From a virus (lineage: Duplodnaviria; Caudoviricetes), in IMG/VR virus record IMGVR_UViG_3300005804_000105, positions 1 through 44,125 of that record: a stretch of DNA of 44,125 nt; one strand, 5' to 3'. Of the stretch, positions 1 through 44,125 are shown in pieces. The notes beneath the pieces are model-generated. The model saw only the letters and a list, made by a program, of their open reading frames with translations. It was not told the origin of the DNA and did not search any database. A program made the position numbers and the translations under genes. Position 1 is the first letter of the stretch. Every line of letters begins with the position of its first letter.

Positions 1-194
1 AAAACCTCCAAAGAAATTATTTTGTTTTCTTAATACTATTATTATACACATTGTATGGGGGGATACACTTATAAAATAGACTGGTAAGTTACTTTATAAA
101 ACGAGTTGATCACTTGATGGAATAAACTGTTATTTCCGCCCGTACGAAGCGTCATTTGCACGCCGGTCAATATGTTGAGCTAATGGCTTTTTTT

Positions 195-1772
195 CTACCC
201 CTCAACCTCCGTCCCATCCTTAAAACAAAACCTCAAGCCCCCATCCTCCTTTACCACCACCTTCTCAAGTATAAGAGTCCAGAGCCTCTCATCAAACTCA
301 TCAAGTACCCTTTCACAACCTTCAACATCCCTAATAAACCCTTTAAGGGTATGGCTCCGGCTTTGCCTCTCACTTTTCATTTCTTCTAGTGCCGTAACCC
401 TCTTAGTCGCCTTCTCATGCCGCGCTACGTAAGCCTCATGCTGCTTTTCCCACTCGACTTGACTCATGGCTTTATGAGCATTTTCATAAACCGCTTTATT
501 CGATTCCTCGACGATGGCTGCAATCTCATCGTGAAGCTTATCAATTTCCTCGTCGATCTTGGTGTTATCGGCGAGAAGTTCAATTGCGATTTCACAGTTC
601 TTGATAAGCTCTTCCTTAACACCGAAGAGGTTGTTAAAGGCCGTTACAAATTTCTCTTTAACTTCATCTTCTGTGACATACGGGGTAGTGCATCTGTCTA
701 CCCCTTTATACTTGTCGTTACACTGCCAGATGACCTTACGGTGCTTGGTATTTGAGGCCCATACCTTAGGGCCGTAGTACCCACCACATTCACTACAGAC
801 AAGCTTAGCAGAAAGTGGGTTCTGACAGCCATTTGGCCTGCCGAGCTTTTTTCGCCTCTGGAGTTCAACCTGAACCGCTTCAAACTCATCTGGTGAGATG
901 ATGGCAGGGTGGCTGTTCTGGACGTAGTATCGTGGGGCTTCACCTTCATTGATTTTGACTTTTTTGGTAAGAAAGTCCACCGTTATTTTTTTCTGAAGTA
1001 TGGCATCGCCAGAATATTTCTCATTGGTTAAGATGGACTCAACCGTTCCAACTTGCCATCTTTTCTTGCCTGCAGGGGAGAGGATCTCTTTAGCAGTCAG
1101 GTGGCGAGCAATGTAGGAACACGTTTTTCCTTCTATAAATAAGCGGTAGATTAGCCGAACTACCTGCGCCTGGCTTTCTACAATTTTAGGTGTACCGTCT
1201 TCACCTTTTTCATAGCCGAGGAAATGCTTATAAGGCATAGTGACTTTACCATCGGCGAAACGCTTGCGGTGGCCCCATGCCACGTTTTCGGAGATTGACC
1301 TACTTTCTTCCTGCGCGATTGACGCCATCAGCGTGATAAGCAGCTCGCCCTTACTATCAAAGGTATAAATGTTTTCTTTTTCGAAGTATACCTCAACACC
1401 TTTATCCTTTAGTTTACGTATCGTAGTAAGGCTATCGACGGTGTTTCTCGCAAATCGACTAATGGATTTAGTGATGATGAGATCGATCTTACCTGCGATG
1501 GCATCATCCACCATTCTGTTAAATCCTGCTCTACCTTTTGTACTAACACCACTGATACCTTCATCAGTATAAATGCCGATAAAATCAAGATCTGGTCGCT
1601 TATCAATGTATTCAGTGTAGTAATCCACTTGGGCTTGATAAGAGTTGAGCTGTTCATCGCTGTCAGTGGAGACCCTGGCATATGCTGCGGTTCGTCTTTT
1701 AGATGGGCTGTTCAAAGGATTTGCAGTATTCTTATGAATTGTTGCAGGGTATATGATGACACTCGAAGCCAT
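195..1772 (-). CDS. Large serine recombinase (resolvase + recombinase + Zn-ribbon + coiled coil)
   Basis: AAYARVST catalytic motif, KSISRFARN, SIAQEESRSISEN, CSECG..WQC Zn ribbon. Confidence 0.95.
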   Translation of the reverse strand: MASSVIIYPATIHKNTANPLNSPSKRRTAAYARVSTDSDEQLNSYQAQVDYYTEYIDKRPDLDFIGIYTDEGISGVSTKGRAGFNRMVDDAIAGKIDLIITKSISRFARNTVDSLTTIRKLKDKGVEVYFEKENIYTFDSKGELLITLMASIAQEESRSISENVAWGHRKRFADGKVTMPYKHFLGYEKGEDGTPKIVESQAQVVRLIYRLFIEGKTCSYIARHLTAKEILSPAGKKRWQVGTVESILTNEKYSGDAILQKKITVDFLTKKVKINEGEAPRYYVQNSHPAIISPDEFEAVQVELQRRKKLGRPNGCQNPLSAKLVCSECGGYYGPKVWASNTKHRKVIWQCNDKYKGVDRCTTPYVTEDEVKEKFVTAFNNLFGVKEELIKNCEIAIELLADNTKIDEEIDKLHDEIAAIVEESNKAVYENAHKAMSQVEWEKQHEAYVARHEKATKRVTALEEMKSERQSRSHTLKGFIRDVEGCERVLDEFDERLWTLILEKVVVKEDGGLRFCFKDGTEVEG

Positions 1773-1773
1773 G

Positions 1774-3066
1774 TTAATGCCTCCTTGCTTTTAAGCGCGC
1801 AGCTTCACGCATCTGGCTTGTCCAGCTTTCGCTCCGGGATTTTTTGTGCCAGATCTTCTCTACCTTATGGCCATCCCGGAAGATAAAGACTAAGGTATGA
1901 TCTTCTTGGATCAAGATCTTAGTTATTTTTTCTTTGAAGAGATCCTCGTCAAAGTCCGCTTGGTTTAAGACCTCAGCGCTCATTTCGTAGAGCACGGAGT
2001 CTGGTATTTGCCGAGCAGGGCAGACGTCTTTACCCTTATTCAAATAGGTTGAGCATTTCCAGACTACGCTGCCACGGAGTGCTTTTCTTTTGTAATTTTT
2101 ACCGCAGTGGCCACAGACGATCATGCCGCTAAAGGGGTAGCGATTACGGTTACCAGTGATCACCTTTGAAAGACTGCGCCTCATATCGAGTATTTCTTTA
2201 GCCATTTCAAAAGTGGCTTCATCGATAATAGCTGGGTGAGTATCCCGAGCGTGGTACTTTGGTCGTTCTCCTTTATTGAGCACTAACTTTTTTTCCAAAT
2301 GGTCTTTCACAAACTTTTTCATTAGCACGGCATGCCCCGTGTATTTTTCGTTTTTGATGATCGCTATGACACTGTCAGCGGTCCACTTATCACTGCGAAG
2401 AGGGGAGATGCCCATTTTCGTCAGTTTCTTCGCGATCGTGCCGCCACCCATGCCATTAATGTAATCATCAAAAATCATACGCACTGTGTCGGCTTTTTCC
2501 GGATCAATCTCGACATTGCCATTTGAAATCCGGTATCCATACATAAACCGTAGGCCAGCCAGTTCGCCTTTTTCGAATTTCTTTCGAATCCGCCATTTAC
2601 AGTTTTCGCTCACAGAATAACTTTCAGCCTCAGCATAAGCTGCAAAAATGGTCAGCATAAGTTCACCATCGTCACTTAGTGTATTGATATTTTGCTCTTC
2701 AAAGAAGACGCCTACACCGATGTCTTTAAGTGCTCTGATGATCGTAAGTAGGTCCACCGTGTTGCGTGCAAGCCGAGAGGCGCTTTTAATTATGACAAGG
2801 TCAATACTACCGGCCTTACAATCCTCGAGAAGTCGCCTTAGTTCAGGTCGGTTATTCTTTGTGCCAGTCATAGCTTCATCTGCATAGACACCAGCGTAAA
2901 CCCAGCCAGGCTCATCCTGAATGTACTTACTGTAATGACTCACCTGGGCGGCAAGGGAATGCATCATGGCATCTTTACCTGAGGACACTCTGGCATAGGC
3001 CGCTACCCTTTTGAACTCTGGTAGTTTAGGTATAGGTCTATCTGTTCTAGTGATGATAGGTTCCAT
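1774..3066 (-). CDS. Second large serine recombinase
   Basis: AAYARVSS, SASRLARN, CGHCG..WKC Zn ribbon; RBS GGAGG upstream. Confidence 0.93.
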   Translation of the reverse strand: MEPIITRTDRPIPKLPEFKRVAAYARVSSGKDAMMHSLAAQVSHYSKYIQDEPGWVYAGVYADEAMTGTKNNRPELRRLLEDCKAGSIDLVIIKSASRLARNTVDLLTIIRALKDIGVGVFFEEQNINTLSDDGELMLTIFAAYAEAESYSVSENCKWRIRKKFEKGELAGLRFMYGYRISNGNVEIDPEKADTVRMIFDDYINGMGGGTIAKKLTKMGISPLRSDKWTADSVIAIIKNEKYTGHAVLMKKFVKDHLEKKLVLNKGERPKYHARDTHPAIIDEATFEMAKEILDMRRSLSKVITGNRNRYPFSGMIVCGHCGKNYKRKALRGSVVWKCSTYLNKGKDVCPARQIPDSVLYEMSAEVLNQADFDEDLFKEKITKILIQEDHTLVFIFRDGHKVEKIWHKKSRSESWTSQMREAARLKARRH

Positions 3067-3086
3067 CTTTTTTCCCTCCTTCTGAT

Positions 3087-3120
3087 TACATATATCACTC
3101 GTAAAGCTACTAATAGCAAG
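3087..3120 (-). promoter_or_regulatory. Conserved 34-bp promoter-like motif, copy 1 (CTTGCTATT-N-GAGTGATATATGTA)
   Basis: Same motif and length at 24844-24877 and 26546-26579, each just upstream of an RBS and start codon. Confidence 0.7.
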
Positions 3121-3122
3121 GT

Positions 3123-3281
3123 CTACAGGCGATAAATGCTGCTCGTTGGGAGGTTATATTTGTCTGCCATGATAGCAGAAAGCGCCTTAAATTCATCGTC
3201 TGTGATGAGACCATCATCAAGCCATTTTCTAAATGTCAGCATGGCGGTATAGTAGTGAATGATGTCTTTAATGTTAGTCAT
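3123..3281 (-). CDS. Small SHOCT-like protein, 52 aa (MTNIKDIIHYYTAMLTFRKWLDDGLITDDEFKALSAIMADKYNLPTSSIYRL)
   Basis: Translated by hand (below ORF-track cutoff); ATGA overlap with upstream gene; GLITDDEF motif; usual neighbour of phage recombinase pairs. Confidence 0.75.
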   Translation of the reverse strand: MTNIKDIIHYYTAMLTFRKWLDDGLITDDEFKALSAIMADKYNLPTSSIYRL

Positions 3282-3709
3282 CTTCTGACCACCTTAGATA
3301 AGCCATAACAGGCACGAGAGCAGTATTTGCGTTCTCGTTTTCCATAGCCCATAAAATCACGTCCACAGGTCTGGCAGCTAAATGTCCGGCCGTTTTTTCG
3401 TTTAACTGTCTCTTGATGCGCATTCCACCAACTCAGGCGGCAATGGTCTGAGCAGAAGTGCTTTTTCTTTCTACCAGTGGTCTGGATTAGAGGGGCACTG
3501 CACTCTTGGCAAAGCGTGACATTAATTGTTTCAGGTTCTGGTGAAATCGCACTGGCTAAATGATTTCTTTGGCAGAAGGATTTCACAGTGTTTTGTGAGA
3601 GGCCAAGTTGATCTGCAATTTCAAAGTAGCTCCTGCCAGCGCCGCGTAGCTTCTTAACGGCTTCTTTTTGCTTTTGATTCAACTTAAAATACCTCCTTTC
3701 GGTCGTCAT
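3278..3709 (-). CDS. HTH (sigma region 4-like) protein with Cys-rich Zn-finger motifs
   Basis: SYFEIADQLGLSQNTVKS HTH; CQEC, FCSDHC, CQTC, YCSRAC. The true start may lie a few codons downstream. Confidence 0.8.
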   Translation of the reverse strand: MTTERRYFKLNQKQKEAVKKLRGAGRSYFEIADQLGLSQNTVKSFCQRNHLASAISPEPETINVTLCQECSAPLIQTTGRKKKHFCSDHCRLSWWNAHQETVKRKNGRTFSCQTCGRDFMGYGKRERKYCSRACYGLSKVVRR

Positions 3710-3746
3710 GAATGTGACGGGGATAGGCTAGGGGAGAACAGGATGG

Positions 3747-3785
3747 AAAAGAAAAAGACCCATAGAGCGAACTCTACAGGTCTTT
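3747..3785 (-). terminator. Intrinsic terminator after endolysin
   Basis: Minus strand AAGACCTGTAGAG-TTCG-CTCTATGGGTCTT followed by T-rich run. Confidence 0.75.
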
Positions 3786-3799
3786 AGTTTTTGGCTAAC

Positions 3800-4732
3800 C
3801 TATTTTGGCAGTTTCAGCTTTTGTCCAATATGGATCACATCAGATGTGAGACCATTTAGCCCCTTGATCTCGTGGCGAAGGTTGCTATCACCTAGTTTTA
3901 TCTTAGCAATTTTCCAGAGAGAATCCCCTTTGACGACCGTATAGATCTCATAATCAGGATCGTGGCTACCGATGTATAGTTTTATGCCATTTTCATCAAA
4001 AACGGAGTACCCTGGATTCTCATCAGCGCATATAATAGCGTAATGCAGTTTTCTAAAGGCGCCCTTTTGCGATTTAGCATCATTCCAGGTTTTACGAACG
4101 CGGTATAGTGGACTATTCGAAGATACGGTAGAGACGCTTAGTTTCTTTCTTACATCAGCCCGAAAGTGGTCCATGTTTTTACCGTGCTTCACAAACCAGT
4201 GCATGACATCCGCGTGATTTGATGCGATGCCCTTTTTACTTCCTTCAGAGTGGCAGAGGATGTCCTTTTCAGTAAGACCATATTTCCTGCAAAGAAAGAC
4301 GCAAAGATCTACGACGTTTTGCCATACATTATTAAAGTAGGCTTGATTCTTTTTCGCATCATAACCCGTCATCTGTAAGCCGGCAGTATAAGAAAACCCA
4401 CCAGGTTCACAGAGCTCAAGACCAATGTGGGTGTCGTTGGCTTTTCCTCCAGCATGCCATCCGCGGTGATCCCAGGGCAGATACTGCCAGATTTCTTTAT
4501 CGTCGATAAAGGCATGGACACAGACCTGACGACTCATTTCTCCTGCTTTATAGGATTTATTCCAGCGACTAAACCAGTCTCTAGCCTTCACACCCGGTTC
4601 GGCCGTTGAATGAATCATAATGCCTATAGGCGTGATCTTCTTATTTGCGAGGAAGCAGTCATTTCGGGTCATATATCGTGTTTTTAAATTATTAGGCATC
4701 AACGTCATCGTCCTCCTCACCAAACTGCTCAA
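3800..4732 (-). CDS. Endolysin: N-acetylmuramoyl-L-alanine amidase (Amidase_2) with C-terminal LysM
   Basis: IMIHSTA, GWHAG, IGLELCE, HSEG, NHAD; YTVVKGDSLWKIA...IHIGQKLKLP LysM. Start probably near 4708. Confidence 0.92.
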   Translation of the reverse strand: MSSLVRRTMTLMPNNLKTRYMTRNDCFLANKKITPIGIMIHSTAEPGVKARDWFSRWNKSYKAGEMSRQVCVHAFIDDKEIWQYLPWDHRGWHAGGKANDTHIGLELCEPGGFSYTAGLQMTGYDAKKNQAYFNNVWQNVVDLCVFLCRKYGLTEKDILCHSEGSKKGIASNHADVMHWFVKHGKNMDHFRADVRKKLSVSTVSSNSPLYRVRKTWNDAKSQKGAFRKLHYAIICADENPGYSVFDENGIKLYIGSHDPDYEIYTVVKGDSLWKIAKIKLGDSNLRHEIKGLNGLTSDVIHIGQKLKLPK

Positions 4733-5105
4733 GGATTTCTTTTAGCTTTCTAGGTACAGGTAGCCCCAGTCTTACACAGTTCTCGAGGATACTGATACCT
4801 TCATTTGAGAGATAAAAGAAAATGACAGCCATGCGTAATACGCTGCCGTCACCCATAATACTTCGGTCTATGATGTGTGCTATGCCGACGAGCGAAAAGA
4901 TCATCACTTTCTTAAAGATGCCTCTTGCCCCAATCTCACTAGAAAGCTTTTGTTCAACCACAGCGCACATGACTCCTAGTAAATAATCAATAACGACAAA
5001 AGCAACAAGGGCATAGACAAATTCATCACAACCCCCAAGAAAATAACCAATACTTCCACCAATTGTCGCCATCACCATCTGAATCACACTCCACTGATCT
5101 TTCAT
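4692..5105 (-). CDS. Phage holin (toxin secretion/phage lysis holin family)
   Basis: Hydrophobic segments, LSSEIGARGIFKK, NEGISILEN..LGLPVP motif; directly upstream of lysin. Confidence 0.92.
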   Translation of the reverse strand: MKDQWSVIQMVMATIGGSIGYFLGGCDEFVYALVAFVVIDYLLGVMCAVVEQKLSSEIGARGIFKKVMIFSLVGIAHIIDRSIMGDGSVLRMAVIFFYLSNEGISILENCVRLGLPVPRKLKEILEQFGEEDDDVDA

Positions 5106-5130
5106 TTACAAATCCTCCCCCCAACCTGAT

Positions 5131-5268
5131 TCATTTGGCATTTAGACTATTCATAACTTCAACAAACGCCTGGACTTCACTACCTTTGAGATCCACACGC
5201 ATGAGAAAGTTGATAAGATTATTCAGTTCTCTTTCTGAAAGTTTTATGTCCTTGATCTTATCCTCCAC
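5131..5268 (-). CDS. Small hypothetical protein, 45 aa (MEDKIKDIKLSERELNNLINFLMRVDLKGSEVQAFVEVMNSLNAK)
   Basis: Translated by hand; GTG start after GGAGGG; fills the gap between tail protein and holin. Confidence 0.6.
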   Translation of the reverse strand: MEDKIKDIKLSERELNNLINFLMRVDLKGSEVQAFVEVMNSLNAK

Positions 5269-5270
5269 AC

Positions 5271-7970
5271 TTAACCCTCCATTTTCTCTTCCAGTGTTTT
5301 AAGCCTAGTATTGAGATTCTGACAAACCTGCAGCAGTGCCACAGGCAGTTTCTCATAGGCAAAATAATCCGGCAGTCCTTCGGAGTTTACCTGAATAAAT
5401 TCGTGTAGACCCAGCGCCTGGGCTTCATCAGCGATCACGCCATAGTTCAGTGCGCCACTTGGGTCAATCTCATCAATATATTTAAAGGACACGGCTCTAA
5501 GCTGCATCAGGGCGTCAAAATTGAAGTTATAGTTCTCAATATCTTTCTTATGCCTTAACGGCGAAGACACATACCCATACTGACCGGTGGAATTGACCTG
5601 GACCGCCCGAGCTGAGGTCACTGTCCGGTTATAGGTTCCTGAACAGGTGATATTGTTTTGAAAGATCACGTCCGCTGTATCTGAAGAGTATATATTTTTA
5701 AGATAATGCGTTTTACCATAAATGATATTCCAATAGACTCCACCATGCCCTAAAGTATATGAATCTGTTGCATTAGGAGAAATGCCACCACTAACATTAA
5801 TTCTGGTGGCAGGCACGATATTAATTTGCGTGTCTGCGTAAATGGTCATATAACTTCCACCTTGATTAATATAACTCTGACCAGAAGTAGCGCCAAAGAA
5901 ATTAATTTCACCAGAGGTATAGTAACCAATGTCCACTCTTTTACCCGAAGCCGCTGTACGCATATTTTTACCGGTAATCGTCGTACCGGTGATATTTTCT
6001 GCCGCGACTGAAGCGGCGGTGACACTTAGCGCATTGACGTAAGCGGTGGTGACGGTGTTTTGAGTGATGGTGGTGGCCGTTGTGGCATTGATAGCATCCG
6101 TCGGCGGCTTAGTACCTGTGATCTGAGAATAAGATGGGGCGGTGACACTCGCCCAGGTGATGGATCCCCCGGTCATGGTGATGTTGCCGCTGATGGTCGC
6201 TGAGGTCGCTGTCAGGTTCCCAGCCTGGTCCACTCTAAAAGGCGCTGTCGTTCTGTTCGCATAGGTGTTCCCGGCCCAAAAGCGAATGGAGGTCCCTGCG
6301 GTTCCCGCGCCGTCTATCCCGGCATTGATGGTTCCGGTGGTGCCAAGCTCAATGCGCCCTGTCGTGATCAGTCCGCCGTTAATGGCAGTGATGGTACGGT
6401 CCGCATCTTCTGGTGGCTTGGTGCCAGTGATGTAGGAGGAGTTGTAGGCGATGGAATCAAGGGACGCTAAATTACCTGCATCTGAAAGGTTCTGAATGCC
6501 GCTTCCCCCGCTGATGGTCACTTGACCGGTGAAATTGGTCGTCGTGCCGTTAAAGGTGATCGCACCACTTGCCAGTGAAAACTGGCCATTTGACATGTTG
6601 ATGGACGACACACCATTAAATGAGGCTAAAGTTCCCGCCCTGATGCGGTCGGCATTTAAAGTCCCTGTTGAAATAAAGTCCGCGACAATGGCCCCATCTG
6701 CGGTAATGGCTGTGGAATAAGTGCCGCTGTAGCCGGTGCTTGAATAGCCAAGGCCGCCTACATTCCATCGCCAGACCTTTGAGGCGGTGTTGATGTCGTT
6801 TGTATTTATAATCAGAAGTTCATAGGGCTTTCCATTGACATCTAGATTTGTTATGATGCTGCCGCCCTGGGCACCCCGGATGAGATCGGTGGCATTGGTA
6901 ATGGCCGCAGTGACGTCAGGCGCGGCGTACTTTAGCGCCTGAGTGAGATTGGATCCCCCGGTCGGACTGATATTAGCCACCGGCTCACTTGGGGCCGACG
7001 CTTTAAACTCACTGATTAGACCACCATTAAAAGTCAGCTTATGGCTGAGAATCGCCATGTTTCTGATAGTACTGTTTTTATCCGTAAACTGAATCACATC
7101 GCCGACTTCCAGGTGCGGCATCCCCTGTAGGCGCATGGTATAGGCATAGTAGCTTAAGGGGAACTCTCGGCTAAAGATGGTCTGAAGCTGTGCATAGGTG
7201 AGGACCGAATCATTGGAAAATTTAAAGGCGTAACCGGCACTGGTGCCGTAGACGATGTTGTCTTCCTCATTTTCCTTCTCGACAATGAACTGTGTGATGT
7301 CCACCATGGCTTCTGAGTCCAGGCGAAAGTCGAGATAGTTGTCTGGACCTATGGTGAAGGCCGGACTGTTAAAGAAAATAAAAGCAAGGTTTCCGCTGAC
7401 ATCGATGATGGCATTTCGGGTCAGAAGTGCCGCCAGTTGCCCCAGGACCTGCCGCAGCGTTCCGGCGAGGGGCGCTTCGACGTTCACACTGGGAAGCGTC
7501 TGTGTGGCGAAGGCTATGCCAAAGTTCGAAGTGATCTCGGCCCTAACTGCGGCGTGAGTCGCTGGATAGGTGAGAGAGGTGCTGTAGACGATGTTGTCGA
7601 AGTCCGCCATTTTATCAAAGCACTCAAGTTCAATACTTCGCTCAGTTTTCTTAATGTCACTGTAACTGGCATAGAACACGCCCAGCGGTACATATTCAAA
7701 GACACCTGTTGTGATTTCGATTCCCACAAAAGGCTTGATCGGCTGCCCGACGATGGTCGGGATAGAGGCGTCCTGAATGAGCCTTAAAGTCAGCTTTCTC
7801 GACGTCACCCCGCCGATGGCTGGCAGTCCGCCAGATCCAAACTGCGTCTCTACAGAAAAGTCGATAATGAAGTCCTCCGGGATGGTCGATGCATTAATGA
7901 CAACATAGCCCTGGACGGTTCGAGCGGCTTCTTTGATTTTTGTCAGAAAGTTTGAACTTGCCGCAAACAT
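5271..7970 (-). CDS. Tail tip/central fibre protein with C-terminal intramolecular chaperone (peptidase S74-like)
   Basis: VWRWNVGGLGYS...AITADGAIVADFISTGTLNAD motif; Gly/Thr-rich beta region; SPLRHKKDIE..YGVIADE..coiled-coil C-terminus. Confidence 0.85.
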   Translation of the reverse strand: MFAASSNFLTKIKEAARTVQGYVVINASTIPEDFIIDFSVETQFGSGGLPAIGGVTSRKLTLRLIQDASIPTIVGQPIKPFVGIEITTGVFEYVPLGVFYASYSDIKKTERSIELECFDKMADFDNIVYSTSLTYPATHAAVRAEITSNFGIAFATQTLPSVNVEAPLAGTLRQVLGQLAALLTRNAIIDVSGNLAFIFFNSPAFTIGPDNYLDFRLDSEAMVDITQFIVEKENEEDNIVYGTSAGYAFKFSNDSVLTYAQLQTIFSREFPLSYYAYTMRLQGMPHLEVGDVIQFTDKNSTIRNMAILSHKLTFNGGLISEFKASAPSEPVANISPTGGSNLTQALKYAAPDVTAAITNATDLIRGAQGGSIITNLDVNGKPYELLIINTNDINTASKVWRWNVGGLGYSSTGYSGTYSTAITADGAIVADFISTGTLNADRIRAGTLASFNGVSSINMSNGQFSLASGAITFNGTTTNFTGQVTISGGSGIQNLSDAGNLASLDSIAYNSSYITGTKPPEDADRTITAINGGLITTGRIELGTTGTINAGIDGAGTAGTSIRFWAGNTYANRTTAPFRVDQAGNLTATSATISGNITMTGGSITWASVTAPSYSQITGTKPPTDAINATTATTITQNTVTTAYVNALSVTAASVAAENITGTTITGKNMRTAASGKRVDIGYYTSGEINFFGATSGQSYINQGGSYMTIYADTQINIVPATRINVSGGISPNATDSYTLGHGGVYWNIIYGKTHYLKNIYSSDTADVIFQNNITCSGTYNRTVTSARAVQVNSTGQYGYVSSPLRHKKDIENYNFNFDALMQLRAVSFKYIDEIDPSGALNYGVIADEAQALGLHEFIQVNSEGLPDYFAYEKLPVALLQVCQNLNTRLKTLEEKMEG

Positions 7971-7982
7971 AAGACTTCACCT

Positions 7983-8327
7983 CTACTTTTCAATAAACGT
8001 GGCAGCCAGGTTGATCCAAAGAATCACCCCGCCGAGATTTCGATACATGGGTGTGGTCCTGGCCGCCACATAAAAGGTCTTGGTGGTGACGCCTAGGGCT
8101 GGGTCAGGATACTGGATGGTGAAAAAAGCGCTGGTCATGGTCGCAAGGATCACACTGACTTCAGCTTGAGTAAGAGGACCCCACTCGACGGTGAGTTTTC
8201 GCTTTGTCGCCAGTCGGTCACGGACCAGATCCCCTTTGGCATTGCGATGGGTTTCACCTTCAAGATCAGATATTTCCACCGAAAAAGCTTTAGGCGTTTT
8301 CACGGCGGTTGAATTGATGGTCAGCAT
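7983..8327 (-). CDS. Small tail protein after TMP (distal tail-like, DUF6711-like)
   Basis: Position after TMP; RNAKGDLVRDRLATKRKL..W..L..F...YPDP motif. Confidence 0.7.
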   Translation of the reverse strand: MLTINSTAVKTPKAFSVEISDLEGETHRNAKGDLVRDRLATKRKLTVEWGPLTQAEVSVILATMTSAFFTIQYPDPALGVTTKTFYVAARTTPMYRNLGGVILWINLAATFIEK

Positions 8328-8343
8328 AGATCCTCACCTCTAT

Positions 8344-10335
8344 TTACAAATTGAGCAGCAGACGCCCTTCTTGGCGGGACAGTTTATTGATGCTGTCGAT
8401 GACGACTCTGCCCAGCTCCGCGGAGCCAACCTGAAGGACGATACTGACCGGTCGATCGTCGATGATTCTCTCAGATCTAGAGTCCATTTTACTCAGCCTA
8501 TCCAGTGGCACAATGGCTTCCGGTCCGGCTTCACCAACGAGGGCTATGGTCGGTTTTTCGACGATGCCGCCCGTGGCATAGGCAGGTACTCTGATAGTCA
8601 CCGCACCGCCGCTGCTGCCGCTGAAGAAGTCGGTGATGCGGTCCTTGATGCGCGTGATGCCCTGACGCACCTTGTCAATGGCGCTGGTCATAAAGTCCCA
8701 CACACGGCCGGGTAGACCCTTTACAATGTCAATGATACTGTCCAGAATCGCCCCACCAAAACCACTTCCTGCATCTCGGGCGCTTGCATAGGCGTCTTTG
8801 ATTTTGCTAAACACCACTATTAACCACTCAATAACTTTACCTGGAAGGGTTGAGATCATGTTGATGATATTCTTCACGACCTCGCTTCCGATGAAAGCCG
8901 CCTTCATAACCAACTCAAGACCCCAGTTAGAAATCCTGGTAAAGGCCTCAGACAAATGAGTACTAATCTTTCCAGGCAGTTCAGAGAAAAACATGCGAAT
9001 ACCTTCTAGAGCAGTACTTACTGCCTCTTTTGCTTTAGTGATTGCCAGGCTGATTTCATCCCTGAATAGGAAAAACGCCGCAGTTAATGCGACAATGGCC
9101 AGGATTACGAGACCCACCGGACTTAGTATCATCCCTATCAGCGGAATCACTGCCGCAATACCGGTGGCGATGCTTCCAATGATCATGAGCAGCGGTCCAA
9201 GTGCAGCTGCAAGAGCAAGTACAATCAAGATGACGCTTTGAGTTTTTGGACTAAAATCTGTAAACCACTCAATCATCCGCTGCACTGCACTGATGATGCC
9301 CTCGATGGCCGGCATGGCTTGGTTCAGTGCTGAAAGCAGGGTGGTTCCAAGAGGTTCAATAGCCGTTAGGAGTTTGTTTTTCATGGTGGCGAGATTTTCT
9401 GAAAAGCCTGCGGTTGCAGAAGTCGCGCCACTAATGGTTTCAGTAGAGGTCTTAAGGGTCTTTAGCATCTCCTCTAAATCAAAGCGCCCTTCACGTATGG
9501 CTGCAGCCATATCGGGACCGACTCGGGCACCAAAGGCCTCAAGGGCAATGGCATTGGCTTCACCGGTGGACCCGGCTTCCTTGATGCGCTTTGTGATTTC
9601 AATGAGACCTCTCGTCGTATCAGTGATACCTTCTCTGGCCATCTTGCCTAGAGCCACGCGAAGACCGCCAAGGACGAGCTCCGTATTGACCCCTTCTTTT
9701 TCAAACTTACCAATCAGCGCGGCTGCAGTTTCAAAGTCAAATCCCATTTGTCTTAAGGGTGCACCAAACTGGACCAGCTTATCTGACAAGGTGTCGATGC
9801 CGATGCCGGTGGTCTGGCTAACCTTAAAGAGGTAATCCATGATACCGGAGGAGTCCTCTGCACTGACATTCCAGTCCCCGAAGAGCCGGGTAGCGGTTTG
9901 AATGGTGCTGGATAGATCGACACCGGTGATCCTGGAGAGGTTTAGAAACTGAGTCGCCATTTCCTGAAGAACAGGTCCGGTGGCCCCCGTTCTGGTGTTC
10001 AGATCGGCGATGGCAGTGGACACCGCGTCCATGTCGCTCGGGACATTTGAAAAGACCGTTTTAAAGTCGGATTCAAGTGCTGTTAGCGCATCACCCGTCG
10101 CACCGGTGCCAACGCGGATCTTGTCAAAGGCATCGTCAAAGTCGAGTCCAACTTTACCCGCTGCGACAGCGATTCCAGCTAAAGGTACAGTGATGGACTT
10201 GGTGAGTGAACTGCCAGCGGTCGTCATGGTTTTGCCGAAGGTGCTCAGCTGTTTCTGCGTTGCCTTCAGTCCCTTTTCAAATTCAGTCAGGTCTGCGCCA
10301 ATACGAACAACTAAAGACCGGATGACATTACTCAT
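8344..10335 (-). CDS. Tail tape measure protein
   Basis: SLVVRIGADLTEFEKGL N-terminus, helical Ala-rich body, hydrophobic segment, YATGGIV..PT..GEAGPEAIVPL. Confidence 0.92.
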   Translation of the reverse strand: MSNVIRSLVVRIGADLTEFEKGLKATQKQLSTFGKTMTTAGSSLTKSITVPLAGIAVAAGKVGLDFDDAFDKIRVGTGATGDALTALESDFKTVFSNVPSDMDAVSTAIADLNTRTGATGPVLQEMATQFLNLSRITGVDLSSTIQTATRLFGDWNVSAEDSSGIMDYLFKVSQTTGIGIDTLSDKLVQFGAPLRQMGFDFETAAALIGKFEKEGVNTELVLGGLRVALGKMAREGITDTTRGLIEITKRIKEAGSTGEANAIALEAFGARVGPDMAAAIREGRFDLEEMLKTLKTSTETISGATSATAGFSENLATMKNKLLTAIEPLGTTLLSALNQAMPAIEGIISAVQRMIEWFTDFSPKTQSVILIVLALAAALGPLLMIIGSIATGIAAVIPLIGMILSPVGLVILAIVALTAAFFLFRDEISLAITKAKEAVSTALEGIRMFFSELPGKISTHLSEAFTRISNWGLELVMKAAFIGSEVVKNIINMISTLPGKVIEWLIVVFSKIKDAYASARDAGSGFGGAILDSIIDIVKGLPGRVWDFMTSAIDKVRQGITRIKDRITDFFSGSSGGAVTIRVPAYATGGIVEKPTIALVGEAGPEAIVPLDRLSKMDSRSERIIDDRPVSIVLQVGSAELGRVVIDSINKLSRQEGRLLLNL

Positions 10336-10337
10336 AG

Positions 10338-10790
10338 CTAATCCCCCCAGTCCTCTAGACTCTCATTGATGGCATCAGCGACATTTTTTTCTACAGTCCC
10401 CCGGTTTTCATCCGCCGCAGGTCTGAGGAACGGATGCGGCGCTGCTTCACCTACGACTCTTCCGTTTCTGACGACTTTGTGGCCAAGCTCCACCGGCACC
10501 CCATAAGCCGCACCGGGGCTAAAACTCACCGAAGCGGTTACTTTAAGTTTGTTTTTTCGACCTTTAGCTGGAGCTTTAGCCTTAATCTTATTTTTAAGGT
10601 TGCCTGGAGCATGTGCCCATTTGCCAGACTTTCGCCCAGTCGGACCAGGGGCAAGGGCGACGGCCCGGGTCTTGATGATCTCAGCGGACTCCGTAGATGC
10701 ATCTTCCACGCCCTTAATGGCATCCGCGCCTAACTTTTCAAATGCCTTCATGAGCGCATCAAGGCCTTCCACATCTTTGATTCGTATCAT
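10338..10790 (-). CDS. HK97 gp10-like tail completion protein
   Basis: VEGLDAL, AP..GNLK..I, VELGH, PHPFLRPA. Confidence 0.85.
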   Translation of the reverse strand: MIRIKDVEGLDALMKAFEKLGADAIKGVEDASTESAEIIKTRAVALAPGPTGRKSGKWAHAPGNLKNKIKAKAPAKGRKNKLKVTASVSFSPGAAYGVPVELGHKVVRNGRVVGEAAPHPFLRPAADENRGTVEKNVADAINESLEDWGD

Positions 10791-10796
10791 TCTCCC

Positions 10797-11132
10797 TCAC
10801 CCCCTGGCCTTTAGTTGTTTGTCAAAGTCCTTGATAATTTCTAACATATCTTCTGGTGATTGTTCTTTTGTAGCCTGATTTGGTTCAGGTGGCAAGAGTT
10901 CCTCAAGATCCGGGAAATCCTTTACCCGTCCAAGTTTTGCGGTGATATATGCCCCGTAGATGATGCGTCTATAGGTGTCGTTTTTCCGCAGTGCGACCCC
11001 TTCTGAGTAAGACGATAGTTCAAGGGGTGTCATCTCCCAAAACTCCGCTGGCTTCAGACCAAGCCGCGCCGCTTGTCTAAGGAGTTCTGTAAAGTCCCAC
11101 TCCTCAGGTGCAGCGCCGTTTAGACGTTTTTT
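10797..11132 (-). CDS. Tail assembly chaperone C-terminal extension (gpT-like), probably made by -1 frameshift
   Basis: The -1 frame is open from the slippery site through LGLKPAEFWEMTPLEL to the stop at 10797. Confidence 0.8.
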   Translation of the reverse strand, partial: KKRLNGAAPEEWDFTELLRQAARLGLKPAEFWEMTPLELSSYSEGVALRKNDTYRRIIYGAYITAKLGRVKDFPDLEELLPPEPNQATKEQSPEDMLEIIKDFDKQLKARG

Positions 11133-11419
11133 TCCGGTGTTCCTGTGCTCGCTTCGATCGCCTGACTCAGCTTTTCTGAAATCTCAGGAATGCTGGAATA
11201 CTCATCGACCAGATCCATGACTGAATCAATGGTGAGGGATGCATCCTCATGCACCAGTCCCGCCCAGATGAATACCGCAAGGTCATTGATGCCGATATCA
11301 CTGAGATTGAGCTTTGAAATTTTCACGCCGAGTGCCGTTTCGATCAGGCTCATGGCCTTCATGCCAAAGCGCAGATTTCTCGTCTTATCGAGCTGTAGTG
11401 GAACTGAAAAGTGTGCCAT
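11120..11419 (-). CDS. Tail assembly chaperone (gpG-like)
   Basis: Follows major tail protein; LDKTRNLRFG..WAGL.HED; ends PEKNV at slippery site. Confidence 0.85.
   Translation of the reverse strand: MAHFSVPLQLDKTRNLRFGMKAMSLIETALGVKISKLNLSDIGINDLAVFIWAGLVHEDASLTIDSVMDLVDEYSSIPEISEKLSQAIEASTGTPEKNV
11126..11132 (-). other. -1 programmed ribosomal frameshift site A AAA AAC
   Basis: Minus strand CCG GAA AAA AAC GTC TAA; X XXY YYZ pattern in the correct phase. Confidence 0.8.
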
Positions 11420-11436
11420 AGAAATCTCCTTTCGAA

Positions 11437-12147
11437 TTAAGTCGTTCTTGTTGCGATCACCGTATAGGTCTTTGGCGACTTGCCCACTTCATAGACGATG
11501 ATGTCCAGGCGCTTTGAAGTCTGAGGCGAGTCAAAGCCGCTAATGGCGTTTGAGGCTAACGCGCTGGTCAGGGTCTGGAAGAACACCCCATCCACATAAA
11601 GGTCGATGGTATGGCTGGCAGCTGTGACGGTAACGGTGGTGGAGGTTGTGGTGGTCCAGGTCGAATAGTAGTTGAACTTGCCAGTGGCAAAGGTCGGCGC
11701 AATGGCACCTCCCGATAGGGTCAGCGCTGTAATGCCTGCTGATGCAACAAGGCCAAGGGTGGCAGCGCCAGTGACGCGAAGGACAATATTAGCTTCCAGG
11801 ACGTCGTTGCCAATTTCAGGACCTGGAGCTTCCATAACCAGGGCATAAAAGGTGTAGGTCGCCCCAAGAGCGGATGGAAAGGTGATGGTGTAAAGGTCTG
11901 TGGTTTGGTTCGTAAAGGCCGTTCGAATGGCGGCCTGTCCTGCATCTCCCGGATAGAAGTTGACTGTGACAGTGACACTGCCATAGTCCATGAGGCCAAG
12001 GATGAATTCTTTTGCGGTAGAAGATAGTGTCGTCACATCGATTTCATCTTTCTTTGAGTTAATTGGCGAGATTTTCTTAACTTCCCCGATGGTGGTTGCC
12101 CCGATTTTCAGGGTGGTGCTGTTACCAAGTTTTGCTTGAGAGCCCAT
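11437..12147 (-). CDS. Major tail (tube) protein with C-terminal Ig/cadherin-like extension
   Basis: DEIDVTTLSS..KEFI.GL.DYG tube motif; ~100 aa C-terminal beta domain ending KTYTVIATR. Confidence 0.87.
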   Translation of the reverse strand: MGSQAKLGNSTTLKIGATTIGEVKKISPINSKKDEIDVTTLSSTAKEFILGLMDYGSVTVTVNFYPGDAGQAAIRTAFTNQTTDLYTITFPSALGATYTFYALVMEAPGPEIGNDVLEANIVLRVTGAATLGLVASAGITALTLSGGAIAPTFATGKFNYYSTWTTTTSTTVTVTAASHTIDLYVDGVFFQTLTSALASNAISGFDSPQTSKRLDIIVYEVGKSPKTYTVIATRTT

Positions 12148-12165
12148 GCCTGGATACCCCTTTCT

Positions 12166-12588
12166 TTAATTGAAAAAGAACTCTATTTCGATGACCCCTG
12201 TGGCAGAGTTAGTGCCAATATCAAAGCCGTCAAATTCATTGATGATATCGGCGCGCTGGATGTGAGGCGCACTGGGGGTGTATTCTCCTATGATGTCTTC
12301 AAAAGCGATGCGAACGGCATCACGGAGGGCTCGCATTTCAGGGTAGGTTCTTGAGTAAATATCAAACTGAATCGCGACTTCACGGCTGCCCTGATGGGCA
12401 AGTGTCGGAGATCTCATGGTGCTGATCCGCTTATACACCACGTAGGGCAGCGCTACATTTTGAGGTGCATTTACCGGGTAGATCCGGCCGGATAAGTTTG
12501 GAATCAGGTTTGATAGCCTTTGAAAGATGGCTTCTTCAATCGTCACCCTACACCACCTCACGACATCCGAGGACCATTTCACCCTCAA
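12166..12588 (-). CDS. Tail terminator (DUF3168-like)
   Basis: GRIYP..AP....LPYVVY..IS, QFDIY. True start probably near 12546. Confidence 0.8.
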   Translation of the reverse strand: MRVKWSSDVVRWCRVTIEEAIFQRLSNLIPNLSGRIYPVNAPQNVALPYVVYKRISTMRSPTLAHQGSREVAIQFDIYSRTYPEMRALRDAVRIAFEDIIGEYTPSAPHIQRADIINEFDGFDIGTNSATGVIEIEFFFN

Positions 12589-12880
12589 ACTTCTTTTCGT
12601 CGTTCACAAAGAGAATGTCGTAGTAGCGGTTTCCTGCCCGGACGCGCATAGTGGGATCAATGTCATGCCGGTACCAAAGTTTAAAGGCGGCATTAATCTC
12701 AGCATTAACTTTTTGCGCCGCATAGAACTCCCGCCCTGACTTAATCAGATATTCCGCCCAGACGGTGAATGTATCCTGCCACTCGAGGATTTCAGAACCG
12801 TCCAGTGCTCTCTCAGTATCAGGCGGCTCGCGTCGACGTTGAAATGTAATTCTCTTTTTTAAATCGCCTGCATTAATCAA
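12548..12880 (-). CDS. Head closure / head-tail adaptor protein
   Basis: NAGDLKKRITFQ, TVWA, SGREFYAA, MRV...YDI. Confidence 0.9.
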   Translation of the reverse strand: MINAGDLKKRITFQRRREPPDTERALDGSEILEWQDTFTVWAEYLIKSGREFYAAQKVNAEINAAFKLWYRHDIDPTMRVRAGNRYYDILFVNDEKKFEGEMVLGCREVV

Positions 12881-12894
12881 TGACTTTCACCTCT

Positions 12895-13467
12895 TTAAAA
12901 CCAAGTGATTCGGTACATATCATATAGTCTTCTGACAGTAATCAGTGCCCCTGGTGGTATCTCAGCATCACGATACTTATACAAAAGACCGACGTGTAAT
13001 AACAGGCCGGCCTTTAAGGTGTATGGAATTAGACTCGTGGTGCAGTTGTAACCGGACTCATACCGGATCCGAATGGGACTGACCGGATAGAGCGACTCCC
13101 CTGGCCATGATTTGTTAGGCGGCAGGACAATGCGCCCTGGAGATAGGTCATCATCGACAATGAAGTCAGCCCCTTCAGTGAGACTGGTTTCAAGGCCATC
13201 GATCGTTTTATAAATCACTGAAACTACCGACTGAAGGGGTGGCCTAGGTAGAAATATGGAGGTGCCTGATGGAAAATCGTCAAGGACAAGTTCCAGGGTC
13301 TGACTTGCCAGTGCCCTTCCGGTGTACCCTTCGGCATAGTCACGTGCGGCAAAGATCAGATCAGCCAGATAATCGTCCTCATCTGCGGTATCGATTCTGA
13401 GCTGGTCTTTTACATCGTCAATACTGATGGGTTCCTGACCCACCTGTGTTATGATTTTGAGTGCCAT
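12895..13467 (-). CDS. Head-tail connector protein (gp6-like, long form)
   Basis: EPISIDDVKDQLRID..DEDDYL..LI.AAR..AE.YTGR, LPRPPLQSV.SV.Y. Confidence 0.88.
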   Translation of the reverse strand: MALKIITQVGQEPISIDDVKDQLRIDTADEDDYLADLIFAARDYAEGYTGRALASQTLELVLDDFPSGTSIFLPRPPLQSVVSVIYKTIDGLETSLTEGADFIVDDDLSPGRIVLPPNKSWPGESLYPVSPIRIRYESGYNCTTSLIPYTLKAGLLLHVGLLYKYRDAEIPPGALITVRRLYDMYRITWF

Positions 13468-16263
13468 TTAAACCCACCGCCTTTTTATGGTTGATCGGGC
13501 TAAAATCACGGATCCTTCCAGCGTCCCTGAAAACTCATACACCACTGGGTCCGACACGCAGTCAGGAATCGTAAAGTCATAGGTATAAATCCCTGTAGCC
13601 TGGTGGACCGGAGCTGCTGTAACCAGGACGTTTTTCTTGCCGTCGTAGATGGTGATGGTTTCCCCTGAAACATCTGCCAGCGCACCACTGAAGTCGTGGA
13701 AATGGCCTATGAGTCTAATGGTGTCGCCAATATAGGCCATGATGTTTACCCCCTCAATTTCCAGAATGAGTTTACGCTCTAACGTTTCAAGATCATGACT
13801 TCTTTCTTTTATGCTGAGATGAGCGCGCGTCTTTCGTCCTATACTAAGCGCGTTTACTGCAGAAGCAATGAACTTTATAAAGTTTCGGACTCTGGAGAGT
13901 GAACCCGTCAGGAATGCGCTGGTCGTGAGCGCCAAGAAGTACAGGTTTGCACGCATCCAGATACCTGTAGCAATCAGGTCTCGAACGACAGTTTTAAAGT
14001 TTTTCTTTGTCACCAATCCTGCAGCGCTTAAAACCGAGAGAAGTGCTTTACTAAAAGCGTTTGCTTTATCGATCAAACGGATTAAATGAATAGAAGTGTT
14101 AAAGTATCTAAAGGCTTGTTTGATGGAAGTTGCGTTAATGTTGATGAAGCTGGAAAACATCCTGGAAGTATCTTTAGTCCTGAATCCAATCACTCTAGCG
14201 GTCCTGAATAAAGACACCATAGCCCGTTTTGAAATCAAATGCATCGCGGACAATCTGTCTGCGAAGAACTTTGTCGTTCGCTTTCTGGCTATTGCGGTTT
14301 GATTAAGTCCTACGCCCGCCATTTTTGAGATGTTACGTTTTATCGAAGTCGATGGCCTAGCGAAAGCACTTACTATTTTATAAGCGATTTTTGTTCGAAG
14401 TGCTGATGCATGGGTTGAGATCTGATCTGATAACCGATTGATCATCATCTTAGAATTGAACGTCTGAATCTTAATCGATGTTATGACTGTTCTTGATGTC
14501 CTCTCAAGGATTTGAATGAAGTGATTAACAGTTGAATTCAAGTTTTTATCCGTAAACTTCAAAAATGAAGCAGAGTTTCTTACGATGTTTGATACGGTTT
14601 TGAGATAGACCTTGATCCGTTCGATGACACCTGAAGCTGTAATGCTGTTTGATAAGGTCTGAATGGAGTGTTTTAATAAAGTGCCACTTGCTTGAGCGCT
14701 CCGGCTCAGGATTCGAACAATATGTGCTAAGACTGAACCACTTACCTTGATAGGTTCTGTAAGCAACCTGCTAATGTGCCGAAGATCTGAAGCGGACGCC
14801 TTTGCTGTCGAAATTATGATCTTTGAAAGACTATTTAGACGAAGCGCTGTCACAGAGGCAGATAAAGTTTTGGCTAGACCTTTAATCGCTCTTTTCATAA
14901 CGAAGGGGCTCATTCTTGTTGTTTTAATAAGGACCTGAGTGCTTCGTTTGACTGTGGTGGCACTCGCCTTGGCAAAATCTATGAAGACCCTGGACGCCAA
15001 TCGTCTTGAAAGTCCAGCTACCTTGACGATTTCAGTCAGTGATTTATTCACCGGTTTTTGAATAGTGGTCGTTAGTCGTATGCCCACTTGCCTGGCCACA
15101 CCCATAAAGTGGCGTATCGAAGCAGATGAGTTCAAGTTACTCTTTTTCACAGGTTTCACTTGTTTAACCTGAGCTCCGGTAATCCGAACACCGGCTGCTG
15201 AAGTCTTCGAAATAGTCTTATCAAATTCAAGAGAAATGAAGATGCCAGAAGTTACCCCTTTTAAATGCTGAGTGCTGGCGCTAAAAAGGATGCACTGCTC
15301 ATTACTCCACTCAGACTCCAGGCCAAAACGGATCCTTTTGATGCGGTAGCAGTACAGCACATCGCCAATCAAGTTTTCACAGTCTGTAAATTCCGTTGTA
15401 CTCTTTGTGATGCGAGCTCTGTCCACATATGCCCCAGCGCCATCTTTACGCTGTAAAATATAGCCGTCAAATTGGGATAAACTTGCACCCACAGAACCGG
15501 AGAGTGCAGAAAATACTCGGTTTATCTGATGGATGGTATAGGCTGCACTTTTTACAATATCCGCAAGGAACTTAGTCACCGGTTTTCGAAGTGAAGCAGT
15601 TAAGAGCGCAGCACCTGCCAGTGCTTTTTCGACAAAGAGGGGTTCTATAAAGGTGATTCGAATCAGCCCCGGAGCACCTGGTGCGCCTAGAATACTGCCG
15701 GATCGTCTGGACCCGCCTGCACCGCCGCCGTAAAGGCCGCCAGTGCCCCCAACACCAGTGCCGTTTGAACCATCGCCACCCGCGCCGCCATATTCACTTA
15801 CGCCAGTACCACCTGTGGCACCAGTTGCTGCATTGCCATTACCACTTGACCCAGCCGCAGATCCGCCACCACCGCCGATGGTCGTAGAGACTTTGTTTGC
15901 ACCGTTTCCGCCGCTATACTTGATGGCACCGACACCACTGGATGCCTGCCCGCCAGTGCCGCCGGTATCTGAAGTACAACCGCTTCCACCTTTAGCCAGT
16001 AACGTACTGGTGTTGACCCAGTAACTGTCACCACCTCCAGAGCCATCTGTTCCACCAGCTGCGCCCACCACATAGCCATAGTTACTCCCCGGTGTGACCG
16101 AAAAAGTGCTCTTTGAATAAGCACCTCCGCCACCACCGCCTCTTGCGTTGTTATTGGAAGGCTGGCTGGTACCGCCACCGCCGCCCCAGCACTCGACTTC
16201 AACCGATGTGACACCTGTCGGAGCCTGCCAAGTGCCACTGGTATAAAAAAGCTGAATGGTCAC
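13468..16263 (-). CDS. Large putative virion fibre protein: Gly-rich N-domain, partial FN3, 18/20-aa basic repeats, C-terminal Ig-like domain
   Basis: FYTSGTWQAPTGVTSVEVECWGGGGG Gly-rich domain; DGYILQRK..FTD..Y.YRI..ESEWSN; periodic K/R-hydrophobic-S/T repeats; RBS AAAGGAGG with GTG start. Confidence 0.75.
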   Translation of the reverse strand: MTIQLFYTSGTWQAPTGVTSVEVECWGGGGGTSQPSNNNARGGGGGGAYSKSTFSVTPGSNYGYVVGAAGGTDGSGGGDSYWVNTSTLLAKGGSGCTSDTGGTGGQASSGVGAIKYSGGNGANKVSTTIGGGGGSAAGSSGNGNAATGATGGTGVSEYGGAGGDGSNGTGVGGTGGLYGGGAGGSRRSGSILGAPGAPGLIRITFIEPLFVEKALAGAALLTASLRKPVTKFLADIVKSAAYTIHQINRVFSALSGSVGASLSQFDGYILQRKDGAGAYVDRARITKSTTEFTDCENLIGDVLYCYRIKRIRFGLESEWSNEQCILFSASTQHLKGVTSGIFISLEFDKTISKTSAAGVRITGAQVKQVKPVKKSNLNSSASIRHFMGVARQVGIRLTTTIQKPVNKSLTEIVKVAGLSRRLASRVFIDFAKASATTVKRSTQVLIKTTRMSPFVMKRAIKGLAKTLSASVTALRLNSLSKIIISTAKASASDLRHISRLLTEPIKVSGSVLAHIVRILSRSAQASGTLLKHSIQTLSNSITASGVIERIKVYLKTVSNIVRNSASFLKFTDKNLNSTVNHFIQILERTSRTVITSIKIQTFNSKMMINRLSDQISTHASALRTKIAYKIVSAFARPSTSIKRNISKMAGVGLNQTAIARKRTTKFFADRLSAMHLISKRAMVSLFRTARVIGFRTKDTSRMFSSFININATSIKQAFRYFNTSIHLIRLIDKANAFSKALLSVLSAAGLVTKKNFKTVVRDLIATGIWMRANLYFLALTTSAFLTGSLSRVRNFIKFIASAVNALSIGRKTRAHLSIKERSHDLETLERKLILEIEGVNIMAYIGDTIRLIGHFHDFSGALADVSGETITIYDGKKNVLVTAAPVHQATGIYTYDFTIPDCVSDPVVYEFSGTLEGSVILARSTIKRRWV

Positions 16264-16280
16264 TTAGCGAGACCTCCTTT

Positions 16281-17702
16281 CTAACTCCAGGTGATGTACA
16301 GGCATCCGGTGATGTTCTGGATGGCTTCCAGGACCGGTGAGGGAAGACCAGCGAGAAAGGATCCAGCTACTGTCAGTGATCTGGCTAGTATTTTACTGGT
16401 TCTTTTGGTGAGACTTCTTGTGACTTTGACTCCGGTGCTTAGTGCCTTTTGAATTGCACCAAGGATATACTCCGCACTGAAAATTGTCGAAGTTTTGATG
16501 ATTCTAGTGAAGGTCTTTATCGTTTGTCGTCTGGCCGTTCCCGATGATCTTGCAAGTTCAATCAGCGTTCGGCTAACGTAACGACGCGCTGACCTTGATG
16601 CACTTATTATTTCCGTGAGTCTTTTTCCCATCTGCCGTCGAACAGTGGCTGCAGCGCTCGCAGTTTCTAGTAGTAGTTTGTTTAGAATCCGCATCCTGTT
16701 TACGATCGCCAAGAGTCGTGTGATTTTGAGAAGTTCATTTTTACCAGCCCGTCTTCTGGCAGATCGTGTAGTTCCAATCTGATCAGACAGGTCCTTCGTA
16801 AAAAATGTTTTAGCGAAGACGTCTAAACTTGAGATCGTCGTCCCATAATCGCCGCTTTCTGTGATTTTACTGAGGTCGGACGGACTATATTTAAACACCT
16901 TGTTGGTGATGACCCCAGCGGCATAGATATAACTGCCATCGCCGGTGACGCTCTGGATATTTCCCCCATACGCAGGGCTTGTGGCAACTGTCGATAGATT
17001 TGACGGATCAAGCTTATAAATATACTGGCCGGCAGCCGCGTAAATATAACTCCCGTCTTGATAGAGACTAAAAACGGTGCTGCCTAAATTGGCGCTCTGG
17101 CTCACATAAGTTAGATCTGAGAGGTTGTACTTTCTCACGGTCTGTGTCACTTGCCCGCCGGCATAAAGGTAGGACCCAAAACAGACCGTCCCATAGATGG
17201 TTGACCCATAATTGGGACTGGTAGCGAGAACGCTTAAATCTGACGGGTCGTATTTTAAGACGTTTTGGAAAGTTGCCGTATAGAGGTAAGTGCCATCCGT
17301 TGAATAGGCTCTGGCAACATAAGAAAGCGCCGCAGATTCGCTGACTTTACTCATGTCACTCGTATCATATTTAAAGATTTTTAGGATAAACGGTCCGCAC
17401 ATGTAGTAAAAACCATTTAATAAAAATCCATATTTGGTTTGGAAAGCGCCATAGGCTAAGGTGGAAGCGACGACAGCCATATCGGAAATTCTAATTTTTT
17501 TCGCCGATTGTGTCCCAGTAGATGAATCTGCACCGGTAATATAGAGATGGGTTTCGTCATTATGAATAGACGTGATGGCACCATCGGTCGTCGTTCCATA
17601 ATTGGGGCTTTCACCGAGTTTTGTCAGCGAAGCGTCGTATTTAAAAACCTTATTGTTGGAGTAGCCGCCGCCACCAAAGATATAAACCGGCATGAACATC
17701 AT
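16281..17702 (-). CDS. Putative virion adhesin: beta-propeller (~7 blades of ~40 aa) plus 18/20-aa basic repeats
   Basis: Repeating YG.TI.S...DGSYIYAAG....V.KY..SDLS....S units; C-terminal repeats like those of 13468-16263. Confidence 0.75.
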   Translation of the reverse strand: MMFMPVYIFGGGGYSNNKVFKYDASLTKLGESPNYGTTTDGAITSIHNDETHLYITGADSSTGTQSAKKIRISDMAVVASTLAYGAFQTKYGFLLNGFYYMCGPFILKIFKYDTSDMSKVSESAALSYVARAYSTDGTYLYTATFQNVLKYDPSDLSVLATSPNYGSTIYGTVCFGSYLYAGGQVTQTVRKYNLSDLTYVSQSANLGSTVFSLYQDGSYIYAAAGQYIYKLDPSNLSTVATSPAYGGNIQSVTGDGSYIYAAGVITNKVFKYSPSDLSKITESGDYGTTISSLDVFAKTFFTKDLSDQIGTTRSARRRAGKNELLKITRLLAIVNRMRILNKLLLETASAAATVRRQMGKRLTEIISASRSARRYVSRTLIELARSSGTARRQTIKTFTRIIKTSTIFSAEYILGAIQKALSTGVKVTRSLTKRTSKILARSLTVAGSFLAGLPSPVLEAIQNITGCLYITWS

Positions 17703-17706
17703 CCCC

Positions 17707-17738
17707 TAAAAAAGGTAAGAGGCGGATAACCCGCCCCC
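17707..17738 (-). terminator. Hairpin / weak terminator between the 127-aa gene and the propeller gene
   Basis: Minus strand GGCGG-GTTAT-CCGCC then TCTTACCTTTTTT. Confidence 0.45.
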
Positions 17739-17746
17739 AGTGTAGG

Positions 17747-18130
17747 TTATGCCTGGTCGTAAACGACTTTGATGGTGAACTGGATGGAATCGCCGACGCT
17801 GACGTTGATGGGATCAAAGGTCGCCCGAAGGTAAAGGTTACCCGAGGTGCTGGCATCAAAGAGGCCGGCTTCCGTGATGGCTGCACTGGTACTGGCAGCG
17901 GTCAGCGTCCCGATGACCTGATAGGTGTCACTCGTTGTATTGGTGGTTTGTTGAGTCGAGGTGCCGCTCACTCTGGCTTCTGCTCTGGGTGTTACGAGTG
18001 CAGTATTGGCTTCAGCGGCTACCGTGACGCCTGTACCCCAGTGGACCCAGTTGGGTTCGGTCCCGCTGCCTTTGATTCGGTTGGTCGTGATGGCCAGACC
18101 ATTATTGGTGACAACGACAACATCAACCAT
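17747..18130 (-). CDS. Small structural protein resembling the phage tail-collar fibre domain (candidate fibre subunit)
   Basis: VTNNGL..GTG.T.A....TAL..ITEAGLFDA...GNL..R..F..INV..GDSIQFT. Confidence 0.75.
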   Translation of the reverse strand: MVDVVVVTNNGLAITTNRIKGSGTEPNWVHWGTGVTVAAEANTALVTPRAEARVSGTSTQQTTNTTSDTYQVIGTLTAASTSAAITEAGLFDASTSGNLYLRATFDPINVSVGDSIQFTIKVVYDQA

Positions 18131-18285
18131 TATTTACGCCCCCTTTTAAGGTTTTTGAAGAACAGTGAAATCCCATTTTCTTTTGAAGTGTCAGCAATAA
18201 CACCATGATCTTCTTTAGTGCCGTCCGCTTTGATGACGACCGCTTCTATCGTGACGTTTTTGACGCCGCCTTTTGCTGTGAACAT
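18130..18285 (-). CDS. Small hypothetical protein, 51 aa (MFTAKGGVKNVTIEAVVIKADGTKEDHGVIADTSKENGISLFFKNLKRGRK)
   Basis: Translated by hand; RBS AAAGGGG; TAATG stop/start overlap with the next gene. Confidence 0.7.
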   Translation of the reverse strand: MFTAKGGVKNVTIEAVVIKADGTKEDHGVIADTSKENGISLFFKNLKRGRK

Positions 18286-18320
18286 TTTTTTGCCCCTTTC
18301 ACTTAACGATTAATGAAATT

Positions 18321-18542
18321 CTATTCACTTTCCATGAGGCCTGCTGACCTCAATTTAGCGAGTAAACCGTTAAAATCAATCACCAGTGCGGCTATCGTCG
18401 ATGCAACGCTATCGGCTTGGTACGCGGCTGGGCTAATTGGGGTACCGCCAAGTATCAGCTGGGCACCATTTTCAATTTCAATCGTCCCGCCAATCACCGT
18501 CTTTTCGCCGCCCTGTTCTGTATAGTTCTTTACGTTACTCAT
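18321..18542 (-). CDS. Head fibre / decoration-like protein
   Basis: KNYTEQGGEKTVIGG..QADS.A..DFN.LLAKL..AGLM motif; directly after capsid gene. Confidence 0.8.
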   Translation of the reverse strand: MSNVKNYTEQGGEKTVIGGTIEIENGAQLILGGTPISPAAYQADSVASTIAALVIDFNGLLAKLRSAGLMESE

Positions 18543-18552
18543 CTTTCATCAC

Positions 18553-19752
18553 CTACGCATGCTGCTGAAGCACTTTGATCGCTTCAGAGAGAATGAGTTT
18601 ACCATCGACGCGCTGAGTGGCTTTAAATCCAACCTGACCTGTCACGGCAAAAAGTTCATTGAGTCGCTGGAAGGACCGACCCTGACGATCGGCGATCCAG
18701 TAGTAGGAGAAGTCACCAAAGGCAACGGTTTTGGCAGTGGCGGCTATTGTCGGCACAAAGTAGGAGGTTTTCACCGGTTTATTGAGGATGGTGTCTGGTT
18801 CGCCGACTCTTACAGATGGCTGCCACAGGTACAGTCCATTACCGTCTTTAAGCTTTCTGATCTCTTTGATGGTGGCATCATTGGTGATAAACATCGCATT
18901 TTTTCTGTAAGGTGATTTCAGAGAATAGTAGAGGTCGATCAGTTCATCGAACTTAATCGAGCCTGCAAGGGCACTTGTAACGCCCACGTCGGCCCCACCT
19001 GTGGTGTTAAAGATCCCTACCGGCTTACCGGTGCCGTTGCCGGTAAAGAAGGCTTCTTCCTCTTTCGTACCGATCCTGCGGGCGAATTCCTTCGCGATAT
19101 AGGCCTGAAGGTTAAAGATACTGTCATTCAGCAGTTCTTCAGAGACTTTGATGATGGTCCCGAGCTTATGCGCCCCCAGGGAGACCTGGCCAAAGGCATC
19201 ATCGGACTCTGGAATTGGGGCTTCTTCATCCACCCAGGAGGCTGTGCCTTTTGAGGCCACCACTGGAATCTTACGATCACCTGAGGAGGTGCGAATGACC
19301 GTTGCCAGGCTTCTAAAGATGTTTTCTTCAAGAAGCGCTTCAATCAGCGTCGCTTCGAATTCATCCGGCACGAGGTAGCCGCCTTCAGAGTCTGTGCCGA
19401 CCTGGAGGGCGTTCTGGACGTCAAAACTGTTTTTATCCTTCATCGCACGCCAGAAAGCGGACTTGTATTCATCACTGGCGCGGCCTGTTTTTTCTTTTCT
19501 TTGCCGTTCAGGTCGAGAGGTAATCGGATCCGTAACCGGTTTTGATAGCTCCATTTCGATTTGTTGCTGACGCTCCAGTCGCTCGATTTCTTTACCGAGA
19601 TTAACGACGTCCGCTTCCATCTTTTCATAAATGACTGCATCATCTTTCGAAATCTGGCCGGACTCATCGCGCTTTGTGTCAAGGAAGGCCTTGGCCTCTT
19701 CCCATACTTTTGCCCGTTTTTCTCTGAGTTCTAAAGTTTTATTCATGCACAT
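18553..19752 (-). CDS. Major capsid protein, HK97 fold
   Basis: Coiled-coil delta domain; GTDSEGGYLVPDEF, KVSEELLNDS, FGDFSYY, RVDGKL. Confidence 0.96.
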   Translation of the reverse strand: MCMNKTLELREKRAKVWEEAKAFLDTKRDESGQISKDDAVIYEKMEADVVNLGKEIERLERQQQIEMELSKPVTDPITSRPERQRKEKTGRASDEYKSAFWRAMKDKNSFDVQNALQVGTDSEGGYLVPDEFEATLIEALLEENIFRSLATVIRTSSGDRKIPVVASKGTASWVDEEAPIPESDDAFGQVSLGAHKLGTIIKVSEELLNDSIFNLQAYIAKEFARRIGTKEEEAFFTGNGTGKPVGIFNTTGGADVGVTSALAGSIKFDELIDLYYSLKSPYRKNAMFITNDATIKEIRKLKDGNGLYLWQPSVRVGEPDTILNKPVKTSYFVPTIAATAKTVAFGDFSYYWIADRQGRSFQRLNELFAVTGQVGFKATQRVDGKLILSEAIKVLQQHA

Positions 19753-19758
19753 GTCCTC

Positions 19759-20469
19759 CTAAGGTTTAATAAGGTTCAGTCGCTTTTCAAGTGACTCGAC
19801 GGCAATGGTTTCTGGTAGCTTGATTTCAACTTCAGGCTTCTTTTCTTCTTTTGGCAGCCTTTTCATCAGAGAATTGATGGCGGTCATTTTACTGAAGATC
19901 ATGCCTTCGTCCGGCATCATTTCGGTTTCTGATTCAAAGAGCATGCCGTCGGCAAAGCCCAGTTCGATGGCTTTCTTTGCATTGAACCAGCTTTCTGCAT
20001 CCATGAGATGGGAGAGTTTCGTCCTTGAGAGTCCGGTTTTAATCTCATAAGAATTTAAGATGCTCTCTTTGACTTCACTGAGCATCCCGATGGCCTTGTG
20101 CATTTCCTCGGTGTCTCCAAAGGCAAGGGTCATCGGATTATGGATCATCATGAGTGCCACCGGTGACATGAGCACCTCAGATCCTGCCATGGCGATGACC
20201 GAGGCGGCGCTTGCGGCAATACCATCAATCTTGACGGTGACATGGCCTTTATAGTCCATGAGCATGTTGTAAATTTGACTGGCCGCGAAGACATCTCCGC
20301 CTGGGGAATTGATCCAGATGGTAATATCGCCTTCACCACTGAGTAGCTCAGCCCTGAACTGTTTTGGCGTCACCTCATCGCCATACCAGGTTTCTTCGGC
20401 GATAGGACCATCTAGAAAGAGGGTTCTACCGTTTTCATTGATCTGCCAGTTCCAAAACGTCTTTTTCAC
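19759..20469 (-). CDS. Head maturation protease, ClpP-like
   Basis: WINSPGGDV, GIAASAASVIAMAG, MMIHNP. Confidence 0.95.
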   Translation of the reverse strand: MKKTFWNWQINENGRTLFLDGPIAEETWYGDEVTPKQFRAELLSGEGDITIWINSPGGDVFAASQIYNMLMDYKGHVTVKIDGIAASAASVIAMAGSEVLMSPVALMMIHNPMTLAFGDTEEMHKAIGMLSEVKESILNSYEIKTGLSRTKLSHLMDAESWFNAKKAIELGFADGMLFESETEMMPDEGMIFSKMTAINSLMKRLPKEEKKPEVEIKLPETIAVESLEKRLNLIKP

Positions 20470-21691
20470 TCACTTCACCTTCCGTTTCATATTTTTTGCT
20501 GAAGAGCCCTGCATCTTGGAGTTTCGTCATATTGCCATTAATCAAAAATAAATTCCCGCCAAATTCGTCTGGGATGCGGTTAAGGTCTTCGAGCTCCCTG
20601 ATGTCATTGGCTGAGAGCCATCCGTTTTGTCGGCCAACAGCATAACCATTCATACGACTCTGATAATCGCCACGAAGTAAGCCATCCAAGTTGTATTTGA
20701 TAAAGTACTCCTGCTTTTCTTTTTCAGTCAGTAGGGCTCTTTGCAGGGACATTTCCCACCTGACGACCCAAGGGTCCAGGGTATATTTCACGTATTCAAG
20801 GGACTGCTGCTCTATATTAGAAAAGCTAGACTTCTCAAGGTCCCCAATCATATGGGGTGGGATCCTGAAAATTCTAGCGATTTCATTGAGTTGATATTTT
20901 CTTGTGGCAATGAACTGAGCTTGCTCAGGTGGAATGCTAATGGGCTGAAACTTCATGCCTTCTTCAAGGACTGCGATCCGATGCGCATTTGCAGAGCCTT
21001 GATACACTTCGTTCCAGCTGTCTCTGATGCGCTTTGGATCCTTGACGACGCCGGGGTGCTCTAGGACGCCGCCAGGACTAGCACCATTTGAAAAGAATCT
21101 AGCGCCATATTCTTCTGTGGCTATGGCCATACCGATGGCATTCTTGGCCATAGCTATGGGTGAATAACCGACAAGGCCGTCAAAGCCAAGGCCGGGGATA
21201 TGCAGGACTTCTTCTTTTCTGAGGATGATGCTGCCTGATTCCTTATGGTATTCGTAGAAAAGTTCACCCCTTGAGGTCCGGTCCACTGTCATCCGATCTG
21301 GGAGCAGGGGATAGAGTGAAACGACATTGCCTCTTCCATCACGAATGATCTGGGCATAGGCATTTCCCCATAATAAAAGATGACTCATCAGTGTTTCTCT
21401 AAACACAAATGAAGTCATCTCGGAGTTTGGCTCGTCATGAAGGAGTTTGTATAGCCGATGCTGTAGGGCTTTTTCTTTACCATTTTCAGAATGTCGGTAG
21501 ATGTGGAGGGGCAGACTTGCGACGGTTTCAGCGAGGATTCTGACGCAGGCATAGACGGCAGTGGTTTGCATGGCTGTTTTTTCGTTGACGGTTTTACCGC
21601 TGGTCGTGCTGCCAAATAGGAAGGAAAACCCACCAGTCAGATAGTTCTTTGGTTTATCCCTTGAATGAAATAATCCTGATAAAAAGCTCAA
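20435..21691 (-). CDS. Portal protein, HK97 family
   Basis: AVYACVRILAE..ASLP, LLLWGNAYA, GLVGYSPI, EIARIFRIPPHMIG. Confidence 0.96.
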   Translation of the reverse strand: MSFLSGLFHSRDKPKNYLTGGFSFLFGSTTSGKTVNEKTAMQTTAVYACVRILAETVASLPLHIYRHSENGKEKALQHRLYKLLHDEPNSEMTSFVFRETLMSHLLLWGNAYAQIIRDGRGNVVSLYPLLPDRMTVDRTSRGELFYEYHKESGSIILRKEEVLHIPGLGFDGLVGYSPIAMAKNAIGMAIATEEYGARFFSNGASPGGVLEHPGVVKDPKRIRDSWNEVYQGSANAHRIAVLEEGMKFQPISIPPEQAQFIATRKYQLNEIARIFRIPPHMIGDLEKSSFSNIEQQSLEYVKYTLDPWVVRWEMSLQRALLTEKEKQEYFIKYNLDGLLRGDYQSRMNGYAVGRQNGWLSANDIRELEDLNRIPDEFGGNLFLINGNMTKLQDAGLFSKKYETEGEVSEKDVLELADQ

Positions 21692-21891
21692 TATCTTTCA
21701 CCTCTCTATTTCGCTTTTTCGATCAAAAAGAAATAACAGTTGGTTTTTGACTTTGTTAGTTCACAGAGTGAGAATTCGAAGTGTTAACTTGCGATTCACA
21801 ATTTGTCAAAATCAGAACAAATAGTGCACAATACATGCGGCTTCTGCATATTTCATTGACGTTTTTGTGCATAAGCGAGGCAGTGGTAAAA

Positions 21892-24543
21892 CTATATACT
21901 CAAAATGCCTCGAACATCGTAGACACTTCCATCAACATTGCTTCCACATCTTAATGCTCTATCTAGTGCCATAATTGTTGCTACAGCACCGTCAATGCGT
22001 TCGGTGCTTTTTTCTTTGTCCGGCTTAACGTTACCCGCTGGATCAGTCTTGATGAAGATATTGTCCATCATCCATCGGAGGACAGGATGGCCCCCGTGTG
22101 CTATCTTTTCTTCAAGGGTTAATTTCATCAGTTCCTTAGTTGGCGGAGACATATCCTTGAAACCTTGACCAAAGGGGACAACAGTAAATCCGAGACCCTC
22201 CAGGTTCTGAACCATCTGCACCGCGCCCCAGCGATCAAAGGCAATCTCGCGAATGTTATACTGCTCGCCAAGGCTTTCAATGAACTTCTCAATGAATCCA
22301 TAGTGGACTACATTACCTTCAGTGGTCAGCAGAAACCCTTGCTTCTCCCATAGATCATACTGAACATGGTCCCGCCGTACCCGAAGAGCGATATTATCTT
22401 CCGGCATCCAGAAGAAGGGGAGAACCTGAAATTTATCGTTCTCATCCACCGGAGGGAAGACCAGCACAAAGGCAGTGATATCTGTAGTGGAGGAGAGGTC
22501 AAGACCGCCATAACAGACACGGCCCTCTAGATCATTAGGTGAAATAGGGAATGCACAGGCATCCCACCTGGCCATTGGCATCCAGCGCACAGCCTGTTTG
22601 ACCCACTGGTTTAATCTAAGCTGACGAAAGCTATTTTCTTCAGACGGTGTTTGCTTTGCAGATTCAAAGGCAGCTCTCACTTTATCGATACCGACTGTAA
22701 TTCCAAGGCTGGGATTGGCTTTCTTCCATACCTTTGGGTCCGTCCAGTCCTCATCTTCTTTCGCACCATAAATGACAGGGTAGAAGGTGGGGTCGCGTTT
22801 TCGGCCTTCCAGGATGTCGAGAGCTTTTTGATGTGTTTCGAAGCAGATGCTATTTTGATCGGTGCCAGCTGTCGTGATCAGAAAAAATAACGGCTGTGTC
22901 CGAGCATCACCAGAACCTTTCGTCATGACATCAAAAAGCTTTCGGTTGGGCTGGGTATGCAGCTCATCAAAGACAACGCCATGAATGTTAAAGCCGTGCT
23001 TTGAGTAAGCTTCAGCGGATAGGACTTGATAAAAGCTATTTGTCGGTAGATAAATGATCCTTTTAGTAGAAGCAAGAATCTTGACCCGGCGATTAAGCGC
23101 AGGACACATGCGGACCATATCGGCTGCAACTTCAAAGACAATGGATGCCTGCTGGCGATCTGCGGCACATCCATAGACTTCTGCGCGCTCTTCACCATCA
23201 CCACAGGTGAGCAGCAGGGCAATAGCTGCGGCAAGCTCACTGTTATGTGTTGGCAAAAAAGAACGCCCTATTAAATATTGATGAGATGGACTGTCAACTT
23301 GTATGCACTGCATACCTCGATTTTCAATAGGTTCTATTTTATCAATGTATCTAAAATGACTTCTTGTTCTTTTATTTCGCCTTACATCATTTTTCTGTTT
23401 TCTTTGTAGTCCGAAAATTATCGTATCGTCAAAGGCAGTGAACCGCACATAATATAAAGTTCTACCTGTTGGACTTCTACCACATTCAGAACTCTTCTTT
23501 GACCAATCATTGCGCTGCGTTGATACCGCCTCAGAAATAGCATTTTTGATTCCGAGACTCCACAACAATTCACTGACGCTTTCGGATAAGGCTTTCTCCG
23601 TAGAACAATAACTTGCTTGACCTTGATCTTTGCAAATAGTTCCATCAGAATCCATCAAACCTTGTAATAGTCTGAGCCTATCTTGTTTGCTTGCACGTAG
23701 ATATTCAATTGGTATGACCTTATCGAGAAAACTATTCAGTAAAACCTGTTTCAAAGCAGGTATTCTAACTACGATGCTATCTCCAGTGTTCTCCCATGCG
23801 TTTGACACCTCATAGAAGCAAATAATATTTTTTAGAACACCAGCAATATCCTCGGTTTTGATTGTTATCTCTGGCTTTACAGCATTTCCATTTCCAAGCC
23901 AATATCCCATTAGGTATGGCTCTATTGGAAGTTTAGCAGAATCAACATTAATGTATTGTGCAATTGGTATTCTGAAACGAAATGAGTTGCCCTCTTTAGG
24001 TAATCGATAAAGTTCGCCTGTGGTCATAATACATTTTTTAGTCTTACCCCTTGTATACTCACCTTGCCACTCGTGATTTTCACCCGCCTCAATAACTTCT
24101 CCGTCCTTAAATGTGATTCTATAAGCTTGTTCGTCATAATCGACTTTACTTTTTGCTACAACGTGACACGTGTTTCCTTTTTCATCAAATAAAGCATCCC
24201 CCACTTTAATTTCTCCCATAGTCGCATAACCTTTAGGTGTGGGAATAATCGTGTCTAATGCTACTTGTTTGCCCATTTTCTTTGGGATCTCAATATATGC
24301 CGTATTAAACTGTCTATAGCCACTTGGCTTAAGGACACCGAATAGGTCCCTTACGATTTGTTCCTGCCAGTCGATGAGTTCAAAGGGCTTACCTGCCCAG
24401 CTGCCTTTGGTATGGGAAAGCGCTTCGATGAATGCAACCGCATAGTTGGCAGCATCTTTGTCGTAAGTACTGTCACTCGCCATAAAGCTGGTAGGTTTAA
24501 ATTTCTTCAACTTACGCATCGGTTGAAAAGCGCTCCTTTCCAA
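21892..24543 (-). CDS. terL: Terminase large subunit containing an intein
   Basis: EIPKKMGK/SELAA Walker A interrupted; VVFDELH Walker B; GGLDLSS nuclease; IDGAVA. Start probably ATG at 24519. Confidence 0.96.
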   Translation of the reverse strand: MERSAFQPMRKLKKFKPTSFMASDSTYDKDAANYAVAFIEALSHTKGSWAGKPFELIDWQEQIVRDLFGVLKPSGYRQFNTAYIEIPKKMGKQVALDTIIPTPKGYATMGEIKVGDALFDEKGNTCHVVAKSKVDYDEQAYRITFKDGEVIEAGENHEWQGEYTRGKTKKCIMTTGELYRLPKEGNSFRFRIPIAQYINVDSAKLPIEPYLMGYWLGNGNAVKPEITIKTEDIAGVLKNIICFYEVSNAWENTGDSIVVRIPALKQVLLNSFLDKVIPIEYLRASKQDRLRLLQGLMDSDGTICKDQGQASYCSTEKALSESVSELLWSLGIKNAISEAVSTQRNDWSKKSSECGRSPTGRTLYYVRFTAFDDTIIFGLQRKQKNDVRRNKRTRSHFRYIDKIEPIENRGMQCIQVDSPSHQYLIGRSFLPTHNSELAAAIALLLTCGDGEERAEVYGCAADRQQASIVFEVAADMVRMCPALNRRVKILASTKRIIYLPTNSFYQVLSAEAYSKHGFNIHGVVFDELHTQPNRKLFDVMTKGSGDARTQPLFFLITTAGTDQNSICFETHQKALDILEGRKRDPTFYPVIYGAKEDEDWTDPKVWKKANPSLGITVGIDKVRAAFESAKQTPSEENSFRQLRLNQWVKQAVRWMPMARWDACAFPISPNDLEGRVCYGGLDLSSTTDITAFVLVFPPVDENDKFQVLPFFWMPEDNIALRVRRDHVQYDLWEKQGFLLTTEGNVVHYGFIEKFIESLGEQYNIREIAFDRWGAVQMVQNLEGLGFTVVPFGQGFKDMSPPTKELMKLTLEEKIAHGGHPVLRWMMDNIFIKTDPAGNVKPDKEKSTERIDGAVATIMALDRALRCGSNVDGSVYDVRGILSI
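23242..24267 (-). mobile_element. 342-aa class 3 intein with LAGLIDADG endonuclease domain
   Basis: Starts QVALDTIIPTP, ends LPTHN before Ser+1; NHEW, MQCIQV and PTHN give the W-C-T triplet; LMGYWLGNG and LQGLMDSDG motifs. Confidence 0.92.
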
Positions 24544-24553
24544 AAAAAGACAT

Positions 24554-24582
24554 AAGAAAAGAGCTTCGAGTTCGAAGCCCTT
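24554..24582 (-). terminator. Intrinsic terminator between the 70-aa gene and terL
   Basis: Minus strand AAGGGCTTCGA-AC-TCGAAGCTCTT then TTCTT. Confidence 0.6.
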
Positions 24583-24599
24583 GATTTAGTGTTATTCGA

Positions 24600-24812
24600 T
24601 TAGTTGTACATTTTGAGTAGCTTCTCATAGACCTCGATAACTTCTATATCCCTAGGGTAGACGTCCCAACCTCGGTCAAAGTTGACGAGGATTTTGTTAT
24701 TCTTACGAATAAGCATCTTAGAAATTTTACCTTCGGATATCCCGAAGACGGAACCAATTTCAAAGTGTTTTATCTGAAATTCAAACCCATTAAGCTTACC
24801 ATTTGTCCACAT
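24600..24812 (-). CDS. Conserved small phage accessory protein
   Basis: MW..G......KHF..GS.FGI..GKISK......NFDRGWD pattern; own RBS, promoter motif and terminator. Confidence 0.75.
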   Translation of the reverse strand: MWTNGKLNGFEFQIKHFEIGSVFGISEGKISKMLIRKNNKILVNFDRGWDVYPRDIEVIEVYEKLLKMYN

Positions 24813-24843
24813 AATTCTGACCTCCGTGATTATCTTTGGTTAT

Positions 24844-24877
24844 TACATATATCACTCGTATCGGAGGTAATAGCAAG
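24844..24877 (-). promoter_or_regulatory. Conserved 34-bp promoter-like motif, copy 2
   Basis: Plus strand TACATATATCACTC-gtatcggaggt-AATAGCAAG. Confidence 0.7.
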
Positions 24878-24916
24878 TTGTATTTTACATTATTTTCATT
24901 AAAGATTCATTTTCCA

Positions 24917-24945
24917 TTGATTTGGGAATTGGATTAAGATACCAT
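24917..24945 (+). promoter_or_regulatory. Putative sigmaA promoter of the abrB-like gene
   Basis: TTGATT-17 nt-TACCAT upstream of RBS AAAGGAG. Confidence 0.5.
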
Positions 24946-24977
24946 TAGATACATATTAAAGTTAAAGGAGCGGTTCA

Positions 24978-25226
24978 ATGAAATCGGCTGGTATTATCAG
25001 ACAAGTAGACGAACTAGGCCAAGTCGTACTCCCCATCGAACTTAGAAAGCAGTTTGGAATCATGGAAAAAGGTTATCTTGAAGTATTCATCGAGGATGAC
25101 ATCATGACCCTAAAGAAATGCACGCCTCACTGTTCGCGCTGTGATAAGACCAAGGATATCATTAAAATCAAAGATAAATTCTATTGTTATGAGTGCATCA
25201 AACATATGAAAGAAGCAGGCGTTTAA
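24978..25226 (+). CDS. abrB: AbrB-family transition-state regulator homologue with C-terminal CxxC..CxxC
   Basis: MKSAGIIRQVDELGQVVLPIELRK aligns with the AbrB N-terminus; CSRC, CYEC. Confidence 0.88.
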   Translation: MKSAGIIRQVDELGQVVLPIELRKQFGIMEKGYLEVFIEDDIMTLKKCTPHCSRCDKTKDIIKIKDKFYCYECIKHMKEAGV

Positions 25227-25240
25227 GCCTGCTTTTATTA
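25214..25240. terminator. Hairpin terminator between convergent genes
   Basis: AAGCAGGC-GTTTAA-GCCTGCTT followed by T-rich run. Confidence 0.65.
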
Positions 25241-25588
25241 TTTTTCAAGTGCAACATACCTCGGATAGTCGTACCCTTCTGAATTTATAAGGAGCTTTTC
25301 ACCTGTTGATAGGTTTATAACCCTAATACATCTGAGTTCCCCGTCTTTGATTGGGCCACCATCTTCGTTGGTGATCCATGGCTGATCCTTGAGTAGATCT
25401 GTTGTGAGTTCTTTATAGTCTAAATCACTAAGGATGACTTCTTTTGTAACGACATAATCTTCAGGTGAAAATCCGTCCTTCATTGCTAAAGCAGTGAGTT
25501 CACATAGTTCGTCAATATCCGATATTTTTCTGCCAAACAGCGCTTTCACTGTAAGGGCCTCCTTCATAATATAGCTGGTATGACACAT
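25238..25588 (-). CDS. Conserved hypothetical phage protein
   Basis: KALFGRK..DLLKDQPWI..NSEGYDYPRY; co-oriented with the DUF4314 gene. Confidence 0.7.
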   Translation of the reverse strand: MCHTSYIMKEALTVKALFGRKISDIDELCELTALAMKDGFSPEDYVVTKEVILSDLDYKELTTDLLKDQPWITNEDGGPIKDGELRCIRVINLSTGEKLLINSEGYDYPRYVALEK

Positions 25589-25601
25589 TGGTTTACTTGT
25601 T

Positions 25602-25832
25602 TTAGTCCATGATTATCTTAACGGTGTCTTCGCCGTAAACCACTCCAAGTGTAGATCCGTTGTCCCAGTTGCTGAAAATCGTTCCAATATCATCTATGAA
25701 CTCGACAGTACCCTGATCACCAGGCTTTAGATTTGAGTATGGATCATTCATGCTTACTAGTTCGATTCTTGTGCCACGCGGATATTGACTGCGAAGGCGA
25801 CTGACAATGTCTCTTGAAGGAAATTTATTCAT
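25602..25832 (-). CDS. DUF4314-like protein
   Basis: YPRGTRIELVSMNDPY..G..GTV..IDD.G.....WDNGS.L....GED. Confidence 0.85.
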   Translation of the reverse strand: MNKFPSRDIVSRLRSQYPRGTRIELVSMNDPYSNLKPGDQGTVEFIDDIGTIFSNWDNGSTLGVVYGEDTVKIIMD

Positions 25833-26514
25833 GATTGACCTCGCTTATTAAATCTTGATCATCTTTAAGTGGATGAGCGTTATTTGCATAAGCTGAGCTG
25901 CCAGTAAGGTTACGAAGTAGAATCTTTCTGGCCAGCTTATACTCATCTCCCACAAATCCAAGACGGATCAGAAACACCCTGAATGTAAATTTTTCGTTGT
26001 CGACAACTCTCTCTCGCGCTGTGACCTTTCTTTGTTCTTTTGCAGCAGTGCAGAGTGCACTAATGAATTGAGAATAGGCAGCCACTTCATCGCTCGTGGC
26101 AGGAAACTTAAACCAAGGGAATTTGAGCGTGGCCTCTGTTCTTTCAATGGCAAGTTCCGCTGCACCGAGCGCTTTTTTGATCAGGCTTGCCTTACTTGAT
26201 ATGAGCTTATCAAGCTTCGCAATACTTTCCCCGGTGAACCCCTCAAGTGGCATCTCGATGCTGAGCTTGTTCATCATTTCGGATTCATCAAAATCAAACC
26301 CTCTTTCTGATAGGCCTGTTAGAACTTTGCTGACCAGGTCGCTGTCCGCTGTGACAGGGAAGAGGAGGGTGCCGCTTTTGTCAATGGAAAAGTCACCGAC
26401 GTCATATGAAAATGTAGGTGCACCTTTGTAGATAATTGATTTACCAACAAGTTCACCAATGGCTGTGACGAGTTCCTTTCGATTTATACCCGATACGTTA
26501 AAATTTATTTCCAT
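25825..26514 (-). CDS. Conserved phage protein often annotated 'virulence-related protein'
   Basis: RKELV.AI....YKGAPTF.Y; NEKFTFRVFLIRLGF.G.EYK..RK.LL.NL.G. Confidence 0.8.
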   Translation of the reverse strand: MEINFNVSGINRKELVTAIGELVGKSIIYKGAPTFSYDVGDFSIDKSGTLLFPVTADSDLVSKVLTGLSERGFDFDESEMMNKLSIEMPLEGFTGESIAKLDKLISSKASLIKKALGAAELAIERTEATLKFPWFKFPATSDEVAAYSQFISALCTAAKEQRKVTARERVVDNEKFTFRVFLIRLGFVGDEYKLARKILLRNLTGSSAYANNAHPLKDDQDLISEVNHE

Positions 26515-26545
26515 AACCCTAAGCCTCCTTCGCTTCTTTGGTTAG

Positions 26546-26579
26546 TACATATATCACTCACAAGCTTGGGAATAGCAAG
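26546..26579 (-). promoter_or_regulatory. Conserved 34-bp promoter-like motif, copy 3
   Basis: Plus strand TACATATATCACTC-acaagcttggg-AATAGCAAG. Confidence 0.7.
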
Positions 26580-26638
26580 GGTTATTTAGCTATTTTCAAG
26601 GTGTTCTGCACAATTGATTTTAAAAGGGCTGAGTAAAT

Positions 26639-27886
26639 TTACGATTTTCTAGACTCGTCTACCACATCGGAATAATGGACTTTCTTTCCATTGCGTATGA
26701 GATAGACATCTTTGTCTGAGCCGGAATGCTGAATGAATCGTCGAACAATCACACTGGCATAGGTATGATCAATTTCCATCATATGGCATATTCGGTCACT
26801 TTGCTCGCAGACAATTAAAGTGCTACCCGATCCTCCAAAAAAATCGATTACTACTCCATTAGCCTGAGAAGAGTTGGAAACTGGATAAGCAATCAACGGA
26901 AGACTTTTCATTGTGGGATGGAGTTCTGACTTTTTGGGCCGTGGGAATTCCCAGACAGTTGTCTGTTTTCGATCGTTATACCATTTGTGTTTTGCTGTAT
27001 CTTTGAAAGCATAAAGTACCGGTTCATGTCGCATTTGATAATCCATCCGACCAAGCACAAGGCTATCTTTTACCCAGATGCAGGTTGTTGAGTAATGAAA
27101 GCCAGCTGCTACTGTAGCATTAAAGAAGTTTACTTTTTCGGCATCTGAATGGAAGCAATAAAATGCACCGCCATCAGTTAGGTTGTCGTATATGTTTTTA
27201 AAAGCTTTTAGCAGAAAATTATAAAACTCTTCAGAGTGCATCTTGTCGTTCATAATCTTCATACCGGTGCCGCCGCTGTAGTCGCAGTTATATGGCGGAT
27301 CGGTAACGCATAGGTTTGCTTTTTTCCCCTGCATCAAGCGGGCAACATCTTCAGGGTTTGTTGCATCCCCACATAGAAGACTATGTCTTCCCAGGAGCCA
27401 TAAATCGCCTGACTCTACAAATGAAGGTTTTTCAGCGGCCTTATCTACATCAAAATCATCGTCCTTGACGTCTTCTATACCACCCAAGAGTTTATTAAGT
27501 TCAGCATCGTCAAAGCCGAGAAGCGATAGGTCAAACTCAGCACCCTGTAAATCAGAGAGTTCAACTGAGAGCATCTCCACGTCCCATCCAGCATTTTGGG
27601 CCAGGCGATTATCAGCAATGATATAGGCGCGTTTTTGTGCTTCGGTTAAATGTTCGACTACGATGCAGTTGAGTTCTGTTAATCCTTCTGCACGAGCCGC
27701 TTCAAGTCTGCCATGACCTGCAAGAAGGTTGTAACTTTCATCCACAATAAGAGCAGATATAACTCCAAACTCACGAAAGCTAGCTCGGATTTGAGCAATT
27801 TGTTCTTTGCTGTGGGTCCTGGCGTTTCGAGCATATGGAATGATTTTATCGATATCGACCACTTCAGTTCGTTTAGCAAGTTGCAT
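26639..27886 (-). CDS. ParB-domain N6/N4 DNA methyltransferase (beta-class motif order)
   Basis: PYARNARTH..AGHGR..ADNRL ParB domain; TDPPY; HPTMK; DFFGGSGST. Confidence 0.92.
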   Translation of the reverse strand: MQLAKRTEVVDIDKIIPYARNARTHSKEQIAQIRASFREFGVISALIVDESYNLLAGHGRLEAARAEGLTELNCIVVEHLTEAQKRAYIIADNRLAQNAGWDVEMLSVELSDLQGAEFDLSLLGFDDAELNKLLGGIEDVKDDDFDVDKAAEKPSFVESGDLWLLGRHSLLCGDATNPEDVARLMQGKKANLCVTDPPYNCDYSGGTGMKIMNDKMHSEEFYNFLLKAFKNIYDNLTDGGAFYCFHSDAEKVNFFNATVAAGFHYSTTCIWVKDSLVLGRMDYQMRHEPVLYAFKDTAKHKWYNDRKQTTVWEFPRPKKSELHPTMKSLPLIAYPVSNSSQANGVVIDFFGGSGSTLIVCEQSDRICHMMEIDHTYASVIVRRFIQHSGSDKDVYLIRNGKKVHYSDVVDESRKS

Positions 27887-27913
27887 TTAATTGCCCTCCA
27901 AAGATACGACTTG

Positions 27914-28489
27914 TTACTTCCTTTTTCTTGATAGCAGTGCTTCCATAATATCTTCCTGTGGGTTGCTCACGAAGGCCGTTGTGCAGTTCTGCTTAACGAT
28001 ATCGAATATTTCATACCAGAGCAGATTCGCCTGCTTCTGGAAGGACTGACTCATTTGAACGAAGGGACTTGTAATTGCACCTCCGGTGGTAGGGTGCTTG
28101 CCAAGTAGCCCATATAAGCTGATAGCTTCTTCACACTGGATGTAGCGGGTGAAGGCCTGGGCATAGGCTTCGATCAGCCTTGGGTTAACGAATTTCTCGC
28201 ATCCCCGGTCTTTGAGCCAGCGCCAGGTTTCGATAAAGAGTTGGTCAGCTCCGAGAGGTTTACCATCCTTTTGTCTTGAGCTGAGGTAATCGCTAGGGGA
28301 GGGCATATCCTCGCCGAAGAGGTCTGCAGCGCCATCTAGATCCTCAACTTCCAAAATGGATTCAGGATGAAGATCTGGCACTTCAAGCACCTTAGCTGCT
28401 TTCCCTTTTGTGATTTTGTCATTAAGTGCTTGCGGTTTATCACCAGCGCGAACACGCCTGCCGCCTCGATTGGTGCCGTCTTTAGCCAC
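27914..28489 (-). CDS. terS: Terminase small subunit (P27-like)
   Basis: MAKDGTNRGGRR..AG; KHPTTG...SPFV.M; follows HNH/cos region. Confidence 0.85.
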   Translation of the reverse strand: MAKDGTNRGGRRVRAGDKPQALNDKITKGKAAKVLEVPDLHPESILEVEDLDGAADLFGEDMPSPSDYLSSRQKDGKPLGADQLFIETWRWLKDRGCEKFVNPRLIEAYAQAFTRYIQCEEAISLYGLLGKHPTTGGAITSPFVQMSQSFQKQANLLWYEIFDIVKQNCTTAFVSNPQEDIMEALLSRKRK

Positions 28490-28612
28490 GTGCCGCGACC
28501 TCCCTTGGATATTTTTGGTTAATCACCCGTTTGAACCTGCATTTTTTCGCGCGAAGCTGCGGGCCCGGTCAAGTGTTTGAGGGTTGTAGAGATTTAACAC
28601 CCCCCCCCTAGG
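28490..28612. other. Putative cos packaging region
   Basis: Between HNH and terS; minus strand G-run, AAATCTCT, GC-rich GACCGGGCCCGC, CGCGCGAAAAAA. Confidence 0.55.
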
Positions 28613-28979
28613 GGTTGTTGGTTCGACGTTTCCACCGACCGCCTTCCCGTGCGGTGATCGCTGAGTGACACGAGGTACAAAGTGACATCAGATTTAAAAA
28701 ATCATTATCGCCACCTTGAGACAGCGGCTTAATGTGATGCACCTCTGTAGCTGGTGTGAATTGTCCAAGCTTATGACACTGTTCACAGAGAGGATGGGCC
28801 GCGATGTAAAGGTCACGGATCCGTTTCCAAGACCTACCGTATCGTTTCTTCATGGTAGGATCTCGGTCGTACTTCTCGTAGCGTTTTTCTTCCTGTTTAG
28901 CATGTTCCTCGCAGAACCTTCCGTTTGTCAGCTTTGGACATCCTGGGTGAGAACAGGGTCGTTTTGGTCTATAGGGCAT
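28608..28979 (-). CDS. Packaging-associated HNH endonuclease
   Basis: PLCEQC..EVHHIKPLSQGG....NLMSLC.SCH. Confidence 0.93.
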   Translation of the reverse strand: MPYRPKRPCSHPGCPKLTNGRFCEEHAKQEEKRYEKYDRDPTMKKRYGRSWKRIRDLYIAAHPLCEQCHKLGQFTPATEVHHIKPLSQGGDNDFLNLMSLCTSCHSAITAREGGRWKRRTNNP

Positions 28980-29004
28980 CGTGGGTCACCTCATTTTGGG
29001 CATA

Positions 29005-29040
29005 GAAAAAGCCCTCACAGGTTTACCCTGCAAAGGCTTA
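29005..29040 (-). terminator. Hairpin / terminator in the leader of the HNH gene
   Basis: Minus strand AGCCTTTGCAGG-GTAAA-CCTGTGAGGGCT-TTTTC. Confidence 0.55.
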
Positions 29041-29082
29041 GAAAATGATTTAATCTTTCATAATATAACGATATCACACTTC

Positions 29083-29101
29083 GACCGGACAAAACGGACA
29101 A
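29083..29101 (-). repeat. 19-bp direct repeat copy A (TTGTCCGTTTTGTCCGGTC), putative late-activator site
   Basis: Identical to 30815-30833. Confidence 0.85.
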
Positions 29102-29137
29102 TTAAGTTTTATATTTATTGCTCGGGTTCAACTTAAA

Positions 29138-30310
29138 TTATTCACTTACACTCATCAAGGTATATTCTACTTGTTCTTTCCTGGTTAATTGATTAATTAC
29201 AAGTTTTTCCTCTATCTCAACATTAACGTCTAATGGTACTGTGAATTTTTCTACATTAACATCAATAGATAGCTTACCTTCAATTTTTTTCTCGTCATCT
29301 GGAATAAATGAAAACGCTTTACTATCTACGTTTACTCCTACAAGCCTACCTCGATATGACAGTATGCTAGATTTATTGGAAATTTCAGATTCTAAAGTAT
29401 CTAAACTATCTTTTATTTCATCAACGGTTAAAAAGACATCCTTAGTTGATTTCATTGGCGTCGCATAATAGGTTTTCAAATTTGCATTATTCTTGATTAG
29501 TACTGTGAGTATTTTTTTGTAGTGTAAGCCTACTTTCGGATTAAGATCATCTAAAATTTCTCTAATTTTCACAGCGTCACTTTTTGATTCTAACAATCTT
29601 AGAAAAGTTTCAATGTTTTTTGCCACCTGGACATCGCCGAATATGTTGCATAATTGTTTAGACATAAAACGAATTCCAAACGATGCTGCATAAGTACCGG
29701 TAATCGATAACTGATTATCTTCAATGATCGTTTTAGGAAAATTCGAATTAATTGACCCCGATTTATGGGCAATTGAATAGATCGTGTTTTGAATTTCCAT
29801 AACTGATTTTGATAATATTTCAGGAGAAATCTCAGTAGAATGGCCTTGATTAATCTCTAAAGATATGTCCAATAAAACTCTATTTTCCTTTTTAGCTAAA
29901 TCATGACGAAAGTTTTCATATATACTAACATTTTCCGGTATATCTTCGATTTCAATATAAGCATCTTCTGTTGGTAAATCTTCAGGGGTCAATTCGTTGT
30001 GGTTCATAAACGTTGCTACACCATAAGAATGCTCAGGGTCTAATGTTACTCTCCAGAGTTGATACTCCTCGGGGTTTTTAAAAGCATCATAGACACTTAC
30101 TGTTCCTTTTTTTAATTGAAGTAACTTATACGGAGTAATAGGCAGCAATAACCATGTTTTATTATCCTCTTCAAGATCAATGCAATTGGCTAAAAAAACG
30201 TGCCCTAGTAAGTTCTTACAACTAAACAATAATGGTTCCTCATAAAAGAGGAAAATATCTTCGATATAAAGTTTACCCAAAAGATCTACTTGAAGAAAAG
30301 AATTCAACAT
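29138..30310 (-). CDS. AT-rich accessory protein, 390 aa (DUF6575-like N-terminus)
   Basis: LG.L.....F.FYEEPLLFSC.N......W; YAASFGI; visibly AT-rich. Confidence 0.7.
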   Translation of the reverse strand: MLNSFLQVDLLGKLYIEDIFLFYEEPLLFSCKNLLGHVFLANCIDLEEDNKTWLLLPITPYKLLQLKKGTVSVYDAFKNPEEYQLWRVTLDPEHSYGVATFMNHNELTPEDLPTEDAYIEIEDIPENVSIYENFRHDLAKKENRVLLDISLEINQGHSTEISPEILSKSVMEIQNTIYSIAHKSGSINSNFPKTIIEDNQLSITGTYAASFGIRFMSKQLCNIFGDVQVAKNIETFLRLLESKSDAVKIREILDDLNPKVGLHYKKILTVLIKNNANLKTYYATPMKSTKDVFLTVDEIKDSLDTLESEISNKSSILSYRGRLVGVNVDSKAFSFIPDDEKKIEGKLSIDVNVEKFTVPLDVNVEIEEKLVINQLTRKEQVEYTLMSVSE

Positions 30311-30343
30311 GGTTTCACCCCCTTACATACAAGTTGGACATTG

Positions 30344-30754
30344 TTAAAAATCACAAACGGTGAAGTTCGATGCTGGTTTTACACCTTGATAAAGCCACCA
30401 CGTCATGTGGTATTTTTGTTTTTGAGAAGGTGTATTCTTAATAACCCCAGAATCTGGAGTCACAGTTCCTTTAGCAATAAACTTATACTTTCTTCTTAAA
30501 CCTGGATTTAAATTTAAGCTGTTCTTTGCACTTTCTAAGTTCGATACAACTGACAATCCGTATGCCTCAACTCTTCCTTCATGTTTTACGGGGTTTAACT
30601 CATAATATGACTTAAAGTCATCATCTGATGGTGGCTTATTTTCAATATATCTAAAGACATTTATATTTTTTTCAATTGCGTCGGAAGGTGGACAATTTTC
30701 TGGGAAAAAATCTGGAAATGTTTTCAAAACCTCAATTTTCCCCCTTTCTTTCAC
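30344..30754 (-). CDS. AT-rich accessory protein, 136 aa (possible ART/RES-like fold)
   Basis: FP..CPP..VFR...DF....GLSV...G......G......H.TWW. Confidence 0.65.
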   Translation of the reverse strand: MKERGKIEVLKTFPDFFPENCPPSDAIEKNINVFRYIENKPPSDDDFKSYYELNPVKHEGRVEAYGLSVVSNLESAKNSLNLNPGLRRKYKFIAKGTVTPDSGVIKNTPSQKQKYHMTWWLYQGVKPASNFTVCDF

Positions 30755-30814
30755 TCTAAATCAAAATCGTATTGACAGATGATATTTTCTCTATTTTATA
30801 CATTACCATATTAT

Positions 30815-30833
30815 GACCGGACAAAACGGACAA
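30815..30833 (-). repeat. 19-bp direct repeat copy B, putative late-activator site
   Basis: Identical to 29083-29101; begins 3 nt after the ArpU-like stop codon. Confidence 0.85.
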
Positions 30834-30836
30834 ATT

Positions 30837-31232
30837 TTACTTTTTTCTTAAAAATCGGTCATGTGCCTTACGAACTGATTCACCGGAGAGTGAATAACTT
30901 ATACTAGCTGCAACCTGCTCCCATGGTAGGCCATTGATATATCTAAGTGATAAAATCAATCGCATTTGACTGTCTTCAATACTGTTGATGTAGCGGTTTA
31001 GCCGGTTAAGTTCATAAAAGCATTTTTTTAAGTCAAGGTCGAGAAGGCATTTGAGATCTACAATTTCTGCGACATATTCAGCAATTCTATCACTTAAACC
31101 TTGGGTTTTAGGTAAACCTGTAATCCTGACTGTACATCCCGTTGCTAAGGCCTCAAGTTCGGCGATACGTCTCTGAATTTCTTCAATTTCACGGTTGAGG
31201 TAGTAAAGCTGCGAGAGTTCTTTCTTAGTCAA
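30837..31232 (-). CDS. ArpU/DUF1492-like late transcriptional activator
   Basis: MTKKELSQ...LNREI..INSIED...R.IL.LRYI.GL.WEQVA HTH; lies between replication and packaging modules. Confidence 0.8.
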   Translation of the reverse strand: MTKKELSQLYYLNREIEEIQRRIAELEALATGCTVRITGLPKTQGLSDRIAEYVAEIVDLKCLLDLDLKKCFYELNRLNRYINSIEDSQMRLILSLRYINGLPWEQVAASISYSLSGESVRKAHDRFLRKK

Positions 31233-32584
31233 TTAGTACCACCTCCGATACAAGCCTTGACTGCATCAATCAGCGCAATCTGGGTCTTATCCTTAAGCTT
31301 TAATGCTCTAATGACCTGCTCGTCAATTGTGTCCTTAGAGATAATGTGGTGAATCACTACGGTTTCCTTTTGGCCTTGTCTCCAAAGTCTGGCATTGGTT
31401 TGTTGGTAAAGCTCAAGACTCCAGGTGAGTGAAAACCAGACGAGAGTGGAGCCACCAGCCTGAAGGTTGAGGCCATGTCCTGCAGATGCTGGATGAATCA
31501 CAGCCAGTGGGATCTCGCCTAAGTTCCACCTGCGGATACTGTCGCTTGAGTCGAGACGCTCAGCAGGAAACCTCGATAGTATTCGACTAAGGTCATGCTT
31601 ATACCAATAAGCAATCAGAACAGGTTTGCCATTCGCCGCTTCGATCAGATCCTCAAGAGCATCAAGCTTTTGGTCATGTAGATGTATGGCATCGTGGTTT
31701 TCGTCGTATACCGCACCATTTGCCATTTGCAGAAGTTTGCCTGAAAGGGCAGCGGCATTAACCGCGTCTATCTCTTTACCATGAAGGGATAGGATCATAT
31801 CATTCTTCATAGCTTTGTAATGTAGCGCCTCTTCATCTGACATCCTTATGGGGATTTCATTCATCACGAGTTCCGGTAGTTTCAAATGATCAGTACCTTT
31901 CATGGAAATGGTGATGTCTGAGATCTGTCTATAGATGGCCTCTTCTGCACCAGGTTTTGGTTTATAAGAAAACACCACCTGGGCATTTCGTTTATCAGGT
32001 TCAAAGTACGTTGTCCGGTAACTACCGATAAATCTGCCAAGGCGCTGTCCCATATCTAGCAAGCGGAACTGTGCAAAAAGATCGATGAGGTTATTAGCGC
32101 AAGGGGTACCCGTGAGTCCGATGATGCGCTTGACTTTTGGCCGCACCTTCATCAGAGCCCGAAAACGCTTTGCTTGGTGGTTCTTGAAGGAGGACAATTC
32201 GTCTACCACAACAGTGTCAAAATTGAAGGGCAGCTTGCTTTCCTCAATGAGCCACTGGACGTTCTCGCGATTGATGATGTATATGTCAGCCGGCTTGATA
32301 AGTGCCGCACGACGTTCTGCTTCGGTACCGACAGCCACGGAGTAGATGAGGTTCTTGAGATGATCCCACTTATCTACTTCAGCAGGCCATGTATCCCGAG
32401 CTACTCTGAGGGGTCCAATAATCAATATTTTATGGATTTCAAAGCTGTCAAAAAGCAAGTCATTCAGTGCTGTCAGAGTAATTACAGTTTTGCCAAGACC
32501 CATCGAAAGAAGTATTGCGCTTACAGAATTCCTCTTTATGAAGTTCATGGCAAATTCCTGGTAATAATGGGGTTCATATTTCAT
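31229..32584 (-). CDS. SNF2-family helicase
   Basis: MGLGKT, VVDELS, LTGTP, GHGLNLQ, Q.NARLWRQGQ; start set at MKYEPH. Confidence 0.92.
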   Translation of the reverse strand: MKYEPHYYQEFAMNFIKRNSVSAILLSMGLGKTVITLTALNDLLFDSFEIHKILIIGPLRVARDTWPAEVDKWDHLKNLIYSVAVGTEAERRAALIKPADIYIINRENVQWLIEESKLPFNFDTVVVDELSSFKNHQAKRFRALMKVRPKVKRIIGLTGTPCANNLIDLFAQFRLLDMGQRLGRFIGSYRTTYFEPDKRNAQVVFSYKPKPGAEEAIYRQISDITISMKGTDHLKLPELVMNEIPIRMSDEEALHYKAMKNDMILSLHGKEIDAVNAAALSGKLLQMANGAVYDENHDAIHLHDQKLDALEDLIEAANGKPVLIAYWYKHDLSRILSRFPAERLDSSDSIRRWNLGEIPLAVIHPASAGHGLNLQAGGSTLVWFSLTWSLELYQQTNARLWRQGQKETVVIHHIISKDTIDEQVIRALKLKDKTQIALIDAVKACIGGGTN

Positions 32585-32846
32585 CAATAAGACCCCCAAT
32601 CTGCTGCTCGTCATCAAGAACATAAACCTTAAAACCAAGCCCGCGAAGTAATTTGTGCCTTGCCAGTTGAAGTGGCCTTGGCTTTTCACCAAGAGCTTTT
32701 ACCTCCACGAAAGCCATATGGCCACCCGGTAGAAGTACGATTCGGTCGGGCATACCATCAAGACCAGGGCTTACAAACTTTGGACAGATGCCTCCCACGC
32801 TCTTAACCGCTTTAATGAGTTTACATTCCAGTGTTTTTTCACGCAT
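32574..32846 (-). CDS. VRR-NUC domain nuclease
   Basis: GMPDRIVL....FVEVK..G.KPR.LQ. Confidence 0.92.
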   Translation of the reverse strand: MREKTLECKLIKAVKSVGGICPKFVSPGLDGMPDRIVLLPGGHMAFVEVKALGEKPRPLQLARHKLLRGLGFKVYVLDDEQQIGGLIDEI

Positions 32847-33400
32847 TTAACTTCCCACCATTTCATCTCTCTGGATCAAGTGCCACAAGTGAACACCAAT
32901 TTCCTTATATTCCTTACGCGTGATACAGGATAGCTATATCCCTTAATGTGTATTTGCCATTTTGAATATAATGGAGATTCTTGTTCACTTGTAGCTGGAC
33001 TCTTCTCCAAGCAGCATAGAATAAGGACTTCACGCTTTGGAACAATCCATCCTGTAGTACCTTTATCAATCAAATATTACCAGTGGTGCATTCCATCTTT
33101 TTATGTGACTAATGACACCTGGCTAAATATGAAGAATAAATTTCATCGTTTTTCAATCCATGTACTTCCTGATCTTATAGTTCCCAATTCCCGAAAACCC
33201 CTTATACGCGCGATATGCGTGTGGCGTGTGCTATTAGCTACTATTTACTACTATTACATTTAATATAAATATTAGGATTACAGGTACAACTAGCTATGGA
33301 TGGCCAAATAGCAATATTTATGGGTTGTACCTGTAAATGTTCCTTAATTCTTCGGACAACTTTTAAGAACAAAATGCTAAGAACAGGTTGTTCCTAAACG
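32847..33400. other. Non-coding region after VapE, candidate replication origin
   Basis: AT-rich core, short degenerate GTTCC/GAACA repeats, no convincing ORF. Confidence 0.4.
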
Positions 33401-35764
33401 TCACCACGCGCGGCCTTTTGGCATGAAGATATACTGCGGACCGTAAAGAGGTCTTCTTTCTTTTTTTGCCACTCGCTCCCAGCCAAGCTTGATGAGGATC
33501 GCGGTGAGCTCGTTGGAATCTTGGCGTTTTAGATTTGAACGATCTTTTCCAAAACACTCACACCAGATTTCCATATTGCATACACTCAGTCGCCTTTTAG
33601 TGCCGCGTCGTCCGATGCCACCTAACTCTGTGCCGTTAAGAAAGTTTCGACGATCAAAGAGGTCAAGAGCTTCCCAGTCATCAGGTAATCGTGTATCGAG
33701 ATACTCCCTGACAAGACCCTCACGCTCATCTGATTCCAGAGCTTCTCGCTGCTCAGCCTTGGCCTGCTGCTCCATAGTCGATTCTAAAAACAGCGGCTCG
33801 CTTGCATTTACATAGATTAAGGCTTCTGCCCAGATTTGCATGACCTCGTTATCCGATAGCTTCCAGGAGCGTTTACTCCCACTGCCTGGTGTCTTCACCG
33901 GCCAAAAACGACGATTGCCTGTGGTGTCACGAAGGTATCCTGACTCTGCATTGGTCGTACCGAAGAAGATGCACTGCCTTAGATGAGGTGTTGCACGCTT
34001 TCCAAATGCCGCGCGGTAGATGTCATTTTGCCTTGAAAGAAATGATCTTAGTGTCTCAACCTCAGCTTTTCTCAGACCTGCCAGTTCGCCGATCTCTATG
34101 ATCCAGTATCCCTGAAGTTTTTCTGCAGCGGTTTTATCTTTGGTATCGCTGAGATTAAGACTGTCAGAGAACCACTCGCCTGCAAGCCTAGAAATGAGTG
34201 TACTTTTGCCAACGCCTTGTGGACCATTCAGAACGAGCATGGAGTCAAACTTACATCCTGGGGTCCGCACACGACAAATGGCTGCGCATAGTGTTTTTCT
34301 GGTAACAGCTCTAACATATTCATTATCATCTGCACCAAGGTAATCGATTAAAAGCGTATCCACTCTTGGAATGCCATCCCATGCAGGTAAAGAGTCGAGA
34401 AATTCTCGGATAGGGTGGTAGGACCGGTCATCTGCAACCTTCGCCACAGCGGTTTGATAGTTGCGCTGAGAGAAGGTTCCGTAATTTGAGTCTACATAGC
34501 TGATAAGCTGAGCATCATCGGCATCACGCCAGTATTTTGAAGGGTGGTTCCAAGGGACATGGCCTTTAATCTCCATACCATCTAGCTGCTGATTGAATAC
34601 GATGGATTTCAGGTTGGGATCGTGTTGTAGGATCAGTGTGATGTTGTGGAGGTTATTTTTAAGAACGGTGGAGCGGGGCTCATATTCAAGTCTCTTTTGC
34701 CAGTCATCATCAATAAAGTCACTTGCGGCTCGTGACTGACGCTCCTGTACGAGTAGCAGTTTGACATTCTCATCCTTAGCTGCGAATTTAGACATTTCGA
34801 TATAGGATGGAAGTTTGGAAACAGGCGTGTCCTCTGGGAGCTTATCATCAAGGTTTCTAAAGTGGTGTAACCTCACAAGGTCAAAGGCGCTCAGTAGCTT
34901 TCCGCAGGCGGGATCCGTGGCATGATGGCTATAGACGAACTTACTGTCATAGGTGACTACACCGGCACTGCTGTCGGCAGGGATGTAGCTATATCTACCA
35001 TTCATCGCTGAAGGTTCGTAAATGTCTGACAAAAAGGTTTCAATGGCTTCTTCTACACTGTAGGTCCGGTTAAATGCACCGATGATACCTGGCTTTGAAA
35101 GAGGGTCACCCGCCTTGACTGCTGCGCTATGAATGACCTCAGACTGACGACTCGACCTTGGCCAGGTGGATTCATCTTGCCAGTCATCGTACTTTGACAG
35201 ATAAGCATCGGGGTCCAGAAGTTTTCCTTCACGCTCTTTAAAGAAAAACTCCCCATTTCTTGATGTCGATGGCCAGTACATGAGTCTATGCGGTTCGTAG
35301 GTCGTATCGTCGAAGAGGTCGATGCCGATGTCTTTTGCCACCATGCGTGCGACAGCTGGATATTCTGCTTCAGTAATATCGCGAAGAAGTGGGATGGCTA
35401 GCCGGACCCTTGGATGCTTGGGTGTATGCTTATGAGTGGAATAGGCGCAGCAGGTGAAATCGTGGAGCATGATGATTTCATCCCAGATACCAGGAGAGGC
35501 ATAGTCCATGTCCAGCACAATCATGGACCGGGAGAGGACGAACCCTTTCTTTCGTCTGCCTTCCCTAAGGTGACCAGCGACATATCCACCCACGTCCTTG
35601 ATGGCATCTTGCTGCCCCTTTTTAGATTTTAGGTACTCTTCAGTGGTCTCTGTGGTTCGAATGGTGGTGCTCACTCTGTTACAGAAGTCCTGCCAAGAGA
35701 TCTCATTATTCTTCCATTTCTTGTCCATACGACTGTTACCATAAGAGATCTTTAAATCACGCAT
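33401..35764 (-). CDS. VapE-family primase/helicase-like replication protein
   Basis: LDMD, YSTHKH primase-like N-terminus; GPQGVGKST Walker A; DTTGNRRFWP; start set at MRDLK. Confidence 0.9.
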   Translation of the reverse strand: MRDLKISYGNSRMDKKWKNNEISWQDFCNRVSTTIRTTETTEEYLKSKKGQQDAIKDVGGYVAGHLREGRRKKGFVLSRSMIVLDMDYASPGIWDEIIMLHDFTCCAYSTHKHTPKHPRVRLAIPLLRDITEAEYPAVARMVAKDIGIDLFDDTTYEPHRLMYWPSTSRNGEFFFKEREGKLLDPDAYLSKYDDWQDESTWPRSSRQSEVIHSAAVKAGDPLSKPGIIGAFNRTYSVEEAIETFLSDIYEPSAMNGRYSYIPADSSAGVVTYDSKFVYSHHATDPACGKLLSAFDLVRLHHFRNLDDKLPEDTPVSKLPSYIEMSKFAAKDENVKLLLVQERQSRAASDFIDDDWQKRLEYEPRSTVLKNNLHNITLILQHDPNLKSIVFNQQLDGMEIKGHVPWNHPSKYWRDADDAQLISYVDSNYGTFSQRNYQTAVAKVADDRSYHPIREFLDSLPAWDGIPRVDTLLIDYLGADDNEYVRAVTRKTLCAAICRVRTPGCKFDSMLVLNGPQGVGKSTLISRLAGEWFSDSLNLSDTKDKTAAEKLQGYWIIEIGELAGLRKAEVETLRSFLSRQNDIYRAAFGKRATPHLRQCIFFGTTNAESGYLRDTTGNRRFWPVKTPGSGSKRSWKLSDNEVMQIWAEALIYVNASEPLFLESTMEQQAKAEQREALESDEREGLVREYLDTRLPDDWEALDLFDRRNFLNGTELGGIGRRGTKRRLSVCNMEIWCECFGKDRSNLKRQDSNELTAILIKLGWERVAKKERRPLYGPQYIFMPKGRAW

Positions 35765-36390
35765 GGTAACACCTCCAGGAAATCTTCCCATGCGGTAAGT
35801 GGATAGCTGTTGACTGTTCCGAAGCGTTCATCATTGGTTTCGCACTGTCTGATCTCGATGGATCGAGCGCGGCAGTAAGCCGAGAGTTGTTTGCCAATAG
35901 CCTGGCACTTAGAAAGGCTCCAGTTTCTGCCGAATACTTTGTTGTACTTCGCCACTGTGTAAAACTGTAGGGAAGTGTTCAGTGCGATTTCAAGTGTTTC
36001 ATTTTCTACAGTGAGGGAGAGAATCCGACTTTCAGCCTCAATAGCGCGCTGATGAGCGATCTGTAAAGCGCGTTCAACGACCTTTTCAGGACAGTTCCAT
36101 GCCTCTTCAGCTGCTATGAAATACTGACGATATTTTCTTCCCATATCGCTTCGCTGAAGCATACAGAGTTCTTTTGCCATTGCGATTGAGATGGCGTGGT
36201 CGATGCTGGGCCGGCCTCCGGTACTTTCGCGCAAATTTGAGCAAAAGTCCTTACCTTCCTTAAAACCATACTCACACATACGAGGGAACCAGTCTTTATA
36301 AGGTGTTGCGACCTCCAGAGCTTCGTGGAGGGCTCGCCCACTGACGGTTGGTTTATCGCTTTCATAATTGATTTGGATAAGCTCTCTCAT
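35752..36390 (-). CDS. AntA/AntB-family antirepressor
   Basis: VSGRALHEALEV.T.YKDWF.RM.EYGF..GGRP..MAKELCMLQR. Confidence 0.9.
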   Translation of the reverse strand: MRELIQINYESDKPTVSGRALHEALEVATPYKDWFPRMCEYGFKEGKDFCSNLRESTGGRPSIDHAISIAMAKELCMLQRSDMGRKYRQYFIAAEEAWNCPEKVVERALQIAHQRAIEAESRILSLTVENETLEIALNTSLQFYTVAKYNKVFGRNWSLSKCQAIGKQLSAYCRARSIEIRQCETNDERFGTVNSYPLTAWEDFLEVLPCVI

Positions 36391-36806
36391 TTAGTGACCT
36401 CCTCACATCGGCTGGTAAAATATCGAATGGGTAGACCTCTTCGTTTTGCTTTTGCGATCTCTCGTGACATACCATCTGTGATGCGTTCACCGAACACCCA
36501 CAGCTCCTCGCATTTTGTTAGTAATGTCAGAGCGAATCTGAGTCCAAGTTCACGCTGATCTTTGTCATCGTCATCCATAAACTGTGGGTAGAGTAGGTGC
36601 GGGGTAAGGGGGATAAAGCCTTTACTGATGGCGAACCTTGAGTAGCCCTGGGCCCTCTCAATATTTCGATGAATGTCCCCAGCAAACGGTGAGGCGATGT
36701 AGACAAGTGACCGATAGGTTTGTGTCGTGAGTTCTTCGTTTTCTACAGAAGTAAGTGCTTCATATGCAGTTGGGTCGAAGTAGTGTTCGTGATTAAATTT
36801 ATCCAT
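36387..36806 (-). CDS. DUF4406 / nucleoside deoxyribosyltransferase-like protein
   Basis: VYIASPFAG, PHLLYPQF, CEELWVFG....GM..EI; start set at MDKFN after GGAGG. Confidence 0.8.
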   Translation of the reverse strand: MDKFNHEHYFDPTAYEALTSVENEELTTQTYRSLVYIASPFAGDIHRNIERAQGYSRFAISKGFIPLTPHLLYPQFMDDDDKDQRELGLRFALTLLTKCEELWVFGERITDGMSREIAKAKRRGLPIRYFTSRCEEVTK

Positions 36807-36845
36807 GTTAATCCTCCAATCTCTGGGGGCAACGCTCCCCTCTAA

Positions 36846-36879
36846 TATACACAGGACATTTTGTGGCATTCTGAGTACC
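36846..36879 (-). promoter_or_regulatory. Putative phage sigma-factor promoter, copy 2 (GGTACTCA-13 nt-TGTCCTGTGTATA)
   Basis: Same boxes and spacing as 41113-41146. Confidence 0.7.
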
Positions 36880-36886
36880 AAAACCG

Positions 36887-38827
36887 TCAATCTTTTTGAT
36901 AAAAGTTGCATTCAAACCCGTCAGCCCTTAGTAATAGGCCATTTGCCCAGGGTGGGGTTTGACCCATTATTTCGCAGATGGTTTTGACTGACACCTCTGG
37001 TTCAGCTTCAATAACGATTTCATCATGAACATGCATGACAATCGGATAATTTTGGAGGTTCTTCATGGCGAAGCAGAGGATGTCTCGACTTATCGCCTGG
37101 ACGATATTTTCGACAAACTTTGGACCATAGCTTTCGATGCGTTCCCACTTCTTCGTAGCACCAACACCTTCGTAGGTGACACATTCTGAGCCAAACTGAT
37201 TTGTGCCGATTCGTGGTTTGACATATGAGAGTCTTCGTCCTGAGGGGAGACTGATAAAAAGCATCCCACTTTGACATGAAAAGCGAATGCCATGTGTCTC
37301 TGTGGTGGTGCGTTCCTTGACGGACTTTTTCACCGCGCGGTCAACGTCCCACCAGAGCCTAACGATATTGGGATTGGATGCACGCCAGGCAGTGACGAGG
37401 GGCTGGAGCTCATCTTCAGTTAGTCCCATCTCGAGGGCGCCCATGGCCTTCAGCGCGCCAACTGAGCCTCCGTAACCAAGTCCAAGCTCGGCTATCTTGC
37501 CTTTCTGACGAAGATGAGCATTTGTTCCGTTCTTTTCGACAGGAACACGGAACATCTGTGAGGCTGACGCACAGTAGATATCACCACCAGAGGTAAAGAC
37601 ATCCAGGCGCCACTTTTCACCAGCAAGCCAGGCGATGACCCTTGCTTCGATTGCTGAGAAGTCCGCCACGACGAACTTATATCCAGGCTTTGGAATAAAG
37701 GCAGTTCTGATGAGTTCAGAGAGAACTTCTGGTATGGAGTCATACAGCATTACAATCGCTTCAAAGTTGCTGTTTCTGACAAGGCTGCGTGCCTGTTCCA
37801 AGTCTTCTAAATGGTTCTGCGGTAGATTTTGAATTTGTATAAGACGCCCTGCCCATCGACCGGTTCGATTTGCACCATAATATTGTGCCATTCCACGTGC
37901 GCGGCCATCTGAGCAGACGGCACTATCCATCGCGGCATATTTTTTTATGGATGATTTCGCAAGCGACTGCCTAAGTGATAGCACTTTTCCGAGTGGTTCA
38001 GGAGCTGTCTTTAAGAGTTCTTCAACTGCTTTTTTGCCAAGTGTATCTGTTTCAAGACCTTGGTCCGACAGCCATTCTTTCATTTGGGCAACTGAGTTGG
38101 GATTCTGTAGGTCAGTGATTTCTCGCATCATGCGTATCAGTTCTGCACGTGACTGACCATCCATTTTGATTGCTTGATGCACCAGTTCCATATCCAGAGC
38201 TACACCACGGTCGTTGATTTCCTGGTCAAGGTGATACTCATCCCACACATTTTCAGGTAATGGAAATTTAGATAGCTTTTCATGGATAGCCATTTCGACT
38301 TCGACGTCACGGACGTTATAAGCCTTAAATGCTGACCATTTCTCAGGGGCATGAGTGGGGAGATTGCGTGTTCGACCGCCATTTGAAGCAGTTGCGTTAC
38401 AAGGCATGCAGAAATACCGGATTAATTCTTTTCCTTCTTTTAACTTTTGCTTATCAAGGCCGAGAACAGCACCAACGCCTTCAAGGGATAAGGGTAGTCC
38501 CATATAGGCAGACCAGATCATGGTGCAGCGCCAAGAAGCGGGCTTTAGATATTTCCCAGTAGGATATCCAAGGTACCGGGATAAGCAGATGCGCTCGAAT
38601 GCGCTGTTGTGGGCGAATTTTATAACCAAGTCATCTGTAATTGTAGAGAGTATCTCCTCTGGAATTTTCTCACCACTCGCAAGATCGATAACTTCTACCG
38701 GACCGCCATCAATGGTGAATCCTAATAGAAGAATTTCAAAATCTGGAGATTCTACATATCTGAAAACTCCTGACTTCGCTAGGTTAAGGCTGCTATAGGT
38801 TTCTAAATCTAGATGTATGTGCTTCAT
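36887..38827 (-). CDS. Phage DNA polymerase, family A
   Basis: DLETYS exonuclease; ADFSAIEAR motif A; RQKGKIAELGLGYG motif B; HVHDE motif C. Confidence 0.95.
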   Translation of the reverse strand: MKHIHLDLETYSSLNLAKSGVFRYVESPDFEILLLGFTIDGGPVEVIDLASGEKIPEEILSTITDDLVIKFAHNSAFERICLSRYLGYPTGKYLKPASWRCTMIWSAYMGLPLSLEGVGAVLGLDKQKLKEGKELIRYFCMPCNATASNGGRTRNLPTHAPEKWSAFKAYNVRDVEVEMAIHEKLSKFPLPENVWDEYHLDQEINDRGVALDMELVHQAIKMDGQSRAELIRMMREITDLQNPNSVAQMKEWLSDQGLETDTLGKKAVEELLKTAPEPLGKVLSLRQSLAKSSIKKYAAMDSAVCSDGRARGMAQYYGANRTGRWAGRLIQIQNLPQNHLEDLEQARSLVRNSNFEAIVMLYDSIPEVLSELIRTAFIPKPGYKFVVADFSAIEARVIAWLAGEKWRLDVFTSGGDIYCASASQMFRVPVEKNGTNAHLRQKGKIAELGLGYGGSVGALKAMGALEMGLTEDELQPLVTAWRASNPNIVRLWWDVDRAVKKSVKERTTTETHGIRFSCQSGMLFISLPSGRRLSYVKPRIGTNQFGSECVTYEGVGATKKWERIESYGPKFVENIVQAISRDILCFAMKNLQNYPIVMHVHDEIVIEAEPEVSVKTICEIMGQTPPWANGLLLRADGFECNFYQKD

Positions 38828-38898
38828 GAAGGTTTGATCGTCCTTTCGAAAATCATGTCGGGGTGGCAGACTGCTCCACCACCCCGCAAGATTGAATT

Positions 38899-39468
38899 TT
38901 AAGCGAGGAAGTCTACTTCATCTTCAGTGTCAAAATCATCCTCAGCGCTGGACTTGCCACCAAGAGGTTCTCCGTCTCGGATCTTCTGGAGGTTATTGAG
39001 CGAAACTGCAATCCCTTTGTTTCCGTTGCTGTTGAAGGCATAAAAGTTAACGCTGGCGCGACCGTAAACTCCGCTGTACACCTCAGATCGATTTAAGATT
39101 GGATTACGATCGTTATCGACGATACCAGGTGCCGTGGCTGAATTGGCGTTAATGAAGTAAGCATTAGCATATGCGGTATCATCTGGACGTTCGACATCGC
39201 CATCGCGAAGAGGCGTTTTGATGGTTGAAAGGGGAGGTACAGACTTGCCGCTGCCTTTTAGCTTAGCTTCGCCCTCATGGTAGGCTGCTTCAATGGCTGC
39301 TTTGATCTTAGATATAGTGGCAGTATCTGATTTTGGGATGATGAGGCTGACACTGTACTTCGGAGTACTGCCATTAATAGCTTTTGGTTCCCAAATATTG
39401 GCGTAAGACCAGCGGGTATTTGGACCTGTGATAACCTTTAAAGGATTGCTTAATTGTTTGTTTGACAT
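38899..39468 (-). CDS. DUF2815 single-stranded DNA-binding protein
   Basis: SYANIWEPK, PLRDGD, YSGVYGR, DGEPLGG, acidic tail. Confidence 0.92.
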   Translation of the reverse strand: MSNKQLSNPLKVITGPNTRWSYANIWEPKAINGSTPKYSVSLIIPKSDTATISKIKAAIEAAYHEGEAKLKGSGKSVPPLSTIKTPLRDGDVERPDDTAYANAYFINANSATAPGIVDNDRNPILNRSEVYSGVYGRASVNFYAFNSNGNKGIAVSLNNLQKIRDGEPLGGKSSAEDDFDTEDEVDFLA

Positions 39469-39480
39469 TTGATTTTCCTC

Positions 39481-40602
39481 CTAATTTTCAATAAAGTCGT
39501 TTTGTGCAGTGTGGAATGCTGGACGTTTGTCAGTCTCGGGTACAAGTGTGGGTTTACCTTCAGGTTTTTCGATGAAGCCACTGAGAAGGTCTTCAAATCG
39601 CTTCTTGCCGAGGAGTGTTGACATAGCAGTGATGCCAAGAACCTTATGCTCATAGGGATCAAATCCTGCAGCTTTTACAGTTTCAGCTACGGACGATTCA
39701 TCTTTGTATTTTCGAGTAGAGCGGCCGGCGACGAGCTTCCAACCGTGCCACTGTTTGCCGCTAAGCGCAGAGTGGAGGGCATAATCTTTAATGTCAGATG
39801 CCCAAGAGATCAGGTTATCAATTTTTTCTAAGATCTCCTCGATCTCATCATCTGTAAGCAGTGGTGGTAGTTTGAAGTCGAACCTCGCAAGGTCTAAGTT
39901 AACCTCAGCTCTTTCGCGGCAGTCATACTTCACTTTACAAAACCGGCACCACTCACCACAGCTGAAATCTCCATCGCCTGAGAATGCAAGTTCAGCAGTG
40001 GGCTTTAGGATTTCTTCTGCCCACTGGTATAGGGATTCCTTGAATACCGTGTGGGTAGAAACGTTGTCCCTCCGGGGCTGAAAGATAACCATGGTTACCG
40101 TGTCGATGTCGTAGATACCGTCAAAGACTTCAAGGGCACCAAGAGCGTACAGCTTCATTTGTGGATTATCATTTGCTTCAACCTGAACGCCCTGACCGTA
40201 CTTAAAGTCAATGATATGAAGGGTGCCATCAGAGATGATGATGCAGTCGCCAGTGCCAAAGCCACCTTCAACATATTTTGAGTAGTCAAGCCGCTGTTCG
40301 ATTAAGACAACTGGATCAGCGCAGGTTTGCTTTGCTGTTTCAAAAAGCTCCAGGATATAGGTGGCATAGCCTCCAGCGCATTCTTCCATTTCTTCTGTGT
40401 AGTAGGTGAGGGTAGGGGTGGGGTCTTCGGACATAATGCCTAGTGCGGACTTAAGTTTGTGCTCAGAGAGTAAATGAGCCTCTGAGCCTTCTGCGGCGTA
40501 ATTACTATCTTTGTCCTCATAGCACTCACTTAGCCTTGCCGAGGGCGGGCAGTGAAGCCACCTGTGAGATGAGGATGCCGAAAGTAGTGCATGTTTAGCC
40601 AT
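39481..40602 (-). CDS. DUF2800 Cas4-like PD-(D/E)xK nuclease
   Basis: HALLSASSSHRW..CP, FGTGD, IDFKYG, QMKLYALG, WCRFC; start set at MAKHA. Confidence 0.92.
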   Translation of the reverse strand: MAKHALLSASSSHRWLHCPPSARLSECYEDKDSNYAAEGSEAHLLSEHKLKSALGIMSEDPTPTLTYYTEEMEECAGGYATYILELFETAKQTCADPVVLIEQRLDYSKYVEGGFGTGDCIIISDGTLHIIDFKYGQGVQVEANDNPQMKLYALGALEVFDGIYDIDTVTMVIFQPRRDNVSTHTVFKESLYQWAEEILKPTAELAFSGDGDFSCGEWCRFCKVKYDCRERAEVNLDLARFDFKLPPLLTDDEIEEILEKIDNLISWASDIKDYALHSALSGKQWHGWKLVAGRSTRKYKDESSVAETVKAAGFDPYEHKVLGITAMSTLLGKKRFEDLLSGFIEKPEGKPTLVPETDKRPAFHTAQNDFIEN

Positions 40603-40918
40603 TGCCAAGCACCACGGCTTCAGCGAGAAGTGCAGGGTACTTAGATGGGCTGATTTCTGAAAGCTTTTCTGCGCCATGTTTTAAGAGAAGCGATCTCACC
40701 TCGGCGGTATGACCATCGCGAGACTTCTCAGAAAGAACAGACCTGATTTCTTCAAGAGTGATCACTTTTTCTGGAACAGGAAAATGTGACTCATTTGTAC
40801 TAACTTTGGGCTCGCTGCTACTGAGTAGTTCGGTCAAGGATTCTGATATTCCAATCAGCAGTTCGCCGCAGCGTCTTAGTTCATCTACAGCTTGGGATAT
40901 TTCACTCATCTTGCTCAC
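40595..40918 (-). CDS. Conserved small replication-module protein
   Basis: ITLEEIR.VL..KSR.G....V..LL.KHGA.KLSEI....Y..LL; GTG start after AAAGGAG. Confidence 0.8.
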   Translation of the reverse strand: MSKMSEISQAVDELRRCGELLIGISESLTELLSSSEPKVSTNESHFPVPEKVITLEEIRSVLSEKSRDGHTAEVRSLLLKHGAEKLSEISPSKYPALLAEAVVLGNG

Positions 40919-41072
40919 TTTGGTCTTCTCCTTTCGTTTCTTCCTGAGCTTCTTGCGATAGGACATTTAGCTTCTGCGCCAGGCGTTTGGCGACGACACT
41001 GATTGCTGTAAGGACGTCTGCGAGGTCCTCATCAGTATGTGGATCGTGAGTTTGGATGTTCGCTGTTTGCAT
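40902..41072 (-). CDS. Small hypothetical protein, 56 aa (MQTANIQTHDPHTDEDLADVLTAISVVAKRLAQKL...)
   Basis: Translated by hand; RBS GGAGGTG; L.AISVVAKRLA motif. Confidence 0.75.
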   Translation of the reverse strand: MQTANIQTHDPHTDEDLADVLTAISVVAKRLAQKLNVLSQEAQEETKGEDQSEQDE

Positions 41073-41112
41073 ATTGCACCTCCATTCAGAGGGCGGTGTT
41101 TTAATCCCTCAC

Positions 41113-41146
41113 TATACACAGGACAGTTTTGGTGTTTTTGAGTACC
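41113..41146 (-). promoter_or_regulatory. Putative phage sigma-factor promoter, copy 1
   Basis: GGTACTCA-13 nt-TGTCCTGTGTATA, 3 nt after the sigma-like gene stop. Confidence 0.7.
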
Positions 41147-41149
41147 GTA

Positions 41150-41821
41150 TTATTTGAAATTTTTTAGTTTTTCCCTGAGATAGGTGAATAGCTTTTGTTT
41201 TCGCTTGTTGACTGCTTTCTGGGATAGTCCGGTTTTAGCTGCGATTTCACGTTCTGGGAGGCCGATGCTAAAGAGTTCAATAATTCTGCGGCTATTTGGG
41301 TCAAGCTCGTTTAAAATATCAAACAGCTCATCGAGGAGGAGTTTGTCTGCAACCAGTTCTTCGACATCAATTTTGTCAGCTGGCTCGAATCCAAAATCCT
41401 CTTGGAAACTATCGAGTGAGTAGGGTGTTCCAGATCGCTGCTTAATGCAGTTACTACAGTCTTTGGTGCAGCGGTTGCCATTTTCATCTCGGCAGCGCTT
41501 TGCGCGTTCATTTCTTTTGTGTTCTGACCAGTTCGGTCTCATGTAGGCTTGGTAAACTTCTTCAGTGACTGGAATTTTTTGACCTTCGATTTCGATGAAG
41601 TGCTGATTGGTGAATGAACGTCGATATTTAACATTAAAAGTGTTCCCTTCCTCATGTGAGAAAAGTTCATTTCGTTCGTGTTCTTGCTGTCTGCGGCGAT
41701 AAACGTTGATGTCACAGTAGCAGTTGTCGTAGTTGCTTTTGCTAACATGAATCCATTTGTGCAGGTCTTTGTGGTAGATTGTGGGTTCGATGGATTGATT
41801 TAGATTTTCTTTGTTTGGCAT
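41150..41821 (-). CDS. Sigma-70 region 4-containing phage sigma-like factor
   Basis: IPVTEEVY..Y.R..W, SLD, EREIA...GLSQKAVNKRK HTH. Confidence 0.85.
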   Translation of the reverse strand: MPNKENLNQSIEPTIYHKDLHKWIHVSKSNYDNCYCDINVYRRRQQEHERNELFSHEEGNTFNVKYRRSFTNQHFIEIEGQKIPVTEEVYQAYMRPNWSEHKRNERAKRCRDENGNRCTKDCSNCIKQRSGTPYSLDSFQEDFGFEPADKIDVEELVADKLLLDELFDILNELDPNSRRIIELFSIGLPEREIAAKTGLSQKAVNKRKQKLFTYLREKLKNFK

Positions 41822-41827
41822 AATAAA

Positions 41828-41952
41828 GGCTCCTTTGAATTTCAGATTTTTGAAATCCGCCAGAACCTCGTATCCGCAAAAAGGAAAGACGACAGGAGGG
41901 AATACCCTTACGGGTCATTCTGCACTGTCGTCAAAGCAATCTGGCGGATTTC
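41828..41952 (-). ncRNA. Candidate structured cis-regulatory RNA in the leader of the sigma-like gene
   Basis: 13-bp outer stem (41852-64/41940-52), 8-bp inner stem (41888-95/41925-32), terminal ACCC-GTAA-GGGT GNRA loop on minus strand. Confidence 0.6.
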
Positions 41953-41964
41953 GATGTGAAGTTT

Positions 41965-42171
41965 TTAAATCTGTAAGCTATCCTGTGACGGAATCACGAT
42001 TGTTTCAGCTTGGCTGTCTCCTGCCTGAAATCTCAATGTACAGCCTTCTTTTGGAAGAGGGACTTGTCGGACGTTCTTGCCGTCAATAATTGTAAGTGTG
42101 TAGGTGCAGACATCCAATGTGCCGTAAAGTTTACCCTTCGATGTTCGGAGTTCTTTCGTCATAAACATCAA
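41965..42171 (-). CDS. Small hypothetical protein
   Basis: Co-oriented ORF with RBS AAAGG; GKLYG.LD.....L.I.DG. Confidence 0.6.
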   Translation of the reverse strand: MMFMTKELRTSKGKLYGTLDVCTYTLTIIDGKNVRQVPLPKEGCTLRFQAGDSQAETIVIPSQDSLQI

Positions 42172-42178
42172 CCTTTCT

Positions 42179-42226
42179 AAAAAAAACAGCCGGATGCATC
42201 ACGATTAACTCGTAACACATCCGGCT
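42179..42226 (-). terminator. Intrinsic terminator / attenuator after the Com-like gene
   Basis: Minus strand AGCCGGATG...CATCCGGCT followed by G and a T run. Confidence 0.7.
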
Positions 42227-42236
42227 ATTTGGTCAC

Positions 42237-42437
42237 TCACATTCGGTGCCGTTGCTCGGTATGGGTTTTAACAGGATTCTTTTCCGGTGTAAAGTTTGAA
42301 TTTCGCTCGATAGACACGACATTACGACAGTGAATACATTTAATGCGTATTGATATGCATCCCTGCCATTCAAGGTCAAAAATTCGTTTGTTACAGTTAG
42401 GGCATTTGACCGTTTCTTGCAAATTTGTCCCCTCCAA
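42237..42437 (-). CDS. Small Zn-ribbon protein resembling Mu Com
   Basis: VKCPNCNKRIFD......I.IKC..C. Confidence 0.6.
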   Translation of the reverse strand: MEGTNLQETVKCPNCNKRIFDLEWQGCISIRIKCIHCRNVVSIERNSNFTPEKNPVKTHTEQRHRM

Positions 42438-42512
42438 CGCAACACAGCGGAAAAGCTGAATAGCGAAGTTTTTTGTTAAAAAATAGAGAATTCGTTGTAG
42501 CTATTCACACAA

Positions 42513-43211
42513 TTAATAGCCTCGCTCGATGAGACGAATTTCTACAGACTGCTTGGACACCTGAAAAAAGTCCGCTAAGCTTTTAACGACAGCTCGATGC
42601 TGATACCAACTGCCACGTATACCCGCTTTATTCGAATGCTCCTCAATAAATTGATTCGCCATTTCATCAAATTGTTCAGGTGGCATAAGAATGCGCGGAG
42701 CGATACCCCTTGCCTGCCACTCCATCCAGTCCTCGTCTGACCAATTCGTTTTGCCGGATTCATCATATGCTTCAAACCCACAATGGATTCTCGCCGCCTT
42801 TTGAGGATCGACTACAGAAATGGCGATATGATAGTCTCGGTGTTTGTGCCAATGGAAAGCTTCGTGAGCGATTGTGTTATTCTTGCATCCCTCATTGCGC
42901 TTGGCAATGGTGTCAGGATCGATAATCATCGTGCCGTACCGCGCTTTTACCATTTTGTATGAATTATCTTCCTTGTCGTAAATCTCGGTCAGGCCACTTG
43001 TAAAACACATTTGACCCAGAACACTAAAATCCTCGCTTAGCCGTTTTTCGACAACACGCAAACCCATACGGTGGCGGGCAATATACAGGATTGGCACCGC
43101 CATAGGGCGTTTCAAGGCTTCTGGATGATACTTCGCCAGAAACTTCAAAGCTTCTTTATCAAATTCTTCCCGACAGATATGAGGAGCATTTGATGAAAGC
43201 AATACAGACAT
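42513..43211 (-). CDS. ImmA/IrrE-family metallopeptidase
   Basis: TIAHEAFHW (HExxH), EWQA..IA..ILMP, LA..FQVS..S..IRL. Confidence 0.9.
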   Translation of the reverse strand: MSVLLSSNAPHICREEFDKEALKFLAKYHPEALKRPMAVPILYIARHRMGLRVVEKRLSEDFSVLGQMCFTSGLTEIYDKEDNSYKMVKARYGTMIIDPDTIAKRNEGCKNNTIAHEAFHWHKHRDYHIAISVVDPQKAARIHCGFEAYDESGKTNWSDEDWMEWQARGIAPRILMPPEQFDEMANQFIEEHSNKAGIRGSWYQHRAVVKSLADFFQVSKQSVEIRLIERGY

Positions 43212-43225
43212 TTAATCCCTCCCTG

Positions 43226-43612
43226 TTATTTATCTTCCTTATTGATATCGTCAAGCACCTTTTTCCAAAAGTCGTCGCCAAGATTTTTCTCATTAGCACG
43301 GCGTAGAGCCTTTCGGACATGGGGCAATTGTGTGGACATCAAATATTCGGGCAAATCAGGCGCTGCTGTATCCCTTTCACGCCCCGCAAGATCAAACATT
43401 TCCTCTTTTTCATCGGGTGTAAGCTGTAAGACGACTGCGATTTTCTCGAGAATATGCATCTCTGGCGGTTTTCGCCTGCCCTTGACGATATCCGAGAGGT
43501 AGGACGCCGTCATGCCCATTGCATCGGCAATATCTTTCAATTTTATGTCTTCGCCACCGATACCACGACCTTTTCTCTTGTTGTCGATGTATGCGCCAAA
43601 TTCTCCAGCCAT
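43226..43612 (-). CDS. Xre-family HTH repressor (ImmR-like)
   Basis: LKDIADAMGMTASYLSDIVKGRR.PP; directly upstream of the ImmA-like gene. Confidence 0.9.
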   Translation of the reverse strand: MAGEFGAYIDNKRKGRGIGGEDIKLKDIADAMGMTASYLSDIVKGRRKPPEMHILEKIAVVLQLTPDEKEEMFDLAGRERDTAAPDLPEYLMSTQLPHVRKALRRANEKNLGDDFWKKVLDDINKEDK

Positions 43613-43649
43613 AGCGTTCTCCTTTCTGCATGCGGTATTAACGCCGCGC

Positions 43650-43669
43650 AGCGAATTAGCAAATTCGCT
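43650..43669. promoter_or_regulatory. Perfect inverted repeat, candidate operator
   Basis: AGCGAATT-AGCA-AATTCGCT. Confidence 0.65.
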
Positions 43670-43678
43670 TATGTGCGT

Positions 43679-43707
43679 ATTTTATAACGCGCTGGGAAAT
43701 TTGTCAA
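43679..43707 (-). promoter_or_regulatory. sigmaA promoter for the xre-immA operon
   Basis: Minus strand TTGACA-17 nt-TAAAAT. Confidence 0.75.
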
Positions 43708-43918
43708 GTCGATTCTCGCGGTACCCATGCTTACCCCGTGCTTGTACCTCTTGCATCATCTTGTATGCGCAAGGGGCGCAAAAAGTAATTGTGGAGATAT
43801 CAACTAGAATTCGTGACTTCTCATCATTTTCGATTGCGGTAGTTTGGTGATTGATATATAATCAATTAACAGACTTTTACATTTTAGATTCTAAGAAACC
43901 TGAAGGTGAGGTAATCAA

Positions 43919-44125
43919 ATGGCAATAAGTTATAAGCGGCTATGGAAACTTCTTATTGACCGTGACCTTAAAAAGAAAGACCTACCGTCTTTGGCAGGCA
44001 TTAGCTCTGCATCAGTTACAAAATTAGGAAAGAACGAGAACGTAAATACAGAGATCCTCGAAAAAATATGTCGAGCGTTAGAATGTGACATTTCCGATAT
44101 CATGGAGATGACCGACGACAAGTAA
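43919..44125 (+). CDS. Cro/C1-type HTH regulator (HTH_26-like)
   Basis: ISYKRLWKLLIDR.LKK.DL...AGIS.....KL...E.V....L.KIC.AL.C.I.DI; divergent from xre. Confidence 0.9.
   Translation: MAISYKRLWKLLIDRDLKKKDLPSLAGISSASVTKLGKNENVNTEILEKICRALECDISDIMEMTDDK

Follow-up and report, generated by a model that had tools for sequence, protein, structure and literature searches.

A fibronectin type III domain split over two neighbouring phage genes, likely forming the joint of a branched bead-on-rope fibre

Incomplete Ig-like folds that are completed by another chain are familiar from chaperone-usher and type V pili and from the SpyTag/SpyCatcher pair. Among phage adhesion devices, a related joint is present in Tuc2009, in which, according to the 2016 crystal structure report, a C-terminal hairpin of BppU completes the beta-sandwich of BppA and the composite resembles a titin domain (PMC4742702); the original prediction for the locus described here, that its tag/catcher pair is of an undescribed kind, can therefore not be upheld. 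With respect to the fibre itself, the podophages GP4, VP1 and A1002 possess chain-like fibres of gp80-type dimers on a rope protein, and in A1002, where the nozzle is split between two proteins, 11 dimers bind the rope by beta-augmentation (PMC13730344). The bead-chain neck fibres of A-1(L) were considered as a match and rejected, since they are built of trimers and have a different architecture (PMC10966104). The literature searched, in which few subscription papers are covered, contained no account of a rope fibre that branches at a split FN3.

The window, i.e. the whole stretch of 44,125 nucleotides of DNA from an uncultured Caudoviricetes phage that was analysed, harbors a fibre locus in which one fibronectin type III (FN3) domain is divided between two genes. 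What is directly observed is that the domain is split, that its halves are conserved and always occur together in the loci compared, and that tip domains are exchanged. Our main reading, to which we assign a probability of roughly 0.7, is that the half encoded by the first gene (the tag) likely docks in the half encoded by the second (the catcher), which would give rise to a branched bead-on-rope fibre.

All genes of the locus are located on the minus strand. The fibre genes A and B are placed between the gene of the major capsid protein upstream (18553..19752; Pfam Phage_capsid, E 6e-87) and that of a head-tail adaptor, which abuts gene A downstream (12895..13467; Pfam Phage_connect_1; phrog_442, E 2.6e-24). 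Protein B (473 aa, 16281..17702), which consists of a tip, a rope and the C-terminal tag, probably starts at Met4 (17693), and the protein collection holds the 470-aa form. Protein A (931 aa, 13468..16263) comprises a tip, a short rope, the FN3 half-domain, a long rope and a C-terminal Ig-like domain. Both open reading frames, and the stretches within them that had been proposed as the two halves (tag, aa 454-473, 16281-16343; catcher, aa 265-327, 15283-15471), were recovered at the predicted positions, and in one run, which is possibly the source of the window, the region forms one contig with a depth of 136 and no joints.

The catcher carries strands C-G of FN3 including the conserved Tyr/Leu/Tyr core, as well as Cys295 (15379-15381), Cys305 and Cys324. 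Positions 24-84 of an 87-position profile of intact FN3 domains were matched with 53 bits, hhalign assigned a probability of 99% over template columns 29-87 of 90, and the PDB matches were titin FN3, 3MPC and FN3con (E 5e-6 to 6e-4), while the only FN3-type match in Pfam was sub-threshold (Interfer-bind, E 0.08). As originally predicted, the 931-aa protein lacks A-B strands of its own at this site, with no match at profile positions 1-23. In fact, all of the 12 FN3 profile matches in 108 sources begin at position 23-26 of 87, leaving positions 1-22 unmatched with no upstream Trp, whereas 1387 of 1416 domains of ordinary FN3 proteins begin at position 12 or earlier. Among 50,697 annotated phage records, none matched the catcher, and initial scans of metagenomes and genomes were negative. 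A single-chain AlphaFold2 model of residues 205-360 of protein A, based on 2 sequences, was too weak to count (pLDDT 45.7); in it, the catcher appears as five strands with a helix upstream.

The tag (aa 452-473, 16281..16349) putatively corresponds to strands A-B and harbors Cys467 (16302-16304) and Trp472, after which the gene stops. Aligned with FN3 by hhalign, it reached a probability of 0.6% (E 0.09) with LYITW alone aligned, and on the full A-B matrix it scored -0.5 bits (rank 15 of 500 distinct C-termini), compared to a median of 22.8 bits for intact domains. The tag of locus L093 reaches 14.6 bits (rank 1 of 500), a score comparable to that of an intact domain. The core positions of the tags are in register with FN3 strands A-B, even if the match of the window's tag is weak, and on five core positions, which were picked after the tags had been seen, the five tags take ranks 1-5 of the 500 C-termini with 11.6-15.3 bits, followed by 2.9 bits for the next one. 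A strand-B motif, likewise defined after the tags had been seen, terminates 11 of the 888 complete ORFs of at least 150 aa in the 108 sources; these represent 5 distinct loci, and each of the 11 ORFs is immediately followed by a half-FN3 gene. An earlier A-B matrix applied to the six frames of the window placed the tag 9th of 1037 Trp sites (1.6 bits), which was not significant, and a PDB search with the tag profile returned nothing relevant. Judged from sequence comparison, the FN3 likeness of the tag is weak when taken alone, yet above chance.

The search of homologous loci identified the same split in 5 distinct loci (the window, L001, L088, L093 and L094) with unrelated tip domains. L094 is prophage L106 of Acidaminobacter hydrogenoformans, and the cultured strain A. 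hydrogenoformans DSM 2784 contains a prophage with the tag and catcher pair. Neither half is present in 4 further loci of this family (L092, L095, L097 and L103), and tag and catcher co-occur or are co-absent in 9/9 distinct loci with upstream DNA read; L089 and L096, which are cut upstream, and the weak partial anchor matches L104 and L107 were left out of this comparison. Tag and catcher are 81-86% identical to their nearest relative, as compared to 37-55% for the flanking repeats. Relative to L001, 19 of the 22 residues of the window's tag, 81% of the catcher and 37% of the short A rope are identical, and the tags of L088 and L094 share 21 of 22 residues despite unrelated tips. Synonymous sites differ in 42-64% of the conserved codons, and the halves, conserved far above the ropes, are the best-conserved parts of their genes despite this divergence. 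A contiguous FN3 domain embedded in rope, as a possible ancestral state, was not found among the loci compared. P0071 carries three FN3 half-domains and comes without genomic context; for P0122, a genomic locus was looked for and not found.

The ropes consist of 18-residue repeats, namely about 9 in protein B (aa 297-451, 16350..16814), about 3 in the short rope of protein A (aa 205-264, 15472..15651), which is devoid of Trp and poorly conserved, and about 27 in its long rope, the stem (aa 331-815, 13819..15273). The period of 18 was reached by 0/300 shuffles for the B rope and the long A rope, which are similar to each other (BLASTP E 2e-9), and by 4/300 shuffles for the short one. An 18-residue period also adjoins many other bead genes. 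The bead gene of the window, encoding a GP4 gp80-like protein of 127 aa (17747..18130) that is predicted to form a dimeric coat on the ropes, matches Pfam PF23140 Gp80 (E 2.4e-6, 28.3 bits vs a cut-off of 27), and its best sequence match in the PDB, 8jou_a, is weak (E 0.05-0.13); this gene lay outside the original prediction. No sequence match was found between the rope and the GP4 rope in the PDB. Most likely, the fibre is a GP4-type rope coated by beads from the 127-aa gene. Since 18-residue repeats flank the half-domain and a gp80-like gene is adjacent, a joint at this site would be a branch point of a bead-on-rope fibre.

The tip of protein B (aa 4-296, 16815..17693) is likely a beta-propeller, as suggested by sub-threshold WD40/Kelch Pfam matches and by Atlas feature matches of 0.88-0.91, of which the named ones are propeller-type clusters. 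The tip of protein A (aa 1-204, 15652..16263) is a glycine-rich domain (Pfam PF21722 Gly_rich_2, E 4.7e-9; phrog_863, tail category, E 4.6e-10). We infer that both tips bind receptors as adhesins. The C-terminal Ig-like domain of protein A (90 aa, 13471..13740), which likely anchors the protein to the virion, was modelled by AlphaFold2 with seven strands (pLDDT 87.6), and its best VIA match (Z 8.9, rmsd 2.0, 87 aligned) is to macroglobulin domains. It forms a separate gene in L103 and L113, and a search of 401 genomes from the same order as G001 returned it once, in the genome already known. An assignment as Gp77 homologue was not supported, as neither Pfam Gp77 nor a local Gp77-like profile gave a hit and the fold is generic Ig-like.

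Cysteines are located at positions 25, 96, 295, 305, 324 and 902 of protein A and 102, 174 and 467 of protein B, and their predicted rarity in the repeat regions was borne out, with 0 in those of A and B. A Cys five residues before the Trp of the tag and a Cys after the strand-E Asp of the catcher occur together in 4 loci, whereas L093 has neither, and the pair is found in 0/1384 intact domains. Behind this pattern are two lineages, one of which has the pair while the other lacks it, rather than independent events; in P0122, Ser replaces the catcher Cys. The coupling 15-53 ranks 9 of 3403 and sets the register, so that the Cys columns 13 and 55 stand across from each other; their direct coupling ranks 267 of 3403. 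Cys467 and Cys295 thereby map to a predicted cross-strand pair, and we slightly favour a disulfide between them, formed on oxidation after lysis; the likely hosts are anaerobes, in which it may fail to form. In intact FN3s, the columns of Cys305 and Cys324 form the F-G pair with the strongest covariation, which makes an ordinary intrachain pair likely. Of the cysteines in the lock initially proposed, Cys467 and Cys295 alone are thus compatible with an interchain bond.

With the FN3 domain encoded as two separate, conserved parts, the short tail of protein B likely plugs into the middle of protein A. Docking of the two-strand tag into the five-strand half-domain is, on sequence grounds, very probable. 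The docked joint would make a branch point in a rope of 18-residue repeats, which is probably coated by beads and anchored close to the head or neck through the C-terminal Ig-like domain. We predict that a stem of about 27 repeats forks into a 3-repeat arm with the glycine-rich tip and a 9-repeat arm with the propeller tip. Trans-complementation at a branch point, the core of the original prediction, is thus backed by conservation, co-occurrence and a solved precedent, while its novelty and the full cysteine scheme are not retained.

Other explanations have to be weighed against docking in trans. The half-domain could owe its completion to a repeat of its own rope, to a strand from a bead or to another copy of protein A, with the tag binding another partner. 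In GP4-type fibres, ropes donate beta-strands (PMC13730344), the window's tag compares poorly with intact A-B strands, and in L113, whose upstream gene is cut off, the profile match reaches position 6 across a Trp-less rope repeat, so that this half-domain might be self-completed. However, the core Trp is missing from the upstream segments of the half-domain proteins, which show 33-37% conservation and A-B matrix scores of -0.6 to -7.8 in 6/6 proteins (-6.9 for the short A rope), and tag and catcher come and go together, which renders this explanation unlikely. We give slightly less credit to a non-covalent or optional docking, in which the cysteines pack or bind metal and protein B, instead of being a fixed second arm, serves as an accessory adhesin in sub-stoichiometric amounts; its counterpart would be BppA, which is described as enhancing and not essential (PMC9692632). 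The same split without cysteines in L093 and related phages with a single rope gene would fit, but the Cys is invariant at both columns in the 4 loci and the pair is foreign to intact domains.

The gene order, A-B and then C-G, is that of a contiguous gene and would be compatible with two further scenarios, both of which we regard as highly improbable. That the halves end up in one chain, be it through DNA deletion, through splicing or through ribosomal bypass of the intervening bases (about 810), is opposed by the lack of a DNA repeat at the junctions, as had already been noticed, and of an Rfam match, by contigs of 4 runs without a joint (one covers the region, X2-X4 are small pieces), and by the skipped DNA, which varies between loci and codes for a conserved tip domain equipped with a ribosome-binding site of its own. 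The view that an old insertion in the B-C loop broke one gene, leaving decaying halves, is at odds with their conservation in 5 loci.

If the docking reading holds, the locus provides a natural tag/catcher pair for protein engineering, with a 22-residue tag and a 63-residue catcher, and suggests a minimal route to branching, i.e. a stop codon and a new start within the B-C loop of one FN3. Branched receptor-binding devices widen the range of phage attachment. More tentatively, and with somewhat less than even confidence, branching might be modular and disulfide-locked, with a catcher placed anywhere in a rope and any tip with a 20-residue tag plugging in; forked or multiply branched fibres could then swap arm lengths and tips independently.

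Compared to pili and SpyTag/SpyCatcher, two strands would be donated and the joint would occur once, as a branch in place of a polymer; there is no sign of a chaperone, of a protease or of isopeptide chemistry. Common to GP4-type fibres and the window is a gp80-family bead gene beside genes with long regular repeats, which would widen the occurrence of such fibres to temperate, long-tailed phages whose hosts are likely anaerobic Bacillota. GP4-type fibres are, however, unbranched and belong to podophage tails (PMC13730344), whereas the window combines two ropes, a split-FN3 joint and variable tips in a long-tailed temperate phage. In Tuc2009, as in the window, the FN3 is split at the same B-C loop, the upstream gene stopping just after strand B and the next one carrying C-G; on the FN3 profile, the end of BppU matches positions 1-20 and that of BppA positions 51-86, albeit weakly (1.3 and 6.3 bits). 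Similarity between the respective halves is negligible (hhalign 1.0% and 0.2%), and Pfam and PHROGs assign neither protein A nor protein B to a BppU or BppA family. The Tuc2009 joint hangs an accessory adhesin on the virion by a C-terminal catcher on the accessory protein; in the window, the catcher is internal, has rope on both sides and belongs to the likely anchored protein, so that the joint would be a fork. Relative to Tuc2009, whose joint is part of the baseplate, the novelty lies in a catcher at an internal position, a fibre of the rope type and a pair of cysteines, within a bead-on-rope module next to the capsid gene, and the joint of Tuc2009 would represent a reusable device rather than a one-off.

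The 931-aa fibre protein A (13468-16263, minus strand) and the 473-aa fibre protein B (16281-17702, minus strand) are encoded, together with a 73-aa and a 127-aa protein (both minus strand), in the interval separating the capsid and head-tail adaptor genes of a temperate long-tailed phage with terminase, portal, protease, capsid, head-tail, tail and lysis genes and two serine recombinases. The stretches of A and B in which the original prediction saw the two halves of one FN3 domain, as well as the distribution of their cysteines, were confirmed in the window sequence. A profile search with residues 205-360 of A (window and the related locus L001) against 1.84 billion proteins yielded mostly multi-FN3 proteins, which aligned only from about column 60, corresponding to the start of the predicted half-domain (catcher, aa 265-327). 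An 87-position FN3 profile was built from 86 intact domains among these matches, excluding the rope-type proteins P0086, P0122 and P0071. A matched positions 24-84 of this profile with 53 bits and had no counterpart to positions 1-23, which bears out the claim that its FN3 domain lacks strands A and B. Such a truncation is rare among ordinary FN3 proteins, whose domains start at position 12 or earlier in 1387 of 1416 cases and at position 20 or later in 11 (142 proteins).

The tag, i.e. the 22 C-terminal residues of B, is the weaker of the two halves in terms of likeness to FN3. Alone, it reached an hhalign probability of 0.6%, and on the full A-B matrix, where it came 15th among 500 C-termini, its score was -0.5 bits against a median of 22.8 for intact domains. 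Five of its residues (Leu, Ala, two aliphatic ones and Trp) sit in the FN3 register, and a score based on these five positions, which were picked after the tags had been seen, placed the five tags at ranks 1-5 of 500 C-termini.

The case for a split domain is decided by the relatives of the locus, among which the same split was present in L001, L088, L094 and L093. L001 carries the same two genes as the window, with 86% identity in the tag, 81% in the catcher and 37-55% in the ropes (the segments with 18-residue repeats), and synonymous changes affected 56% of the conserved codons in the tag and 42% in the catcher. In L088 and L094 (an Acidaminobacter prophage, also represented by L106), both genes bear unrelated tips, e.g. 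DUF2341 and laminin G in L094; between these two loci, 21 of 22 tag residues and 69% of the catcher are identical. L093 harbors a divergent catcher, and its partner, likely a propeller protein, ends straight in a tag that scores like an intact domain. All 12 FN3 matches in 108 sources (duplicates included) begin at position 23-26, and among 888 complete plus-strand ORFs of at least 150 aa, the 11 ending in the strand-B motif are each located directly upstream of a catcher gene. L092, L095, L097 and L103, which share the C-terminal domain of A, encode one rope gene, with neither FN3 nor a tag gene. Half-domains without a visible partner occur in P0122, P0071 (three) and L113, the latter being ambiguous since its profile match extends across a Trp-less rope repeat. 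P0071 is a period-22 repeat protein with two of its half-domains in tandem and could possibly represent a multi-branch version. Overall, with a probability of roughly 0.7, the split FN3 is a real feature under selection and a variant of an already known joint.

The disulfide that had been proposed for the cysteines of both halves would suit only part of them. The strongest long-range coupling in 1384 intact FN3 domains connects columns 64 and 83, i.e. C305 and C324 of A, and this Cys pair is present in 11 of the 86 intact domains, so that these two residues are likely to form an intrachain pair. Columns 13 and 55, the positions of C467 in the tag and C295 in the catcher, hold no cysteine in any of the 1384 domains. 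The antiparallel register derived from the 15-53 coupling (rank 9 of 3403) sets column 13 opposite column 55; taken directly, the coupling of these two columns comes only at rank 267 of 3403. Both cysteines are found in four split loci and neither in L093. This pattern fits an interchain disulfide, but it stems from two lineages rather than from many separate events.

With the Pfam model for GP4 gp80, the 127-aa protein scores above the cut-off. Dimers with this fold are described as strung along a rope protein via beta-augmentation in GP4 and A1002, with 11 dimers on about 300 Å of rope in A1002 (PMC13730344). Segments of both A and B have an 18-residue period, and genes with this period also adjoin many other bead genes; environmental phages (viral contigs L005-L087) commonly carry gp80-like bead genes together with rope genes of period 18 and Gp77-like genes. 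No homology of the rope to the GP4 rope was detected by sequence comparison. Small extra genes lie between bead and rope genes in L093 (3469-4050) and in L092, L095 and L097 (about 4180-4604), one with a CBM5/12 domain and another encoding a 140-aa protein.

The C-terminal 90 residues of A are predicted to form a seven-stranded Ig-like domain (pLDDT 87.6) with only generic structure matches. Since gene A abuts the adaptor gene, the fibre is likely attached near the neck or head. In L103 and L113 this domain has a gene of its own, so internal initiation within A may additionally yield it as a free protein. A Shine-Dalgarno-like run precedes Met842 of A (13740-13760, minus strand), and similar purine runs lie ahead of this Met in L001, L088 and L094. 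A stand-alone relative is located between Ig-like and lectin genes in Bacillus phage Kirov (L108, 6983-7267) and other Tsamsa-like phages.

An Acidaminobacter hydrogenoformans (Clostridia) prophage is the closest named relative of the fibre module, which makes an anaerobic Bacillota host likely. In L001 and L088, the same module follows portal, protease and capsid genes of a set other than that of the window, an indication that it moves as a cassette. Elsewhere in the window, the two large serine recombinase genes lie side by side (195-3066), the tail tube protein (11437-12147) runs about 100 residues past the Pfam tube match, and the large terminase (21892-24543) is interrupted by a probable intein with a LAGLIDADG domain.

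Most likely, A would be anchored through its C-terminal domain, beads would coat the ropes of A and B, and the last 20 residues of B would dock into the half-domain of A. As the catcher is flanked by rope on both sides, this joint would be a fork bearing two tips. Assuming one dimer per repeat, as inferred from roughly 20-24 residues per dimer in A1002, about 27 beads would line the stem (about 70 nm), and the two arms would bear about 3 and 9. The order of the genes agrees with an old insertion of a stop, a start, a new tip and a short rope in the B-C loop of an FN3 domain within one rope gene; a contiguous ancestral FN3 in one rope gene was not found among the loci examined. Joining of the halves at the DNA or RNA level was without support.

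A split-FN3 branch in a rope fibre was not found in the literature searched. The original prediction regarded the tag/catcher pair as undescribed, but the principle has already been demonstrated in phage Tuc2009, where the crystal structure shows the 25-residue C-terminal hairpin of BppU completing a sheet of the 57-residue C-terminal sandwich of BppA, a composite likened to a titin domain (PMC4742702). In the Tuc2009 genome record, the ends of BppU and BppA match FN3 positions 1-20 and 51-86, respectively, with weak scores, and the gene order is the same as that of tag and catcher here. The Tuc2009 joint therefore renders the docking proposed for A and B more credible and, at the same time, less novel.
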